Shown here: piece by piece, positions 1-64,000 of the stretch
How positions within the stretch are numbered: position 1 is the stretch's first letter
Layout: each line of letters begins with the position of its first letter
Source: an uncultured Desulfospira sp.
Lineage (GTDB): Bacteria > Desulfobacterota > Desulfobacteria > Desulfobacterales > Desulfobacteraceae
Reading direction: 5' to 3'
Assembly (NCBI GenBank): GCA_963663165.1
Contig: OY760175.1
Span: forward strand, 4,192,001-4,256,000
Length of the DNA stretch: 64,000 nt
Position numbers and translations under genes: made by a program
The notes under the pieces: model-generated
What the model was told of the DNA's origin: nothing
Seen by the model: the letters and a program-made list of their open reading frames with translations, nothing else
Databases searched by the model: none

Positions 1-78
1 AAATTAATTTTTTTCAAAAACCAAGGCCTTTCGAAAAGCCGCTAGCTCTCCGGGTCGGCCTGTAGCGTTTTGTTAGCT
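1..78 (-). repeat. attC site (partial, truncated by window edge) of cassette 3
   Basis: GTTAGCT at 72-78 (R'' AGCTAAC on minus) complements the cassette's 5' core at 615-621. Shares AAAACCAAG..TTTCGAAAAGCCGCTAGC..CCGGGTCGGC..AGCGTTTTGTT with the attC at 1159-1285. Confidence 0.85.
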
Positions 79-81
79 GAA

Positions 82-600
82 TTATTTTAGTTCAGCCATT
101 ATTCTCTTCGGTGGTTCACTACTTTGGTGATCGGCGTCGGAGTTGAGAGATTTCTTAACAGCGGATTCAGCTCTAAACGAAATACTTGATGATTCAAGTT
201 TGAAGAGTGCATCTGTAATACCCAAACGAATGATATCATTCTTTTTATGCCCAAGACTCAATCTCATTATTCGTGTAAGGTTTCCGTATGCCAAAATCTC
301 TTGTTCTCCTTCTAACGTTGCTCCTTTACTCCAAAAACTTATTAATGATTTAACAACCTCCGGTTCACCGCAAGTAATGATCCTACTTTTGGCATCATTC
401 AAGGCAGCCAAATCGATATTTTCATTTGTGACATCTCCAAGCCGTCTTGAAACGGCAAGTCTCGAAGCTGCAGCTAAAAAGTCTGAATAGGATTGAATTT
501 GAAATTTCAACAGTTCACTTCTTTTATTCCGTGCGGTTGTTAAGTAGTGTGTAATAAAGGCTGCTATAATCGCACTAATAAATGATAAAAATATTGTCAC
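82..600 (-). CDS. Integron cassette protein, hypothetical, N-terminal membrane anchor
   Basis: 172-aa ORF with GTG start and AAGGA RBS, AT-rich, bounded by attC sites; hydrophobic N-terminus. Confidence 0.75.
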   Translation of the reverse strand: MTIFLSFISAIIAAFITHYLTTARNKRSELLKFQIQSYSDFLAAASRLAVSRRLGDVTNENIDLAALNDAKSRIITCGEPEVVKSLISFWSKGATLEGEQEILAYGNLTRIMRLSLGHKKNDIIRLGITDALFKLESSSISFRAESAVKKSLNSDADHQSSEPPKRIMAELK

Positions 601-614
601 GAGTTTCCTTTACC

Positions 615-744
615 AGCTAACGCGGAGCTGAGGGGCCAGGCTTTTAAACCCCAAAACTCTCGATAAAAAGTTGAATTTTCCTGAACCAAGCACTCCCAAA
701 AGGCCGCGCAGTAAGCCTGGTCCCTCTCCAGCGTTTTGTTCTGC
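615..744 (-). repeat. attC site (~130 bp) of cassette 2
   Basis: AGCTAAC (615-621) ... GTTCTGC (738-744); imperfect palindrome (GCTGAGGGGCCAGGCTT / AAGCCTGGTCCCTCTCCAGC). Confidence 0.9.
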
Positions 745-748
745 AAAT

Positions 749-1150
749 TCAGCTGGTTAATAAATTGGGGATTTGTTTTCCTCGTTCAAAAATTATTTTT
801 TCACAGAAAAATTCCCAATTTGTATCCATTTCCGCATCATAAACTTTCAAATTTCCTTGTTCCCAACCATCTATTTGGTAATCATCAATAGAAAGTTGAA
901 CAATATCAATATCAGGGCATATAGTTATACTTCTTGGCCGTTCGATAATCATTTTGATTATAGGGATGTCATATGCATTTCGATCTTTTGTTAATTCAAG
1001 AACCATAACGTTGCATAAGTCCCCAGAAGCATCCAAATAATGTTCATATCTTAGTGACCAAATTTGTTTGTAGTTGATTAAGTTCCCGTCTGGCAACAGG
1101 TCTTCAATTTTATTGTAGCCAATAAATGTTTTTATATTTGCTGGTATCAT
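749..1150 (-). CDS. Integron cassette protein, hypothetical (acidic, immunity-protein-like)
   Basis: 133-aa ORF between attC sites; C-terminal IDD..DGWE..KVYDAE..EFFCEKI pattern. Confidence 0.7.
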   Translation of the reverse strand: MIPANIKTFIGYNKIEDLLPDGNLINYKQIWSLRYEHYLDASGDLCNVMVLELTKDRNAYDIPIIKMIIERPRSITICPDIDIVQLSIDDYQIDGWEQGNLKVYDAEMDTNWEFFCEKIIFERGKQIPNLLTS

Positions 1151-1158
1151 TTTTAATA

Positions 1159-1285
1159 GCAGAACGGGGAGCTCAGCCGACCGGGGCGTATAACCGAGCA
1201 GGTTGTCGAAGCCAAGTTTTTTCGAAAACCAAGCACTTTCGAAAAGCCGCTAGCCCCCCGGGTCGGCTGCAGCGTTTTGTTGTGC
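1159..1285 (-). repeat. attC site (~127 bp) of cassette 1
   Basis: GCAGAAC (1159-1165) ... GTTGTGC (1279-1285); stem CAGCCGACCGGGG / CCCCGGGTCGGCTG. Confidence 0.9.
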
Positions 1286-1327
1286 AAAATGTCTTCTCCC
1301 TAAACCAAAAAGATTTATTAAATCTAA

Positions 1328-1963
1328 TCATTTAAAGGATGCTTGCCCACCTGAACATAAAGCCAACAACTCTTTACTGCTCAACAATTCCGCTGCCATT
1401 TGGCGTAAAATAATATATTGCACGTCTGGAACAGGAATGTTTTTGGGAATTCCGTCGATTATTTTTGTAATATACCCAACTGCTGGACCATTTTTAACCT
1501 GATCGTATTCTTTGGAGAGTTTTTTATCAACGTGCGCCCCTCCATCCTTATTCGCTGCCCCAAGATATATATCTCTTCTCGATATTCTCATGGTCGTTTG
1601 TAATATTGATTGGTTAATCCATGTTTTTATAGAAACGTCTGTATATTTAGTATCGTTAAATCTGCATGCGGGGACAAAATGGGTTCCTGGAGTAGGGTGA
1701 TTACAACCAATTGCGTACATACCGCCAGCCATAAATGCAAGCTTGTCGTCGTCTTCGCCATCACCTACAGTAGATGATAATTTAATATCAGAAGCTTTTA
1801 AGTGCTTTAATAAAGATGTAGAATTTTTGGTATCGTGAATTAACACCCTTATCGTTGTTGCAATTCTAAGCCCTTCATCTTTAAATCCTTGATCGAAAAG
1901 AATGCTTGATCTATGAAGAAACCCTAATTGTTCTTGTAATTTTTCTTTAAAATCAACAGCCAT
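1328..1963 (-). CDS. Integron cassette 1 protein, hypothetical
   Basis: 211-aa AT-rich ORF with AAGGA RBS; contains RVLIHDT and ANKDGGAH motifs. Confidence 0.75.
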   Translation of the reverse strand: MAVDFKEKLQEQLGFLHRSSILFDQGFKDEGLRIATTIRVLIHDTKNSTSLLKHLKASDIKLSSTVGDGEDDDKLAFMAGGMYAIGCNHPTPGTHFVPACRFNDTKYTDVSIKTWINQSILQTTMRISRRDIYLGAANKDGGAHVDKKLSKEYDQVKNGPAVGYITKIIDGIPKNIPVPDVQYIILRQMAAELLSSKELLALCSGGQASFK

Positions 1964-2080
1964 AAACGTCCTTTGTCAGGAAACAATCAAGTATTAATAA
2001 GGGATATAATGTTTGTCCAAGTGCAAAAAAAATCAAATTTTTAAATACCGTTAACTGATATTTGAACCTTCCGTTTCAAA

Positions 2081-2138
2081 GCACAACAGTGAAATAGGCA
2101 GAATGGGCCAATAGTATAATAGGCGGATTCTGCCTATT
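2081..2138 (-). other. attI site of the integron
   Basis: GCACAAC at 2081-2087 (GTTGTGC on minus) complements the R'' of cassette 1's attC. Adjacent 12-bp inverted repeat AATAGGCAGAAT (2093-2104) / ATTCTGCCTATT (2127-2138). Lies upstream of a divergent intI. Confidence 0.8.
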
Positions 2139-2212
2139 GCATTAATTGCAATTTTTGGGTATTATTTTACACAACTTGAACTACCCCCAGAAAGATATTG
2201 GATACCTACCAT

Positions 2213-3607
2213 ATGAATCCGGCAAAATCAACACACGAAAACGAAATCAAAAGATTTTGGGACAATTACATTAATCGTTTAGAACATGCTGGTATTAAAA
2301 GTAATGTTTCCAGGTGGTATGTGATCAGAGCCGAGCAGTATATCAAGGCTTTTCCGGATAAGCGTCTGGCCGATCATAACCCTGAGGACGTGGTCTCCTA
2401 CCTGGAGCAGCAGGGCCGGGCCGGCCGGATTCAGGACTGGCAGTTCCGGCAGCTGGTCGATGCTATACAGAATTTATTTTCCATGCTTGGCGTATCCTGG
2501 CTGTCGGATGTAGACTGGCAGTTCTGGATGGATTCAGCCGCGTCCCTGACAGAAGTTCATCCCACAGTTGCCGGCAGCCTTCCGGCTAAAGCAACCATTG
2601 AAAAATTATCCGGCCGAAAAGGCTCACAGCTTTCCGCTGTCCGCAAACTTCATGCAGATCTTCTGGAAAAGCTGCTGATCGTCTTGCGGACGAAGGGGTA
2701 TTCCATAAGAACCGAGCAGTCTTACGAATCCTGGGTAAGCCGTTTTATTGAGTTTTGCCAAAATCAGGACCCGGCCGGGCTTGGTAAGGTTGAAGTGGTC
2801 TCCTTTTTGCAACATCTGGCTGTTGGGCGGAATGTGGCGGAGAGTACCCAGAACCAGGCGTTGAATGCCCTTGTCTTTTTTTATGACAAGGTTTTGGAAC
2901 AGCCCCTGGGGGATCTTGGGGATTTTGTCCGGGTAAAACGCCCTAAACGGCGACCGGTTGTGCTGACCCGGATTGAAGTGGCAAAACTGATCGACCACAT
3001 GGAGGGCCGCCAGAAACTGATGGCCTCCCTGCTTTATGGCACCGGCATGCGGCTGATGGATTGTATCAGGCTCAGGGTCCAGGATATTGATTTTGGGTAT
3101 TATCAGATTGTGGTCAGGGACGGAAAAGGCAAAAAAGACCGGGTAGTTCCATTGCCGGAAGGGCTTGTCAGCGATCTTACGGCCCATCTTGAAAAAGTTC
3201 GTAAACTGCACGAGGCAGATTTGGAAAAAGGGTTTGGAGAGGTCTATCTACCCTATGCCTATGACCGCAAATCCCCCAAAGCGGCAAAGGAATGGGGATG
3301 GCAGTATGTGTTCCCCAGCGGACGGCTTTCCGTTGATCCAAGGAGTGGAAAAACACGCCGTCACCATATTCACGAAAATGGTCTTCAAAAAGCCGTGAAA
3401 AAAGCGGCGCAGCAGGCCCAGATTACGAAAAGGGTAAACTGCCACGCCCTTCGCCACAGTTTTGCCACCCATCTTCTGGAAAGCGGTTATGATATCCGTA
3501 CCGTGCAGGATCTGCTCGGCCATGCCAATGTTTCAACAACCATGATCTATACCCATGTGCTTAACCGGGGCGGGAGAGGCGTAAAAAGTCCCTTTGACGT
3601 GCTGTAA
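2213..3607 (+). CDS. intI: Integron integrase with N-terminal extension
   Basis: [28 protein letters not shown] and LGH..TTMIYTH motifs, plus the integron-specific insertion [21 protein letters not shown] at 2213 (TTG at 2198 is an alternative). Confidence 0.95.
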
Positions 3608-3935
3608 TTCGAAACTAAACAGCGGGTCGCCGCCACATTGAAAACCGTAAAAATTTTTGATATAAATCAGGACAGAGCCGGGACCTTTTCAAAGGGGATG
3701 GCAAAAGAGCGGGTTCTGGTCGTGCCGAATATGGAAGACGCTGTTAGAATCTGCGATATCGTCAGCTCAGTGACCGTTGGCCGGTCCCACCCGGTTTTTA
3801 AAAAAGATTTGCTGCAGACTATAACTATCTGAAAATATATTTATGTTTCGTTTTGGACGATGCCTTGGCCGGATAACCAGGGACAGTCCGGTTTCTATCT
3901 TTTATAGCAACCCCAATTTCATGGAGGAAAGACAG

Positions 3936-4910
3936 ATGAAACACATTTCAAAAGTGATGGTTGTTCTGGCCGCGGCAAGCCTTCTGTTTGCCGGACGGGC
4001 CATGGCTGTCGACAGAATCTTTTTCGGCATTGCCACCGGGGGTACCGGCGGCACCTATTACCCCCTGGGGGGGATGCTGGCCCAGATGATTTCCAACAAG
4101 GTGGTCATTAACGGCAAAAAACTGTCCGCCACCGCGGAAACCGGAAATGCGTCCGTGGCCAATGCCACCTTGCTGGGCAGAAAGGGGATTGAATCCGCCT
4201 TTGCCGGGGCTGATATCCTGAGTGCGGCTTACAAAGGCATTAAACAGTTTGACGGCAAAGAGCAAAAAAGCTTAAGGGCCTTGGGCGCGCTTTATCCTGA
4301 AACTGTACAGCTGGTGGTCCGGGGCAATGCCGGAATAACCAAATTTGAAGATCTCAAGGGCAAATCCATTTCCTCCGGGTCTCCCGGATCCGGCCAGTGG
4401 CAGCTGCTTGGTGATTTGCTCAATTGCTACGGCATGGACCGGAAAAACGATATAAAAGAGGATTACTCTTCTTTTGCCCAGTCGGTTGAAAAAATCAAAA
4501 ACGGCCGTCTGGACGCCTCTTTGATCACGGCCGGAACCCCTACGGCGTCTGTTGCAGAGCTGGCCGCCCATCATGATATCCAGATCATACCGTTGAGCGG
4601 ACCGGCTATTGAGGGCCTTCAGAAGGTTCAGCCCTGTTATGCCGGTTTTCTGCTGCCGGCCGGGACCTATAAAGGCCAGGATGAGGCGGTGAAGACCATT
4701 GCCGTCCGCGCCATCTGGGCTACCCATGACGAGCTGGATAAGGTGCTGGCCTATCACCTGGTCAAAGCCTTGTATGAAAATACAGACACCCTGGCCAAGG
4801 TTCATGTCAAAGGCAAGGATATCAGCCTTGAAACCGCCCTGGAATCGGTTTCCATTCCCCTGCATCCCGGCGCGGAACGGTACTATCGTGAAAAAGGCCT
4901 GATCGACTAA
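3936..4910 (+). CDS. TAXI-family TRAP transporter solute-binding subunit
   Basis: Signal peptide, IATGGTGGTYYPLG, LYPETVQ and IPLHPGAERYY motifs; GGAGG RBS before ATG 3936. Confidence 0.92.
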   Translation: MKHISKVMVVLAAASLLFAGRAMAVDRIFFGIATGGTGGTYYPLGGMLAQMISNKVVINGKKLSATAETGNASVANATLLGRKGIESAFAGADILSAAYKGIKQFDGKEQKSLRALGALYPETVQLVVRGNAGITKFEDLKGKSISSGSPGSGQWQLLGDLLNCYGMDRKNDIKEDYSSFAQSVEKIKNGRLDASLITAGTPTASVAELAAHHDIQIIPLSGPAIEGLQKVQPCYAGFLLPAGTYKGQDEAVKTIAVRAIWATHDELDKVLAYHLVKALYENTDTLAKVHVKGKDISLETALESVSIPLHPGAERYYREKGLID

Positions 4911-4911
4911 A

Positions 4912-5391
4912 ATGAAGCGCATGGCTGCAGGCCTCCCGGTTTTTCTGGCGGCTGCCTGCATCTGCATAGTTTCCTTCAGCCTGACCGCCGGAACCCTTGG
5001 CCCGAAATTAATGGTATCACAATTTCCCGGCGGCAAAGACCTTCACCAGATTAATCTGGACAAAGAAAAAGGGTTTTCTCTTTCCTTTATCCACTCGGTG
5101 TCCCAAACCCGGGTCACGGATATTTACCGGATTGAAGGAGACCGGATTATCCAGACCGCAGAACGGTTCCGGGCCCATGGCGCAGGGCTTCCCTCCCAGA
5201 CAGATGAGCCAGGCGTTACCCGCTGGGAAAAAAAGGGGGATGAGTTTGTTATCACCATGGAGCGGCCTGTTCCCCAAATAGTGATCCGGACCGATAAAAA
5301 TTATGAAAACCGGCTCATGGTCGGCCGCCGGGTGATCAACCTCAACCAATGGGAAGACCAGGCCCTGCGGCTGTATATTAAAACAGACTAA
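4912..5391 (+). CDS. DUF1850-like protein (TAXI-associated)
   Basis: FIHSVSQT and HGAGLP motifs; directly follows the TAXI gene. Confidence 0.8.
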   Translation: MKRMAAGLPVFLAAACICIVSFSLTAGTLGPKLMVSQFPGGKDLHQINLDKEKGFSLSFIHSVSQTRVTDIYRIEGDRIIQTAERFRAHGAGLPSQTDEPGVTRWEKKGDEFVITMERPVPQIVIRTDKNYENRLMVGRRVINLNQWEDQALRLYIKTD

Positions 5392-5465
5392 CGGCTGGTC
5401 TTTATGGGCACTGGCCATATGGGGTCCCGAATCTATAAAACCGGTTCACCTGGGAGAGGCTATGG

Positions 5466-5528
5466 CAGGGCAATCGCATGTAAAAGAAAGCCATCTCTTC
5501 CGGAATTGAAAATAAGGATAATCTCCAA
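5466..5528 (+). repeat. Left part of a ~222-bp MITE-like palindromic repeat interrupted by the RIT element
   Basis: CAGGGCAATCGCATGTAA...ATAAGGATAATCTCCAA; inverted counterpart ends at 9811; the ATAAGG..CTCCAA part is collinear with 41659-41679 on the minus strand. Confidence 0.75.
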
Positions 5529-5633
5529 TTATGTAGCGTGTTTGATTATGTTGTGAGTTTTATTCATTTTTATTCAAAAAGATTTTTCAAATCTTTCATT
5601 TTATTCGTATAATTCCAAATCATATGCATAGAA

Positions 5634-5662
5634 AAAGCCCGGAGTAGCCCCTCCGGGCTTTG
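5634..5662. terminator. Hairpin in the RIT leader (terminator-like)
   Basis: AAAGCCCGGAG-TAGCCC-CTCCGGGCTTT perfect stem with A and T runs. Confidence 0.5.
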
Positions 5663-5756
5663 ATTGTGAACTCCCGTCGATAGCCGGAGAAGCCCACACA
5701 CACAGTTATATTTCTATATCATTTTCCGGTTATCTGCAATACCGGAAAAATCTAAA

Positions 5757-6143
5757 ATGCTTTTAATTCCAAATACATGCCGATGGTGCCATTTCGTATT
5801 TTTTGTTTGCAGGTTCTGCTGGAGAGGGCAGGCCTATTGTTGCAGGGACTGCCGTAAGGCCGGAATCCTCAGAAACAAAAGAGAAGCACAGCGACGATAC
5901 CGCCAGACCGAGAAGGGGAAAAGACGGCATCGGGAAGCCGAGAACCGGCGTCGGCATCGAAAAAAAATTCAAGAGACAAAAAACATGGATGATACAGCTT
6001 CCACAGTGCTGCCTGCTTGGTGTAGGACAATAATATTGTGGATTTTGTTTCAGATTCAGGGCCTTCCAATCAAACCATATTGTCAATTCTGCGGCTCTTC
6101 AGGTCAAGTCGTCACACAATTTCCCCGGCGGGGATATGGATAA
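5757..6143 (+). CDS. Cys-rich (putative Zn-binding), basic hypothetical protein in the RIT element
   Basis: CxxC-CxxC-CCxxC cluster, Arg-rich helix, C-terminal CQFC. Confidence 0.7.
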   Translation: MLLIPNTCRWCHFVFFVCRFCWRGQAYCCRDCRKAGILRNKREAQRRYRQTEKGKRRHREAENRRRHRKKIQETKNMDDTASTVLPAWCRTIILWILFQIQGLPIKPYCQFCGSSGQVVTQFPRRGYG

Positions 6144-6165
6144 ACGTAAAAACTGGAGGCGCGGC

Positions 6166-6576
6166 ATGGTAAAAAAAGAAATCCTGAACCCTTCAAGGGT
6201 GCGTTGTATCAAAGGAGGATTTAGTTTTATCCCCCATCGGTTTCTTACGGGTGGATTTTTGCGAGCATTAAGCCGGGACGAGTTGTTATTGTATTTTTTC
6301 CTGGTTCTGGCCGGTGACCGCAACGGATTAAGTTTTTACAGTTATGATAAAATATGCACCCTGCTAAAAATGCAACTGGACCAGTACATTGAAGCTCGGG
6401 ATGGATTGATGGAAAATGATCTGATTGCCTTTGACGGCACCATTTACCAGGTGCTTTCCTTACCGGCCAACCTTATACAATCTGCTGTACAAAAAAAATC
6501 TTCCCTGAACAGCCGTCAACCTGAATCAGTTGGAAAAATTTTGAGCAAACTGGTTATGGAGGCCGATCATGGTTGA
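6166..6576 (+). CDS. Putative helix-turn-helix protein in the RIT element
   Basis: GGAGG RBS; FSFIPHRF...LLLYFFLVLAGDRNGLSFYS pattern; overlaps the start of recombinase A. ATG 6136 is an alternative start. Confidence 0.7.
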   Translation: MVKKEILNPSRVRCIKGGFSFIPHRFLTGGFLRALSRDELLLYFFLVLAGDRNGLSFYSYDKICTLLKMQLDQYIEARDGLMENDLIAFDGTIYQVLSLPANLIQSAVQKKSSLNSRQPESVGKILSKLVMEADHG

Positions 6577-7486
6577 GCAGACACCCAAAAGTCCGCCCGG
6601 TTATGATCTGGATCAGATCCGCCGGGATTATCTGGACCATATGCTTAAAATCAAGGAAAGCTCTCCTTCTCAAACCTGTTGCAGGACCAAAATTATCAAA
6701 GCGTTTGACAGTTATCTGCAAACATCGGGAGTCTCACTGGTCAATATAAACATAGGGCATGTTGATGATTTTCTGGCAAGGTTCAATGCCCCATATGCAA
6801 AGAGTACCCAGGGGGTATACCGTTCCTGTTTTCGAGGCTTTTTGCACTACCTGTATAATGAACGGCATTTGATCCAACAGAATTTAGCCCCGCTTGTGAC
6901 CGGTCCGCCAATGTTTGCTCAAGTCAAGCCTCCTAAATTTTTAAGACCCGGTGAAGTCCGTCAGTTATTTGATCATTTGCCCTGTGCAACATCCAAAGAG
7001 CTTCGTGTCTATGCACAGGTTCACCTGGCTTATTATCTTGGATTGCGCCCCATTGAAATCAGCCGCCTTACTCTGGACGATATCTGTTTTGCCAAAGGAC
7101 TGCTAAACCTGGAAAACACAAAAAATGCAAAGCCCCTTCAATTGCCCATTCCCGATGAAGTTATCAAAGCAATCACCGCTTATATCGTTGGAGGCAGGCC
7201 TAAAAGTCAGTCTCGCTCTCTTTTTTTAACCAGCCATTGCCCACCTTACAGAGCTGTAAGTGCCTGGCTCACCAGGCACGATTTAACAAAGGCGTTGCGG
7301 GCTGCCGGTCTTCCCGGTACAGGATATTGGCTGCGCCACACCTTTGCACAAAACATGCTGGAAGCAGGTGCCGGCATTTTTGAAATCAAAGAAATGATGG
7401 GGCATTCCATCATTGATTCCACAAAAGTATATCTAAGTATCCACAAGGAATTGATGCGCCGGGTGTTGTTCGATGAAACCGTTTAA
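6569..7486 (+). CDS. Tyrosine recombinase, RIT subunit A
   Basis: LGLRPIE, TKNAK, YWLRH and MGH..TKVY motifs. Confidence 0.9.
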   Translation: MVEQTPKSPPGYDLDQIRRDYLDHMLKIKESSPSQTCCRTKIIKAFDSYLQTSGVSLVNINIGHVDDFLARFNAPYAKSTQGVYRSCFRGFLHYLYNERHLIQQNLAPLVTGPPMFAQVKPPKFLRPGEVRQLFDHLPCATSKELRVYAQVHLAYYLGLRPIEISRLTLDDICFAKGLLNLENTKNAKPLQLPIPDEVIKAITAYIVGGRPKSQSRSLFLTSHCPPYRAVSAWLTRHDLTKALRAAGLPGTGYWLRHTFAQNMLEAGAGIFEIKEMMGHSIIDSTKVYLSIHKELMRRVLFDETV

Positions 7487-8447
7487 AAGCTTTTTGGCCA
7501 CAGAGATGGAAAACTTTATTGTTTACCGGCAAGGACTGGGATACAGTTGCCATATGCTCCGGTGGGCCTTGCTTACCTTTGACGATTTTTTAATGAGGCA
7601 GCCGGATCTCTCAGACATTTGGATGCCCCATTTTTATATCACCTTTAAAAATGAGATTGGCCTTGAGCCCTCCGGCGTAGCCAGCATTCTAAATGTAGTT
7701 CGAGGCTTTTTTGATTATCTGAAACGGCAGCGGATAAATCTTGATAACCCTTTGAAAGATGTGACCGCTCCGGCCCGACGCACCTTCATCCCCTTTATAT
7801 TCTCACCGGAGCAGGTAGAAATGTTACTGGGGGTGGTATGCGGACGGATCCGGCAAACCCCTATGCGGTTCCTTAAAGATTACAGTGAATATCTGGTGAT
7901 CCTTCTGCTTGCCCGCTGTGGGCTGAGGATGAATGAACCCTTGCGCCTGAGATTGAAAAATTACCGGCCGGATGAAAAGACGATTTACATAGAGAAAACC
8001 AAGTTCAAAAAGGACCGTCTTATCCCTATTCCAAAATCAACTGCCATGCAGATTGACAACTATCTTTCAACCAGGGCCGCTTTAATTGAAAACGATATGA
8101 ATCCCTACCTGTTCATGGAGATAGGGGAAAACGGCTTGAACGATAACCGTATTCGCTCTGTTTTTCACGATGCTGTGCGTCAAATCGGGATCCGCCGCCC
8201 AAGGAAAATTATCGGCGACACGACCTTTGGGAAGCCCACTCCGCACTGTTTACGGCACTCTTTTGCCATTAACACCTTGAAGGCAGCCATTGCCCGGAAA
8301 CAATCACCCCGGAATGTGCTGCCGGTGCTTGCCGGCTATATGGGTCATGTTGAGTATAAATACACCATGGAATATTTGAAAGCAGTTGATGCTGAAAGCC
8401 GCGACAGCCTGTTCAAATTTACCACCGGCAGAAGGGATGAATCATGA
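7473..8447 (+). CDS. Tyrosine recombinase, RIT subunit B
   Basis: PFIFS, CGLR, TKFKKDRLIP, HCLRHSFA and LAGYMGH..TMEYL motifs; overlaps both neighbours. Confidence 0.92.
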   Translation: MKPFKSFLATEMENFIVYRQGLGYSCHMLRWALLTFDDFLMRQPDLSDIWMPHFYITFKNEIGLEPSGVASILNVVRGFFDYLKRQRINLDNPLKDVTAPARRTFIPFIFSPEQVEMLLGVVCGRIRQTPMRFLKDYSEYLVILLLARCGLRMNEPLRLRLKNYRPDEKTIYIEKTKFKKDRLIPIPKSTAMQIDNYLSTRAALIENDMNPYLFMEIGENGLNDNRIRSVFHDAVRQIGIRRPRKIIGDTTFGKPTPHCLRHSFAINTLKAAIARKQSPRNVLPVLAGYMGHVEYKYTMEYLKAVDAESRDSLFKFTTGRRDES

Positions 8448-9463
8448 ACCTGACCCGTTGCGTTGTTCAATTTTTTGACCAATACCTGCCTTATGTCAAA
8501 GGGTGCCGCCCCAATACGATCAAAAGTTACCGGGATACCATGCGCTTTTTTTTACCGTTTGCTGCCGAGTACCACAGCGTAAAGGTCAGTTCGCTCAATC
8601 TGGAACATATCACGGTAGAATTAATTTTGCAGTTTCTCAATGAGCTTGAATCCAAACGGTCCAACACGGCTAAAACCCGGAACCAGCGCCTGGCCGTTTT
8701 AAAGTCTTTTGCCAAAATGATCCGTTTTATTTATCCCGAGCAACAAAAACTGACCAATGCGATCCTTGATATTCCCCGGAAACGAAGCCAACACAAGTTG
8801 ATCGGATTTTTGTATCCCCAGGAGATCAATCAAATCCTTAATGCGGTCCAACTTAAAAGAAAGGACGGGTTCCGAGATTATACCCTTCTGTATCTATTAT
8901 ATGATACCGGTGCCAGGGCAACGGAAATCGCTACCCTTGAGATGGATTATTTTGATTATGAAAATCAAACTCTGGCGATTCTTGGGAAGGGTAACCGATA
9001 TCGACAAGTTCAGTTGCTTGGGAAAACAGTAGAGCTTATGCATCAGTATATTGAAGAACATCGCAATACGCCAATCCATCCGTTTAAAAAAAGGCTGTTC
9101 ATCAACCAAAGAGGAACAAGCTTGACCCGCCACGGTATCAACCGGATCTGTAAAAACTACCTTGAACAGGCTTTACCGGCAAAGCGGACAGCGACCATGC
9201 ACCCCGTCCATAGCTTCCGTCATTCGTGTGCCGTTCGAATGCTCTCAGAGGATCGGCCTTTATCTGAAATTAAGAATCGCTTGGGGCATTCTAATGTCAA
9301 ATCCACAATGGTTTACTTAAAGCTTGATCTAGGCCAGAAGCGACATTTACAAGAGAACTTCATCCAGTTCACCAAACAGCACCTGAAATCTGATCCGAAA
9401 ATTGAGGAGTTGATCCAGTGGGAAAACAAGCAAAACGTTCTTGAGTGGCTGGATAGTCTATAG
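8444..9463 (+). CDS. Tyrosine recombinase, RIT subunit C
   Basis: NTIKSYRD, TRNQRLA, YDTGARATE, GKG, HSFRH and LGH..TMVY motifs; ATGA overlap with subunit B. Confidence 0.92.
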   Translation: MNLTRCVVQFFDQYLPYVKGCRPNTIKSYRDTMRFFLPFAAEYHSVKVSSLNLEHITVELILQFLNELESKRSNTAKTRNQRLAVLKSFAKMIRFIYPEQQKLTNAILDIPRKRSQHKLIGFLYPQEINQILNAVQLKRKDGFRDYTLLYLLYDTGARATEIATLEMDYFDYENQTLAILGKGNRYRQVQLLGKTVELMHQYIEEHRNTPIHPFKKRLFINQRGTSLTRHGINRICKNYLEQALPAKRTATMHPVHSFRHSCAVRMLSEDRPLSEIKNRLGHSNVKSTMVYLKLDLGQKRHLQENFIQFTKQHLKSDPKIEELIQWENKQNVLEWLDSL

Positions 9464-9646
9464 ATCCTTACAGACTTCATCACCAGCACTCCTCAGGGCA
9501 AACTGTAGCTGTTTATTATGTTTAGTGATTTGTTGCAAATTTGTCATACCCTTGATAACCCACTGTTTATTTGAACGATTTTGACTTACGGCATTACGGC
9601 GCCCAAACCACGGTCAATCAAGGCTTCAGGACCGCTCGCAACATAA

Positions 9647-9811
9647 CTCCAAAATAATGGACTTGGGACTTGGGATATGGGACTTGGGGATTGCCGTATC
9701 CATGGCCTCCCCAAGTCCCAAGTCCCATATCCCAAGTCCCAATTTTATACATTATTATCCTTATCACCCAAATTGGCATCACCAGCAGACAAGTTACATG
9801 CGATCTCCCTG
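9647..9811 (+). repeat. Right part of the MITE-like heptamer-palindrome repeat
   Basis: (GGGACTT/GGGATAT)n - spacer - (AAGTCCC/ATATCCC)n hairpin, then TTACATGCGATCTCCCTG; homologous to 41500-41664 (minus). Confidence 0.85.
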
Positions 9812-9917
9812 TGCGGATAAAGCGCCTGGTTGACAATTTTCCCAATCAGCTATAATAAATACCACTTTTTTAACGGTATTTAATGGGTCCGCCCCTTTTT
9901 ATAAGGAAACCGACATC

Positions 9918-11480
9918 GTGGAAGACCAGCCCCGGGAGCAGACAGACCCGGATCATGAAAAAGAGGTCCTATCGGATATTGGCCGCTGCATCAGGGTGCT
10001 GGAAACCCTGGCAGACCGGTCTGAACTTTTGGCAAAAATCTCCGAAGATGAGCGCATCGCCCTGGTGACCGCAGCCGGTAAAATATCCCGGCCGGACAGG
10101 GCTGAAATTAAAAAACGCAACAAGGACAAAAAACGGCAGATGCGCCTGGCTGTTGTGGGAAAAGAGCGTCAGGCCCGGGCGGCAACCGGTATCCGCAAGG
10201 CCCGGGAAGCCGCTGTGTTTACGGCACCGGCCCAGATTGAGGGCCCTGGTGTCCAGGGCCGTAATGATACCCGGCGCCTGGATTCTGCCCGCAACTGTTA
10301 TGTGTGCAAGGAAAAGTTCACAACCCTTCATCATTTTTATGACAGCATGTGTCCCAGGTGTGCGGCGTTCAATTACACCAAGCGATTCCAGACCGCGTCC
10401 CTTGCGGGGCAGGTGGCGGTCATCACAGGCTCCAGGCTCAAGATTGGGTACCAGGCCGCCCTGATGATGCTCCAGGCCGGGGCAAGGGTGATTGCCACCA
10501 CCCGGTTTCCCAAGGATTCGGCCTTAAGGTTCTCTAAAGAACCCGATTTTGGCCAGTGGGGCCACAGGCTGCATGTTTACGGGCTGGATTTGCGCCATAT
10601 CCCCAGTGTGGAACTGTTTTGCGATCATGTTCAGCAAACCTATCCGCGCCTGGATATCCTGATCAACAATGCGGCCCAGACCGTCCGGCGGCCGCCCGGA
10701 TTTTATGCCCATTTGATGGCCACGGAACAGCAGGATATCTCATCGCTGCCCCCGGAGGCGGCAAGTCTTTTAGGCCATTACCGGGACTGCCTGGCAGGGC
10801 TGGATACCGGCCCAACCCGGGGGGATGACCCTTCCCTGCCCGTTGCCTGGAACGGCGCTGCCCCGGGAATCGGGCTGCGGCAGTCGGCCCGGCTCTCCCA
10901 GGTTCCCTATTCCTATGACCAGAGCCTGGATGATCCCCGGGTGTTCCCGGAAAAGGCCCTGGATGCCGATCTCCAGCAGGTGGACCTTCGGAAGACCAAC
11001 TCCTGGCGGCTGAAGTTAGGGCAGATTGAGACCGCAGAGATGCTGGAAATTCAGCTGGTGAACAATGTGGCCCCCTTTGTCCTGTGCAACCGGCTGGCAG
11101 AGATGATGAAAGCTGACTTTACCGGCCAGAAACACATTGTCAATGTCTCGGCCATGGAAGGCAAATTCCTGAGGTTCAAGAAAGGCAGCCGCCACCCCCA
11201 TACCAATATGGCCAAGGCCGCGCTAAACATGCTCACCCACACGGCCGCCGAAGACCTTGCCAAATACGGGATTTATATGAATGCCGTGGATACCGGCTGG
11301 GTCACGGATGAGGACCCGGCACTCCTTGCCCGGCTCAAAGAGGAGCGCCACGACTTTCAGCCTCCCCTGGATATCGTGGATGGGGCGGCCCGGATCTGCG
11401 ACCCCTTTTTCCACGGCATTTTAACGGGAAAGCACTGGTGCGGAAAATTTTTAAAAGATTATTTTCCTATCGACTGGTAG
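9918..11480 (+). CDS. SDR-family oxidoreductase with N-terminal CxxC domain
   Basis: [24 protein letters not shown] and [10 protein letters not shown] motifs; CYVC and CPRC. Confidence 0.88.
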
Positions 11481-11599
11481 CAATCGATTTTTCATGCCAG
11501 GTCTGGTATTGTTTTTTCTGTCTTTCCCTCCACGATCAAAACAACCGGCCGGCTGCCGGTATCCGGCTGGCCCGTGAAAATTTAAGATGGAGACTTTTC

Positions 11600-12961
11600 A
11601 TGAATTTAAAATTTGTGTCAAAGACGGTACCGGTCCTGGCGGCGATTTTCTGGTTGTTTTCTGGACCGGCCCTGGCCAAGGTTGACCTGACCACCCTCAC
11701 CGACCGGGACCAGGTTCAGCTTACCATTTATAACAGTGCTGACCTGACCCTGGTCCGGGACACCCGGTTTCTCAACTTTAATCCCGGGATGAACCAGATC
11801 CAGTTTTCCTGGGCAGGGACAAGGATTGATCCCACGTCCCTGACCCTTGAGATTAAATCGCCTGACGCACCGGCCGCCGTGACCCAGATGAGCTTTCCTC
11901 CCCAGGCCAAAGACCTTGGCATCTGGTATATTCAGGCAGACAAGGCCTGCCGGGCCCAGGTGGACATCACCTATTTTACCTCCGGGATTTCATGGCAGGC
12001 CTTTTATACAGCGGTGATGTCGGAAGACGAAACCGCCATGGGGTTAAAGGGGTATGTCCGGGTCAACAACCAGTCCGGGGAGGATTATCCCAATGCAAAG
12101 ACCCGCCTGGTGGTGGGGAAAATCAATCTGCTGGACGAAATTGCTTTTTTGGCCCAGCGCACCTATCCATACGGCGCACCGGAAAAACCGGTTCCGGTAC
12201 AGCAGGTCCGGGCCGCCTACGCCAAAGCGGCCCGGATGATGGAGGCGCTCCCGTCTGTGGGCATGGACAGCGAAGAGATCGCGGCCCGGCCAAAGGAGAT
12301 TGTCAAACAGGGGTTGTCCGAGTATTTCCTGTATACGGTTGAGGGACGGGAAACCATCCCCAGCGGGTGGGCCAAGCAGCTGCTCTCCTTTGATGCCCCC
12401 AGGGTGGCGGTGGAAAATGTCTACCAGTATGAAGAAGAAAGGTATGGCGACCAGGTGGTCCGCAAACTCAAGTTTACCAACGATAAACCATCCGGGCTTG
12501 GGGCCGTCCCCCTGCCGGCCGGAGAGGTGAGCGTGTATCAATCCGTGGACCGCCAGGGCGGAATGGCCTTTGCCGGGTCTGCTCCGATGAAATATCTGTC
12601 TGTGGGCAAACCCTCGGAACTTGATTTGGGGCCGTCACAGCGGGTATCGGTCAAGCCTGTGGTCATGGGGTATGTGAAGAAACATCTCATCTTTGATGAA
12701 GAAAAAGATTTGTCCGGGTTTGACGAGGTCCGGGATATGGAAATCAAAACCGCCAACTTTTCAGACACCAAAGCCCGGATCGAGATTACCCGGAATATGG
12801 GAAATCCCCATTTTAAGCTGGACAAGATATCTTTTAAGGGGAAATTTGAAAAAATCGACCAGGACAGCTTTAAATTTGAACTGCTGCTGGATCCGGGTCA
12901 AAAGGAGACCATTCGGTATCAGCTAACCCGTTTTGCAGGAGAAAGAAAATGGCAGCAGTAA
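11600..12961 (+). CDS. DUF4139-domain exported protein
   Basis: Signal peptide, QLTIYNSADLTLVRD, GISWQAFY and VNNQSGEDY motifs; GGAG RBS before ATG 11600. Confidence 0.8.
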   Translation: MNLKFVSKTVPVLAAIFWLFSGPALAKVDLTTLTDRDQVQLTIYNSADLTLVRDTRFLNFNPGMNQIQFSWAGTRIDPTSLTLEIKSPDAPAAVTQMSFPPQAKDLGIWYIQADKACRAQVDITYFTSGISWQAFYTAVMSEDETAMGLKGYVRVNNQSGEDYPNAKTRLVVGKINLLDEIAFLAQRTYPYGAPEKPVPVQQVRAAYAKAARMMEALPSVGMDSEEIAARPKEIVKQGLSEYFLYTVEGRETIPSGWAKQLLSFDAPRVAVENVYQYEEERYGDQVVRKLKFTNDKPSGLGAVPLPAGEVSVYQSVDRQGGMAFAGSAPMKYLSVGKPSELDLGPSQRVSVKPVVMGYVKKHLIFDEEKDLSGFDEVRDMEIKTANFSDTKARIEITRNMGNPHFKLDKISFKGKFEKIDQDSFKFELLLDPGQKETIRYQLTRFAGERKWQQ

Positions 12962-14115
12962 GATTACCGTTCACGGCCCCCGTCATTACCGGCTTAGGGG
13001 TGTTTCTGGCCCTTTGCCTGATCCTGTGCCCGCCCGTTTTCCGGATTTGCCAGGCCAGGACCAGCCTGGTTTCCCTGCCGGCCAGGGATCAGGTGGTGGT
13101 CCGCCTCACCGGCGGCCATGCGGCCCTGGTTCAGGAAAAGCGGACCTTGAGCCTTAAAAAGGGGCGCAATGAAATTGACTTTTCCTGGCAGAACGTGGCC
13201 ATTGACCCGGACTCCATCCTGCTTGAACCTGTGGGCGGCAGCACCACGTTGCTGTCGGTCTCTTTTCCGCCGGGGGAATCCGCCCTGGTGTGGGAGGTTC
13301 ACAGCAAGGCCGATACATCCCAGCCCGTGGTGATTTCCTATCTTCTTGAGGGGCTGGACAGCCTGGTCACCTACGAAGCTACGGCAGACGCCGGTGAAAA
13401 GGCCATCCGGCTGAAATCCCACCTGATCTTACGCAATTTTTCAGGAGAGGATTTTGCCCCGGCCACCATCTGGCTCAACCCGGCCACGTCGTTTCCCACA
13501 GAGTCCCGGAACTTTGAAACCCGGAAAATCCTCTATTTTGACAAGGCCGGCATTCCCGTGACCAAAGTGTATACCTGGGATTCGGCCATCATGCCCCATG
13601 ACCCTGAAAAGGAAAAAACCGCCGTGGGAATCCCTGCCGGGTACAAGCTTGAGAATACAACGGCAGGCGGTTTGGGGTTTGCCGATCTGATTCACGGAAA
13701 GGTCCGGCTGTACCAGGAAGATTTAAGCCAAACCACCATTTTTTCAGGCGAGGATATGGCCCGGTTTGTGCCCAGAGGGGATAAGCTTATCCTTGAAACC
13801 GGAAAAACCCGGGACGTTATCGTTGCCAAACACCGGATGGACAGCGAGCGGACCCATATCCGCCGGAACGACAGCGGCAAAATCCAGGTTTATGACGAAA
13901 TCGTCAAAGCCCGGTTCACCATTGAAAACACAAAGGAGAGCCCCGTTGTCCTGACCCTGAAAGATTATATTGAAGGCCAGTGGGAGCCGGTTAAAATGGG
14001 CGCTGAATACCGCAAAGAGGATTACCGGACCCTGGTGTTTGAGATCGCCCTGGCCCCGGGGGAGAAAAAGACCCTGGATTTAGCTATGACCACAAAATTC
14101 AGTTGGATTTTGTAG
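12949..14115 (+). CDS. DUF4139-domain exported protein, 3' end replaced by IS sequence
   Basis: Paralogue of the upstream gene (IDFSW..IDPDS, NFSGEDF). The last residues AMTTKFSWIL are read from the IS end; the native tail lies at 16840-16891. Confidence 0.8.
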   Translation: MAAVRLPFTAPVITGLGVFLALCLILCPPVFRICQARTSLVSLPARDQVVVRLTGGHAALVQEKRTLSLKKGRNEIDFSWQNVAIDPDSILLEPVGGSTTLLSVSFPPGESALVWEVHSKADTSQPVVISYLLEGLDSLVTYEATADAGEKAIRLKSHLILRNFSGEDFAPATIWLNPATSFPTESRNFETRKILYFDKAGIPVTKVYTWDSAIMPHDPEKEKTAVGIPAGYKLENTTAGGLGFADLIHGKVRLYQEDLSQTTIFSGEDMARFVPRGDKLILETGKTRDVIVAKHRMDSERTHIRRNDSGKIQVYDEIVKARFTIENTKESPVVLTLKDYIEGQWEPVKMGAEYRKEDYRTLVFEIALAPGEKKTLDLAMTTKFSWIL

Positions 14116-14117
14116 AA

Positions 14118-15941
14118 TCATGAACATTTCTCCAAAGCCAGTTGAATTTTTTCCGGCAGATTATCCATTATTATCAATTTCCTAAAGCCCGGCAGTACCC
14201 GGTCGGTATGAGAAATTGAAGAAATAGGTTCATATCCGTCGATTTCGAGGTCCGCGAACAGTTCTTCAAGATTTTTCTTCCCATTCAGAAGCAAGTGCAT
14301 ATACTCAGGATTTCCCAAATTTTTTATCAGGGGCGTGTCAGCCAGCATTGCATGCAAAATCCGCCGCATTGAGTTGTTACCGGTTTTTCTTCGATGATCA
14401 CGGCGCAGCCCCCGAAAAAATTGTTCCAACAGGTTGTTGGTGCGCTGAGGATAGATGGTTATTTTTCCGGACGGAGTGTCGACCTCAATGGGATCTGCAA
14501 ACAGTCGTTCATCGTATTTATCGATCTGTTTAGCCAACTTTTGACAAAGCAGATCTCTTTTGTACTTGGTGTTTTTATCAAGTCTCGAACGGAATCGGCC
14601 TACGGCTTTTTGGATACTGTTCATGGATTTGTTCGATCCATCATCATTCAAGCCGTTCCGTCCGGAAGGATCTGCAATACGCATTTTTCTCCGGAGGTCA
14701 TCAAAAAGCAGGGTCCGCCATTCAAGATCATCAATAGATCGAATGAAATCGGGATCATTACAGATATTTTTGGCCAGGTTATTGAGCTTGCCAAATAACC
14801 GTTCTCCAACTTTGTCCCGGGGGACCTTTTTTTGAATGGAGGGTAGAGAATCTTTCAATTGCGCAATTCTGCGGGCAAAGGCCAGAAGTGGTCGATCAAA
14901 CGGGAACCCATATCCGTTTCCTTCTTTTTTACCCTGTAGGCACCACAGGCACAGAGAATAGATCGAAGCCGAAGATGTCTGATCCATAGTTTCTAACGTA
15001 TGTCCTTCTGTAATGGCAGCTGTCAGGTGCTCCGCATCAAGAGCATGGTTATCAATCCGTTGGTGAAGATCGCGGATAATTTCACCCAGCCTGGTGGTGG
15101 CGGCATGTTTTTGCAGGGTTTTTCTTAATTGACCGTAAGAGGGTTCGAGCAGATCCTTTCCAGCATCCCGCAGAAAATGAAAATGGCAGACAAAGTCTCG
15201 GGTACCAGGAAAAACCAGGGACACTGCTTTACAGATACCAGTCCCCATGTCATGGACACAGGCAATGGGGGGGCCGTAGTTTCTTTGCAGTTGCTCAAGG
15301 AAAGGTACGATATGGTCGGTATGTTCGCTGGGGATTTTTACATTGCCCAGTACAATCTGCTTCAGACCGTCCATCCCGGTCATCAGAACTGGAGCATCTC
15401 CTTCATGGGTGGCATCCAGGTGCAATATGTATCCGCCGCTGCGGTTCATGGCCTGTTCAATGCGAGGGGTGGCCTGCTGGTGCGCCAATGCGAGGTAGAG
15501 AATGAATTTGCGTCCAAGGTATTCGACTTCTGAAGGGCTCAAATCAATATTTTTGAGCATAAGTTCAAGGCAGACCTCATCAGTTGTCAGACAGCGATGG
15601 TAAAGACTTTTACCGACAAAGACAAGGACATCCCATGCCACATTACAATATCTGGCAACGATGTTCCGCAAATCTTTCGAACGGTAAACTTTTCGGCATG
15701 TCCGGCAGTGGTACAGGGTCTCATGGGCTTTAAAAGGACCGCTCATGGTAAACACGGTTTTTCGTCTGGTTTTCTGGACAAAAAGAGTCCTGCCGCAAGA
15801 ACAACGATTCTCTTTGGGCCGAAACCTGACGTCCGGGGGATTCGGGAACAATGCCCCCGGCAGTGTATCGTGGTAAAGCCGGGTTAAATTCCGGCTGAGC
15901 GCGAGCCAGGCCTTGGCTCCGGAATTCAGGCCTTTTTTTTT
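14118..15941 (-). CDS. Transposase OrfB (DDE), probably expressed as an OrfAB fusion by -1 frameshift
   Basis: LHLDAT, VHDMG, CHFHFLRD (CxxH) and RTNNLLEQFF motifs; Cys-pair motifs; no clear start of its own; A9G slippery run at 15932-15941. Confidence 0.8.
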   Translation of the reverse strand, partial: KKKGLNSGAKAWLALSRNLTRLYHDTLPGALFPNPPDVRFRPKENRCSCGRTLFVQKTRRKTVFTMSGPFKAHETLYHCRTCRKVYRSKDLRNIVARYCNVAWDVLVFVGKSLYHRCLTTDEVCLELMLKNIDLSPSEVEYLGRKFILYLALAHQQATPRIEQAMNRSGGYILHLDATHEGDAPVLMTGMDGLKQIVLGNVKIPSEHTDHIVPFLEQLQRNYGPPIACVHDMGTGICKAVSLVFPGTRDFVCHFHFLRDAGKDLLEPSYGQLRKTLQKHAATTRLGEIIRDLHQRIDNHALDAEHLTAAITEGHTLETMDQTSSASIYSLCLWCLQGKKEGNGYGFPFDRPLLAFARRIAQLKDSLPSIQKKVPRDKVGERLFGKLNNLAKNICNDPDFIRSIDDLEWRTLLFDDLRRKMRIADPSGRNGLNDDGSNKSMNSIQKAVGRFRSRLDKNTKYKRDLLCQKLAKQIDKYDERLFADPIEVDTPSGKITIYPQRTNNLLEQFFRGLRRDHRRKTGNNSMRRILHAMLADTPLIKNLGNPEYMHLLLNGKKNLEELFADLEIDGYEPISSISHTDRVLPGFRKLIIMDNLPEKIQLALEKCS

Positions 15942-16555
15942 ATCCCGTGTGTATCGAAAAGCGTTTGAATCTGATCTGTGTTGATCCGCACTCCTGTTTT
16001 TTGAAAAACAGATTTGGCCAACTGTTTCAAATCCAAACCGGGTTTCTGGATAAATACCACGAGGATCTGTACAGCCAACTCCGCCGGCAGGGGTGTATAT
16101 TCCGTTTGAAGGGCTTTTTCCTGAACATCGGCTTTGACAGGATCGATGGCCAGGTACACATAGGAACTGCCGTGCTTTTGTCTTTGCAGCTGCCCCTTGC
16201 GGTATAATTGAACCAGAACGGCATGGCAGCGGCACCGAAGCAACTGCCCCAGTTGATCGGCTGTCATCCCCGATGTGCTTTTCTCGACCAGATTCACCAG
16301 CGTATGGGTAAGCGGGCCATGTCTTGAAAAACCGATATCCCGGTAAAACCAAAGACCCTTGCTGCTGAAACGGGGTATCGAGGCCAGGGTGTACCATTTC
16401 CCATTGTGGGAAAAACTGCTGAAGTAACCGGTTTTGGCCAGGAATCGCCGAACTGAAGGGATGGAGTAGTTCATTCGCTCGGCCAGTGGTTGGATCATCC
16501 AGCATTTGTTTTCCTGAAAGGCTGAAATCAGCTTCAGGTCTGGTGTTTTGTCCAT
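15926..16555 (-). CDS. IS OrfA, putative HTH DNA-binding protein
   Basis: GGAGG RBS; ATG 16555 (GTG 16567 alternative); ends GIKKKA* over the A9G run. Confidence 0.75.
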   Translation of the reverse strand: MDKTPDLKLISAFQENKCWMIQPLAERMNYSIPSVRRFLAKTGYFSSFSHNGKWYTLASIPRFSSKGLWFYRDIGFSRHGPLTHTLVNLVEKSTSGMTADQLGQLLRCRCHAVLVQLYRKGQLQRQKHGSSYVYLAIDPVKADVQEKALQTEYTPLPAELAVQILVVFIQKPGLDLKQLAKSVFQKTGVRINTDQIQTLFDTHGIKKKA

Positions 16556-16839
16556 ATGTACCAGCACCTCCTGATAAAGTATTGCAAATATACTCAGAAC
16601 TAACCAAATATATGCAATACTTTATCAAAAGCGGGCTGACATTACAAGCCTTGATTTGAATTTTTACTAGCAAGTAATATAACCCAGGATCCTTTATTTT
16701 CGGGTCTTTTACAATTTTTTGTTTTTTATGGGTCAAATTAAGAATGAGAAAAAATGTCATAAAAAAATGATCAAGTATGGCATTTTTTGGCTTGTAACCG
16801 ATTGACATTATTGAATCCAACCGTTATTTGTGATCATAG

Positions 16840-16891
16840 GGATTTAGAATATAAGATGCTGAATCTATTTGCCCGGGAGTTTTCAGAATAA
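16840..16891 (+). pseudogene. Detached native 3' end of the DUF4139 gene
   Basis: Removing the IS and one TSD copy restores ...KTLDLEYKMLNLFAREFSE-TAA. Confidence 0.85.
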
Positions 16892-16933
16892 CCTGACTTT
16901 TCGTCCAAAGACAAGGATTTCGTTCAGGCGATA

Positions 16934-16960
16934 GCTAACAGCTAACGGCTAACAGCTAAT
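16934..16960 (+). repeat. GCTAACR heptamer tandem repeat
   Basis: GCTAACA-GCTAACG-GCTAACA-GCTAAT, overlapping the stop of the ATPase gene. Confidence 0.75.
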
Positions 16961-19360
16961 ACATACATCCCAAAGCAGCGCCACATCAACATCATAAATA
17001 TCCGAGCGTCTTGGTTTGATGGGGAAGGTCCGGATCTCATAATTTTCAATATTGAATTTTTCCGTCAGCGTTGCGGCATCGGATTCAATCTGGGCGGCCA
17101 GGGCATCCATATCCGCCTGAAGCAGGGCCGCGCTGTCTTGGGCCCTGCGGACATCGCCCTTTTCCTTACTCACCCGGCCCACGCCCCGGACCCCGGAGGC
17201 GGCCCGGCGGATATTGCCTGCCGAGAATGTCTTGCGGCCGAAAAAAGCCCCAAGAACCGCCGTGCCGAAGCTGATCAGGGTATCCGCGGTTTTGGCCTGG
17301 ACATCCTGTTTTTCTTTTTCCACCCGGACAAGGGCCTTTTCCAGCCGGTCTTCAAGGCGCTGCTGCTTTTGGGCATAATTTTTCCGGAGGTCTTCAATTG
17401 CCTGCTCCTTCTGGTCCCGCAAATGGTCCCGAAGCCGGATTTTAAAGTCGGCCAGACCCTCTCCAGGCTCAGATTCAAAGCCCAGTTTATCCACGCAAAA
17501 CAGCTCCAGCCGCTGGCTGTGGTAAAGATGGTCGGTAAATTCTTTTTGCAGGGAACGAAAATTTTTCATCCGGGCAAAGGCATTGGGCAGGGGATAAAAC
17601 TGGGACGCCCGGGGCGCGGTCGTTGAGCAGTCCGCCAGGTCAAATTCCATGGGCTCAAGCTGTTCCCAATCGGCATCGCGCCAGTCTTCAGGCAGGTAAA
17701 GCCTGCGGCAGACCCTGCTGTCCTGCTCGATATGGCGTTTGGCGTTGTAAAACCTTACAGACGCAGACACCGCCAGCCAGGGCTCAAAAACAGGGGCCTG
17801 GTCAATCACATTGGGCAGGCGGAACCGCTGTTCAATGTCCCGGCTGATCACGGGGGCCATGGCTTGGGCCGGCGGCAGATCCGGTTTTGGGGCCGGCGAA
17901 ACCGGTCCCCGGCCATGATCCTCGATTAAAGTCGCGGCGGCAGGGTCTTTTCGGCCGGCCGTCAGTTTTTCAATGTCCCGGCTGGAGATGGGCCCCTTCA
18001 GGTAGGACATGACCCACCGGGTTTCAAACACCGTTGTCCCGTCAAGGTGAACACAGTTGAGCAGAAACTGCCTTCCCTGGAGAGCGGCGATCAGCCTGCG
18101 GGTCTCCCCGATTTCCAGTTGGCCGTTGCTGGCCCCGGCAATGCCTTCCACCACCTTGTCCTGGTCCTGGCGGGTCTGCATCCGGCCGATAAACCAGGTG
18201 CCGATATTGGAAAGTCCCTTGTAGTCAAGGTCCACGGGGTTTTGTGAGGAAAGGACAACCCCGACCCCAAAGGCCCTGGCCTGCTTGAGAAGCAGCATCA
18301 TGGGCTTTTTGGAAGGGGGGTTGGCTCCCGGGGGAAAATACCCGAAAATTTCATCCATATAGAGCAGGGCCTTGAGGGAGGCAGATCCCTGCTGGCGCCG
18401 CATCCAGCTGACCACGCGGTTGAGCAGCATGGTCACGAAAAACATTCTCTCGCTGTCCGTGAGGTGGGAGATGGAAAATATGGCGGTCCGGGGCCGGCCG
18501 TCATTTTTGTAGAGAATCTGCTGAATATCCAGGGGAACCCCCTGGGTCCAGGCGGAAAAAGACGGGCTTGCCAGGACGTTGTTCAAGGTCATGGCCAGCT
18601 TCATTCGGTCGGTCTGGGGGTAAAAGCTGTTCATGGGAAACACGCCGACTTTCTCAAACGGGGGCGCCACAATCCCGCCGATCAGGGCTTCCAGGGAAGG
18701 GGATTCCCCTTTTCGCCAGTAATGCAGCAACAGGGAGCTGATAAGGATATGCTCCCGGCTCTGCAGCGGGTCCGCCTTGATGGAGACCAGGGATAACAGG
18801 CTGCTCACACTGGCTTCCACCAGGTCGTTGAGGGTGTCGGCGTCATCGATCATCCCGGGGGAAGGGGCCTGAAAACTCTCAAGGACGCAAACCGGTGTGC
18901 CCGCAGAGCTGCCCGGCGTATAGATGGTCAGGTCCGACTTGGCGCCCATGGCCTCAATACGTTCCGGTCCCTGGCCCCATGCGGCCAGGCCCTGTTTCCA
19001 GGTATCGGCTGTTTTTTGGGCAAACTCAGGGACATCCATGCCTTTTCTGGCGGCTTCGGCCGGGTCGATCCAGGGCTCGAAATCCCGGGCCCGGCACTCG
19101 GGGAAGGTGAGCAGCAGGTTTCCCATGTCCCCCTTGGGATCAATGATGATGGAGGGGATCTCGTCCATGATGGCCTCTTCGATGAGGCCAAGCCCCAACC
19201 CGGTCTTGCCCGAGCCGGTCATCCCCAGGATCACCCCGTGGGTAACCAGGTTCCGGCTCGCATATAAAAACGGCGCATCACCGGCCGGTTGCCCGTTTAA
19301 ATCAAGCTCTCGCCCCAGATAAAACAACCCCATTTTCTCGTATGTCGTACTGATGGCCAT
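16949..19360 (-). CDS. HerA/DUF87-like P-loop ATPase with C-terminal coiled coil
   Basis: GMTGSGKT, IIDPKGD, YMDEIFG and LSSQNPVDLDYK motifs. Confidence 0.85.
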   Translation of the reverse strand: MAISTTYEKMGLFYLGRELDLNGQPAGDAPFLYASRNLVTHGVILGMTGSGKTGLGLGLIEEAIMDEIPSIIIDPKGDMGNLLLTFPECRARDFEPWIDPAEAARKGMDVPEFAQKTADTWKQGLAAWGQGPERIEAMGAKSDLTIYTPGSSAGTPVCVLESFQAPSPGMIDDADTLNDLVEASVSSLLSLVSIKADPLQSREHILISSLLLHYWRKGESPSLEALIGGIVAPPFEKVGVFPMNSFYPQTDRMKLAMTLNNVLASPSFSAWTQGVPLDIQQILYKNDGRPRTAIFSISHLTDSERMFFVTMLLNRVVSWMRRQQGSASLKALLYMDEIFGYFPPGANPPSKKPMMLLLKQARAFGVGVVLSSQNPVDLDYKGLSNIGTWFIGRMQTRQDQDKVVEGIAGASNGQLEIGETRRLIAALQGRQFLLNCVHLDGTTVFETRWVMSYLKGPISSRDIEKLTAGRKDPAAATLIEDHGRGPVSPAPKPDLPPAQAMAPVISRDIEQRFRLPNVIDQAPVFEPWLAVSASVRFYNAKRHIEQDSRVCRRLYLPEDWRDADWEQLEPMEFDLADCSTTAPRASQFYPLPNAFARMKNFRSLQKEFTDHLYHSQRLELFCVDKLGFESEPGEGLADFKIRLRDHLRDQKEQAIEDLRKNYAQKQQRLEDRLEKALVRVEKEKQDVQAKTADTLISFGTAVLGAFFGRKTFSAGNIRRAASGVRGVGRVSKEKGDVRRAQDSAALLQADMDALAAQIESDAATLTEKFNIENYEIRTFPIKPRRSDIYDVDVALLWDVCISC

Positions 19361-19478
19361 TTTTTTCCTCTTTTTGCGGTAAGGCTGTGGTGACGGGTTA
19401 TCCCTGCGGTCACAGGCGTTATCTTCCATTCATCCCCATTATATCCTCAGATGATCCATCTGGGTATTAAAATGTGGG

Positions 19479-20249
19479 CTACATCAATTTATCCGGCCTG
19501 TCCGCTTCAAGAATTATGCTGACCGCCTCCTGGGCCACGGCCAGGCCAAAGGCGCCGGGCACCCAGGAGACACTGCCCAGGGGGGGCCGGGACCGGCCGT
19601 GGCCGGGCAGGGGATCGTCAACATCAGCCGGCTTAAAGGGCTGTTTGTTCAAGGGGGGTTCGGTGGAATAAACACAGCGCACCCCGTCATAAAGCCCCCG
19701 CCGGTGGAGCCGCTGCCGGACCACCCGGGCCAGGGGACAGACACTGGATTCGCTGATATCCCCGGTTTTGATCATGGATATGTCGGTTCTGCCGGCCGCG
19801 CCCATGGCAGAGACCACGGGAAGGTTCATCAGTCTTGCCCCGAAAATCAGGTTGACCTTTGAGTTGAGCCCGTCAATGGCGTCTACCACCAGGGTAAGGT
19901 CCGGGGATAAGAGATCGGTTAAGCTGTCGGCATTGACAAAGGCCGAGTGAAGGTCCACCCGGCATTCCGGGTTGATGTCCAGGACCCGTTCCCTGGCAAG
20001 TTCCGCCTTTGACCGTCCCACCGTAGAGTTCAACGCCAGAATCTGCCGGTTGATGTTGGACAGATCCACCCGGTCAAAGTCCACCAGCCTTAAAAAGCCG
20101 ATGCCGGACCGGGCCAGGGCCTCAAGGGCAAAGGACCCCACGGCCCCGAGGCCGAACACGGCCACCCGGGCGGATTTGATTTTTTTCATGTTGTCGGGGC
20201 CTAACAGCTGTTCAATGCGGGCAAACTGGTCCAAAACAGGCGTCCTCAA
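19479..20249 (-). CDS. tcdA: tRNA threonylcarbamoyladenosine dehydratase (ThiF family)
   Basis: GLGAVGS, SNINRQ, DAID, SAMGAAG and CPLAR motifs. Confidence 0.85.
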   Translation of the reverse strand: MRTPVLDQFARIEQLLGPDNMKKIKSARVAVFGLGAVGSFALEALARSGIGFLRLVDFDRVDLSNINRQILALNSTVGRSKAELARERVLDINPECRVDLHSAFVNADSLTDLLSPDLTLVVDAIDGLNSKVNLIFGARLMNLPVVSAMGAAGRTDISMIKTGDISESSVCPLARVVRQRLHRRGLYDGVRCVYSTEPPLNKQPFKPADVDDPLPGHGRSRPPLGSVSWVPGAFGLAVAQEAVSIILEADRPDKLM

Positions 20250-21031
20250 GGCAGAATAGGGTTAAATATCTTCAGGCTGTTGGCATAGGCCCGGTCACAG
20301 AAAGTTTTTTCATCCATCCCCTTTAACCGGGCCGCGATGCCGGCAATGGCGGGGACATTGGCCGGTTCGTTGAGTGTTGAAGAAGGGGGCTCATGGCCAA
20401 GGCTGGGATAGATGTCCGGGGCGTCAGTTTCCAGCAGCAGCCGGTCCATGGCGACGGCCCCAAGGGCTTTGACGGTTTTTTTGGCGTTGGGCCGGGTCAC
20501 GGACCCGGAAAAGGACAGATAGAGATGGTATTTTTCTAAAACCGCTGCCATGTCCGCTGACCCGGAATAGGAGTGGATCAGCCCCGGGGTTTTTAACGGG
20601 CCGGTCTTTTTTAAGATCTGGATTAAGCCGTCCCAGGCCTTTCTGATGTGGATGTTGATGGGCCGTTTGAATTCAAGGGCAAGGCCCAGGTGAAATTTAA
20701 ACACCGTTACCTGAAGGTCCCGGTCAGCGGTTTTATCCATAAAGTCCAGGCCGGTCTCCCCGATGCCCCAGGGACCTGATCCCACCCGGTCGGCCAGGAC
20801 CTGCCGCCAGTTGTCCGACAGCGAATCTAAAAACCAGGGATGAATCCCGTAACAGGGCAGAACGCTTTGATACCTTTGGGCCAGGCGGGCCGTGGTTTCA
20901 AAGTTGCTTTCCATGGTGCTGCACGTGACCATATAGTCCACCCCGGACCGGGCCGCACGGCCGATGATATGGTCCATATCATGGATGATCCGGTCATCGT
21001 GGAGGTGGCAGTGGGAATCAATATACCGCAT
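20246..21031 (-). CDS. tatD: TatD-family hydrolase
   Basis: DSHCH, GIHPW, GETGLD, HSYSG and ETDAP motifs. Confidence 0.92.
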   Translation of the reverse strand: MRYIDSHCHLHDDRIIHDMDHIIGRAARSGVDYMVTCSTMESNFETTARLAQRYQSVLPCYGIHPWFLDSLSDNWRQVLADRVGSGPWGIGETGLDFMDKTADRDLQVTVFKFHLGLALEFKRPINIHIRKAWDGLIQILKKTGPLKTPGLIHSYSGSADMAAVLEKYHLYLSFSGSVTRPNAKKTVKALGAVAMDRLLLETDAPDIYPSLGHEPPSSTLNEPANVPAIAGIAARLKGMDEKTFCDRAYANSLKIFNPILP

Positions 21032-21048
21032 GGCAGACGGCTGCCGGA

Positions 21049-21510
21049 TCAGGCGTTAAGCCGGCTGTTGTGAATGGCCAAAAGGGCCATGTGGTAGCCA
21101 AAATGGCCGAACCCCGTGATCTGGCCTGTGGCAATTCCGGCCACAAAGGATTTATGGCGGAATGCTTCGCGTTTGTGGATGTTGGACAGATGAACTTCGG
21201 CAATGGGGCAGGAGAGAAGGAGGAGGGCATCCCGCAGGGCCACACTGGTGTGGGTTAAAGCCCCGGGGTTGATAATCACGCCGGCCGGGTCCTGCTCAAA
21301 AATGGCCTGGATATAATCCACCAGGGCCCCTTCATGGTTGGACTGGAAAAAGGCCAGGTCAAGGCCCAGGTTCCGGGCGGCGTTTTCCAGTTCAGTGTTG
21401 ATCTGCTCCAGGGTTAGGGACCCGTAAACTTCAGGTTCCCGCTTTCCCAGCATGTTCAGGTTCGGGCCGTTGATCACGTGGATCCGGCCGGTGTCAGTCT
21501 TTTTTTTCAT
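21049..21510 (-). CDS. aroQ: Type II 3-dehydroquinate dehydratase
   Basis: [23 protein letters not shown] and [15 protein letters not shown] motifs. Confidence 0.96.
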
Positions 21511-21610
21511 TTTTATCAGATCTTTTTAAGGTTATGCACCGATTCTTCCCTTACTATCACATCTTTCCGGGAAAGGGAAAGTCAACCTATTCGGCAGCCA
21601 ATGTAGGGGA

Positions 21611-21676
21611 TTAGGCTGAAGGCTGAAGGGGTTTAGGGTTGTGCATCCCTTCAGCCTAACCACCTTCAGTCTAATT
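21611..21676. repeat. GGCTGAA-type palindromic intergenic repeat
   Basis: TTAGGCTGAAGGCTGAAGGGG...CCCTTCAGCCTAA..CCTTCAGTCTAA; related copies at 26166-26219 and 47268-47302. Confidence 0.7.
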
Positions 21677-21741
21677 ACCTTTTCTACATTAATTTTACTA
21701 CCAATAACCCAAAATCATGCCGGATTATAAATGTGGTTGCC

Positions 21742-22347
21742 CTATTCACTAACCGTTAGCCTGATTTTTTGATAGGGTTCAATGGCCGTTAACAGCTGTT
21801 CAGGTGCAACCGGTTTTGAATCAAGGGTTGTGCGGCATATGGCGTTGAGGACATCTGGCCGCCGTTTCATGAAAGAGACAAATGAACGGCCAGATACCGT
21901 AACGCCAGCCTCTAAAAGCCCGGTACTTTTATCCCTTGCGATCTGGTTGAATAACTTTAAGGTTACCGTTACACCTCCCCCTTTTCCGTTTTCCCGGGCC
22001 GCCTTTTCAGGCACGGTGCGCAATGAACTGTGGATGCCGCCTTTTCTGAAAATGGCCCCGGCAAGACCCGGCATGGCAGCGGAGAGGGCCACCACCGCCC
22101 GGGTTCCCTCAATAGGGGTCTTCAGGTCGTCAACGGGATTGCTGTTCAAAAAGATGGTTTGCACTTTTTGGGCCACATAGGTTTGTGAAAAGCCCGGGCA
22201 GGAGCAGATAAAATCACCGAGCAGTACACCGGATACTGCTTCAATTTCAATGCCGGATTGAAACAGAGTTGAAAACATGACCGCCTTTCCGGGTAAAACC
22301 GTAAACCGGACGTCGGGTAAGGTGCCTGAATATGAGTCTTTTTTCAT
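21742..22347 (-). CDS. Conserved hypothetical protein (ubiquitin-like TIFLN..PVDD / LSAAMPG motif), AOR-adjacent
   Basis: 201-aa ORF divergent from AOR. Confidence 0.7.
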   Translation of the reverse strand: MKKDSYSGTLPDVRFTVLPGKAVMFSTLFQSGIEIEAVSGVLLGDFICSCPGFSQTYVAQKVQTIFLNSNPVDDLKTPIEGTRAVVALSAAMPGLAGAIFRKGGIHSSLRTVPEKAARENGKGGGVTVTLKLFNQIARDKSTGLLEAGVTVSGRSFVSFMKRRPDVLNAICRTTLDSKPVAPEQLLTAIEPYQKIRLTVSE

Positions 22348-22534
22348 TTATAACCGGTGTTGCCCATTGGCAGTATACTGAAAAACGACTTGTGCAAGCA
22401 TTGGCATTATCTCTCCTTGGGGTGTGGAAATATATGTTTTTTATATGTTGTTATTTAACCAAAATCCGATTAAAATTAAACGACTTTTTAACAGGTTAAT
22501 ACTTTTACAGGCCCTGTTAAACAAAAGAGTTTTT

Positions 22535-22686
22535 GTAACTATTCAGCTAATGCTGAAAACTAAGCAACAGCAGGGTCCGTAACTGTTTATCAGTGCTTCA
22601 TATTTGTTTAGTCAGGACTTCGTAGCATACTTTTGCTATGTGAGAAGGCCTGAATGAGCGAAGATGGGGCACTGCTGAACAGTTAC
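22535..22686. mobile_element. 152-bp MITE
   Basis: 13-bp TIRs GTAACTATTCAGC / GCTGAACAGTTAC (12/13 match); 8-bp TSD GAGTTTTT at 22527-22534 and 22687-22694. Confidence 0.85.
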
Positions 22687-22721
22687 GAGTTTTTTTAATT
22701 TACAGATATGGAGGACAGGCA

Positions 22722-24452
22722 ATGGCTGAGAAAATTTTAAGGGTAAACATGTCGGATCTAAGCACAACAGTTGAATCCGTACCGGATCAATGGATGGGGC
22801 TTGGCGGCCGGGGGTTGACTTCAACCGTTGTTGCTGCCGAGGTTGAGCCCACCTGTCACCCCTTAGGACAGCACAACAAGCTGGTTATTGCACCGGGCCT
22901 GCTCTCCGGCACCCCTGCGGCCAATTCGGGCCGTCTCTCCTTTGGATCAAAGAGCCCGCTGACCGAAACCATCAAAGAGTCCAACGCCGGCGGTACGTCG
23001 GCCCAGTTTCTGGCCCGGCTCGGGATTAAAGCCATCATCATTGAAGGCAAGCCCGCGGACGATAAAAAATGGTACTCCCTCCACGTGGATGAGCAGGGGG
23101 CGGCCATCAAGGAAGAGACCGAGACCATCGGCAAGGGCAATTTTGAAACCATTCAAATCCTCAATGAGAGACTGGGTGACAAAATCGGGGTGATCGCCAT
23201 TGGCCCTGCCGGTGAAATGCTCATGAGCGCCGCCAATCTCTCCATAAAGGACCCTGACAGCCACATCCGGTCTGCCGGCCGGGGGGGCCTGGGCGCGGTC
23301 ATGGGGACCAAACGGATAAAGTTTATCTCCGTTGAACCCAGCAAGGCCAAAATAGACATTGCTAACCCGGACGCCTTCAAAGCGGCCAATAAGGCGTTCT
23401 CCAAAGCCCTGGTCAACCATCCGGTCAGCCAGAGTCTCGGACAGTACGGCACCAATGTCCTGGTCAACGTGATTAACGAATCCGGCGGACTGCCCACCAG
23501 AAATTTTACCGGCGGACAGTATGAGCAGCATGACGCCATCTCCGGCGAAACCATGTATGACACCATCACGGCCCGGGGCGGCAAACCCAAACACAACTGC
23601 CATCCGGGCTGCGTTATTCAATGTTCCCAGATCTACGCGGACCTGAAAGGCAAATACAAAACCTCCGGGTTTGAATATGAAACCATCTGGGCCTTTGGCG
23701 CGGACTGCTGCATCGACAACCTGGACCATGTGGCCGAAGCCGACAGCATTCTGGATGATCTCGGCCTGGATTCCATTGAAATCCCCGTGGCATTTGGCGT
23801 GGCCATGGAAGCGGGTATCCTTAATTTTGGCGACGGCCTTGAAGTCTGCCGCATCCTTCGCGAGGAAGTCGGCAAAGGGACCCCCTTGGGAAGAATTATC
23901 GGCAACGGCGCCGCATCCGTAGGGAAAATGTTCGGTGCCACCCGGGTCCCGGTGGTAAAGGGGCAGGCCATTCCCGCCTATGATCCCCGGGCCATTAAAG
24001 GCATCGGCATCACCTATGCCACCTCCACCCAGGGGGCGGACCACACCATGGGATACACCATTGCCACCAACATCCTCGGGGTGGGCGGTACTGTTGACCC
24101 CTTGAGCAAGGAAGGACAGGTGGAACTTTCCCGGAACCTCCAGATTGCCACCGCAGCCATTGATTCCACGGGCATGTGCCTGTTCATCGCCTTTGCGGCG
24201 CTGGATGATGAAACCTGCCTGCCGTCCCTGATCGACATGATCAATGCCCGGTTCGGCATCTCCCTGACCGCAGATGACGTGACCAACCTGGGCAAATCCA
24301 TCTTGAAGACCGAACATAATTTTAACCTGGCCGCAGGGTTCACCAACAAGGATGACCGGCTGCCGGAATTCTTCAAAACCGAAGCCATTGCGCCCCACAA
24401 TGTGGTCTGGGATATCAGTGATGAAACCATTGACTCCTTCTGGGATTTTTAA
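22722..24452 (+). CDS. aor: Tungsten-dependent aldehyde:ferredoxin oxidoreductase family protein
   Basis: GGRG, KSPLT..KESNAGG, AGRGGLGAVMG, CxxGCxxxC, EYET and DDLGLD motifs. Confidence 0.93.
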   Translation: MAEKILRVNMSDLSTTVESVPDQWMGLGGRGLTSTVVAAEVEPTCHPLGQHNKLVIAPGLLSGTPAANSGRLSFGSKSPLTETIKESNAGGTSAQFLARLGIKAIIIEGKPADDKKWYSLHVDEQGAAIKEETETIGKGNFETIQILNERLGDKIGVIAIGPAGEMLMSAANLSIKDPDSHIRSAGRGGLGAVMGTKRIKFISVEPSKAKIDIANPDAFKAANKAFSKALVNHPVSQSLGQYGTNVLVNVINESGGLPTRNFTGGQYEQHDAISGETMYDTITARGGKPKHNCHPGCVIQCSQIYADLKGKYKTSGFEYETIWAFGADCCIDNLDHVAEADSILDDLGLDSIEIPVAFGVAMEAGILNFGDGLEVCRILREEVGKGTPLGRIIGNGAASVGKMFGATRVPVVKGQAIPAYDPRAIKGIGITYATSTQGADHTMGYTIATNILGVGGTVDPLSKEGQVELSRNLQIATAAIDSTGMCLFIAFAALDDETCLPSLIDMINARFGISLTADDVTNLGKSILKTEHNFNLAAGFTNKDDRLPEFFKTEAIAPHNVVWDISDETIDSFWDF

Positions 24453-24505
24453 CGGCTTCCCGCTATGGATCATGATTTAAAACCTTTTGGCGGTTATTGG
24501 GCGGC

Positions 24506-24730
24506 ATGCAGATTACCGTAAGATTATTTGCCTATTTCCGGGATGGCCGGTTCAAAGAGAAGGTTATGGATTTTCCCCAGGGAACAACGGTAGAAAACAT
24601 CGTTGATTCCCTGGGGATAAACCCACAGGAGGTAGGCATCACCATGATCAATTCCCGCCACTGCCCCCTGGACCAAATCCCTGAAGAATCCGACAAACTG
24701 GCCATTTTCCCCGTAATCGGCGGGGGATAG
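24506..24730 (+). CDS. moaD: MoaD/ThiS-family sulfur carrier
   Basis: VRLFA start, C-terminal FPVIGGG. Confidence 0.88.
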   Translation: MQITVRLFAYFRDGRFKEKVMDFPQGTTVENIVDSLGINPQEVGITMINSRHCPLDQIPEESDKLAIFPVIGGG

Positions 24731-24832
24731 CCCAGAACAAACTCATTTTAAAAAAAGATATGATATGATAAGATTCCCGGTGGTTATGATTAATACCGGC
24801 GGATACACCATTGGCTTGCTTTTTTTAACATT

Positions 24833-26110
24833 ATGAAAAATTTCTTCAATCTCAAAAGCTCTTCGGAAGTCCTTGCCTTATATGAGCAGTTTGTTCCATT
24901 GGCAGCAGAAAATATAGATCTGATTTCTGCCCGGGGCCGTATTTTAGCAAAGGATATTTTCAGCCCGGAACAGCTCCCGCCCTTTTTCCGGTCCACCATG
25001 GACGGATTTGCGGTGCGGGCCCGGGACACCTTTGGCTGTTCCGAATCTGAACCGGCCCTGATGGAGATGATCCATGAAGTTAAGATGGGCCATACCAGCC
25101 GGGATATCACCCTTGGCCCGGGCCAGGCCGCCCGGATCTGGACCGGCGGGGAACTGCCCCAAAAAGCCGATGCCGTGGTCATGCTGGAATATACCAGGGA
25201 TTTTGATGAAAACAGCATTGCCATATACAGACCGGTTGTCCCGGGGGAAAATGTGATCACCGCCGGCGAGGATTACCAGAAAGGGGAGTTGGTCCTGCCC
25301 CGGGGCCGCATATTGCGCCCCCAGGACATGGGGGTTCTCTCCGGCCTGGGCATTTCAAGCCTCCCGGTTTATCAGCGCCCGAAAGTGGCCGTCATTTCCA
25401 CCGGTGATGAACTGGTGCCGGCCGACACCCCGGCACCGGCTCCGGGAAAAATCAGGGACATCAATTCCACCACCCTGGCGGCCCTCATTGCTGAAGCCGG
25501 CGGGATCCCCATCTTATGCGGCATCTGCAATGACGATTTTGATGCCCTGGTGGACAGGAGTTCAAAGGCCATTGACCAGGCAGACATCCTGGTGTTCTCC
25601 GGCGGCAGTTCCGTGGGGATGAGGGATTTTACCCTCAAGGTTATCGAATCCATAACAGACGCCCAGCTCCTGGTCCATGGGATTGCCATCCGCCCGGGAA
25701 AACCCACCATTATCGCCCGGCAGCACAACAAGGCCCTGATCGGGCTTCCCGGCCATGTCACCTCGGCCATTGTTATTTTTTATCTTTTTGTCCGGCCGCT
25801 AATTCGAAAGCTTTCCGGCCTTTGCGCCTCTCACGGGTTGCGAATGGTCCGGGGCAGAACCACCCAGCCCATTGCCTCGGTCAGTGGCAGAGAAGATTAT
25901 GTCAGGGTACAGCTGACCATGGCCCGGGGGGATACCGGCCTTGAGGTAGCGCCCCTTTACGGCCGTTCAGGACTGATCGCCCCGCTGGTTGACGCCCACG
26001 GGCTGCTGCCCATCGGACGGGATACCGAGGGGCTGGACAAGGGGAGTGTGGTCGATGTACTGCTTTTTCCCGATGAACATCATACCGGATTTAATCCATC
26101 ACTGATGTAA
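24833..26110 (+). CDS. moeA: Molybdopterin molybdotransferase MoeA
   Basis: RSTMDGFAV, STGDEL, SGGSSVG, RPGKP and GLPG motifs. Confidence 0.93.
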   Translation: MKNFFNLKSSSEVLALYEQFVPLAAENIDLISARGRILAKDIFSPEQLPPFFRSTMDGFAVRARDTFGCSESEPALMEMIHEVKMGHTSRDITLGPGQAARIWTGGELPQKADAVVMLEYTRDFDENSIAIYRPVVPGENVITAGEDYQKGELVLPRGRILRPQDMGVLSGLGISSLPVYQRPKVAVISTGDELVPADTPAPAPGKIRDINSTTLAALIAEAGGIPILCGICNDDFDALVDRSSKAIDQADILVFSGGSSVGMRDFTLKVIESITDAQLLVHGIAIRPGKPTIIARQHNKALIGLPGHVTSAIVIFYLFVRPLIRKLSGLCASHGLRMVRGRTTQPIASVSGREDYVRVQLTMARGDTGLEVAPLYGRSGLIAPLVDAHGLLPIGRDTEGLDKGSVVDVLLFPDEHHTGFNPSLM

Positions 26111-26160
26111 CCGCACCGGGCTGATTGGGTTGTCTAATCCGGATAAGCCCACAACATAAA
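26108..26160 (-). repeat. REP-like hairpin (TGTGGGC...GCCCGG family)
   Basis: Minus strand TGTTGTGGGC...GCCCGGTGCGGTTA resembles 33971-34019 and 57801-57847. Confidence 0.5.
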
Positions 26161-26165
26161 GAGAG

Positions 26166-26219
26166 CCTGAAGGGGCGAAGCAACCCTAACAGCCTTCAGT
26201 CTAAACCCCTTCAGCCTTT
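26166..26219 (-). repeat. GGCTGAA-type repeat
   Basis: CAGCCTTCAGTCTAAACCCCTTCAGCCTTT is close to the reverse complement of 47268-47297. Confidence 0.7.
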
Positions 26220-26242
26220 CACAAAACCTGAAAGGAAATAAC

Positions 26243-28189
26243 GTGCCAGCCAAACGAAATGTTTATTTAAACATGAAGTCCAGGGGTGAGGCAAAACAAC
26301 TGTTTTTTGCCCGTTTTTCAGGGTACAGAACCGGTCAGGAAACCATTGGTGTCCGGTCTTCAGGGGGCCGGGTAACGGCAGCGCCGGTGTTTGCAAGGTT
26401 TTCTTCTCCATCCTTTCATTCGGCCGCCATGGACGGGATCGCCGTTCTGGCCAGAGAAACCTTCAGCGCCTCGGATCAGGCGCCCCTTACCCTTTCCCTT
26501 GAAGCCGGGCAGGCGGTAATGATCAATACCGGCCATCCCATGCCTCAGGACAAAGACGCCGTCATCATGATCGAAGATATTGTCATGGCAGAAGACGGCA
26601 ATACCACTGTGATTCGCAAGCCTGCGTACCCCTGGCAGCATGTCCGCAAAGTCGGCGAGGATATCGTGGCTTCCGAGCTGTTGTTTCCCACCGGGCATCA
26701 AATTGTACCGGCGGATATGGCGGCCCTGATAACGGCCGGCTGTTCACAGATCAGTGTCCGCTGCCGCCCTAAGCTTACCATTATCCCCTCGGGTTCAGAG
26801 CTGATAGAACTTGACGACACCCTTTCTGAACTGCCTGCCGGCAAAACCATCGAATCCAACTCGGCCGCCCTTTGCGCCCTTGCCGAGCAGGCCGGGGCCA
26901 GGGTCTGGATTGAGCCCATCATAGAAGATGATTTGGCCGGCTTAAAAAACCGGCTGCTCACCGCCGTGAAGAGCGATGCCGATATGGTCATCATCAACGC
27001 AGGATCTTCTGCGGGCAGTGCCGATTACACCCTGCCGGCCATAGAAGAACTCGGAGAGGTACTCACCCACGGCATTACCATCATGCCCGGCAAACCCACC
27101 ATTCTGGGCATTATTGAAAATAAACCCGTGGTCGGTATTCCCGGCTATCCCGTATCGGCCATCATTGCCATGGAGGAATTTGCCGTTCCCCTTCTGGCCG
27201 GCATGCAGGGCATCACCCTTCCGGCTTCCCGGACCATAGAAGCCGTTATTACCAAAGATCTGCCCTCAAAATCCGGTATTGAGGAATTCCGGCGCATGGT
27301 GGTGGGCAAAATTGGCGAAACATATGTGGCCACGCCTTTGAAAAAAGGGGCCGGGGCCATCACCACCCTGACCCGGGCCAACGGGATGCTCAAAATTGAA
27401 GCCGGGGCTGAGGGCATAAAAGGGGGAACAAAAAAGACCATTGAACTACTCGCCCCCAGGTCCCGGATTGATGCCACCATTCTGTGTACCGGAAGCCATG
27501 ATTTAAGCCTTAATGTTCTGGGCGACCTTCTCCAGAAAAACGAGCCGTCGTTTTCCCTTTCATCATCCCATGTGGGCAGTCTTGGCGGGATTATCGCCAT
27601 TAAAGACGGGATGTGCCATATGGCGGGCAGCCACCTTCTTGACGTAAATGACGGCTCCTACAACGTGCAAACCATCAAAAAGTACATCAAGGGCAAGGAC
27701 CTGCGGTTAATTACCCTGGTTTATAGAGAACAGGGATTTATCGTAAAACCCGGTAACCCTAAAAACATTCATTCCATTGCCAGCCTTCTGGAAAACGATA
27801 TCAAATTTATCAACCGCCAGGCCGGATCCGGCACAAGGGTGCTGTTTGACTATGAACTAGACCGGAACCATCTGGACTGCGATGATATTGACGGGTATGA
27901 CCAGGAGGAGTACACCCATATGGCCGTGGCCGTGGCGGTTCTTTCGGGCCGGGCCGATACGGGCTTGGGGATAAAATCCGCGGCCCAGGCCATGGGCTTG
28001 GGCTTTGTTCCCCTGGTTGAAGAACGGTATGACCTGATCATCCCCGAAGCGGTGTTTGGCACACCGGCCATGGCCCATACCATGGAACTGATCAACGGCA
28101 GGGAATTCAAACAGGCCGTGGAAGCCCTTGGCGGTTATTCCACACGGGAAACCGGAAACGAAGTTAGTTTAGGACCGCAAATTTTATAA
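26243..28189 (+). CDS. moeA: MoeA fused to a C-terminal PBP (LysR-like substrate-binding) domain
   Basis: SAAMDG, MPGKP, GSHD, VGSLGG, NRQAGSGTR and EERYD motifs. Confidence 0.92.
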   Translation: MPAKRNVYLNMKSRGEAKQLFFARFSGYRTGQETIGVRSSGGRVTAAPVFARFSSPSFHSAAMDGIAVLARETFSASDQAPLTLSLEAGQAVMINTGHPMPQDKDAVIMIEDIVMAEDGNTTVIRKPAYPWQHVRKVGEDIVASELLFPTGHQIVPADMAALITAGCSQISVRCRPKLTIIPSGSELIELDDTLSELPAGKTIESNSAALCALAEQAGARVWIEPIIEDDLAGLKNRLLTAVKSDADMVIINAGSSAGSADYTLPAIEELGEVLTHGITIMPGKPTILGIIENKPVVGIPGYPVSAIIAMEEFAVPLLAGMQGITLPASRTIEAVITKDLPSKSGIEEFRRMVVGKIGETYVATPLKKGAGAITTLTRANGMLKIEAGAEGIKGGTKKTIELLAPRSRIDATILCTGSHDLSLNVLGDLLQKNEPSFSLSSSHVGSLGGIIAIKDGMCHMAGSHLLDVNDGSYNVQTIKKYIKGKDLRLITLVYREQGFIVKPGNPKNIHSIASLLENDIKFINRQAGSGTRVLFDYELDRNHLDCDDIDGYDQEEYTHMAVAVAVLSGRADTGLGIKSAAQAMGLGFVPLVEERYDLIIPEAVFGTPAMAHTMELINGREFKQAVEALGGYSTRETGNEVSLGPQIL

Positions 28190-28316
28190 AGGGATCAAAA
28201 TTACTTGTTCTTTGACTCATCTACTGCGTTGCATCAAAGGCCCAATAGCCCTACTATTGGGCCTTTGATGCGCCTTGTATATGAGCCAAAGCCCGGCGCA
28301 ATTTTGACCACTTTAT
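28186..28316. repeat. Palindromic repeat (CATCT.CTGCGTTG / CGCCTTG.ATATG family)
   Basis: Outer imperfect 17-bp IR, inner perfect 18-bp stem at 28231-28271. Confidence 0.8.
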
Positions 28317-29012
28317 TTCATCTGAGGTCCTTAGGGTAACCCATTCGTTGTTTTTCAGGTCCATGATCAGGCAGCCATCGGCAAGGTCCGACGGCTGTGC
28401 CAGCAAAATTTTCAAGGTTTCGGAAACCTGGATGCCGGCCACCAAAGCAACGGTAAAGGAGAGGACTGACGGCGGCTTTTGCCGGGCTTGATCAATGTGC
28501 CGGGGATAGAGTTTCCGGTACAGATCCCCCTTGGGCAGCTGAACCCCGGCCTGGCCGGTCCAGCCGCTGACCGCCCCGTATACCAGGGCTTTGCCGTACC
28601 GGGAGCAAAGGTCTGAAAGGTCGCGCCTGGCGTCCACATTATCCAGGCAGTCCACCACGGCATCTGCCCGGCCAAATATGTCCGGGTCCGTAACCTTTCG
28701 AAAATCCATGGGAAAGGGAACCACCTGGCCAAAGGGATGAATCTTTTCAGACCGCCTGGCCGCTACCTCGGCCTTGTTTTGGCCTATGGTCTCACTGGTG
28801 GCATTGAGCTGCCGGTTGCAGTTGCTGATGGAAAACAGATCCGGGTCAAAGCAGTCGATATGGCCGACCCCTAAGCGGACCAGCTGTTCGATGACATACC
28901 CGCCAAGCCCGCCGCAGCCCACCACACAAACCCTTTTTTGCTGTAGATTTTTCTGCTGCTCGTGTGTTAGGGTATCCCAGTTTTTTGCAAAAATATCCCT
29001 ATAATCCGGCAT
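28254..29012 (-). CDS. MoeB/ThiF/HesA-family adenylyltransferase
   Basis: GCGGLG, SNCNRQ and DCLDN motifs; C-terminal ~20 aa read from the repeat. Confidence 0.85.
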   Translation of the reverse strand: MPDYRDIFAKNWDTLTHEQQKNLQQKRVCVVGCGGLGGYVIEQLVRLGVGHIDCFDPDLFSISNCNRQLNATSETIGQNKAEVAARRSEKIHPFGQVVPFPMDFRKVTDPDIFGRADAVVDCLDNVDARRDLSDLCSRYGKALVYGAVSGWTGQAGVQLPKGDLYRKLYPRHIDQARQKPPSVLSFTVALVAGIQVSETLKILLAQPSDLADGCLIMDLKNNEWVTLRTSDEIKWSKLRRALAHIQGASKAQ

Positions 29013-29034
29013 TACAGCCCCCTTAAAGACGGCC

Positions 29035-29427
29035 ATGACACAACATAAAAATTCACCCGGCTACAATAACAAGACGGTTTTGCGATGGTTCAATATCGCT
29101 GTCAGAACCGGTCATCTGGCCGCCATGGCCGTGTATTTCGGCGGTTCGCTATTGTCTGTTTCCCACGACAGCCTGCTGCCCTGGTTCCATGGGGTTGTTG
29201 TCAGTGGCCTGCTGCTGGCAGGGTTTGAATATCTTCATGACCGCCGCTGGCCCCACCGGGGCAACGGCCTTATGAGCTATTTTCATATCCTCTGTACGGT
29301 TCTTGCCGTTACAATTGAGAGCCTAACGCTGCCGCTGTTGTGGGTGGTGCTCATCAGCGGATCGGTATGCAGTCATGCGTCACGCAAGTACAGGCACTGG
29401 TCCTTTATCGAAGGCCCGGAAAAATAG
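29035..29427 (+). CDS. Small hypothetical membrane protein
   Basis: Four hydrophobic segments with RTGHL and SH..RKYRH motifs. Confidence 0.7.
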   Translation: MTQHKNSPGYNNKTVLRWFNIAVRTGHLAAMAVYFGGSLLSVSHDSLLPWFHGVVVSGLLLAGFEYLHDRRWPHRGNGLMSYFHILCTVLAVTIESLTLPLLWVVLISGSVCSHASRKYRHWSFIEGPEK

Positions 29428-29551
29428 TGTTTGAACGAGAAGCCACCCATCTGCTGCGTTGTAGAAAAAACGGCAATCCTCACAACCGCCAGGTTGCTCC
29501 GGTTGCCATTTTTTCTACGCCTTGCATATGGGCAACTTCTCGTCCAAACGC
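29427..29551. repeat. GTGTTTGAACG-ended palindromic repeat
   Basis: Nested IRs; homologous to 32140-32220 in the opposite orientation. Confidence 0.85.
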
Positions 29552-29573
29552 GGGTTACCAGCCGTACCGCACG

Positions 29574-29608
29574 GCTGGCAGCTGACAGCTAATGGCTAAC
29601 AGCTAAAA
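29574..29608 (+). repeat. GCTAACR heptamer tandem repeat
   Basis: GCTGGCA-GCTGACA-GCTAATG-GCTAACA-GCTAAAA. Confidence 0.7.
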
Positions 29609-30211
29609 TCACGCTGCCGCGCCGGTTTCGGCCGCTTCATAGCCCAGTTCAAAGGCCTTGAGGTTCTGGTCCAGAAAGCTTGATTTGACCCGCCGTTTGA
29701 TGGCTTCCATGACATGGTCCCGGGTAAAGGGCAGGGCCCCCATCCGGGTTAAGGCCCCCAGAAGAACGATATTGACGCTCATGGGGCTTCCGGCCTGCTG
29801 GGCCAGTGCCATGGCGTCAAAGGCCACCAGGCCGGCGGTTTTCTTTTTGATCAGCTCCTTGGCAAGTTCTATATCCGGGTACTCGCCCTTGCCGATGGCC
29901 ACGGTAAAGGGGGGCAGGGGTGCCGTGCTGGTCACCACCATGGTGTGGCTGCCGCATTTGTTTAAAGCCCTTAGGGTTTCAGCCGGTTCAAACCCCAGCA
30001 GGATATCGGCCTCGCCATCGGAAATAATGGAGCTTTGGGCGTCTCCGAAGACAATGGCGGATTCCACTACCCCGCCCCGCTGGGCCATGCCGTGAATCTC
30101 ACTCATCCGGACAGGAACCCCTGCAATCAGGGCGGCCTCCCCAAGCACCTTAGAGGCCAAAAGGTTGCCCTGCCCGCCAACAGCTACGATAATCATTCGG
30201 GTTGTTTTCAT
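29609..30211 (-). CDS. iorB: Indolepyruvate:ferredoxin oxidoreductase beta subunit
   Basis: VGGQG, SEIHGMAQRGGVV and NLKAFELG motifs. Confidence 0.92.
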   Translation of the reverse strand: MKTTRMIIVAVGGQGNLLASKVLGEAALIAGVPVRMSEIHGMAQRGGVVESAIVFGDAQSSIISDGEADILLGFEPAETLRALNKCGSHTMVVTSTAPLPPFTVAIGKGEYPDIELAKELIKKKTAGLVAFDAMALAQQAGSPMSVNIVLLGALTRMGALPFTRDHVMEAIKRRVKSSFLDQNLKAFELGYEAAETGAAA

Positions 30212-30230
30212 ATGATACGTTCCTTGCATT

Positions 30231-32081
30231 CTAATTTTTTAAAGGCCTGATGGCGTTTTCAGGACAGATCTGGGCGCAGACAGCGCATCCCACACAGGTG
30301 TTGGCATCAATGGCAGGCCTGCCGTTTTCAATAAAGAACGACGGACAGGCAATGGTGGTGATACAGTCCCGGTGGTTTTTGCATTTGTCTGTTATCATAA
30401 AGGGCCGCGGCGTCATCATCTTCATGGACTTGGCATACAGGACACAGGGCTCTTTGGAGATAATCACCGAAACCCCTTCAAATTCCAGGGCTTCTTTGAT
30501 GGTTTCAATGCTTTTCTTCACCTTGAAAGGCTTGATCACAGAGACATGTTCCACCCCAAGGGCCCGGACCAGCTGTTCAATATTGACCCGGCCGTATCCG
30601 GAAAGGCCGAACTTTTCCATATCCACCCCCGGATGGGGCTGGTGTCCGGTCATGGCCGTGATATCGTTTTCAAGGATCACCAGGGTGTAGTTGTGGTGGT
30701 TGAACACTGCATTGACAAGGCCGGTGATGCCGGAGTGGAAAAAGGTGGAATCCCCGATAAACCCGATGACCTTCTGGTCAGTGGCCTTGGAAAATCCGCC
30801 CGATGAACTGGCCGATGACCCCATGCAGACCACAAAATCCCCCATGCTCAACGGCGGCATGAACCCTAAGGTATAACAGCCGATATCCGTGGGACAGACC
30901 ACGTCCATGCCTTTGGCCGCTTCCTTGACCTCGTAGAAGGTGGCCCTGTGGGAACAGCCCGAACAAAGGTTGGGGGGCCGGTTGGGGATTTCCGGGACAT
31001 CCGAGGTGTCCACGGCCTTTGGGGGGGTATAATCCACCTCAAAAAACAGGGCCATTTTTTCCCTGACCATGGCCGGATCATACTCATACAGCCTGGAAAA
31101 CAAAGTTTTGGATTTTCCCTGAATGGGAATGACAACCCCGGTTTCCTGGGCCATGGCCTTGACGGCCTCTTCCATGAAGGGTTCGCCCTCTTCAATGACC
31201 AGAACCTTTTCACAGCCCTTTATAAAATCTTTGATAAGGCTTTCGGGCAGGGGATTGGTAAGCCCCAGGCGAAGAATTTTTGCCCGGTCTTCCAGGCCAA
31301 GATCATTAACTCCGTCCTGGGCATAATGGAAGCTGACCCCATTGGCGATGATCCCTAAATTTCCCTGGCCTGACACAAAGTTAAATTCAGAAGATTCGGA
31401 AAGTTCCCGGGCCTTGGCCATTTTTTCCAGAAGCTTGGCGTGAAGATTCCTTGAAACCGCCGGCACCGTGACGCATCTTAAAGGGTCCTTGATAAATTTG
31501 CCTTTGGTCTGTCTGGGTTTGATATTTCCTAGTTCCACAAAGGCGTTGGAGTGGTTGATCCTTGTGGTGGTCCTCATGAGAACCGGCTGTTTTAAGGTTT
31601 CAGACAGCTCAAAGGCCTGCTTGATCATATCCTTTGCTTCGGCTACCGATGAGGGCTCCACCATGGGAAGGTTGCCGAACTTTGCATAGTACCGGTTGTC
31701 CTGCTCGTTCTGGCTTGAAAACATGAACGGATCATCGGCCGTCAGAATGACCATGCCGGCCGTGACGCCGACATAGGCCAGGGTCATCAGGGGATCAGCC
31801 GCAACGTTCAGGCCCACATGCTTCATCATGCAAAAGGTTCTTAACCCTGAATTGGCTGCGGCCGCCGCCACTTCAAGGGCCACTTTTTCGTTGGTCGAAT
31901 ATTCAAAATAAAGATCGGTTTCATGGGATATCTGAAACAGGTTAAGAGAGATCTCCGAGGACGGGGTCCCAGGATAGGTGGTGGCAAAGGCCACGCCGGC
32001 TTCAACCGCCCCCCTGACAATGGCTTCATTTCCCAGAAGCATGATGTTTTCACCGGGACTGTCCGTCAGTAGCTTGTGCAT
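30231..32081 (-). CDS. iorA: Indolepyruvate:ferredoxin oxidoreductase alpha subunit
   Basis: LGNEAI, YPGTPSSE, MKHVGLNVAAD, GDSTF and AMTGHQ motifs; C-terminal ferredoxin domain. Confidence 0.95.
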   Translation of the reverse strand: MHKLLTDSPGENIMLLGNEAIVRGAVEAGVAFATTYPGTPSSEISLNLFQISHETDLYFEYSTNEKVALEVAAAAANSGLRTFCMMKHVGLNVAADPLMTLAYVGVTAGMVILTADDPFMFSSQNEQDNRYYAKFGNLPMVEPSSVAEAKDMIKQAFELSETLKQPVLMRTTTRINHSNAFVELGNIKPRQTKGKFIKDPLRCVTVPAVSRNLHAKLLEKMAKARELSESSEFNFVSGQGNLGIIANGVSFHYAQDGVNDLGLEDRAKILRLGLTNPLPESLIKDFIKGCEKVLVIEEGEPFMEEAVKAMAQETGVVIPIQGKSKTLFSRLYEYDPAMVREKMALFFEVDYTPPKAVDTSDVPEIPNRPPNLCSGCSHRATFYEVKEAAKGMDVVCPTDIGCYTLGFMPPLSMGDFVVCMGSSASSSGGFSKATDQKVIGFIGDSTFFHSGITGLVNAVFNHHNYTLVILENDITAMTGHQPHPGVDMEKFGLSGYGRVNIEQLVRALGVEHVSVIKPFKVKKSIETIKEALEFEGVSVIISKEPCVLYAKSMKMMTPRPFMITDKCKNHRDCITTIACPSFFIENGRPAIDANTCVGCAVCAQICPENAIRPLKN

Positions 32082-32139
32082 AGGATTTTGAGTCCTTTCA
32101 GTATGTTATATTTAAAAGTGTTTATGACTTAACAACATG

Positions 32140-32220
32140 GTGTTTGGACGAAGAGTTGCCCAGATGCAAGGCGCAGGGAAAGTTGCAACGCAGCAGATGG
32201 GTGACTTTTCGTTCAAACAC
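32140..32220. repeat. GTGTTTGAACG-ended palindromic repeat, short form
   Basis: GTGTTTGGACG...CGTTCAAACAC with the same arms as 29427-29551. Confidence 0.85.
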
Positions 32221-32224
32221 GGGC

Positions 32225-32560
32225 TTAAGCGTATAGTTTTTCAGCATTCTCCAATGAGGAAGCATACCCCTTAAAGCCTTCAATATCCTCACAGGACTGA
32301 ACCGAACTGGAGGCAAAAAAGCCCTCTACCATGGTCTTCTCCCCGAGGCGGATAAGCCCCATGAACAGAACGGGCACAAGACTGATGTTGTTTTTCCCGG
32401 TCTGGACGGCAAAGTCCAGGGGACTGTGGGTATGGTAAACCGCATAAAGGTTATTGTTCTGGACCGGCATCAGCTGAACAATTTCAGGATGGCCATGATG
32501 ATGGTCGTGGGGGTGATCATGGGAATGATCATGGGAATGGTTGCCGCAATGGTTGCACAT
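32225..32560 (-). CDS. Small protein with Cys/His-rich N-terminus
   Basis: MCNHCGNHSHDHSHDHPHDHHHGH; AAGG RBS. Confidence 0.75.
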   Translation of the reverse strand: MCNHCGNHSHDHSHDHPHDHHHGHPEIVQLMPVQNNNLYAVYHTHSPLDFAVQTGKNNISLVPVLFMGLIRLGEKTMVEGFFASSSVQSCEDIEGFKGYASSLENAEKLYA

Positions 32561-32577
32561 GATTTAAACCTTTCGAT

Positions 32578-32815
32578 TTAGCTGTTAGCGTTAAGCCGTT
32601 AGCGGTTAGCTATTTGGACAAAGCACCGGGCTGAGCACTTGAGCCTGTCCCCAAGGTTCTCGCATTAAATTATAATTTTTATCTATATTCCCAAGGGATT
32701 GCAAGGATCATTTTCGGTGACGCCGGGTTTGACGGTCAGCCGCCGCACATCAGCACCTTCAATGGTTCCATTCTGCCAACCGCTAACAGCTAACGGCTAA
32801 CCGCTAATCGCTAAC
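32578..32815. repeat. Inverted pair of GCTAACR heptamer arrays
   Basis: (GTTAGC) units at 32578-32612 and (GCTAAC) units at 32775-32815. Confidence 0.75.
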
Positions 32816-33735
32816 TACAAATACGACTTAATATTCTCACGGGTAAACCGGTATGCCGAATTGCAGTTATGGCACCGGACTTCGATGGGGAAGGTCTCCT
32901 GTTCCAGGATCTCTTTTTTTTCCTGTTCGGGCAGCCCTTTCAGATAACCGGCCATTTTTTCTAAAGAACACCGGCAGAAAAACTCAACCCTTGAACTGTC
33001 CAGGAGCCGGGGCTTGAGATCTGAAAATTCTCTGGTAACAAGGGCTTCGGGCTCCTCCCCGTCGGCAAAGGCCTGTCCTAGGGAATCAATTTTCTGCAAC
33101 ACCTTTTCGGCCCGGGCCGTATCATCCGGGTCTGCACCGGGCATGGCCTGGAGGAATATGCCGCCGGCGCCCCGGACTTGTTCATTTTCATCAAAATCCA
33201 GGCTGAGCTTGAACCCTGTGGGAATCTGCTCTGAAATCAGAAAATAATTGGCAAGGTCTTCGGCAATGCTGCCGTATTCCATGGCCACCTGCCCGGAATA
33301 GGGCCTGGCCGCCCCTTCAAGATATTTGGTAACGGTCAGTAATCCGGCCCCGAAAAGAGAGGAGAGCCCCTTGACCTGTCCGGGGTTTTCAACCTGGATA
33401 TGGCCGGTTTTTAAAAAGCCCCGGACCTCCCCGAATACATTGGCTTCAACATTGAGTCCCTTGATGGGTCCCGAGCATCCAATGGCCAGTCCCAGCCGTT
33501 CTTTTCCCTTAAGGCCTGAGGTCATCAGGATGGCGGCCATATAGGCCTGGCCCAGCACCAGGGTTTCCAGCGGGCCGAATTCATGGTTGGCCCTCATCTC
33601 GTTGACCATCCTGGTGGCATGAACCACCGCCCCTTTGATCCGGTCCCCGGCCATCATGAACCGGTACATTTTGTCTTTGGCCGACGCCTGGAACTGGGCT
33701 TTGATGTCCCTGTCGAAAATATCTTTTTTAATCAT
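32815..33735 (-). CDS. hslO: Hsp33 redox chaperone
   Basis: YFLISEQIPT, GAGG.FLQAMPG and CRC...CHNC zinc motifs. Confidence 0.92.
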   Translation of the reverse strand: MIKKDIFDRDIKAQFQASAKDKMYRFMMAGDRIKGAVVHATRMVNEMRANHEFGPLETLVLGQAYMAAILMTSGLKGKERLGLAIGCSGPIKGLNVEANVFGEVRGFLKTGHIQVENPGQVKGLSSLFGAGLLTVTKYLEGAARPYSGQVAMEYGSIAEDLANYFLISEQIPTGFKLSLDFDENEQVRGAGGIFLQAMPGADPDDTARAEKVLQKIDSLGQAFADGEEPEALVTREFSDLKPRLLDSSRVEFFCRCSLEKMAGYLKGLPEQEKKEILEQETFPIEVRCHNCNSAYRFTRENIKSYL

Positions 33736-33929
33736 GTCTTTAAATCACCGCATAGCAATTAACAAAACAGCCGGTTTCACCCGAAACCGGCGGGCATTTA
33801 TTCCTTTCCCGCTGCCTGGTCCAGCTATTATAAGGTGTTCATGAAAATTGTAAAGCCGGACAAAGGATCAAGAAGAGGGGAGGAGGCCGGAAACCGAAAA
33901 TCGGAGACCGGATGTTGCGAATTCTTTTA

Positions 33930-34019
33930 TATGAAAGTCTCACTAACATCCTGAGAAGACTTTCGTTTTTTGTTGTGGGCGGTTCTTGGTTGGATAACCA
34001 AGGCGGCCCGTGGCCGTTA
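33930..34019 (+). repeat. REP-like two-hairpin repeat
   Basis: ATGAAAGTCTC..ACTTTC..TGGGCG.TTCTTGGTTGGATAA.CCAAG..CCGTG..GTTA is shared with 57763-57847. Confidence 0.8.
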
Positions 34020-34065
34020 GTGGATATATCGGGGCCCTCCCCCGATTTTCCATTTTCGGTTTTGT

Positions 34066-34106
34066 TTGACAAACTATGTCCTATGGTGTACTTTTTAGTT
34101 GTACAC
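34066..34106 (+). promoter_or_regulatory. Sigma70 promoter and operator of the TA operon
   Basis: TTGACA (34066) - 17 bp - TACTTT (34089); palindrome GTGTAC-N9-GTACAC overlaps the -10. Confidence 0.75.
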
Positions 34107-34127
34107 ATAACGCTAAAGAGGTATGGC

Positions 34128-34364
34128 ATGCCGGAAATAAATGTTAAAGAGGCAAGAAGCAACTTTGCCCTAATCCTTGACCGTGTTGAGAAGGGGGAAG
34201 AAATCGTCATTACCCGCAGGGGTAAACGGGTTGCCCGTATGATCAATTTCAATGAAGACCCCGCACCGCTCGAAAGCCTTGAACAGTTTAGAAACAGTAT
34301 TCATGTTAAAGGAAAGCCCCTAAGCCAGACAGTGATTAACCAGAGAGAAGCCGAACGATATTAA
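34128..34364 (+). CDS. Phd/YefM-family antitoxin
   Basis: INVKEARSNF...GEEIVITRRGKRVARM. Confidence 0.92.
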   Translation: MPEINVKEARSNFALILDRVEKGEEIVITRRGKRVARMINFNEDPAPLESLEQFRNSIHVKGKPLSQTVINQREAERY

Positions 34365-34789
34365 TGGTATACATCGATACAAGTATCCTGGTGGCTTATT
34401 ATTGCCCGGAGAAAATAAGCCACAAGGTTGAAAAAATTCTGATTAAGACCAAAAGGCCGGCCATAAGCCAGCTTACAGAGGTTGAATTGAGCTCTGCTGT
34501 TTCCAGAAAAATCAGGGAAAATGAACTGTCAAAGGATGATGGAAACCGCATTTTATCCGTATTTCAATCCCATAAGGATAAAAACGGTTTTGTTTTTTTG
34601 CCGATACAGCCAAAACATTACTCAATGGCTATGGAATGGATCTCTGCCTTTGATACGCCATTGAGAACATTGGATGCGCTGCACCTTGCTGTTGCCCATA
34701 TTAATAAAATTTCCCTTCTGACAGCGGATATAAAATTTTTTGACTCCGCAAAATTATTGGGCGTAGAAGCCAGTCTTGTTACCCAGTGA
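34364..34789 (+). CDS. vapC: VapC-family PIN toxin
   Basis: YIDTS, LRTLDALHLA and LLTAD motifs; TAATG coupling to the antitoxin. Confidence 0.92.
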   Translation: MVYIDTSILVAYYCPEKISHKVEKILIKTKRPAISQLTEVELSSAVSRKIRENELSKDDGNRILSVFQSHKDKNGFVFLPIQPKHYSMAMEWISAFDTPLRTLDALHLAVAHINKISLLTADIKFFDSAKLLGVEASLVTQ

Positions 34790-34812
34790 TCCCATGACAA
34801 CCAAATTTACGT

Positions 34813-36210
34813 TTAATTCAGTTCAAGCCGGTTGGTGTCTCCGCCTAGGGCCTGGTAAAGGGTCATGAGGTTTTTGAGCTGGTTATACCGGTTTTCGGCC
34901 AGGGACAGGTCGGCGTTTCGCCGGGTTTCCTGCTGGTCCAGCCAGTCCTGGACCCCGGTGGTCCCTTCCCGGTAGCGGACCTGGGCCATGTGCTCGGCTT
35001 TTTTAGCCAACTCCAGGGACTTTCTTAAGGCGGTTTCCTGTTCCATATAATATTTGCGGTCCGACAGGCAGTCGGCCACGTCCTGCAGGGCTTCGTACAG
35101 GGTCTGGCGGAATTCGACCACGGCCTGTTCGTAATCGGTTTCAGCGATTTCCGTGTTGACCTTCATGTCCTGCCACTGGACAAAGGGCAGGCTGACCCCG
35201 GCGCCTAAGGCAGCCACGGGGTTGGACAAAATGTTTAACAGGGTGGTGCTGCTGGTGCCAAGGCTTGCGGTGAGGCTCCAGGTGGGGTAATAGCTTGCCC
35301 GGGTGGCATCGGCATCGGCCCTTAACTTACGAAGCCGCATTTCCGCGGCCTTAAGGTCCGGCCGGTTCCCGAGTACGGCGGCGGGAATGCCGGGGTCAAT
35401 GGCCGGCAGCGGCATGTCTGTCAGCCGTTTGGGGTCGGCCATAATCCCTTCCGGGGCCTGGTTGAACAGGATGGCCAGGGCATGGCGGGCCTGGGCCATC
35501 TGCCGGTTTAAACCGGAAAGCTCGGATTTCTGGCTTTCCACATTCTGCTGCGCCTGGACCAGATCCAGCTCGGAAACCGCCCCGGAGTTGTATTTGGAAC
35601 GGACGATCTTAAGGGTTTCCAGGGTATATGCGATTCCCTCCCGGCTGGTGGTGATGGCCTGGTTCAGGTAGGCGATCTGCCAGTAAAGTTCCGCCGTGGT
35701 GCCGATAAGGGAAAGGGCGGTATTGGCAAGGTCCTGGGCTGTGGCTTTGGCCTCCCATTCAGCAGAGTCCCGGCTGGCGGCCAGCTTTCCCCAGAGGTCG
35801 GGTTCCCAGCTTAAGCCTGTCGAGGTTGAATAACTGTTGGAACGGGTATGGGTTTCCAGGTTTTTCTGGGTACCTGCGCTGGCGCTGGCCGAATAGTCCG
35901 GCCCAAGACCGGTTTGCGCAAGTTCCAGCTGTAAGCGCGCTTTTTTAAGTTTAAAGGCGGCCACCGCCAGATCGTTGTTGGCCTCAAGGGCCCGTACAAT
36001 CAGTTCGTTAAGCTCAGGATCTTCAAATGTCAGCCACCACTGGCCGGCGTCAATGACCTGCTCCCCGCTGGCCGGCAGGATTTCCCATTGAGCCGGTACC
36101 TTGATGTCCGGCTCATGGTAAACCCCCCGGACATCGGCACACCCGCAGCAGAAAAGCACCGGCATGGCCAACATCAGCCAAAATCGCCAGATTTTATAAT
36201 TCATAACCAT
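34813..36210 (-). CDS. Outer-membrane efflux lipoprotein (TolC/NodT family)
   Basis: Lipoprotein signal, WW..FEDPEL, NRPDL and LYQALGG motifs. Confidence 0.9.
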   Translation of the reverse strand: MVMNYKIWRFWLMLAMPVLFCCGCADVRGVYHEPDIKVPAQWEILPASGEQVIDAGQWWLTFEDPELNELIVRALEANNDLAVAAFKLKKARLQLELAQTGLGPDYSASASAGTQKNLETHTRSNSYSTSTGLSWEPDLWGKLAASRDSAEWEAKATAQDLANTALSLIGTTAELYWQIAYLNQAITTSREGIAYTLETLKIVRSKYNSGAVSELDLVQAQQNVESQKSELSGLNRQMAQARHALAILFNQAPEGIMADPKRLTDMPLPAIDPGIPAAVLGNRPDLKAAEMRLRKLRADADATRASYYPTWSLTASLGTSSTTLLNILSNPVAALGAGVSLPFVQWQDMKVNTEIAETDYEQAVVEFRQTLYEALQDVADCLSDRKYYMEQETALRKSLELAKKAEHMAQVRYREGTTGVQDWLDQQETRRNADLSLAENRYNQLKNLMTLYQALGGDTNRLELN

Positions 36211-36262
36211 TATCTCCTTAAGCCGGCCTTGGCCCTCTTGTCTCTAGTCTCCAGTTTCTTGT

Positions 36263-38224
36263 CTATTCCCTTGCCAGGGCCTGAATCGGATCCAGACGGG
36301 CAGCGCCCCGGGCCGGCAGAAACCCGAAAAGCACCCCGATCACCGTTGAACAGGAAAAGGCCGCGACAATGGACAACAGGGAAAACTGCATGGATATGGT
36401 GGTGACAAAGTATGAAAAAATCACCCCCACCCCGAAAGAGAGAAGAATCCCTAAGGTCCCGCCGATCATGCAGACCAGGACGGCTTCGATTAAAAACTGC
36501 TGCATGATATCGGCCTGCCGGGCACCCACGGCCATGCGGATGCCGATCTCTCTTGTCCGTTCGGTCACCGAGACCAGCATGATGTTCATGACCCCGATCC
36601 CGCCGACAATCAAAGAGATCACGGCAATGGACGAGATCAAAAGCGTCAGGGTGGTGGTGGTCTTTTTAACGGTTTTCAGGATGCTGTCCGAGCTTCGGGT
36701 ATAGACATCCTTGGTGCCGTGCCGGGTGGTGAGAAGATGTTCGATGCCCTGCTGGGCAATGTCGTTGGACATGCCCTTGGCCACCCTCACGGTGATGGAG
36801 CTGAAATACCGCTGGCCTGAAATCCGGCTCATGACCGATGTATAGGGCATCCATACGTTGAGGTTCTCATCCTGGAATGCCGAATCCTTTTTGGCGGCCA
36901 CCCCCACAATGATCACGGGCACACTGCCGGCCAGGATGGTCTTGCCTAAGGGATCCCCCCCGTCGGCAAAAAATTTTTTCTTGGTGTTCTGGTCAATGAC
37001 CGCCACCTGGGACAAATTGGTGATGTCCCGCTCCATTAAAGACCGGCCGCTTTCAATGGTAATGTCCTTTACCCTGAAATAGGCCTGGGACACCCCTTTA
37101 ATAGAGGCGTTGGCCACCACATTGCGAAAGCGGACCTCTTTTCCCGAGGCAATATTGGGCGTTAAGCTGTCCACATAAACCTGGGCCTTGAGGGCTTCAA
37201 GGTCCGCCGGGACAAGGGTCTGGACCCGGCCTGACCGGATGTCTCCCCAGCCCGTGCCCGGATAGATGTCAATGGTGTTGGTGCCGATGGAGTTGATGTC
37301 GTCAATCACTTTTTTGCGGGCACCCTGGCCTACGGCCACCACGCTGACCACAGCCATGATGCCGATAATGATCCCGAGCATGGTCAGAAGGGTCCTCATC
37401 CGGTGGGAGGTCATGGCCAGCCACGCCATTTTAAAGGCTTCAAAAAACAGGCCGATCCGGGCCGCAACGGGGTTTTGTTTTCTCAGGGTTTCCGAGGCGC
37501 CTGGTTCTTTTTGAACCGGCACGGTACTGCCGGCTTCGGGGTTGGGCTCGTCAGACAGGATCTCACCGTCGGCAATACGGATAATTCTCTGGGCCCGGGC
37601 CGCGATCAGGGGGTCGTGGGTCACCAGGATAATGGTATGGCCCTGAAGGTGAAGCTCCTTTAGAATGGCCATGACCTCATCCCCGCTCTGGGTGTCCAGG
37701 GCCCCGGTGGGCTCGTCGGCCAGGATGACCCGGCCGCCGTTCATCAGGGACCGGGCAATGCTGACCCGCTGCTGCTGGCCGCCGGAGAGCTGTCCGGGGG
37801 TGTATTCGCCGCGGTCTTCAAGGCCTAACCGTTTGAGCAGGGCTGCGGCCCGGGCGGTCCTTGCCTTTTTGTGGATCCCGGAGTAAACCGCAGGGATTTC
37901 CGTATTTCCCACGGCATCCAGGTGGCTTAAAAGATGGTAGCTCTGGAAGATAAACCCGAAGTGCTCCCGGCGCAGGGCCGCCAGTTCATCGCTGCCCAGG
38001 GTCCCGGTTTCTTCCCCGTTGATTTTGTAGGTGCCGCCGGTGGGCCGGTCAAGGCATCCTAAAATATTCATCAGGGTGGATTTTCCCGATCCCGAGGTGC
38101 CCATGATGGCCACCATTTCACCGGAATGAATCTTCAGGTTAAGCCCCTTTAAAACCTTTACCCGGGTGCCGCCGGAGGGAAAGGATCGCTCAAGCCCCTC
38201 TATTTCAAGTAACGCCGTTGTCAT
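36263..38224 (-). CDS. macB: MacB-type ABC efflux ATPase/permease
   Basis: [16 protein letters not shown] and [18 protein letters not shown] motifs. Confidence 0.95.
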
Positions 38225-38232
38225 GGCTCAAC

Positions 38233-39471
38233 CTACATGGGCGGTGGTCCGCCGCCGCCGCCGGGGGGTGGTCCGCGAAACCCTCTTTTTTTCTTTTTTT
38301 CGTTGCTTTGCTCCGCCTGGACCGCCGATGTTTTGGAGTCTCCCACAATGACCTGTTCCCCTTCTCTGAGTCCTTCAAGGACCTGGACGTAAATATTGTC
38401 CTTTAAGCCCGTCCGGATCATGCGGGGCCGTTCATGGCCGTTTTCAAGCACCCGGACCTCATACCGGTCCTGGCCCATGCTGCTGCCCAGGACGGACAAG
38501 GGGATGGACAGGGCGTTTTTGGCCTCGCCCAGGATGATGGACACCTGGGCTGTCATGAAAATCCGCAGTTTGTGATCCGGGTTGGGGATGTCAAACCGGC
38601 CGTTATAATAGGTGGCCGAAGAGCTCATGGTGGTGGCGGAGGTATCTGAGTCGGTAATGGATTCCGGAGCCGGATCCACGGATTTGAGCTTGCTTTTGTA
38701 AATGGTGTCCGGATCGCCGAGGATGCTGAAGGTGACCGGCATGTCCGGTTTGACCCGGACCACATCGGCTTCGGAGATCAGGGCCTTGACCGTCATGGTG
38801 TTAAGATCGGCCAGGATCAGGAGGGTCGGGGCGCTCTGGGAGGAGACCAGGGTCTGGCCTTCATCGGTTTCAACCGCCACCACCACCCCGTCCATGGGGG
38901 CGGCAATCTGGGTGTAGCCCAGGTTGGTTTTGGCGGTATCCACGGAGATTTCAGCCTGGGTCATCTGGGCATCCAGGGCATCAATTTCCGCTTTGGTGGA
39001 GTCCAGGGTGGCCGCAGCGCTTTCAAGGTCCGCTTTGGCCGAGGCCCGGTCCTTGAACATGGCCTTCTGCCGCTGGTATTCCAGCTCATACTGCTTGAGC
39101 AGGGCCAGCTTGACCCGTTTCTGGGCCTTAATCCGGTAAAGCTCAGCCTGGGCGTCTTTTAAATCATTCTGGGGGACGGACGGGTCAATCACGGCCAGCA
39201 GCTGCCCCTTGGTGACACAATCCCCAAGGCCGACTTTCAAAGACAGGATCTGGCCGGATACCTGGGCGCCCACATCCACCTGCTTGCTGGCATTTAATAC
39301 CCCTGTGGAGGATACGGTTTCCTGGATGGTCTGGCGTACAACCGGCACGGTAACAAATACCGGTTCCGCCGGTTTAAACAGTTTGTCCCGCTCAACCCAG
39401 GCCCCGCCGGCCCCGGCAAGGATGAGAACCAGCAACACAAACGGCCAAATCCGTCGTCTCTTTTTCTTCAT
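38233..39471 (-). CDS. macA: MacA-type periplasmic adaptor
   Basis: VDVGAQVSGQ, IAAPMDG and ISEADV motifs. Confidence 0.92.
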   Translation of the reverse strand: MKKKRRRIWPFVLLVLILAGAGGAWVERDKLFKPAEPVFVTVPVVRQTIQETVSSTGVLNASKQVDVGAQVSGQILSLKVGLGDCVTKGQLLAVIDPSVPQNDLKDAQAELYRIKAQKRVKLALLKQYELEYQRQKAMFKDRASAKADLESAAATLDSTKAEIDALDAQMTQAEISVDTAKTNLGYTQIAAPMDGVVVAVETDEGQTLVSSQSAPTLLILADLNTMTVKALISEADVVRVKPDMPVTFSILGDPDTIYKSKLKSVDPAPESITDSDTSATTMSSSATYYNGRFDIPNPDHKLRIFMTAQVSIILGEAKNALSIPLSVLGSSMGQDRYEVRVLENGHERPRMIRTGLKDNIYVQVLEGLREGEQVIVGDSKTSAVQAEQSNEKKKKRGFRGPPPGGGGGPPPM

Positions 39472-39692
39472 TATATTCAAACCTCTTTTCATCCGGGGCG
39501 TCCCGGCTGAAAAATACCATGGAAATTTAACTGTTATGCCATGGAAATCATAAAGCCGTCCCTTTTTTTAAAGACCCATGGGGACGGCCTTGGGTCCATG
39601 AACAAAAAATCTGTTGTTAAAATAAAATCAGCGCCATTATATTCAATAGATTTCATCAATTAACATAAAATTGACACATTCTGCCTAATTTT

Positions 39693-41384
39693 TCAGTGGG
39701 TACATTTGGAGATGGACATTTTTTTTGACCTGACCCATGTTTTCTTTAACAGGTGAAAAATCTCTTTGGGCATGCCGAAAGGCAGGTCCACCAATGCATA
39801 ATCATAGTCAATATTGATGGAACCGATATACTGGCTTTCAAGGCCCGATTCATTTGAAATGGCACCGACCACATCGCTTGGTTTTAGACCGTGTTTGTAC
39901 CCGACTTCAATCCGGTATCGCTCCATCCCCTTTTTGGCCGGGCCGATTTTATCGAGATCCAGGCGCGAAGGCCTCTGAGTCCGGTTTGGTTTAACCGGTA
40001 TTTTTTCTTTTTTCAGGTTCTTTGTAAAGCTGTTTTTATCAACCCGCCGGTCTGCCGTCTCATTCAGCAGAAAAGGCTCCCTGCCCTGAACCATCTTTGC
40101 CAGGGCCGCGGCCACCCGGGAAATGGGGACATCCTGTTCTTTTGCCACGGTTTCCACAATATCCGTGAAATCATTTACATCTTCCCCGCGCAGGGCCTGA
40201 AAAATTTTTTCTTTAAAATTTTTGACCCGGGTCTCATTGATTTCCCTGTTGGACGGCAGGAACATTTCTTCAACTTTCCGGTGGGTGGCCTTTTCAATCT
40301 GCCGTAACATCCACCGTTCTTTTTGCGCGACAAACAAAATGGCTTCGCCGGTTCGCCCCGCCCTCCCGGTTCTTCCAATCCTGTGGATATAAGGCTCTGT
40401 TTTGGGCGGCATGTCATAGTTGATGACATGGGAAATTCTGTCCACATCAAGGCCCCTTGCCGCCACATCCGTTGCCACAAGAATATCAATACTCCCGTTT
40501 TTCAGACGGTTCACCGTCTGTTCCCGGGCGGACTGGGCAAGCTCTCCGTTCAGGGCTTCAGCCTTGAATCCTTTTTCTTCCAACATCCGGGCAAGTTCCA
40601 TTGTGGTATTCCGGGTCCTGGTAAACACAATGACGCCATCATGGGATGACGCCTCCAGTATCCGGACCAGGGCATCATTTTTTGTAACCCCGTTGATCAT
40701 CCAGAATTTCTGGTTGATGGTGCTGGTGACATCGGCATCATGCTGGATAATAATCTCCACAGGATCTTTAAGGTACTTGCCTGAAATGTTTCGAATGGGT
40801 GCCGGCATGGTCGCGGAAAAAAGGGCCATCTGGGATGTTTCCGGGATTTGAGATAAAATCCATTCAACGTCATCGATAAACCCCATGTGAAGCATTTCGT
40901 CTGCTTCGTCCAGAACCACACCCGTAAGGCCGGCAAAGGAAATGGTTTTACGCCGCATATGGTCCATGAGCCGGCCCGGGGTTCCCACGACCACGTGGAC
41001 CCCCCGTTTTAACCGGCTAAGCTGGACCTCATAGCTTTGGCCGCCGTAGACCGGCAGGACATTAAGGCCCTTCATATGGGTGCCGTAGTCCTTAAAAGAC
41101 TGGGCCACTTGGATAGCAAGCTCCCGGGTCGGGGTCAATACAAGAACCTGGGGCCGTCTGTTGCCGATATCGATGTGAGACAGCAGCGGCAATGCAAAAG
41201 CGGCGGTTTTTCCTGTTCCGGTTCTGGCCTGACCGAGCAGGTCTTTGTGCCTCATCATATGGGGAATGGTCTTTACCTGGATGGGCGTTGGGGTGGTATA
41301 ACCGACCGTCTGCAATGCTGAGAAGACATCGGGATTCAGGCTCATTTCGTCGAACCGGGCCGGATTTAAATTTGGGGGAGACAT
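39693..41384 (-). CDS. deaD: DEAD-box RNA helicase with DbpA domain
   Basis: TGTGKT, PTRELA, DEAD, SAT and HRIGRTGR motifs. Confidence 0.93.
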   Translation of the reverse strand: MSPPNLNPARFDEMSLNPDVFSALQTVGYTTPTPIQVKTIPHMMRHKDLLGQARTGTGKTAAFALPLLSHIDIGNRRPQVLVLTPTRELAIQVAQSFKDYGTHMKGLNVLPVYGGQSYEVQLSRLKRGVHVVVGTPGRLMDHMRRKTISFAGLTGVVLDEADEMLHMGFIDDVEWILSQIPETSQMALFSATMPAPIRNISGKYLKDPVEIIIQHDADVTSTINQKFWMINGVTKNDALVRILEASSHDGVIVFTRTRNTTMELARMLEEKGFKAEALNGELAQSAREQTVNRLKNGSIDILVATDVAARGLDVDRISHVINYDMPPKTEPYIHRIGRTGRAGRTGEAILFVAQKERWMLRQIEKATHRKVEEMFLPSNREINETRVKNFKEKIFQALRGEDVNDFTDIVETVAKEQDVPISRVAAALAKMVQGREPFLLNETADRRVDKNSFTKNLKKEKIPVKPNRTQRPSRLDLDKIGPAKKGMERYRIEVGYKHGLKPSDVVGAISNESGLESQYIGSINIDYDYALVDLPFGMPKEIFHLLKKTWVRSKKMSISKCTH

Positions 41385-41499
41385 GGTTTTCCTTAAAAGC
41401 AAAAAGGCCGGCAGCGCCGGCCTTCAATATCAATATTAATTCAAAACAACTTTAAGTATACGTATTTTAAATAAAATGCAAGCTTTATATTGAAATGTC

Positions 41500-41679
41500 C
41501 AGGGTGACCGCCTGTAACGTTCGTACCGGTAATGTCGATTCGGATGATAAGGATAATAATGTATATTGTTGAGACTTGGGATATGGGATATGGGACTTGG
41601 GGAGGCCGTGGATGCCGCAATCCCCAGGTCCCATATCCCAAGTCCCAAGTCCAATTTTTTGGAGATTAGCCTTATCTTC
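41500..41679 (-). repeat. Uninterrupted copy of the heptamer-palindrome repeat (empty RIT target)
   Basis: Collinear with 5508-5528 joined to 9653-9811; single CTCCAA at 41659-41664 (minus). Confidence 0.85.
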
Positions 41680-41807
41680 CATTATATTTTTTTTCTAAGG
41701 GGCCAAGATCCGGAACGAGTAACTCTGGGTGCCGTTGCGGCCAGCCTGTGTTCGGGCATCCTCGCCCGGTCAAATCAGTTTCCGCATCGCAGATCAAATA
41801 TATTTAT

Positions 41808-41825
41808 CAAAAAATATATTTTTTG
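41808..41825. promoter_or_regulatory. 18-bp perfect palindrome, candidate operator
   Basis: CAAAAAATATATTTTTTG, 40 bp upstream of the XRE gene. Confidence 0.4.
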
Positions 41826-41864
41826 CTTGAAATTTATTTCATTGTTGATATATCTAGCCCCACT

Positions 41865-42389
41865 ATGACCATGAAAGTCGGAAATAAAATACGTCATGCC
41901 AGGAAAAAACGGGGCATCAACATGAAGGATTTTGCCAAAATGGTAGGCATCAGTTACCTGACCCTGCACCGCATGGAAACGGACCAGGTCAGTCCTTCAG
42001 TGGCCCTGTTGTCGGAAATTTCCCACCACCTGGGCGAACCCATTGTCAATTTTTTTACCAATCCTTCCAAGTTGACCCTTATTAAAAAAGGAACCGCCCC
42101 GGAGATTTCTTCTGACAAGATGTGCCTTGAACTGCTTCTCCCTAAAGGCGTCATCAGCGACAATATCTCCGTGTCAAAAGTCAGCCACAAGATCGGAGAG
42201 GTTGTCAGTGAGCATTCCCACAAAGGGTTTGAACTTACGTATATTTTAAAAGGCAAAGCGACTTTCAACTACGACGGCGTTGACTACGAGACCGCTGAAG
42301 GGGACCTGATCTACTTTGATGCCGCCGTACCCCACTCTGTGGTTGCAGACGAACCACACCAGATTTTGTCCGTTTATTTTAGAAAGTAG
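41865..42389 (+). CDS. XRE-family regulator with cupin sensor domain
   Basis: N-terminal HTH; C-terminal HSHKGFE...GDLIYFDA..PH. Confidence 0.9.
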   Translation: MTMKVGNKIRHARKKRGINMKDFAKMVGISYLTLHRMETDQVSPSVALLSEISHHLGEPIVNFFTNPSKLTLIKKGTAPEISSDKMCLELLLPKGVISDNISVSKVSHKIGEVVSEHSHKGFELTYILKGKATFNYDGVDYETAEGDLIYFDAAVPHSVVADEPHQILSVYFRK

Positions 42390-42392
42390 TTT

Positions 42393-42430
42393 GTGTTTGA
42401 ACGAAGCGCTCTATCGAGCCGTTCAAACAC
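42393..42430. repeat. Minimal GTGTTTGAACG...CGTTCAAACAC palindrome
   Basis: 11-bp perfect IR identical to the family termini. Confidence 0.7.
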
Positions 42431-42467
42431 TAGGTTAAAGCTGATCATTGAATGCAAGGAGGGCCCT

Positions 42468-43724
42468 ATGGACCTTACAAGGCAGCAGCAGGAAATGCTG
42501 GATGGAAAGCACGGTCGCGGCATGGCCAAAGCCATGGAAATTCTATTGGCTTACGGGAAATGCTACGACGCCAAGCGGTTGATCCCGGTTACCAGCGTTC
42601 ATATCGCCGGCAATTTTTCGGTACTGTTTGAGGAGGGGGTTGAGTGGCTGGAAACCCTGGCCGATGAGGGGGCAAAGGTTTGCGTGTTCACCACCAAAAA
42701 CCCCGAGTTGTACGATCCCGAACAGGTCGACGAGATGAACATTCCCGAGCATTACCGCAACATGCAGGAAAGAATCCGTGATGCCGTCCAGAAGATGGGC
42801 ATTACCCCGACCTATTCCTGCCACCATTATCTGGTGGGCAATGCCCCCCGGTTCGGGGATCACATTGCCTGGGCCTCATCGGGCAGCCAGGTGTTTGCCA
42901 ACTCCGTCATTGGGGCCCGGTCCAACCGGGACGGCGACCATGTGGCTTTAGCCGCGGCCATCACCGGTGTCATTCCCGAATGGGGAATGCACCTGGATGA
43001 AAACCGGAAAGCCGATGTGCTGATTGATGTGGCCGGCCTTGACATAGAAAATTACGGACCCGCCGATTTCAAGGCCCTGGGCTGGCACCTGGGCAAAACC
43101 GTAAGTTCGGGGATTCCCGCGTTTGTCAACCTGCCGCCGGATCTGCACATCGAAAAGATCAAGGGGCTGTTATATACCATGACGGTTACCGGTGCCGCAG
43201 GGCTGATTCACCTGGTGGGCATCACCCCGGAGGCCCCGACGGTGGAGGCCGCTTTTGGCGGCAAGGTCCCGGATGTCCCGGCCATCATGCCGACACAGGC
43301 GGATGTGGACCTGGCCTATACCCAGATTTCCTGCGCCGACTCCGACAAGATTGAATTTGTCCTGTTCGGGTGTCCCCAGTGCAGTATTCAGGAGGTTCAG
43401 GAGATCGCTCAGTTGCTGGACGGCCGGAAAATTCATCCGGATACCCAGTTGTGGGTCTGTACGTCCCGGTGGGTTAAAACCCTTTGCGAGCGCATGGGGT
43501 TGCTGGAAACCCTTTCCCGGTCAGGCGTCCGGGTGGCCAGCGACATCGGCGCCAACTCCCCCCATATCTATTTAAAGGAGCAGGGGGTCCGGGTGGTGGC
43601 GCTCAATTCGGCAAGGGCCTGCTATTATACCCACAATCTGTCAGGGCTGCAGACATGGTTTGGTTCCACTCAGGAATGCATTGAGTCTGCCATATCCGGA
43701 AAATGGGAGGGAAGAAAAAAATGA
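42468..43724 (+). CDS. Aconitase X catalytic (large) subunit
   Basis: LIPVTSVHIAG, GDHIAW, FANSVIGARSNR, AAITG, HLVGITPEA and GCP motifs. Confidence 0.88.
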   Translation: MDLTRQQQEMLDGKHGRGMAKAMEILLAYGKCYDAKRLIPVTSVHIAGNFSVLFEEGVEWLETLADEGAKVCVFTTKNPELYDPEQVDEMNIPEHYRNMQERIRDAVQKMGITPTYSCHHYLVGNAPRFGDHIAWASSGSQVFANSVIGARSNRDGDHVALAAAITGVIPEWGMHLDENRKADVLIDVAGLDIENYGPADFKALGWHLGKTVSSGIPAFVNLPPDLHIEKIKGLLYTMTVTGAAGLIHLVGITPEAPTVEAAFGGKVPDVPAIMPTQADVDLAYTQISCADSDKIEFVLFGCPQCSIQEVQEIAQLLDGRKIHPDTQLWVCTSRWVKTLCERMGLLETLSRSGVRVASDIGANSPHIYLKEQGVRVVALNSARACYYTHNLSGLQTWFGSTQECIESAISGKWEGRKK

Positions 43725-44122
43725 AACTGAAAGCCAAACCTGTAACCAGAGGCGTGGCCGAAGGAGAGGCCATGGTAACCCAAATGGCCATCTCGTTTAC
43801 CGGGGGAATGGATCCGGATACCGGCATCATCAGAGAACCCGGCCACGAGCTTGAAGGGCAGTCCGTGGCCGGCAAAATCCTGGTCTTTCCCACGGGAAAA
43901 GGGTCCACCACCGGGTCATGGCAGTATTACGCGGCCTATAAACGGGGCAATGCCCCATTGGGCATCATTAACCGGGTGGTTGAGGGTGTGGTGGCCGTCA
44001 GCGCCATTATCACCGACACCCCCATGGTGCATCAACTGGAACAAGACCCCATGGAATGTATTAAAACCGGAGACTGGGTATGCATTGATGCCGATAACGG
44101 GGTTGTGGAAATTGTTAAATAG
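43721..44122 (+). CDS. Aconitase X swivel (DUF126) subunit
   Basis: ISFTGG.DP.TG and GKILVFPTGKGST motifs. Confidence 0.9.
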   Translation: MKLKAKPVTRGVAEGEAMVTQMAISFTGGMDPDTGIIREPGHELEGQSVAGKILVFPTGKGSTTGSWQYYAAYKRGNAPLGIINRVVEGVVAVSAIITDTPMVHQLEQDPMECIKTGDWVCIDADNGVVEIVK

Positions 44123-44130
44123 TGTCTGGA

Positions 44131-44157
44131 CGGCCCGTCAGGATTTCTGACGGGCCG
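44131..44157. terminator. GC-rich hairpin
   Basis: CGGCCCGTCAG-GATTT-CTGACGGGCCG. Confidence 0.5.
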
Positions 44158-44266
44158 CCCGGAAATCGGTTCTTAACGCAATGGAAATATAACGCTTAAA
44201 GCTGTAGGAAGGAAGAAGGACAAATAACATCATTTATTAACCCAAAAAAACCAAGGGGGAAGTAAC

Positions 44267-45361
44267 ATGAAAGCGACCAAAATTTTTAATTTTTCAAGCA
44301 TCTTGTGTCTGGTTATTCTTTTTTTGGCATCCGTTGTAACAACATCTTTTGCGGCTTCTGACAAACCCATCAAACTGACATTCTCCACGGTATTTCCTCC
44401 TGTTCATTTTCATACGAAACTCAACCGCCTCTTTTGTGACGAGATCGCCAAAAAAACCAATGGAAGGGTCGAAATCACAATTTATCCCGGATCCACACTG
44501 ACCTCTGCCACCAAAAATTTCGAAGGGGTTGTCAAAGGCCTTTCAGACATGGGCATGTCCTGTCCGCTATACGTTGCCGGCCGTTTCCCGGTCAGTGAAA
44601 TTTTTGAAATGCCGTCCAAACTGGATCACGCATGGGTGACGGCAAAAGTCTATACGGATCTGTTTAATAAGTTCAAGCTTAAAGAATACGAACAGGTCCA
44701 TGTCCTCTATCTTCATGGCCCGAGCCGGAACGTGATCTCCACCCGGTCCGTTCCCGTGCGCAGTCTGGCCGATTTGAAAGGGCTGCTCATACGCAGCAGC
44801 GGCGGTGCCGCCTCTACAGTGGCCGCCTTTGGTGCCATCCCCCGGGCCATGCACATGGGCGAAGCCTACGCCGCCCTGTCCAAAGGGGTTGTGGAAGGCC
44901 AGTTCTCCTCTCCGGAATCCTTAAAGGGATGGAAGCATGCCGACGTGGTCAATTACGCCACCATTACCCCCGTCTCCACATCCAGCTGCCAGTATGTGGT
45001 CATCAACAAGAAAAAATGGGACGCCATGCCGGCGGATATCCAGAAAATTTTCACCGAAGTGAGCGCCAACTACCCGGCCTACCACGGACATGTCTGGGCG
45101 TATCTGGACAACCTGGGGTTTGAGTACTTAAAATCCCTTCCCGGTCGGGAACTGATCACCATTTCAAAGGATCAGGAACCCGAATGGCAGGCGGCAGTCC
45201 AGCCGGTCATCGAAAAATACATCAAAGAAAAAACCGCCATGGGCCTTCCGGCCAAAGAATACCTGGATTACTTCAACGAGCGTGTGGCCTATTGGTCTGC
45301 CAAAAAGCCGAGCCTGGAAGAGTCTAATGCCTGGGTGGAAGCGAACCTGCCCAAGGATTAA
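44267..45361 (+). CDS. dctP: TRAP substrate-binding protein (DctP family)
   Basis: Signal peptide; TNGRVEI, GRFP, DLKGL and AYAALSKGVVEG motifs. Confidence 0.9.
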   Translation: MKATKIFNFSSILCLVILFLASVVTTSFAASDKPIKLTFSTVFPPVHFHTKLNRLFCDEIAKKTNGRVEITIYPGSTLTSATKNFEGVVKGLSDMGMSCPLYVAGRFPVSEIFEMPSKLDHAWVTAKVYTDLFNKFKLKEYEQVHVLYLHGPSRNVISTRSVPVRSLADLKGLLIRSSGGAASTVAAFGAIPRAMHMGEAYAALSKGVVEGQFSSPESLKGWKHADVVNYATITPVSTSSCQYVVINKKKWDAMPADIQKIFTEVSANYPAYHGHVWAYLDNLGFEYLKSLPGRELITISKDQEPEWQAAVQPVIEKYIKEKTAMGLPAKEYLDYFNERVAYWSAKKPSLEESNAWVEANLPKD

Positions 45362-45369
45362 TGCTTGAA

Positions 45370-45430
45370 AGCCGTTAGCGTTTAGCTGTCAGCCGTCAGC
45401 CTTTGGGTTCGCCTTATGGGCTGACGGCTT
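45370..45430. repeat. GCTAACR/GCTGACG heptamer palindrome
   Basis: AGCCGTTAGCG..AGCTGTCAGCCGTCAGC...GCTGACGGCT. Confidence 0.65.
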
Positions 45431-45469
45431 TCATAAAATCGTGCTTCGATGTTCTTGAAAGGGTTCGCC

Positions 45470-45955
45470 ATGAAAAAAATAGAGTCTTTGATGGACCGTA
45501 TCAGCTATGGGTTCGAGCTCATCGCCCTGATGGCATTGACGGTGATGTTGATCCTGGTGACCGTGGATATTCTGGGGGGCAAAATGTTTTCCCGGCCCGT
45601 GCCCGGCGCCATGGACCTGACCTCTTTGCTCAGTCTGCTGGTGATCGGGTTTGCCATGCCCCGTTCTTATCAAATGGGGCGCCATATCAAGGTGGATTTC
45701 GGGGCCGGCCTGATGCCGGAAAAGGTCCTTTGGGTCACCCGGTTTCTGAGTATAAGCCTGTGCGGGCTGTTTTTTGCCTTTATTATACGGCGAATGTTTC
45801 TTTATGCCGGCGACCTGCTGGAATACGGGGAAAAATCCCTTACCGTAAAAATTGCCTTGTACCCGTTTGGCTATGCCCTGGCAGTGGCTTTTTTACCCCT
45901 GCTGGTCATTGTTTTGCTCCAACTGATCAACCACTGCAAAAAATCGGGAGAATAA
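45470..45955 (+). CDS. dctQ: TRAP small permease
   Basis: Four TM segments; HIKVD motif. Confidence 0.88.
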   Translation: MKKIESLMDRISYGFELIALMALTVMLILVTVDILGGKMFSRPVPGAMDLTSLLSLLVIGFAMPRSYQMGRHIKVDFGAGLMPEKVLWVTRFLSISLCGLFFAFIIRRMFLYAGDLLEYGEKSLTVKIALYPFGYALAVAFLPLLVIVLLQLINHCKKSGE

Positions 45956-47263
45956 ATGGATCCTGTTATTGTCGGTATTCTGGGGATTGTTGTACTGGTG
46001 GTGCTTTTTTTAATTGAATTTCCCGTTGCCTTTGCCATGGGGTTTGTTGGGTTCGTGGGGTTCGGCTTTCTGACCAATTTCAATGCCGGTCTTGACATGC
46101 TGGCCATTGATATTTTTGAAAGCTTTTCTTCTTACAGCCTTACCGTTATCCCCATGTTTGTGTTCATGGGGTGTATTGCCTTTGAGATCGGCATGAGCAA
46201 GCGGTTGTTTGACGCTTCCTTTGCCATTTTCGGCAACATGCGGGGCGGCCTTTCCATTGCCGCCATCATGTCCTGCGCTGGATTTGCCGCCATCTGCGGG
46301 TCCACTAATGCCACGGCCGCCGCCATGGGAGCCGTGGCCCTTCCGGAAATGAAACGGTATGATTACGATGACTCCCTGGCCACCGGCTGTATCGCCGCTG
46401 CCGGCAGTCTCGGCATCCTGATCCCGCCCAGTGCCCTGCTCATTGTCTTTGGCATCATGACCGAAGAGTCCATCGGCAAGCTGTTCATCGCAGGGGTCCT
46501 GCCCGGCATCATGCTGGCGGCCCTGTTTGTTTTAACGGCCCAGATACTGTGCCGGATCAACCCCAAATTAGGCCCGGCCGGTGCCTCCACCACCATTAAA
46601 GAAAAACTTAAGGCCATTTTTGCGGTGGGCGAAGTGCTGATTTTGTTTTTTCTGGTGCTCGGCGGCCTGTTCGCCGGCTGGTTCAGCCCCACCCAGGCCG
46701 GCGGGGCCGGTTCAGCCGGTGTGATCCTGGTGGGACTGCTGCGCCGCCGCCTCACCTTTGAAAAGTTTATCAAGGCCGGGCGGGACACCCTGATGATCAC
46801 CTGCATGGTCATGTTCATTGTTGCCGGGGGCATGATATTCGGCCATTTCATTGCCGTTACCAAAATTCCGTTTATCCTGTCGGACTGGGTGATCTCCCTT
46901 GATTTTCCGCCCATGGTCATCATGGGGGTCATTGTCTTTGTTCACCTGATCGGCGGCTGTTTCATGGACGGGTTCGGGCTGATTGTGCTGACCGTTCCCA
47001 TTCTGCTGCCCATTGTCAAGAGCCTTGGCATTGATGTCTACTGGTTCGGCATCATCATTGTTTTAATCTGTGAAATGGGGACCATTACCCCGCCGGTGGG
47101 CGTCAATGTGTATGTGATCAAGGCTGTGGCAGGGTCTGATGTGTCACTGGCAACCATTTTCAAAGGCATTATGCCCTTTCTTTTCGCCTTGATTGCGGCC
47201 GTGCTTTTGCTCATGGTCTTTCCACAAATTGTTACCTATCTGCCCAGCATCGCGACCTATTGA
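45956..47263 (+). CDS. dctM: TRAP large permease
   Basis: IPMF, GSLGILIPPS and ITPPVG motifs. Confidence 0.93.
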   Translation: MDPVIVGILGIVVLVVLFLIEFPVAFAMGFVGFVGFGFLTNFNAGLDMLAIDIFESFSSYSLTVIPMFVFMGCIAFEIGMSKRLFDASFAIFGNMRGGLSIAAIMSCAGFAAICGSTNATAAAMGAVALPEMKRYDYDDSLATGCIAAAGSLGILIPPSALLIVFGIMTEESIGKLFIAGVLPGIMLAALFVLTAQILCRINPKLGPAGASTTIKEKLKAIFAVGEVLILFFLVLGGLFAGWFSPTQAGGAGSAGVILVGLLRRRLTFEKFIKAGRDTLMITCMVMFIVAGGMIFGHFIAVTKIPFILSDWVISLDFPPMVIMGVIVFVHLIGGCFMDGFGLIVLTVPILLPIVKSLGIDVYWFGIIIVLICEMGTITPPVGVNVYVIKAVAGSDVSLATIFKGIMPFLFALIAAVLLLMVFPQIVTYLPSIATY

Positions 47264-47267
47264 ATGG

Positions 47268-47302
47268 AAAGGCTGAAGGGGTTTCGGCTGAAGGCTGTCA
47301 GG
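47268..47302 (+). repeat. GGCTGAA-type repeat
   Basis: AAAGGCTGAAGGGGTTTCGGCTGAAGGCTGTCAGG. Confidence 0.65.
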
Positions 47303-47385
47303 GATGCAGGGCCCTTCCCTTTAAAACCGTCCGGTTTTTGCCCGTTTAGATTATGACCGTTATTAAAGTAGAAAGGACTCACCAT

Positions 47386-49380
47386 ATGATTCCCTATAAA
47401 AAATTGTTTGAACCGGTTACCATTGGCCGCCTGGAAATCAAGAACCGGTATGCCATGGCCCCCATGGGCCCTTTGGGGCTCTCCGATGCCCAGGGCGGCT
47501 GGAACCAGAGAGGCATTGATTATTACACGGCCAGGGCCCGGGGCGGGACCGGCCTTTTAATCACCGGCGTCACCTTTGTGGACAATGTGGTTGAAAAGCA
47601 CGGCATGGGCCATGTGCCCTGCTCCACCCATGACCCGGTCCATTTTGTCCGGACGGGGAAGGAGATGACCGAACGAATCCATGCCTATGATGCCCGGATC
47701 TTTTTGCAGATGTCCGGGGGATTCGGCCGGGTCACCGTGCCCACCAACATGGGGGAACATCCGCCGGTGGCCCCCTCGGCCATCCCCCACCGCTGGCTGG
47801 ACAAAACCTGCCGGCCCATGGAAATCAAAGAGATCCTTCATATCGTTGAGATGTTCGGCCAGGGGGCGTTTCATGCCCAGCGGGCCGGGTTTGACGGGGT
47901 CCAGATCCATGCCGTGCATGAGGGGTATCTCATTGACCAGTTTGCCATCTCCTTTTTCAACCGGCGCACGGACGAATACGGCGGCTCCCTGGCCAATCGG
48001 CTCAGGTTTGCCCGGCAGGTGGTGGAAAAAATCAAGGAGACCTGCGGGGATGATTTTCCCGTGACCCTGCGCTACAGCCCCAAAAGCTTTATCAAAGACT
48101 TTAAATCCGGCGCCCTGCCCGGCGAAGAATTTGAAGAAAAGGGCCGGGACATTGACGAGGGGATTGAGGCGGCCAAACTCCTGGTTCAATACGGGTATGA
48201 CAGCCTGGATGTGGATGTGGGCTCTTACGATGCCTGGTGGTGGAGCCATCCGCCCATGTACCAGGACAAGGGGCTTTACATGCCTTTTGCCAGGGCCATG
48301 AAGGAGAATGTGGATGCCCCCATCATCTGTGCCGGCCGAATGGACGATCCGGCCACGGCGCTTAAAGCCGTTGAAGAGGGCGTCTGCGATATGGTGAGCT
48401 TAGGCCGTCCCCTGCTGGCCGACCCGGATTATGTGAACAAGGTCATGTGCAACGACGTTGCCGCCATCCGGCCGTGCATCTCCTGCCAGGAGGGATGTAT
48501 GGGAAGGGTCCAGACCTATGCGGCCTTAAACTGTGCCGTGAATCCCCAGACCTGCCGGGAACGGGTCGCGGCCTACCAGCCTGTTTTAAAGAAAAAGCGG
48601 GTGCTGATCGTGGGCGGCGGTGTGGCCGGGTGTGAAGCGGCAAGAGTCCTGGCCACAAGGGGCCATGAACCGGTGCTGTATGAAAAATCCGGCACCCTGG
48701 GGGGGCACCTGATTCCCGGGGGGGCACCGGACTTCAAGCACGATGACATTGCCCTGGTGAACTGGTACACCCGCCAGCTGGAGACCCTGGGGGTGCCGGT
48801 CCATTTAAATACCGCCCTGGATGAGTCTTTTGTGTTGTCCAACGCCTTTGACGCGGTCGTCATTGCTACGGGCTCAAAGCCCAATATCCTCTCTTTGGGG
48901 GATGATGATAAGGTGTTCACCGCCGAACAGGTGCTGTTAAACCAGAAAGATCCCGGGGCCTGCACCGTGGTCATGGGCGGCGGTCTGATCGGGTGTGAAA
49001 CCGCCCTGTGGCTGGCCCGGCAGGGCAAGCGCGTCACCATAGTGGAGCAGATGGATGAGATTCTCTCCGTAAACGGCCCCCTGTGCCATGCCAACAGTGA
49101 AATGCTCGAAGCGTTGATTCCCTATAACGGCATCGAGGTTAAAACCGGCACCCGGGTGACCTCATTTGAGAACGGTACACTGGGCCTTACAACCCACGGA
49201 CAGGAAAGCCGGATGCCGTGTGACAGTGTGATCCTGGCCGTGGGGTATCATCCGGACAACAGCCTGTACCAGGCCATTCGCTTTAAGGTTCCCAACACCT
49301 GGGTGCTGGGGGATGCCAGGCGGGTGAGCAATATCATGTACGCCATCTGGGATGCCTTTGAGGTGGCCAACGGGATTTAA
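47386..49380 (+). CDS. NADH:flavin oxidoreductase (OYE plus FAD domain, 2-enoate-reductase-like)
   Basis: KNRYAMAPM, HAVHEGYL, RTDEYGG, CISCQEGC...CAVNP and GGGVAG motifs. Confidence 0.9.
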   Translation: MIPYKKLFEPVTIGRLEIKNRYAMAPMGPLGLSDAQGGWNQRGIDYYTARARGGTGLLITGVTFVDNVVEKHGMGHVPCSTHDPVHFVRTGKEMTERIHAYDARIFLQMSGGFGRVTVPTNMGEHPPVAPSAIPHRWLDKTCRPMEIKEILHIVEMFGQGAFHAQRAGFDGVQIHAVHEGYLIDQFAISFFNRRTDEYGGSLANRLRFARQVVEKIKETCGDDFPVTLRYSPKSFIKDFKSGALPGEEFEEKGRDIDEGIEAAKLLVQYGYDSLDVDVGSYDAWWWSHPPMYQDKGLYMPFARAMKENVDAPIICAGRMDDPATALKAVEEGVCDMVSLGRPLLADPDYVNKVMCNDVAAIRPCISCQEGCMGRVQTYAALNCAVNPQTCRERVAAYQPVLKKKRVLIVGGGVAGCEAARVLATRGHEPVLYEKSGTLGGHLIPGGAPDFKHDDIALVNWYTRQLETLGVPVHLNTALDESFVLSNAFDAVVIATGSKPNILSLGDDDKVFTAEQVLLNQKDPGACTVVMGGGLIGCETALWLARQGKRVTIVEQMDEILSVNGPLCHANSEMLEALIPYNGIEVKTGTRVTSFENGTLGLTTHGQESRMPCDSVILAVGYHPDNSLYQAIRFKVPNTWVLGDARRVSNIMYAIWDAFEVANGI

Positions 49381-49483
49381 ACCGGGGCCCTTGAGACCAT
49401 AAATGCCCATAAGGAGATCGCCGTTGACCTGAACCCGGAGCCGGCGGCAAACGTCCCTCTTTACCGTGATATCCGCGATCTCC

Positions 49484-50002
49484 TTAAGGGCGTTCCCCCA
49501 TCTGTTTTTTGACTTCGGCGACCAATTGCTGATGCCGATGGTTGTCCGGGTCGGCCAGAAGCGCTTTCTCCCCCCAATCCAGTGCTTTTGGAAAATCCTT
49601 TTGCTGGCGGTAGTTTTCGGCAATCGCATACAGCACATGCTTCAGCGGTGCGTTCCGGCGTTCAGGTGAAAAATCCAATACCGTTTTAAAATCAGCCACA
49701 GCAAGGTCATGATTTTTTTTAACCGTATAACAGCTTCCCCGTCCAATAAGGCTTTCTTCGTCGTAGGGGTCTAAAGTCAAGGCGCTGGAATAAAACCGGA
49801 CGGCATCATCGAGCCGGTCCTCTATTTCGCAGATTTTACCCAGATAAAAATAGGGGTTGTCCCCATCTTCATGGCGGTAGAACGGGTCCATTTTGACAAC
49901 GGTCTCAAAGGCCCGTACGGCACCGATTCCGTCGGGTTTATGGAAACATCTTAACCCCTCATTGAACCATTCGGTCACAGAGCGGTTCTCTTCTGTATTC
50001 AT
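49484..50002 (-). CDS. TPR protein
   Basis: Repeated TPR helices (YFYLG, ALTLDP, ALLADP). Confidence 0.8.
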   Translation of the reverse strand: MNTEENRSVTEWFNEGLRCFHKPDGIGAVRAFETVVKMDPFYRHEDGDNPYFYLGKICEIEDRLDDAVRFYSSALTLDPYDEESLIGRGSCYTVKKNHDLAVADFKTVLDFSPERRNAPLKHVLYAIAENYRQQKDFPKALDWGEKALLADPDNHRHQQLVAEVKKQMGERP

Positions 50003-50085
50003 TGGCAACCCCGTATGATAAAAATTAACTTCAAGGGCATCATACCATTTTTTATTTCAGGCGCAACCCGGAACCCGGAATGTGT

Positions 50086-50135
50086 CAGGGCAATCGCATG
50101 CAAAAAAGCAGTCCATCCCGGAATGAAAGATAAGG
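50086..50135 (+). repeat. Solo end of the CAGGG..ATCGCATG..ATAAGG repeat
   Basis: CAGGGCAATCGCATG is identical to 5466-5480 and is followed by CCGGAAT..ATAAGG. Confidence 0.65.
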
Positions 50136-50331
50136 TTCAACCGAACAAGCCCCCCGCTGACGCCGGTTTCAGTGCGGACCCGGTTTCCTGTGTGCTTCAA
50201 ATCCAAGGGGCGATAATTCAGGGGGAATTTCCCTTCCATTTTTTTTAAATAAAGCATATAGTTAGAAAATCGCACAAATTCTCACATGAAATCATCCTTT
50301 CATCATGGACAATCAAAACTGGAGGTTAATG

Positions 50332-51900
50332 ATGGCGAAATTATCAAGTGTATTAACTCAAGATAATCAGGAGGAAGAGTCGCAGGGTACCGGTTTTGCA
50401 CGCCGAACGGATTTCAGATGGTTGGCATTGGGCATCGCCATCTTTCTTTTTGTATTGCTGGTTCTTCCCATGCCGGATTCCATGTTGGAGAAGGCCTTTT
50501 CAATATATTCCGGATTAACGCCGCAGGCCCAGGCCGGGACATCGGTTGAAATTATGGCAAACCATATTAAAGTGATCATTGCACTTCTTGCCATGTGCGT
50601 GGTGTTCTTTGCCACCGAAGCGGTTCCCTTACCGGCCGTGGCGCTTTCAATCGGTTTGATCCAACTGTTTTTCGGCACCACACCGCCCATGCGGATTGTG
50701 CAAACCTATGCGCATGATGCGGTCTGGTTTATTGCAGGATCTCTTGCCATTGGCGCCACCCTGGTAAAATACGGACTTGATAAGCGTATCGGCATGCTGG
50801 TGATGAAATGGTCCGGCACCAATGTTCGGCGAATCATTGTCGGGATCATTATCGGCACGGCCTTTCCAGCGGCCTTTATTGGAGAACACGCGGTGGCCGG
50901 CATGTATCTGCCTTTGGCCGTTGCTCTTTTTACGCTGACGAGTAAAAAAACAGATTGTCCGAATTTAGGTAAACTTCTGACCCTTACAATCGCTTTCGGT
51001 TGCATGATCGGCGGCCCCATGTCGCCCACAGGCGGAGCGCGAAATGCGATTATGATCGGATTTTTAACCGATTTCAATATTGAGGTCTCTTTTATCCAGT
51101 GGATCAGCATGGGCATCAGTTACACACTGCTGATGTCCGTTGTGATGTCTTTCATCCTGCCGTTCTTAATCAAACCGGAGACCGATGATCTCTCCTATGC
51201 CGTGTCTGTTCTTAAGCAGGATCTGGAGAAACACGGGAAGGTGACCGGTAAACAATGGCTGGTGGCAGGCATCATGGGGCTGGTCGTTTTTATGTGGATT
51301 ACTGATAAAAGCTTAATTCGGGACCTTTTGGGTTTTTCCCTGGGTCTGGGCGGTATTGCCATATTGGGTGCCGTACTATACATGCTGCTGGGTCTGACCA
51401 CCTGGGTGGATTATGAAGAGGGAATCAGCTGGGGCGTGGTTGTCCTCTATGCGGGGGCCATTTCGCTGGGTTCGGCATTTAAAGCCACGGGTGCCGCGGC
51501 ATGGTTGGCGGACCAGATCATGGTACTGGTGGCGCCTTTGGGGATAAAATCCGGAATTCCGCTGGTCATTCTGGCGGTTTTTGTCGGGGCGGGGTTGACC
51601 AACCTCATGAGCGCCGGCGCCACCGTCGCGGTGATCGGCCCTGTCATCATCGGCATGGCGGAATCCTCGGGCACCAACCCTTTAATTGTTGGAATCGCCC
51701 TGGCCATCTCCTCTTCCGCAGCGTTCTGGCTGGTCATCGGGACACCGGCCAGTTCCATTGTTTACAGCAGCGGGCTGCTCTCCTCAAAAGATTTTATCCG
51801 GGGCGCAAGTTTGGCCTGGCCGGCGGCGGTTCTCGTCATTATCGGCATGATTATTTTCTACTGGATCCCAGTTTTAGGCATCCCTATCGGTTTAAATTAA
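50332..51900 (+). CDS. SLC13/DASS-family anion transporter
   Basis: TEAVP, IGGPMSPTGGARN and GTPAS motifs; many TM segments; GGAGG RBS. Confidence 0.88.
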   Translation: MAKLSSVLTQDNQEEESQGTGFARRTDFRWLALGIAIFLFVLLVLPMPDSMLEKAFSIYSGLTPQAQAGTSVEIMANHIKVIIALLAMCVVFFATEAVPLPAVALSIGLIQLFFGTTPPMRIVQTYAHDAVWFIAGSLAIGATLVKYGLDKRIGMLVMKWSGTNVRRIIVGIIIGTAFPAAFIGEHAVAGMYLPLAVALFTLTSKKTDCPNLGKLLTLTIAFGCMIGGPMSPTGGARNAIMIGFLTDFNIEVSFIQWISMGISYTLLMSVVMSFILPFLIKPETDDLSYAVSVLKQDLEKHGKVTGKQWLVAGIMGLVVFMWITDKSLIRDLLGFSLGLGGIAILGAVLYMLLGLTTWVDYEEGISWGVVVLYAGAISLGSAFKATGAAAWLADQIMVLVAPLGIKSGIPLVILAVFVGAGLTNLMSAGATVAVIGPVIIGMAESSGTNPLIVGIALAISSSAAFWLVIGTPASSIVYSSGLLSSKDFIRGASLAWPAAVLVIIGMIIFYWIPVLGIPIGLN

Positions 51901-51925
51901 TCCATTTAATCAAAGGGCAGACCCT

Positions 51926-52288
51926 ATGACATATGTACTGTTTTTTGTTATCTGCGTAACCTTGAGTTTAATTTTTTTTATCGGTCGAAACAAAAGACTC
52001 GGTGAATTTCACCAGGATTTTACATTAGAAGCGGAAAAACGAAACGCCTGTAAAACAGAGCGGTATATGTCTTTCAGAGACGTTCAGGAAACCCAGCATG
52101 CCTTAAAGCGCAAAATTGAAAACAGCCTTGAAGATGGGGAACATAAGGAGCTGCTCCTGGATATCGTCACCGAATGGGCACAGCTGCGGATCAAGGCGTT
52201 TCAGGACCGACGCTCCTGGTTAAGAAAACCGGAATCCCATGACGTGCAATCACCCGTCGTCCAGTCCCATGGCAAGATAGAACATTAG
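51926..52288 (+). CDS. Hypothetical protein with N-terminal TM
   Basis: 120-aa ORF immediately after the DASS gene. Confidence 0.65.
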   Translation: MTYVLFFVICVTLSLIFFIGRNKRLGEFHQDFTLEAEKRNACKTERYMSFRDVQETQHALKRKIENSLEDGEHKELLLDIVTEWAQLRIKAFQDRRSWLRKPESHDVQSPVVQSHGKIEH

Positions 52289-52488
52289 TGCCGGCAGGGG
52301 TAGCGGGGTCCAATGGGGCCTGGTCCAAACCGAACAAAGATCGGGCCGGGCCGGACCAGATCGTAGACCCCCTGGAAACAGCTCCCAGTGACCTTAAGCC
52401 AGGAGCCCGTTTTTTGTGCCCGCCGGGATTTGGCTTTCGGTGTGCGGTCTCCCCTCATCCGGTCTTCATTTTATACATCAAGCTGACG

Positions 52489-53466
52489 TCAGAACATTTT
52501 CCGGCTCATGTCATCAATGGCTTTGGCGGCGGCATCATAGACCCCTGGAAAGGAGCTGAACCCTAAGCCCTGGGTCAGGCAGGGGATAAAATAATGTTTG
52601 CCGCATTCGGTGCAGGCTTTTTCCACGGCTTTTTCGATGGCGTCCACTGTCCACTCCGGGTGGTCCAGAGGGCCTGAATCCAGCTGTCCCATAAAGGTGA
52701 GCTGACCGCCATAGGTTTTGATCAGTTCCGGGGTGTTGTTGGTGGTCATCACCCCCTGCCAGATATCAATGCCCATTTCAATCATAAAGGGCACCAGGTT
52801 GGCGGCGTAGGAGTCACTGTGGTGGACGATGAGTTCAACCCCGTTGTCTTTCCAGAACCCATAAATCTTCTTGTAGGCCGGCACATAAAATTCCTCAAAC
52901 ATGTCCGGGGACATGAACGACGAGATCTGGCTGCCCCAGTCGTCATGGTGGAACAGGGCATCGGGCTTGAGATACTTGACCACTTCCCTGGCATGGGCCA
53001 GTTCATATTCGGCCAGAAAATCGATAAGTTCCTCCATGCATTCGGGCTCTTCATAGAGGGCCATCATGGCATTTTCCATCCCCATGAGGCTGTGGGTCAT
53101 TTCAAAGAGGCCCGGGGCATAGAAGATGGTCACGTATTTGTCCTGCCTGTCCACAGACTCAGCCTGTTTGACCGCAGGTTCCCATTTCTCTTCCGGGAAA
53201 ATCACCGAAGGCGCTTTGATCACCTCTTTCCATTGGGTGATGTCCTTGAGGGCTTTGAGTTCACCGGTATGGACAGGAAATGCCCCTAACTGGTCTTCGG
53301 GCCATTGGTAAGTAATCCCCCATTCGTTGACAATGGTCTGTCCGCGCTGGGGTCTGATTCTCCTGGGGGCGGTAAGAATAACTTCCATAAACTCGTACTG
53401 GTTGACGAACCGGTCCGGATTTCCGCCTTTCATCGTTTCAATCAGGTTCTGTCGTTTGGTCAGCAT
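52489..53466 (-). CDS. URO-D/MtaA-superfamily corrinoid methyltransferase
   Basis: NEWG, HHDDWGSQ, MSP and HHSDS motifs; adjacent to a corrinoid protein. Confidence 0.85.
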   Translation of the reverse strand: MLTKRQNLIETMKGGNPDRFVNQYEFMEVILTAPRRIRPQRGQTIVNEWGITYQWPEDQLGAFPVHTGELKALKDITQWKEVIKAPSVIFPEEKWEPAVKQAESVDRQDKYVTIFYAPGLFEMTHSLMGMENAMMALYEEPECMEELIDFLAEYELAHAREVVKYLKPDALFHHDDWGSQISSFMSPDMFEEFYVPAYKKIYGFWKDNGVELIVHHSDSYAANLVPFMIEMGIDIWQGVMTTNNTPELIKTYGGQLTFMGQLDSGPLDHPEWTVDAIEKAVEKACTECGKHYFIPCLTQGLGFSSFPGVYDAAAKAIDDMSRKMF

Positions 53467-53482
53467 GAGGTGCCGCTCCTTT

Positions 53483-54124
53483 TTATTCGGCCTGGGTTAC
53501 CAGTTTTTTTGCCTTGACGGCAGCGCCGCCGGCATCAGGGGCATATCCGTCGGCTCCGGCCTCATCGGCGAATTCCTGGGTTATCGGGGCCCCGCCCACG
53601 ATTATTTTAAACCCTTCAAGGCCGCTGGCCTTAATGGTTTCAACCGTCTTTTTCAAGGCGGGCATGGTGGTGGACAACAGACCGGAGCAGGCCACCAGGG
53701 TTACATTTTTATTGGCCTTAATGGCTTCCACAAATTTTTCCGGCGACACATCGACGCCCAGGTCCACCATATTGAACCCGGCACTTTCCACCATCATGGC
53801 CACCAGGTTTTTGCCGATATCGTGCAAATCGCCCTGGACGGTTCCGATAATGCATGTGCCAAGGGACATGGAATCGCCTTCTGCCGCCAAAAGGGGCTTG
53901 AGTACCTCAACGCCTTTTGACATGGCCTTGGCGGCGATGAGCATTTCCGGTACAAAAAGGTCGCCGGCGGAAAATTTTTCACCCACAACCGACATGGCGT
54001 CCACCATGGCCTGCAAAATATCCAGGGGCGGATCTCCTGCATCAATGGCTTCCTGGACTACGCCGGGAAGAAGCTTGGTTTTTCCTTTTTCGGTAAGCGC
54101 CTTGACTTCGGTTAGTTTTGACAT
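53483..54124 (-). CDS. Corrinoid (B12-binding) protein
   Basis: FVPEML, GDLHDIGKNLV, SGLL and VGGAP motifs. Confidence 0.93.
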   Translation of the reverse strand: MSKLTEVKALTEKGKTKLLPGVVQEAIDAGDPPLDILQAMVDAMSVVGEKFSAGDLFVPEMLIAAKAMSKGVEVLKPLLAAEGDSMSLGTCIIGTVQGDLHDIGKNLVAMMVESAGFNMVDLGVDVSPEKFVEAIKANKNVTLVACSGLLSTTMPALKKTVETIKASGLEGFKIIVGGAPITQEFADEAGADGYAPDAGGAAVKAKKLVTQAE

Positions 54125-54444
54125 GGTTTTTCCCTACTTTTGTTGCCGTTAATTATTCTGGTAATCCATTGAACTATTGGAGTCCTATAATGAACTATTT
54201 AACTGAACCAAACAAGCCTTCCCGGTAATTTTCTATATATTCCAGGCAAACCTTGTCACGTTCAAGGCACGCTTGCACAGCATAAATCAGGCCAATACGG
54301 TGCCCCCCTGACCCTGTTTTGAAAATGAAAACCGGTGACACTTTCTCTGGACAACGGATAAGATTTAATCTAATCCTAACCATACGAATGATAATTTCCG
54401 GTATACTCTGGTATCGTCAATGAACATCACACAGGAGCCAGGCC

Positions 54445-56635
54445 ATGGGAAAAAAACGCCAATCAAAACGGGTTGTGGTTGCCCTGTCGTTTATTCTGGT
54501 ATGGGCCAATCTGATCATCTTTACAGGGCAGGGATATGGGACGCAGCCCCCGTTTATTCCGGCGGATATCACGGTTACCCAGGATGTGGCGGCCACCGGG
54601 GTGGAGCCCATTGGGGCCAACCTGACCACCATTGCCGGGGGAACCAATTTCGCCATCAACAACCATGTCTGGAGCAGCGGGTTTGAGCCCATGGTTGTCC
54701 GCAAGTTTGTCCGTGTTGACCGGGCCGGGTCGGACTGGTTTGAATGGGATTCCTTTGGCGGATCCGGGTATTGGAATCTGGCCTGGACCGGGCTTTTAGA
54801 CGGTGCCGCCATCCGGTTTTACCGGATCGTGGACCAGGGCGGCAATCCCTTAAGCTATGATGGCGGCACCAACATGAACGACACCACCGGCGCCGACCAT
54901 GTGGTTTTCCTGGGAGAAACCACCATCCCGCCGGGCGGCTATATAGCCAATGACGACCGGGACGGTTATACGTCCGACGACAGGGCCCGGGTCTATGTTA
55001 ATGACGATGGCTTAGGCCTGCAATTCGGGGATTATGCCTATATCAAATTAAAGACCAATTATATCGGCTTATGGCAACGGCACATACAACGTGGCCTGGA
55101 ATTCCGGGACCGGCAATGCCCCGGACATGACCATTGCCCAGTGCCTGTACTGGGCGTACAAAACCGGGGACAGCCCTCAAACCCGGGTGGTTCCTTATCT
55201 TACCGGCCTTGAGGAGTATACGGAAGACGAGTGGATGGCCCTGGCCGAATTTTTAGGGGTTCCCTATGACCCGTCCGTGGATACGCCAGAAACTAAGCCA
55301 TATGCCTACCTAAGGTATACGTACAGGGACGGCAACGGCACCCCCTGGACCGATGAATTTCGGGAAATTGTGGTTGAATACGGCAACGAGACCTGGCACA
55401 ACGGTGCCGGCGGATACGGCTGGGACGGCTGGGGACGGCCAGGCTGGGTCCACCATGGCGGCAAAGAGTACGGGCTGTTCGCCAGATACATGTTTGACCA
55501 GCATGTCATGCAGATGCCCGAATGGGCCTTTTACAGCCTTGGCGATAAAATTAAATTTTCCCTGGGGGCCAACTATGACGGGTCTGCATCCGCCTATGGC
55601 GAGCTGGCCCTGTTACAGGGGGCAACCATCTCCTATCTGGGCCATGCCAATTATGTGGGGCCCAAATGGGAAACCAATGACACCGGAACCTCGGTGTTTG
55701 ACAATCACGGGGTCCAGATGACCCTTCTGGGGCTGCACGGTTCCATGCAGGAGCTGATTCTGGAAGCCGCGGCCACCCGGGACGCCTTAAATGCATCCGG
55801 GCAAACCGATTATAGGCTCCAGGCCTATGAAGGGGGCCCTTCCGGGTACTGGACCAATGATGAAGATCCTGACGTCGACGAGTTTTATGGAAAGTCGGCG
55901 GCCATGGGCCTGGCCGCCCTGGATGCCTGGTTGTTTTCCAGCCTGAACGGGTATGCGTACCAGTCTTACCTGGGGTTTTCTTCCGGGACATGGTGGACGT
56001 CTCACACCCTGCCCGAGGCCTGCGGATTCAGGGCCCATGCCGGCTGGCTGGCCCTGAAGATGAGAAACCGGTATGCCCTGGGATCAACCATGGTTGAGAC
56101 CATCCACAACACCGAACCCATTTTTGAGGGAGAAGAGGGGGATATTCCCTTAATTTCTTCCTATGCCCTGACCAACGGGGAGTCGTTTTCCGTGTTTGTC
56201 CTGTCCCGGAAACTGGACGGCAATCATGATGGCGTGGATTTTGGAACCGGACTTACCCCGGTGACCCTTCACCTGCCCTTTGACCGGGTCAGTGCCATTA
56301 CCCGGTACCGCCTGGAAACCCCGGAAGGCGGCCCGGTTGACCCAAGGCTCAACAATATCGAAGACCTGAACGTGGTTATCGGCGCTAAGGATATTGATCC
56401 GGCGGATTTTTCCCCGGACTTTGCCCTGAACCAAAAGACCGGGGCTGAGGACGGGGGGATTGCTCCGGGCAGCATCAATCTTTACGTTTTTAACCTGATA
56501 CAGGATCTGCCCTGCACCCCGGACCGGGACGGTGACGGTGACGTGGACGGCAAAGACCTGGCCGGGTTTGCCCAAAATCTTACCCTGGACTGCCTGCTGG
56601 ATATGGCCCAAAATTTCGGCACCCAGGCCCAGTAA
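54445..56635 (+). pseudogene. Secreted glycoside-hydrolase-like protein with dockerin/EF-hand-like tail, frameshifted near 55052-55070
   Basis: ORF1 has a signal peptide. The second frame opens at 55052 and carries EYGNETW, YEGG and DRDGDGDVDGKDL. Protein-like sequence switches frame at ATC GGC T|TAT GGC. Confidence 0.7.
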
Positions 56636-56699
56636 ACTCGGGTTGTTTACTCTCCATGACTGTGCCCATGGCCATGATGACCCGTACAATGGCTTTGCC

Positions 56700-57731
56700 T
56701 CATGAAGCTTTCCGGGCAATAATCAGACGCGTTTCCATATTGGACCACTCGGCCATATCGATCACCTTTTCCCGCTCAAATCCGGCCTCTGCCAGAGTTT
56801 CATAAAGTTCGGAAGTGGTTTTCATGTGCATTTTGCTCTGGCCTGAGATCTGTTCCTTTAAGTCCCAGATCAGGGAGGTGAGCGGACCACTGCGGTCATC
56901 ATCGATAGTGAAGGTGAGCCGGATGAACAGCCCGCCGTCTTTCAGTGCGGCAGCGACCTGCCGGTAAAAGGCCAGTGCCTCGTCACCCCGTCCGCCGAAG
57001 GAGCAGGCCTCGAATGCCATATCGTATCCCGACCCGAGATCGTCTTTGGTATAGTCGCCGGACATGGTCCTGACCCGCTCCTGCATGCCGTACCGGTCGA
57101 TATATGTCTGGGTCATGGGGGTGACCTCGGGCTTGTCAAAAATGACCACATCAAGGTCCGGGTTCTCCTGGGCAAAGCCAATGCCGAAAAGGCCATGGCC
57201 ACCGCCAAGATCAATGAGCTTCCTGGCGGCGGTAAATTCAGGGAATTTTGTAATATTTCTGAGCGTTCCCTGAAGCCTGCCCAGAAGGGTGCCGCGGGCC
57301 ATCCAGTCGATGCACTGCTGATCATAGACATGGTCATGGGGGTCGGCGTCCCGGGTAGCACCGGTTTTCATCACCTGGGCCAGCTGCATCCAGGTATCGC
57401 GGGATTGGGTCGAAAAATTCAAATACCGGGCAAAATAGTCCGCGTCTTTGACCAGAAAAGGGGCCACATCAGGGGCGGTCTGGTATTTATTCCCCTCTTT
57501 GGTGAGCAGGTGCATGGCGGCCAGGACGTCCAGAAGCCGGCCGGTGATCCGGGATTGGGTCCCTATCTTTTCAGATAATTTTTCCACCCCGCAGGGCTCG
57601 GCCAGTTCGTTGAATATGTTGAGTTCCAGAGCGGTAAGAAAAATTTGACCTTTTTCAAAACTTGCGGCCAGGTCCCGCAGGTACTTTGACCGGTCTTCAA
57701 TGGGGGGGGTGGCGGTTGCCAGTCTTTCCAT
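56700..57731 (-). CDS. SAM-dependent O-methyltransferase family (dimerisation domain)
   Basis: ALELNIF, LIDLGGGHG and GDY motifs. Confidence 0.88.
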   Translation of the reverse strand: MERLATATPPIEDRSKYLRDLAASFEKGQIFLTALELNIFNELAEPCGVEKLSEKIGTQSRITGRLLDVLAAMHLLTKEGNKYQTAPDVAPFLVKDADYFARYLNFSTQSRDTWMQLAQVMKTGATRDADPHDHVYDQQCIDWMARGTLLGRLQGTLRNITKFPEFTAARKLIDLGGGHGLFGIGFAQENPDLDVVIFDKPEVTPMTQTYIDRYGMQERVRTMSGDYTKDDLGSGYDMAFEACSFGGRGDEALAFYRQVAAALKDGGLFIRLTFTIDDDRSGPLTSLIWDLKEQISGQSKMHMKTTSELYETLAEAGFEREKVIDMAEWSNMETRLIIARKAS

Positions 57732-57762
57732 GGTGTTCTCCTTGAAATGTTATGTGAGTTTT

Positions 57763-57847
57763 TATGAAAGTCTCTTAATAAAAGTTACTTTCAATTTTGG
57801 TTATGGGCGATTCTTGGTTGGATAATCCAAGCCGTCCGTGACGGTTA
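57763..57847 (+). repeat. REP-like two-hairpin repeat, copy 2
   Basis: Homologous to 33930-34019. Confidence 0.8.
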
Positions 57848-57850
57848 TTC

Positions 57851-58612
57851 TCAGCCGCCATCGGCGGCCAGCAGTTGTCTGGTACATGGGTGCCGGGGAT
57901 CGGTCATCACTTTGTTGACCGGCCCCTGCTCAACGATACGCCCTTCAGATACCACGGCCACCCGCTGGCAGAATGCGGCCACCAGGCGGATGTCATGAGA
58001 AATATACAGATAGGCCATTCCCCGGTCCCGCTGCAGGGCCATGAGAAGGTGCAGGATATTGGCCTGGGCAGAGACATCGAGCATGGATGTCGGTTCATCG
58101 AGAACCACAAAGCTGGGGTTTAAGGCCATGACGCGGGCAATGGCAATGCGCTGTTTTTCCCCGCCGCTCACCTCGGCCGGGTATCTGTCCAGAATATCCT
58201 CGTCCAGGCCGACCCGGGCGAGCTGCGCCTTAACGGCCCCGGCCTCCTTTGACCGGGAAACCAGGCGATGAAGGCGAAGCGGTTCTTTGAGCAAATTGCC
58301 GATCTTCATTCCAGGATGCAGGCTTGACTGCGGATCCTGGAAGATAATCTGCATCTTTTTTTTGAGCCACCGTGACAATTGGTAATTGGGGTGGCTGATA
58401 TCCCTGTCTTGGAACAGCAGCCGGCCTTCACTTGGTGCCATCAGGCCCACGGCAAGTTTTCCAATTGTTGATTTGCCTGCCCCGCTCGGGCCGATGAGCC
58501 CCAGGGTTTCTCCGGGGTTCACCATAAGGTTGATTTTATGGACCACGCGGCTCTTGCGCTTCAGGACATGGCCCTGAACAAAAACCTTGCCCACATCCTG
58601 CATTTCAAACAT
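57851..58612 (-). CDS. Peptide/nickel ABC transporter ATPase
   Basis: GPSGAGKS, FQDP, SGGEKQR and DEPTS motifs. Confidence 0.92.
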   Translation of the reverse strand: MFEMQDVGKVFVQGHVLKRKSRVVHKINLMVNPGETLGLIGPSGAGKSTIGKLAVGLMAPSEGRLLFQDRDISHPNYQLSRWLKKKMQIIFQDPQSSLHPGMKIGNLLKEPLRLHRLVSRSKEAGAVKAQLARVGLDEDILDRYPAEVSGGEKQRIAIARVMALNPSFVVLDEPTSMLDVSAQANILHLLMALQRDRGMAYLYISHDIRLVAAFCQRVAVVSEGRIVEQGPVNKVMTDPRHPCTRQLLAADGG

Positions 58613-59534
58613 GGCGGCACCTCACCCAATGATCCCCGGCAATTCTTCTAAGGGCCGGGGTATGGTGCATACAGTCGGCATCCGCTTCAGGGCACCGGCC
58701 GGCAAAGCGGCAGCCCAGGGGCCGGTGGAAAATCCCCGGGGCTTTGCCCGGCAAGGGATGCAGCCCGGCGCTGGGATGGCTTTTGAGCAACCCCTGTGTA
58801 TAGGGATGGCGGGCCGCCCCGTCAAGGATGGCATGGCTGGCACCGACCTCAACAAACTGGCCGGCATACATGACGGCCAGCCGGCCCGGCAGGGTTTTTG
58901 CCACATCAAGGTCGTGGGTGATCAAGAGAAGCGATCGCTTTCCTTTTTCGGTAAACCGGTCCAGCAGGGCCACCAGTTCAGCCTTGGTGACGTTGTCCAG
59001 CCCTTTGGTGGGTTCGTCAGCCACCAGCAGATCGGGTTCCCGGCAGGTGCCCAGGCCAAACAGTGCCCTGCCCTTCATGCCTTCACTGAGCTGATGGGGG
59101 TACATCCGGGCCACGGCCGGTGACAGGCCAACCCGTTTGAGAAGCCTTTCAACCGCCGAGGTTGCCGACGGGCCGTGGCCTGGGGCCCGCAGCACCTCTT
59201 TTGCCTGGGTCTGGAAGCGGAATACGGGGTTAAGACAGGTTCCGGCGCTTTGGGGCACATAACCGATCCGGGTGGCGCGGATTTTTTTAAGGGTGTTTTT
59301 GTCCGCTGTGGTCAGGTTTTCTTCTTCAAAACGGATGGTACCCCGGACAGCGGCATTGGGGGGCAGAATTCCCATTACGGCCATGGCCACCAGGGATTTG
59401 CCGCAGCCGCTTTCCCCGATGATGATGGCCCGTTCTCCTGCCGAAAGTTCCAGGCAGACGTCGTCCACCACGCTCACCGACTGCCGGTTGAGGCAAAACC
59501 CGATTTCCAGATCTGAAATGCAAAGCAGGCTCAT
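58605..59534 (-). CDS. Peptide/nickel ABC transporter ATPase
   Basis: GESGCGKS, YPHQLSEGM, HPYT and GCRFAGRC motifs. Confidence 0.92.
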   Translation of the reverse strand: MSLLCISDLEIGFCLNRQSVSVVDDVCLELSAGERAIIIGESGCGKSLVAMAVMGILPPNAAVRGTIRFEEENLTTADKNTLKKIRATRIGYVPQSAGTCLNPVFRFQTQAKEVLRAPGHGPSATSAVERLLKRVGLSPAVARMYPHQLSEGMKGRALFGLGTCREPDLLVADEPTKGLDNVTKAELVALLDRFTEKGKRSLLLITHDLDVAKTLPGRLAVMYAGQFVEVGASHAILDGAARHPYTQGLLKSHPSAGLHPLPGKAPGIFHRPLGCRFAGRCPEADADCMHHTPALRRIAGDHWVRCRHV

Positions 59535-60385
59535 AGCGAGGTCCACCGCTGGCGTCCGCCGGACAGGGGATGGGACCGCTGCTCCAGGCTGTAGCCGATC
59601 ATTGCTATGGAAAGGGAGGCCACCACAATGGCCCCTACCGGTGCCAGAAACCACCACCAGCACCCTGCAGACAGCCCCCCGCTGGTAAAGGCGTGATTGA
59701 GGATCCACCCCCAGTCAATGGTTTGGGCATCCCCTAACCCGATAAAGCCTAACCCGACCCCCATGAGCAGATAGCCCTGCAGGGCAAAGACAAACTTGAC
59801 CACCGACAGGGGCAGGACAAAGGGAAGAATGTAGCGAAAAAGAATATAGACATGACTGGCTCCCATGGCCCGTACCCCTTGGACAAACGGCCATTGGGAC
59901 AGGCTCAGAACCTGGGCGCGCACAATGCGGGCGCAGGCACACCAGCCCACCACCCCCATGATGGAGCCCATGGCATAGAGTGACAGGGAATAGTGGGCCG
60001 AAAGGATGATCAGCAACGGAAAAACCGGCACGGCAATGACCACGTCGATCAGCCGGGAAAGAATTTGGTCTGTAAGCCCCCCGAAATAACCGGAAACCAT
60101 GCCCACCAAGGTTCCAATCAAGGTTGCCAGCCCGGCCCCAAGCAGGCCGACCATGATGGAGTTGCGCCCGCCCGCAAGGACCCGGCTGAGCAGGTCCTGC
60201 CCCAGCTCATTGGTGCCGAGCAAGTGATCGGTGCCGGGGGGAATAAGCGGGGGGGCCACGATATCCGTGGGGCCGTATGGGAGAATATGGGATGCGGTAA
60301 AGCATAACACCAGAAATACGCCCAGAACCCCAAAGCTCCACCAGCCAATGACTTGTCTATTCACCGGTTTGCACCCTTGGATCAA
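59531..60385 (-). CDS. Peptide/nickel ABC permease (DppC-like)
   Basis: HLLGTNELGQD motif; EAA-like loop. Confidence 0.9.
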   Translation of the reverse strand: MIQGCKPVNRQVIGWWSFGVLGVFLVLCFTASHILPYGPTDIVAPPLIPPGTDHLLGTNELGQDLLSRVLAGGRNSIMVGLLGAGLATLIGTLVGMVSGYFGGLTDQILSRLIDVVIAVPVFPLLIILSAHYSLSLYAMGSIMGVVGWCACARIVRAQVLSLSQWPFVQGVRAMGASHVYILFRYILPFVLPLSVVKFVFALQGYLLMGVGLGFIGLGDAQTIDWGWILNHAFTSGGLSAGCWWWFLAPVGAIVVASLSIAMIGYSLEQRSHPLSGGRQRWTSL

Positions 60386-61334
60386 TCCGGCCGTAAGACA
60401 GATCGGCCAGCAGGTTTCCCGCCACCACCATGATGGTAAACAGTAAAAATACGCCCTGAAGAACCGGCAGGTCCCGTGCCCGGATGGCCTCGTAGGTGAG
60501 CAGCCCGATCCCCGGCCAGGAGAAGACCGATTCGATGAATACGCTTCCGGTCATCAGGTGGGCGATTTGCAGGGGGATAAGGGTGGCCACCGGCAGCAGG
60601 GCATTGGGCAGGCAATGGCGGAACATCAGCCGCATGTCACCGATCCCCGCAGCCCTTGCCGTGATGACATAGTCTTCCCGCACCGTCATGGCCAGGGTGT
60701 TTCTGACCAGGTAGTAGGTGTTGGGCGCAGAACACAGCGATAGCACCAGCAGGGGCAAAACGGCATGGTGGGCAAGGTCAAGCACGCCAATTCCGCCTTC
60801 CAGGGCGCCCATGCCGGCAAAACCGCCCAAAGGAAAGATATTCAGACCGTATCCGAAAATAAGGATGGCAAGGATGGCCCAGATGTAGGACGGGACAGCG
60901 TTGATGAATAACGCACCAAAAAGCAGAAAAAAATCCCTCTTTTTTTCGGTGTACCATCCGGAATAACTGCCGATCAATACGCCAAGGACCAAAGACAATG
61001 CCTTGGCAGGGAACAAAAGCGCCAGGGACCAGAGCAGTTTATCAAGGATGAGCCCGCCCACCGGCCGGGCATAGGTAAAAGAGACGCCCCAGTCGCCCCG
61101 GAAAATATCAACGACATAATCCATGTACCGGACAATGACGGAACGGTCCAGATCGAACTGCCGTCCCAGCATTTGGGAATCAACGGCCAGGAACCGCCCG
61201 CCCGGCGCCGAGTCGAGCAGGTAGTCGACATAGGTGCCGGGCATGGCGTGCAACAGGCAGAAGCTGAGGGTGATGCCGACAGCCAGGGCCATCAGGGAGG
61301 ATATCCCCCGGGAAAGAAGATAGTCGTTTTCCAT
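60357..61334 (-). CDS. Peptide/nickel ABC permease (DppB-like)
   Basis: GDWGVS, YVITARAAG, IESVFSWPGIG and DPRV motifs. Confidence 0.92.
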   Translation of the reverse strand: MENDYLLSRGISSLMALAVGITLSFCLLHAMPGTYVDYLLDSAPGGRFLAVDSQMLGRQFDLDRSVIVRYMDYVVDIFRGDWGVSFTYARPVGGLILDKLLWSLALLFPAKALSLVLGVLIGSYSGWYTEKKRDFFLLFGALFINAVPSYIWAILAILIFGYGLNIFPLGGFAGMGALEGGIGVLDLAHHAVLPLLVLSLCSAPNTYYLVRNTLAMTVREDYVITARAAGIGDMRLMFRHCLPNALLPVATLIPLQIAHLMTGSVFIESVFSWPGIGLLTYEAIRARDLPVLQGVFLLFTIMVVAGNLLADLSYGRIDPRVQTGE

Positions 61335-61355
61335 TGGTTTTTTTGCCGGATCTGG

Positions 61356-62111
61356 TTACCTGGTCAAAAGGGTCTCGCAAAGGCCCTCAATATCCGGCAG
61401 CGCCATGTCCAGGGTCTGGCCGTTCAGGGCTGCGGAGAAAATTTCCGGTTTCTGGGGAATTCTGGCGATGATATCAACTTTCGGCATATGGCCGTTAAGC
61501 GCCTCTTCCACCTGTTCATTGAGTTTGTTGAGGACAAAACAGATCCGTTTTTCAGCCTTTTGAGCCATTTCCTGCATTTTTTGGGATAACAGCACCGACT
61601 CGTAGGTGGGGTCCACAATGCCCACGATGACATCGCATCCGGATTCCACCCCGCGGCCGAAATGCTCCACACCGGCCTCGGAATCGATCAGTACAATGTC
61701 GTTGTCCTCTGTTTTAAGGTTTTCCAGAAACATTTTGGAAAGGACCCCCATGGGGCAGGCACACCCTTCACCGAATTCCTCAATCTTGCCCACCGGCATG
61801 AGTTGAATCCCCTGGGCCTCGGAAAGGCAGTCCTCGGGGATATCTTCAATTTTCCAGCTGTCGGTAAACAGTTCCAGCGGGCGTCCTTTGGGAAAGGCCG
61901 CCATCATTTTTTCCTGTAAGGCCTTCTTTCCTCCCAGGTGGCCCAGCAAAGAGCCCTGGGCCGGGGTCCCCATGAGCCGGCCAAGGCCGACATTGCTTTC
62001 GTCTGCATCCACCACCAGCACCCGGTGTCCGCGCTGCTGAAACGCCCTTGCCAAAAGCACGGTAATGGTACTCTTGCCGCAACCGCCCTTACCGCATATC
62101 ATGATTTTCAT
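61356..62111 (-). CDS. CooC/AcsF-like nickel-insertion ATPase
   Basis: GKGGCGKST, DAD, GEGCACP and DSEAGVEHFGRG motifs. Confidence 0.88.
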   Translation of the reverse strand: MKIMICGKGGCGKSTITVLLARAFQQRGHRVLVVDADESNVGLGRLMGTPAQGSLLGHLGGKKALQEKMMAAFPKGRPLELFTDSWKIEDIPEDCLSEAQGIQLMPVGKIEEFGEGCACPMGVLSKMFLENLKTEDNDIVLIDSEAGVEHFGRGVESGCDVIVGIVDPTYESVLLSQKMQEMAQKAEKRICFVLNKLNEQVEEALNGHMPKVDIIARIPQKPEIFSAALNGQTLDMALPDIEGLCETLLTR

Positions 62112-62131
62112 TTGAGTTCCGTCCTTTCCAT

Positions 62132-63793
62132 TTATTGGGATTTGGCCGGCTGAACAGCCAGCAGGGTATAGAGGTCCACGAGATTTCCGTACATGGTTTC
62201 CACGGGACCTTGAAAAGCAATCTTGTCCTTCCGGTAGGCCATGAGTCCGTCGGACAGACAGACGGGCAAGGCGGGAACGTCCTTGGCCAGAACCGCCTGC
62301 ATGTCTAAAGCCAGCTGGTTTCTCTTCGAAGGGGTTGTGGTCCGGTGCAGTTCATCGGCCAGTTGGTCGAATTCTTCGCTGCTGTAACCATACCAGTTGG
62401 GCCTGTTGAAAAAGGACCGGGTTTGAAAATGGGTGAGGTCATCGGCGTTGTCGTGCATCAAATCCGGCATTCCCGACATGAACAGGTGGTTTTTGTGCAC
62501 CTCCTTGGACCACATGGAAAAATCAACCTGTTTGAGTTCAAGGGTGATCCCGAACCGTGAGAAATCCTCCCGAAGCACCTCGGCCATTTTTTTGACCACA
62601 CAGGCGGATCCTTTGCCCCCCAGTACGAAGATCAGCTTTACCGGGTTTCCTTCAGGATCGTGCAATACACCGTCTTTCATGGTGTATCCGGCACCGGTGA
62701 GCAATGCTTGGGCACGATCCGGGTCAAAGGTATAAGCGGTTTGATTCTTTTCAATGCAGTCGGCTGCATAACGGGGCATGAGCCAACTGGTCGCCGGGGC
62801 GCCATAACCGTGGAATACGAGTCTGGCAATCCGGTCCCGGTCTACCAGGTGGGCCAGCGCCCGCCGAAAGGCCGGGGAGGCGGTGGGGCCGATGCGGCAG
62901 TTGAAACAGAGCCCATAGAGCCGCTTGCCCGGATACCGGATCAGGGCCAGCTGATCCTGCCGTTCCAGGAGGGGGGCGATCCATGGCAGCACGGCATCTG
63001 CCGCATGGATTTCGCCTGATTTAAGGGCCAGATTGATGATGTCGGCATTTTTAATGACCCGTAAAACCACTTTTTCAAAGGCTGGTTTGGGGCCGTGGTA
63101 GCCGTCGAACCGCTGCATTTCAAAAAACTGGCCGGGAATCCGCCGCACAAAAGAAAACGGCCCGGTGCCGACGGGATGCTGGTCTTCGTAGCGCATGGGT
63201 TCTGCGATATCCTTCCAGATATGCCGGGGAATAACAGCAATTCCGGGGCAGTGGGAAAGATGGTCGAGAAACTCGGAAAAACTGTCTTTGAGATAAAAGG
63301 TCACCGTATGGTCATCCGGGCATTCCACGCTGTTTACCATCCACAGCACGGTGGAGAGCCACAGCTGTTTTTCTTTCATGTAATCATAGGTGAACTTTAC
63401 GTCTTGGGCCGTGAAGGGCTCCCCGTCATGCCAGCGGGCATTTTTTACCAGGGAAAAGGTCCACTCCCGGGCCGACGGGTCGCTTTGCCAGCCCTCGGCC
63501 AGCCAGCCGTCATATCCCCCCTGGCTGTTTTTGGTTACCAGCCCCTCGTACATCAGTGATCCGGTGGGGCCGCCCCCCTTATGAAGGATCGATCCTTTTA
63601 GGAAATCTTCCGTCACCGGCAGCACCAGGGGGTCGCCGGCAACGGCACCCGGGATGAACATCCAGAAAAGACACAAGAAGATACTCAGCCTTGCCAGGTT
63701 CTTTGTTCGACTCATCCACGGTTTTGCGTGGATGAGTCTTCCCCCTGAGGACGTTATCCGTTTTGACTTGGTTATGACTGTATGTGTTGTCAT
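62132..63793 (-). CDS. Peptide/nickel ABC substrate-binding protein (start uncertain)
   Basis: YEGLV, WHDGEPFTAQDVKFT and PVGTGPF motifs. Confidence 0.9.
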   Translation of the reverse strand: MTTHTVITKSKRITSSGGRLIHAKPWMSRTKNLARLSIFLCLFWMFIPGAVAGDPLVLPVTEDFLKGSILHKGGGPTGSLMYEGLVTKNSQGGYDGWLAEGWQSDPSAREWTFSLVKNARWHDGEPFTAQDVKFTYDYMKEKQLWLSTVLWMVNSVECPDDHTVTFYLKDSFSEFLDHLSHCPGIAVIPRHIWKDIAEPMRYEDQHPVGTGPFSFVRRIPGQFFEMQRFDGYHGPKPAFEKVVLRVIKNADIINLALKSGEIHAADAVLPWIAPLLERQDQLALIRYPGKRLYGLCFNCRIGPTASPAFRRALAHLVDRDRIARLVFHGYGAPATSWLMPRYAADCIEKNQTAYTFDPDRAQALLTGAGYTMKDGVLHDPEGNPVKLIFVLGGKGSACVVKKMAEVLREDFSRFGITLELKQVDFSMWSKEVHKNHLFMSGMPDLMHDNADDLTHFQTRSFFNRPNWYGYSSEEFDQLADELHRTTTPSKRNQLALDMQAVLAKDVPALPVCLSDGLMAYRKDKIAFQGPVETMYGNLVDLYTLLAVQPAKSQ

Positions 63794-63804
63794 GTTTTCC
63801 CCGG

Positions 63805-64000
63805 TTAAAACCGAAAACTCAGTTCAAAGGTAAACGATTGGTCCGTCATGGGATAACCCCGGGAATTTTCGTATTTTTCATTGAACAGGTTGTTGATATA
63901 AGCACTGATGGTCAGGTCCTTGATGCCATATTTGTTGTTGCTGTTGTAAAGGATCTGGGTGACCCCCAGATCGAATACGTTATACGCTGACATGTAATTG
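63805..64000 (-). CDS. TonB-dependent receptor, C-terminal fragment (continues beyond the window)
   Basis: INNLFNEKY motif and terminal ...ELSFRF (C-terminal Phe). Confidence 0.8.
   Translation of the reverse strand, partial: NYMSAYNVFDLGVTQILYNSNNKYGIKDLTISAYINNLFNEKYENSRGYPMTDQSFTFELSFRF

Follow-up and report, generated by a model that had tools for sequence, protein, structure and literature searches.

A multi-copy RIT element of an uncultured Desulfospira sp. and its probable short target site with a lineage-specific 6-bp core

RIT elements are described, in the accessible parts of the reports, as units of about 3.5 kb with three recombinases, a RitA of about 415 amino acids and terminal inverted repeats of 28-34 bp (Van Houdt 2012, PMC3414803; PMC2864759), and RitA is depicted in the available text of PMC8138268 as having two core-binding domains. 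Target specificity and movement of RITs are listed as not tested in the corresponding sections of PMC10214605, and movement and target choice likewise in those of PMC3414803 and PMC5737581. Copy-out and circles have been shown for the SE elements (PMC10214605, in part). The GInts, as far as the available sections of PMC5385486 go, are three-integrase islands that make 6-nt staggered cuts and for which a target-matched 6-nt sequence raised integration tenfold.

The window analyzed here, a stretch of 64,000 nucleotides from an uncultured Desulfospira sp. (contig OY760175.1), contains a RIT element of 4,124 bp that is present in the genome in eight near-identical copies (99.855-100% identity). 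The original prediction had set its ends at 5529-9652 with a CTCCAA core, and the termini common to all eight copies confirm both. When 5529-9652 was removed by a script, the rejoined sequence aligned without internal gaps to the minus strand of 41500-41679 with 155 of 184 columns identical (84%), bearing out the collinearity that had been claimed. The sequence TTATGTAGCG at 5529-5538 adjoins the left CTCCAA and has its inverted partner at 9637-9646, which supports the suggested Xer-like arrangement of inverted arms around a 6-bp core (Table 1). A contig of 4,130 bp from a run of a second study corresponds exactly to 5523-9652, and run X1, which may be the source sample, has about eightfold depth over the element. 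Among the joints in contigs of four runs no circle junction was found, contigs being prone to drop rare forms, nor was an empty donor site seen in these contigs. Viral contigs gave no match to the element and plasmids none at 1e-50, with matches of about 33% identity at 1e-25. One of the eight copies, G000:5568541, has an IS701-like element in its left end, 4 bp inward of the terminus and with a 4-bp duplication; loss of the left flank, also considered for this copy, was rejected on that account.

Table 1 Features of the RIT element, its host repeat and the empty repeat copy in the window
Feature	Position	Strand	Basis or remark
Left TIR of MITE-like host unit, starts CAGGG	5466..5483	+	Resembles TIR of resident ISAs1-like IS
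Left part of MITE; last ~12 bp, predicted left target arm	5484..5522	+	Arm profiles
Left 6-bp core CTCCAA	5523..5528	+	Probably the target's own; polarity cases
RIT element body	5529..9646	+	Ends same in 8/8 genome copies
Left end, two direct-repeat TTATGT boxes (5529, 5546), likely recombinase binding sites	5529..5553	+	Sequence; kept in relatives
ORF1, 128 aa, Cys-rich	5757..6143	+	Without Pfam/NCBIfam family
ORF2, winged-helix-like (HTH_36-like)	6136..6576	+	Weak fold matches, E>=0.02
RitA-like tyrosine recombinase, 305 aa	6569..7486	+	N-terminal ~110 aa missing relative to RitA proteins of 415-420 aa
RitB-like tyrosine recombinase, 324 aa	7473..8447	+	Sequence match
RitC-like tyrosine recombinase, 339 aa	8444..9463	+	Sequence match
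Internal TTATGT box, 120 bp inward of right end, kept in relatives	9516..9523	+	Sequence
Right end box, inverted partner of left end (10/12 terminal bases match)	9637..9646	-	Sequence
Right 6-bp core CTCCAA	9647..9652	+	Probably brought in with the element
Predicted right target arm (first ~12 bp), then GGGACTT/GGGATAT heptamer hairpin	9653..9745	+	Arm profiles, hairpin analysis
Right TIR of MITE-like host unit	9794..9811	-	Sequence
Empty repeat copy, one CTCCAA, with right but no left TIR	41500..41679	-	Sequence

The three adjacent tyrosine recombinase genes lie on the same strand, overlap by 14 bp and 4 bp (4-8 bp expected for RIT) and all score above the cut-off for PF00589. Their order was assigned as RitA-RitB-RitC since each product best matches its positional counterpart in trio L212 of a Cupriavidus plasmid (E 3e-23, 2e-17 and 5e-52), a trio labeled RIT from its gene layout and not from annotation. 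The catalytic pattern R..RH..H..Y is represented in all three proteins by R, RH, GH and the terminal Y, with W at the usual first His in RitA. Alignment of this RitA with a 415-aa relative spans residues 117-413 of the latter; two core-binding domains were not found in the 305-aa RitA, its N-terminal part being missing. ORF1 was undetected in many related RITs. For ORF2 a fold search returned nothing under E 0.001; a protein of this type is present also in an IS21-like element and is missing from some related RITs, so it is dispensable. A promoter scan gave three matches against 1.5 expected, an uninformative result.

Tabulation of the flanks of every copy in the genome, as had been proposed, revealed enrichment for the repeat: six of the eight copies are inserted in the hairpin repeat at the same base and in the same orientation, in diverged repeat copies, and the remaining two are elsewhere, in an attC-like site and in a vapC-like gene, which is disrupted. 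Pairwise comparison of the flanks of the six repeat-borne copies gave 2-29 differences over 40 bases on the left side and 0-12 over 100 bases on the right side, and the elements themselves differ from the window copy at 5-6 of 4,124 bases. Since divergence is much higher in the flanks than in the elements, even immediately beside the junction, these copies are taken as separate insertions. The same divergence argues against a single insertion that spread later, either as a MITE and RIT composite mobilised by the ISAs1-like transposase or through homologous exchange between repeats with and without the element, and so do the two copies with the same ends outside any repeat. Such spread would be compatible with the two copies that sit in complete MITEs, one of them with a 9-bp target duplication, and RIT copies do recombine, as illustrated by G461, whose flanks were swapped by recombination between copies; yet both TIRs were found in only two of the six hosts, and we regard this course of events as improbable.

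The interval 5466-9811 extends exactly from TIR to TIR of a MITE-like unit around the RIT, and a genus-mate has neither MITE nor RIT at this locus. Members of the ISAs1 family have TIRs and generate target duplications of 8-10 bp. The host repeat resembles MITEs of this family in its ISAs1-like TIRs, in this insertion polymorphism and in its target duplications, found at 9-11 bp in 17 of 37 TIR pairs when one mismatch was allowed; the window copy shows no clear duplication. It differs from them in that its inner hairpins are interchangeable and the heptamer hairpin occurs also without TIRs and flanks a four-helix-bundle gene. An autonomous transposase partner with identical TIRs was not found, those of the resident ISAs1-like IS being similar and not identical. 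A REP/RAYT reading of the repeat was discarded, as none of six genes examined from 14 PF01797 matches is bracketed by the heptamer hairpin; for one of them a complete MITE lies about 1.5 kb off, to one side.

Most other RITs with both ends readable carry an identical hexamer at the two ends (30 of 36, and five of five in a further set), with more than 15 different cores among the relatives. Two other families of the same genome, B and C, have the cores TGGTAT and GTCTAT and neither is found in this repeat, nor do any of 47 right flanks of related RITs match it. Across genomes the hexamer follows the RitB tree, a quick tree, although the left-hand cargo differs. In the RitC tree, built with FastTree, the GTCTAT elements do not form one clade, a point against the short-site explanation proposed below. 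Columns of RitA, RitB and RitC convergent for CTCCAA numbered 1, 0 and 0, no more than in controls. An internal DNA or RNA guide could in principle set the hexamer, this being a stable lineage trait with no convergent residue to explain CTCCAA in two clades, but we consider it highly improbable: an alignment of 15 elements contains no homologous position at which every element shows its own hexamer, the single internal CTCCAA of this element lies within a coding region, and an Rfam search with the hairpin gave only sub-threshold miRNA matches.

The few mismatched junctions indicate which hexamer is whose, the target hexamer staying on the left and the carried one landing on the right in all three informative cases. 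In the vapC-like gene, retention of the left hexamer gives the residue found in two homologues; in copy B1 the left hexamer restores a 213-codon frame and the right one gives a stop, with no empty orthologue found in two genus-mates; and the left hexamer of L154 is present in a homologous empty site. The rule is drawn from these three cases, L153/L155 being ambiguous and A8, L026, L031, L133 and L165 giving no polarity; L167 was dropped as a polarity pair owing to unpaired flanks. Two copies in this genome, G000:5568541, with the IS in its left end, and G000:6122073, carry unequal hexamers. A donor-daughter pair considered in G461 (ATCTAT left versus right) fits the rule, but SNPs show no parentage.

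We propose that an active, multi-copy RIT integrates, likely via the predicted circle, at a short site in which weak AT-rich arms enclose a lineage-specific 6-bp core (CTCCAA in this case), and we hold this to be the probable course. The recombinases would bind the TTATGT boxes, and the two ends would be joined around the 6-bp spacer derived from the donor's left junction to give the circular intermediate. At integration the target hexamer would be kept on the left and the carried hexamer written on the right, as in SE and Tn554, and mismatches in the core centre may occasionally be tolerated. The likely reason why the repeat is favored is that most of the best matches to the short site in this genome are found there.

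Out of 1,939 CTCCAA sites in the genome 41 are repeat-borne. With a profile derived from 22 left and 16 right non-A arms, the occupied repeat sites rank 2-13 of 1,939 and 18 of the top 20 are repeat-borne, a result that none of 1,000 column permutations matched; a profile from 46/47 arms places the six occupied repeat sites at ranks 5-16 of 1,939, and with a 12-bp profile trained without copies of this element 17-18 of the 20 highest-scoring CTCCAA sites still fall in the repeat, the training arms including kin and repeated sites. Further results count against the short-site explanation: profiles with 8-bp arms (ranks 13-49) or from distant clades only (ranks 10-362) were weaker, the main 12-bp profiles place the copy in the attC-like site only at ranks 124-377, and with foreign A-like arms only a weighted model gives P 0.002 for six of seven copies in the repeat. 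The left arm is predictive of occupancy across the 41 repeat copies (AUC 0.87, p 0.002) and remains so within the 22 whose hairpins are strongest (p 0.011); the empty copy at 41500-41679 has the 20th arm score, below all the occupied ones. Empty copies with high scores are those at G000:5827228, 3828642, 5832991 and 4108590.

Hairpin strength predicts occupancy too (AUC 0.85, p 0.003; p 0.02 among 13 good-arm copies), and the hairpins of all six occupied copies belong to the stronger half (22 of 41), independently of arm score. The hairpin may therefore contribute in addition to the short site. The repeat as such might thus be recognised, its hairpin (in cruciform form, or as a single strand at the fork) or a bound protein recruiting or activating the recombinases, and the CTCCAA switch of this lineage would then be an adaptation, with which the poor arm score of the attC-like site, the long RitA and RitB branches of the lineage and its derived hexamer inside a TGCAAG clade are consistent. 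This is a rather unlikely alternative, as the insertion point lies at the flank of the hairpin and outside it, none of 43 targets of other RITs is beside a strong hairpin, the eighth copy interrupts an ordinary gene, and two distant RITs use CTCCAA in genomes where the repeat was not found. Broad insertion followed by persistence in an intergenic and harmless repeat agrees with the finding that only three of 50 hairpin sites fall within long ORFs, although ORF coverage is 81%; it appears improbable, however, since 38 of the 547 intergenic CTCCAA sites are repeat-borne, so that P for at least six of seven copies in the repeat is about 7e-7, and since gene disruption is frequent among related RITs. 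The original prediction had suggested that the element may use the repeat as a safe landing pad. The enrichment supports this in part, but a dedicated pad is unneeded because a foreign-trained arm profile already ranks the repeat sites top, and two of the eight copies lie elsewhere; the preference for the repeat looks like a by-product.

As to the origin of the preferred hexamer, we lean slightly towards a preference inherent in RitB/RitC rather than homology to the carried spacer alone. More speculatively, this RIT subfamily may consist of integrases with a switchable 6-bp address, so that swapping the 6 bp of the circle would retarget them, and one lineage, by switching to CTCCAA, would have locked onto a MITE family ever creating fresh harmless sites, so that one mobile element spreads along with the miniature derivative of another. 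With a switchable core, the family would supply site-specific integrases that can be retargeted; with a core set by the protein, close relatives with different cores would map the specificity determinant. From the genome and its relatives come the exact ends of the RIT, its 6-bp core, arm preferences, the left/right rule and a ranking of unoccupied target sites, which allow assays of excision and integration to be designed directly. The literature searched describes neither a lineage-specific hexamer nor a RIT within a MITE, though Ricker 2013, the main RIT survey, may cover part of this. The value of these results lies in a testable target rule for RITs.

With the described RITs it shares the overlapping A-B-C recombinase trio, multiple identical copies and insertion into mobile or accessory DNA. 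It departs from them in its RitA of 305 instead of about 415 amino acids, its two extra internal ORFs, its size (4.1 versus 3.5 kb) and its terminal inverted repeat of about 12 bp (10 of 12 bases, little beyond) versus 28-34 bp; moreover, ends, core, arms and polarity are readable here. The likeness to the SE elements and Tn554, drawn from the available portions of their descriptions, lies in the 6-bp spacer between inverted ends, the target hexamer on the left with the carried one on the right, and the lack of mobilisation genes. Unlike them, the RIT has no Tfp, large IntB/TnpB or Srap/TnpC, all its recombinases being of 305-339 amino acids, its two hexamers are usually identical, and its copy-out and circles are predicted. 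The GInts, likened by description only and from partial text, also have three integrases, with 6-nt staggered cuts, and offer a precedent for homology-guided choice, but they differ in their four gin genes, large cargo and conserved gene targets.

The element bracketed by CTCCAA was removed by script (5529-9652). Aligned to the minus strand of 41500-41679, the restored sequence matched it at 155 of 184 columns (84%) without internal gaps, which bears out the single-hexamer empty copy put forward in the original prediction. The ends form a short inverted pair. Two ORFs, one Cys-rich and the other winged-helix-like, lie between them together with three overlapping genes for PF00589 recombinases (RitA, RitB and RitC); catalytic motifs were found in all three proteins, and the best match of each in a trio from a Cupriavidus plasmid is the protein at the equivalent position. 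With a RitA that lacks about 110 aa and a terminal repeat of about 12 bp, the element is a variant of the RIT (recombinase in trio) class. Homologues of RIT ORF2 and, as judged by eye, ORF1 also occur in an IS21-like element, and to judge from these sequences the two ORFs appear to be an accessory pair common to unrelated mobile elements.

Eight copies of the element, 99.855-100% identical, are present in the genome; the predicted boundaries are correct, as all eight share the same termini. Six occupy the hairpin repeat at one identical base and in one orientation, one lies in an attC-like site with cassette-like genes on either side (read from sequence), and one is inside a vapC-like gene, where an IS701-like element later inserted 4 bp within the left end. 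For the six repeat-borne copies, left flanks differ at 2-29 of 40 bases and right flanks at 0-12 of 100; the elements, compared with the window copy, show 5-6 differences. The six therefore represent separate insertions. In sequencing run X1, possibly the source sample, the element is at about 8-fold depth, and in run X3, from a second study, the element forms a single contig spanning 5523-9652. No circle joint was seen among the joints in the contigs of 4 runs; contigs drop rare forms.

Features of the window and of related loci
Feature	Position	Strand	Remarks
CTCCAA hexamers, left and right	window 5523-5528 and 9647-9652		bracket the RIT element (sequence)
Integron integrase	window 2198-3607	+	TIGR02249 over cut-off; N-terminal extension
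Short cassette-like ORFs	window 82-1963	-	adjoin the integron integrase
Gene-less RIT derivative, 430 bp	L033:597-1026		both ends present; GATAAT on each side
IS21-like element (L002)	G000 (genome of the window):C1:5582836-5583691		ORF2 homologue, 46% identity
CAGGG-MITE, further copy	G000:C1:2421228-2423515		10-bp duplication; contains a group II intron reverse transcriptase ORF
Four-helix-bundle (PF05635) gene	G000:C1:1448279-1448737		between inverted GGGACTT heptamer arrays
Hairpin copies (~12) with conserved ~250-bp non-coding insert of more hairpins	G000, e.g. 1627141-1627487, 1710123-1710485, 4104412-4104796		
Tandem repeat of ~85 bp, three copies (L058)	G001 (genus-mate):C1 about 895450-895720		immediately precedes the dehydrogenase gene that, in the window, comes after the RIT
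Several GTCTAT/TGGTAT-type RITs at the edge of another multi-copy element	G000 near 2026900, 2888920, 894880, 4448400, 1737200; L151, L154, C0, C1		end of that element resembles a recombinase site
Two inverted RIT copies with swapped flanks	G461, 2.61 Mb (L153/L186) and 5.39 Mb (L155/L188)		

RITs inside radC, IS66 and other transposase genes are known, and their mechanism and target specificity are called untested, in the parts consulted of PMC3414803, PMC10214605, PMC5737581, PMC8138268, PMC5385486 and PMC2864759. In literature searches that did not extend to Ricker 2013, neither a RIT inside a MITE nor a hexamer rule for RITs was found. The genome holds 1,939 CTCCAA sites. The repeat position accounts for 41 of them, of which 6 are filled and 35 empty. 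Chance, or survivorship of insertions that happened to fall there, is an unlikely source of this distribution because the probability of at least 6 of 7 in the repeat is 6e-10 over all CTCCAA sites and still 7e-7 over the 547 intergenic ones; the copies are kin, the insertions separate. The feature is real and its boundaries are correct. Tabulating the flanks of every copy, as had been proposed, places six of eight in the repeat; the enrichment is real.

The repeat itself has two layers. Its outer terminal inverted repeats (TIRs) start with CAGGG, with 9-11-bp duplications at 17 of 37 TIR pairs (one mismatch allowed), and resemble those of a resident 2,777-bp ISAs1-like IS (10 PF13808 matches; duplications of 9-10 bp). 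The inner heptamer hairpin (z -7.4) is found also where TIRs are absent, and it borders a four-helix-bundle gene; it looks like a gene-less version of the PF05635-gene unit. The genus-mate has the repeat family (83 matches), no close RitC was found in it, and its counterpart of the window's locus carries neither MITE nor RIT; the repeat is therefore mobile and predates the RIT invasion.

Outside the repeat lie the sites of the two other RIT families of this genome, with hexamers TGGTAT and GTCTAT; relatives elsewhere use TGCAAG, GATAAT, GGCAAG, GGGACG, GTGTCA, TAGCAG and TTGGAG, among others. Left and right hexamers are equal in 6 of the 8 copies of this element, in 30 of 36 other elements with both ends and in 5/5 more. 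A profile of the 12-bp arms, trained without any site of the element's own family, put the six filled sites at ranks 2-13 among the 1,939; the repeat supplied 18 of its 20 best-scoring sites, and 0 of 1,000 column permutations did as well. A profile from 46 left and 47 right arms ranked the six 5-16. Among repeat copies the filled ones have the better left arms (AUC 0.87), and the window's empty copy ranks 20 of 41. A rule specific to the repeat is opposed by two distant RITs that also use CTCCAA, outside the repeat, and whose genomes yielded no copy of it; 0 of 43 other RIT targets lie beside a strong hairpin. Several results speak against the arms as the reason. Occupancy is predicted equally well by hairpin strength (AUC 0.85), in part independently of the arms, and the hairpin may contribute to the choice of copy. 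The attC-site copy ranks just 124-377 under the main profiles, performance falls with 8-bp arms or distant-clade training, and P 0.002 remains for the repeat with foreign A-like arms alone. The preferred reading is of a RIT variant that follows a short target rule, the host repeat being, as it happens, the richest substrate for it; of the proposed safe landing pad the enrichment stands, and a dedicated role of the repeat is not needed to explain it.

The left ends of TGCAAG-type RITs at L008, L017 and L035 have a similar ~45-bp flank in common, suggesting that G011-like genomes may offer a further repeated target. In genome G005 a different type of RIT is present in eight copies (L063-L070), every one inserted into an integrase gene at its catalytic His-x-x-Arg-His motif and bordered on one side by a palindrome.

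Between genomes the hexamer tracks a quick RitB tree (SH-aLRT 100 for the TGGTAT pair, 99 for the GTCTAT pair) also among elements with different left-hand cargo; the RitA and RitC trees bear this out for TGGTAT, not cleanly for GTCTAT. TGCAAG is kept among elements of 69-82% identity although mismatched insertions occur from time to time, and the left hexamer is closer than the right to the lineage norm in RIT copies B1, L154, A8 and L026, which favours a built-in preference. The physical linkage of the hexamer to the right end counts against it, as does the use of CTCCAA in two distant clades, for which no convergent residues were found; nor was an internal guide found among 15 aligned elements. 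We lean slightly towards a hexamer set by protein over one set by homology.

In 3/3 cases with unequal hexamers and a target open to reconstruction, the left hexamer belongs to the target; the count leaves out L153/L155 (ambiguous), L167 (dropped, its flanks being unpaired) and five others that could not be polarised. In the vapC-like gene the left hexamer gives Leu, as in two homologues, and the right Gly; in B1 a 213-codon frame is regained with the left, and a stop arises with the right; at L154 a homologous empty site carries the left. In genome G461, joining across the swapped flanks of two inverted copies restores a gene, and the swap implies a ~2.8-Mb inversion through recombination between them.

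In GInts, integration is reported to rise tenfold when the 6 nt match the target (PMC5385486, in the part consulted). The left hexamer as the target's own likens these RITs to SE elements and Tn554, for which the same footprint rule is reported in the sections consulted of PMC10214605.

Follow-up and report, generated by a model that had tools for sequence, protein, structure and literature searches.

What is the role of two small genes that lie inside the ends of a three-recombinase mobile element in an uncultured Desulfospira sp.? The locus is part of a window of 64,000 nucleotides, i.e., the whole stretch of DNA that was analyzed, and a sequence-only reading had described it as a five-gene recombinase module whose two accessory genes may serve regulation, directionality, or target selection under different recombination chemistries. 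Canonical RITs, as described in the accessible sections of PMC3414803, PMC10214605, and PMC8138268, comprise only the recombinase trio and terminal inverted repeats of 28–34 bp within about 3.5 kb. Their archetype is found in Cupriavidus metallidurans CH34 (PMC3414803, accessible sections), and the corresponding parts of PMC10214605 and PMC5737581 describe RIT mechanism and target specificity as untested.

The RIT-type element of the window comprises 4,118 bp (5529–9646) and is flanked by 6-bp core repeats. Its terminal features are as follows:

5523–5528, no strand assigned: left 6-bp core CTCCAA, repeated at the right end; probable strand-exchange (overlap) region
5529–5557, plus strand: left end with tandem TTATGT(A/T)G repeats, 17 bp apart
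9635–9646, plus strand: right end, CTCGCAACATAA, an inverted copy of the left end without the TWATTC array
9647–9652, no strand assigned: right 6-bp core, followed by a palindromic genome-wide repeat that is the insertion target of the element

The genome carries eight near-identical copies of the whole unit, each 4,118 bp long and with 5–6 differences from the window copy, and their comparison defined sharp ends at 5529 and 9646. Judged by these sequences, the element has recently multiplied in this genome. Both small genes lie between the ends so defined, which confirms the placement and the coordinates of the earlier reading; its terminal repeats, however, amount to an inverted repeat of only about 12 bp (10/12 matching), with a tandem second copy at the left end. 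The left boundary is common to the eight copies, and the TTATGT(A/T)G tandem, whose repeats are likely candidates for the recombinase sites, is present in relatives too. Six copies have CTCCAA as both cores, and in the other two the left and right cores are unlike. With respect to insertion sites, six of the eight copies occupy one position of the genome-wide palindromic repeat and one lies in an attC-like site, and 25 one-core empty sites in this repeat fit the target pattern, and there are three near-exact ones. Mobility as a unit is reflected by eight copies at distinct sites, exact ends, and the presence of empty target sites. The insertion target resembles a recombinase half-site plus core. 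No circle (end-to-end) junction was found in the assembly or in the contigs of four DNA runs, which is uninformative as contigs drop rare forms. With its ends known exactly and with 6-bp cores, empty sites, and eight recent copies available, the element lends itself directly to the design of junction and donor-fate assays.

Five genes are located between these ends, all on the same strand:

5757–6143, plus strand: ORF1, slot-1 gene, 128 aa; predicted treble-clef-like Zn finger, long Arg/Lys helix, and C-terminal CxxC
6166–6576 (open frame from 6136), plus strand: ORF2, slot-2 gene; predicted winged helix
6569–7486, plus strand: RitA-type tyrosine recombinase, short form, 305 aa; Phage_integrase match
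7473–8447, plus strand: RitB-type tyrosine recombinase; catalytic motifs intact
8444–9463, plus strand: RitC-type tyrosine recombinase; catalytic Tyr present

The recombinase genes are adjacent, co-directional, and overlap by 14 nt and 4 nt, where overlaps of typically 4–8 nt are given for RITs in the accessible part of PMC3414803. The genes of the canonical plasmid RITs L173, L174, and L176 scored best against window RitA, RitB, and RitC (73–124 bits), i.e., in the order A-B-C. The catalytic tyrosine is kept in all three recombinases; RitA further has the catalytic R, R-H, and H...Y, with Tyr replacing the first His of HxxR, and RitB shares about 30% identity with its counterpart in the middle of canonical plasmid RITs. 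In the sections of PMC8138268 available, RitA of RITs has two core-binding domains and RitC an extra C-terminal helix. By length only, RitA was long in 79 of 105 scored loci and short in 26, the window protein with its 305 aa included in the short form, and window RitC runs about 45 aa beyond the integrase domain. The element therefore shares with RITs three adjacent, overlapping tyrosine recombinases in the order A-B-C that all have the catalytic Tyr, the multicopy state, and inverted ends (PMC3414803, accessible sections). It differs from the canonical form, as far as the sections cited above describe it, in its length (4.1 kb versus about 3.5 kb), its inverted repeats (about 12 bp versus 28–34 bp), the short RitA, the low RitB identity, and the additions inside its left end (two accessory genes, an array of repeats, and a structured leader). 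Because trio, gene order, and catalytic residues agree with RITs while size, ends, and a content of five genes do not agree with the canonical form, we filed it as a RIT variant.

The gene spacing suggests that ORF1, ORF2, RitA, RitB, and RitC form one operon; of the tightly packed apparent operon noted earlier, the same-strand packing with the recombinases holds, and the single transcript is a suggestion from spacing. Values of dN/dS were 0.18 for ORF1, 0.19 for ORF2, and 0.11–0.18 for RitA–C (23–36 pairs from nine close loci), which indicates purifying selection on both small ORFs as on the recombinases. A scan of viral contigs with RitC returned no matches, and a phylum-wide search with RitB gave matches in only 2 of 300 other genomes.

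ORF1 fits its description as a Cys- and Arg-rich protein of 128 aa, as eight cysteines (Cys8/11/18/21/28/32/109/112) and an Arg-rich stretch are conserved. Its CxxC...Cx3C pattern (C8/C11/C28/C32) is accompanied by weak fold matches to treble clefs, the best two VIA matches of the model (pLDDT 81.7) being YacG (Z 3.3) and an FCS finger (Z 2.9). The family is large and unnamed, with 2,854 representatives at 50% clustering. Homology of ORF1 to other slot-1 families was unsupported (hhalign probability ≤ 1.5%); the Z2 slot-1 variants were mutually related (hhalign 86–97%), and Z3 compared with Z4 reached 23%. For ORF2, 7,342 homologues were found. Its start is most likely at 6166, yielding 136 aa as in the database product and preceded by its own ribosome-binding site (GGAGG, 6155–6159), so that ORF1 and ORF2 probably do not overlap. 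For the label "HTH-like", the evidence is a sub-threshold HTH_36 match (E 0.007) and a resemblance of the model, itself of low confidence (pLDDT 60), to winged helices. Foldseek top rows were 4pql, 4pt7, 5kbj, and 4pta (E 0.1–0.6), and the best VIA row, 5wtn (Z 6.8), was tied with generic winged helices. The weak best fold rows of ORF2 represent the replication proteins RepA_N, DnaB, and DnaD, none of them significant, and Foldseek returned nothing significant for either model. Neither protein matched a named family above cut-off in Pfam, NCBIfam, PHROGs, PDB sequences, or ESM Atlas, including no hit at all for ORF2 among PDB sequences. Hits to ribosomal L35 and NinG were rejected, as they were below curated cut-offs and likely due to composition.

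We surveyed relatives with RitA as the anchor, and therefore without selection on the accessory genes. Matches were obtained in 34 of 400 genomes of the order; from 58 non-self places, 48 were fetched, and 38 were left after removal of nine with less than 1,150 nt upstream and one duplicate. Slot 1, i.e., the position of ORF1, was filled in 37 of these 38 relatives (36 in line, one with ORF1 on the opposite strand), and the single relative without a slot-1 gene has a broken RitA. Slot 2 contained ORF2 in 29 cases and a CHC2 finger in five, and was empty in four. The exact in-line pair of ORF1 and ORF2 occurred in only 7/38. On this sequence survey, ORF1 and ORF2 are occupants of two swappable slots rather than a fixed pair, and a fixed five-gene module is not supported. 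The earlier reading had also named relatives without these genes and with identical behavior as evidence against itself; in partial agreement with that, three of the 38 keep a slot-1 gene and lack slot 2.

Four further families in the same genome illustrate the exchange. Two are RITs with four copies each, one with another Cys protein and ORF2, the other with a third Cys protein and a CHC2 primase-type finger, a stand-alone domain that scores above the Pfam cut-off. The third family combines ORF1 and ORF2 with a ParB-like protein, IstA, and IstB (five copies), and the fourth ORF1 with the CHC2 finger, a 184-aa ORF, a DDE-type integrase, and an AAA ATPase (six copies), the integrase label being read from the sequence, as Pfam gave no integrase hit. 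The earlier statement that similar small proteins accompany IS21/DDE-type elements was thereby supported. Across 80 ORF2-anchored loci, which include several copies from one genome, the next gene was RitA in 60, IstA in 17, and a fused RIT, an IstA fragment, or unresolved in one each, and a Cys-rich gene was located upstream of ORF2 in 79. ORF1 was almost always the first gene, ahead of the mobility genes (in the ORF1-anchored tally, 7 of 80 loci were too short and one duplicate was left out). Relatives of ORF1 were further found in 38 plasmid records, and in all seven fetched proteobacterial plasmid loci the ORF1 relative directly precedes istA, without ORF2 (annotation tables). Occurrence with different chemistries, as proposed earlier, is hence supported by ORF2 relatives ahead of either RitA or IstA and by ORF1 ahead of istA. 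Four canonical plasmid RITs had none of these genes, nor the leader described below, within 4 kb. At one locus, L226, ORF2 and RitA are fused in frame.

On a 97-row RitA tree (FastTree), the slot-1 label changes 27 times, even between near-identical RitAs, and starred branches force at least eight changes for ORF1. An 86-row ORF2 tree, built from a short alignment and with few starred branches, mixes RIT and IS21 partners (eight changes), and 12 of 14 IS21 ORF2s are 70–78% identical to RIT ORF2s over the core.

Two features precede the leader of the operon inside the left end:

5560–5615 (copies at 5560, 5570, 5601, and 5610), plus strand: four TWATTC direct repeats, predicted ORF2 binding sites
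5584–5613, plus strand: predicted sigma-70-type promoter of the five-gene operon, consensus match 10/12

Taken alone, the promoter prediction is weak, because the region has 11 such sites versus 6.9 ± 2.6 by chance. The repeat array lies between the likely recombinase sites and the predicted −10 box, which is overlapped by the last repeat. In 60 dereplicated RITs with a GGF(S/A)FIPH-type ORF2, TWATTC averaged 2.9 copies per 150 nt, whereas the reverse strand had 0.03, sequence beyond the end 0.20, and shuffled sequence 0.29 (at most 0.47). Of the 60, 51 had at least two copies, spacing peaked at 9–11 and 38–41 bp, and in 35 the repeats began 7–8 bp away from the recombinase sites. At the right end, 37 relatives averaged 0.03 forward and 0.22 reverse copies. 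All six scored IS21s with this type of ORF2 had 3–4 copies, and in ORF2-bearing IS21s TWATTC forms part of the left terminal repeats, whereas the right ones lack it. Other slot-2 proteins came with other repeats: divergent ORF2s with 2–6 copies of TTCTT in 10/10 anchored RIT, IS21, and DDE-type loci (on both strands in two of them), and the CHC2 finger with TACCCCGC-type repeats in all five elements with a visible left end (four RIT, one DDE). TWATTC and TTCTT were both absent from the two scored IS21s without slot 2. Left-end anchors failed for 5 of 27 loci in this scoring. In these sequences, the type of left-end repeat follows the type of slot-2 protein and not that of the recombinase, from which we infer that slot-2 proteins bind the left end; shared inheritance of neighbors alone could also account for the co-variation.

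Between this array and ORF1 lies a leader of about 125 nt, which precedes 101 of 108 ORF1 genes by a strict pattern and four more by inspection; ORF1 occurs without it in L221, L170, and L171. An alignment of 48 leaders was analyzed, and the following elements were predicted:

5630–5705, minus strand: predicted antisense RNA of about 75 nt, stem-loop B followed by terminator hairpin A (5634–5661) and a U tail
5679–5749, plus strand: predicted two-state mRNA switch, two mutually exclusive helices over the ribosome-binding region
5711–5739, minus strand: predicted antisense promoter, −35 at 5734–5739 (TTGCAA), 17-bp spacer, −10 at 5711–5716

The region of the putative antisense RNA folds at z −4.6. 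Hairpin A has both-side changes at 4/9 pairs, and the U tail after it counts 5.6 of 8 on the minus versus 3.4 on the plus strand. In the antisense promoter, T, T, and G of the −35 box are kept in 48, 47, and 48 of 48 leaders and the spacer is gap-free; in the −10 box, T is kept in 47, A in 46, and the last T in only 8. On the mRNA side, pairing of 5679–5691 with 5722–5734 would leave the start region open, and pairing of 5722–5730 with 5741–5749 would close the ribosome-binding region, two states within 0.2 kcal/mol of each other in the window; only 10/48 leaders have an open state no more than 3 kcal/mol above the minimum. For the open helix, 86.9% of cells are paired, both-side changes occur at 9 of 15 pairs, and one-side changes are G-U on the plus strand. 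The closed helix (hairpin C), which covers GGAG on the plus strand, is paired to 92.9%, including a wobble position with UG in 32, CG in 13, and UA in 3 sequences. GGAG itself is read in 45/48 leaders, and the window copy has GGAAA. The 5' arm of hairpin C can alternatively pair with the loop and 3' arm of B, and cognate B:C duplexes were more stable than non-cognate ones (mean −21.7 versus −19.0 kcal/mol). None of 10,000 permutations matched this difference and none of 500 shuffles was as high as the open helix, counts that overstate the case because the leader sequences are related.

Strand preference was split, with shuffle z-scores favoring the plus strand for hairpin C in 43/48 and the minus strand for hairpin B in 37/48. 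On neither strand did RNAalifold return hairpin B as a consensus; its evidence is per sequence. The B:C duplex was slightly better on the plus than on the minus strand (30 versus 18), and given this slight preference, the B and C segments may instead be repeated DNA binding sites. A covariance model gave full matches only at the 19 ORF1 copies of the genome, which match by construction, and at no other of the 150 candidates scored (from 2,137). In 149 other genomes, 12 of its strong hits were fetched, 11 of them immediately upstream of ORF1 (two of these were in the training set) and one a truncated leader; four weak hits elsewhere were terminators only, and 81 test loci gave hits in three, all ORF1-bearing. 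Unrelated zinc proteins occupy slot 1 without leader RNA. The three ORF1 families of the genome have unlike B loops, as expected of specificity groups. No Rfam family reached its threshold, the sar model scoring 23.3 bits versus a threshold of 43 (E 0.63, 5630–5697). By sequence, the leader travels with ORF1, and both the antisense RNA and the translational switch are predicted.

We consider it somewhat more probable than its negation that ORF1, ORF2, the left-end repeats, and the leader form a plug-in, chemistry-independent cassette for the control of expression and of the left end. It would set recombinase amount and left-end availability, whatever the recombination chemistry. ORF2 would act as an autorepressor and left-end gatekeeper by binding the TWATTC repeats, which lie next to the recombinase sites and extend into the predicted promoter. 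By pairing with leader loop B, the predicted cis-encoded antisense RNA would prevent the open helix from forming and keep the ribosome-binding region closed; ORF1 translation would thereby be held off in proportion to element copy number, with repression rising as copies accumulate. Judged by how antisense control works in mobile elements, ORF1 probably binds nucleic acid and acts positively. As it pairs with ORF2, the CHC2 finger, or neither, it should need no specific partner and could act positively on nucleic acid or a host target. Binding, transcription, the sign of regulation, and the target of ORF1 are all deduced here from sequence. Among the three roles offered by the earlier reading, regulation is thus the best supported, and directionality and target selection are not supported, on the grounds given below.

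It is unlikely, in our estimate, that the cassette is instead a miniature replication-start module, in which ORF2 or the primase-type finger would bind iteron-like repeats and recruit host helicase/primase to have a circle copied out, a step that RIT and IS21 chemistries could share. The best fold rows of ORF2 (RepA_N, DnaB, DnaD) point this way, but they are non-significant and tied with generic regulators; likewise, slot 2 can instead hold a CHC2 primase finger, a stand-alone domain scoring above the Pfam cut-off, but no primase catalytic domain or helicase is encoded. Repeats that are oriented, helically spaced, and confined to one end are consistent with such a module, as are an antisense logic like that of pSK41 rep control and the unlike cores in 2/8 copies, known from copy-out elements (PMC10214605, accessible sections). 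However, slot 2 is missing from 7/7 proteobacterial ORF1 IS21 loci (annotation tables) and 3/38 RITs, and the antisense switch precedes ORF1, whereas ORF2 has its own ribosome-binding site. The broader version, equally unlikely, holds that unrelated transposon families share a plasmid-like mini-replicon front end, with antisense RNA sensing copy number, a zinc finger as activator, and an initiator-type winged helix or primase finger with its own iterons; if true, an exchangeable element-encoded initiator would drive left-end copy-out, rather than host restart functions alone. Antisense RNAs together with a closed ribosome-binding site are typical of type I toxin–antitoxin systems. The resemblance, together with YacG, a gyrase inhibitor, as the top fold row of ORF1 (Z 3.3) and the pairing of ORF1 with ORF2, a CHC2 finger, or neither, suggests that leader and ORF1 might be a type I-like toxin/antisense–antitoxin pair or a YacG-like host inhibitor stabilizing the element or conditioning the host, with ORF2 as an unrelated repressor. 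We regard this as slightly less probable again, since ORF1 is not a short hydrophobic peptide, the YacG match spans the finger only, unrelated zinc proteins fill the same slot without leader RNA, and ORF1 is almost always the first gene before mobility genes.

The remaining alternatives place the proteins at the recombination step itself. That ORF1 and/or ORF2 are cofactors in contact with the recombinase that determine directionality, in the manner of Xis, Tn554 TnpC, Srap, or GinD, appears about as improbable as the toxin reading. The fusion of ORF2 to RitA in L226 would fit such contact, but is known from one locus, and repeats starting 7–8 bp from the recombinase sites (35/60 loci) would fit it as well; SEs and GInts depend on small auxiliary proteins (PMC10214605, sections accessible). 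Against this, the same proteins serve tyrosine recombinases and DDE transposases, with the high IS21-to-RIT identity of ORF2 in 12/14 cases, and the slot-1 family switches between near-identical RitAs, its 27 changes on the RitA tree speaking against a recombinase-specific directionality factor. A purely DNA-architectural role at the left end may apply and overlaps with the control reading. Hardly credible is a TniQ/TnsD-like choice of the insertion target: although ORF1 is predicted to bind zinc and 6/8 copies occupy one site of the genomic repeat, the three ORF1-bearing families of this genome use unlike targets, the IS21 and DDE families inserting at unrelated sites with variable 5–6-bp duplications. 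RITs with ORF1 and ORF2 also show many different cores, and the target, as noted, resembles a recombinase half-site plus core.

The expression and left-end control cassette that we favor has partial counterparts in known systems. The RNAI/rep region of pSK41 similarly has a short antisense RNA of two hairpins, directed against a leader that precedes the start and predicted to induce a hairpin closing the ribosome-binding site (PMC5703833, sections accessible), and the weak best fold rows of ORF2 are RepA_N domains, as in that replicon. The likeness is one of logic and, for our locus, predicted only, as the controlled gene is a zinc-finger ORF and not an initiator and the context is a transposable element. 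In IS200, art200 is a cis-encoded antisense RNA that, with mRNA structure, limits translation in a transposable element; according to the accessible sections of PMC4513863 it acts on the transposase start, whereas the predicted switch here is tied to an accessory gene. This predicted ORF1-tied leader switch moves with ORF1 between RIT, IS21, and DDE/ATPase elements. RNA-OUT of IS10 is another cis-encoded antisense RNA limiting translation and acts on the transposase start. SEs, GInts, and Tn554 (Srap, GinD, and TnpC, respectively) likewise combine several recombinases, a small extra protein, and a 6-bp core that is sometimes unlike between ends; as described in the available sections of PMC10214605, however, the auxiliary gene there is specific to the family and closes the operon, whereas here two genes come first, are exchangeable, and are common to DDE transposons. 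In the IS21 family (IstA and IstB), which differs in chemistry, the same cassette precedes istA in Desulfobacterales-type genomes and in Alpha-, Beta-, and Gammaproteobacteria; proteobacterial members mostly have ORF1 alone, usually unannotated and with a different leader.

Within the papers accessible, a literature search found no description of the accessory genes, the cassette, or the leader; Ricker et al. 2013 (Plasmid) and ISfinder may mention such ORFs. From its sequence, the element appears to be a RIT variant with an undescribed exchangeable module of presumed control function. Insertion sequences are usually treated as transposase plus ends. A regulatory front end of protein-specific repeats and structured RNA that is exchanged between tyrosine-recombinase and DDE elements would add a new layer of modularity and account for a large, unannotated ORF family ahead of istA; the leader adds a candidate antisense RNA family absent from Rfam.

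Six of the eight copies of the element were inserted in a palindromic GGACTTGGGA-type repeat, which has 122 motif matches in the source genome and is possibly a mobile repeat of the non-autonomous kind.

Window 9653-9760, also genome-wide: palindromic GGACTTGGGA-type repeat

The left and right 6-bp cores are unlike each other in the element copies at 5568769 and 6121845 of the source contig (G000:C1), and the same applies to the copy at 2717912 of family B, another multicopy element family of this genome. The mismatch in the two element copies is comparable to that of coupling or fingerprint sequences in SEs and Tn554.

Two fusions were found, each as a single occurrence and separate from the other: ORF2 joined in frame to RitA (530 aa; L226, 1870-3462), and ORF1 joined to the CHC2 finger (245 aa; P0298). 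At locus L221 (G625, 5 matches), an ORF1 homologue without the leader lies within the left end, on the opposite strand and upstream of ORF2-RitABC. RITs with a Z3-type gene in slot 1 (L195, L218, and L229, the family B left end) carry a small opposite-strand cargo gene between left end and slot 1, whose motif we take to be SEC-C-like. RitA was short, apparently without the first core-binding domain, at 26 of 105 loci, including window 6569-7486; these forms were spread over several branches. Family E, which pairs ORF1 and the CHC2 finger with a DDE-type integrase, contains an additional gene:

L228, 1369-1920: unclassified gene of 184 aa, with slot 2 on one side and the DDE-type integrase on the other

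At locus L241, this gene follows ORF1 and ORF2 rather than ORF1 and the CHC2 finger. The proteobacterial IS21 elements (L171, L261, L263, L264, and L265) share a conserved hairpin leader about 60-140 nt upstream of ORF1, which reads ACACCG...AAAC(C/T)G(C/G)CAAG...GGTGTC-like and differs from the ORF1 leader in the window, and a conserved gene of ~65-70 aa 3' of istB.

The surroundings of the element comprise host genes and, at window 1-3607, an integron integrase with a divergent ORF array.

Window 82-600, 749-1150, 1328-1963: uncharacterised ORFs, array divergent from the integron integrase
Window about 6-74, 676-740, 1214-1281: attC-like repeats between array ORFs
Window 2198-3607: integron integrase gene, scoring above the TIGR02249 cut-off
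Window 3843-5391 and 9918-14115: host flanks

The host flanks encode an NMT1-like solute receptor, a DUF1850 protein, a short-chain dehydrogenase whose N-terminal extension is long, and two DUF4139-like proteins. Elsewhere on the source contig, the element copy at 5588617 sits in an attC-like site of an integron cassette.
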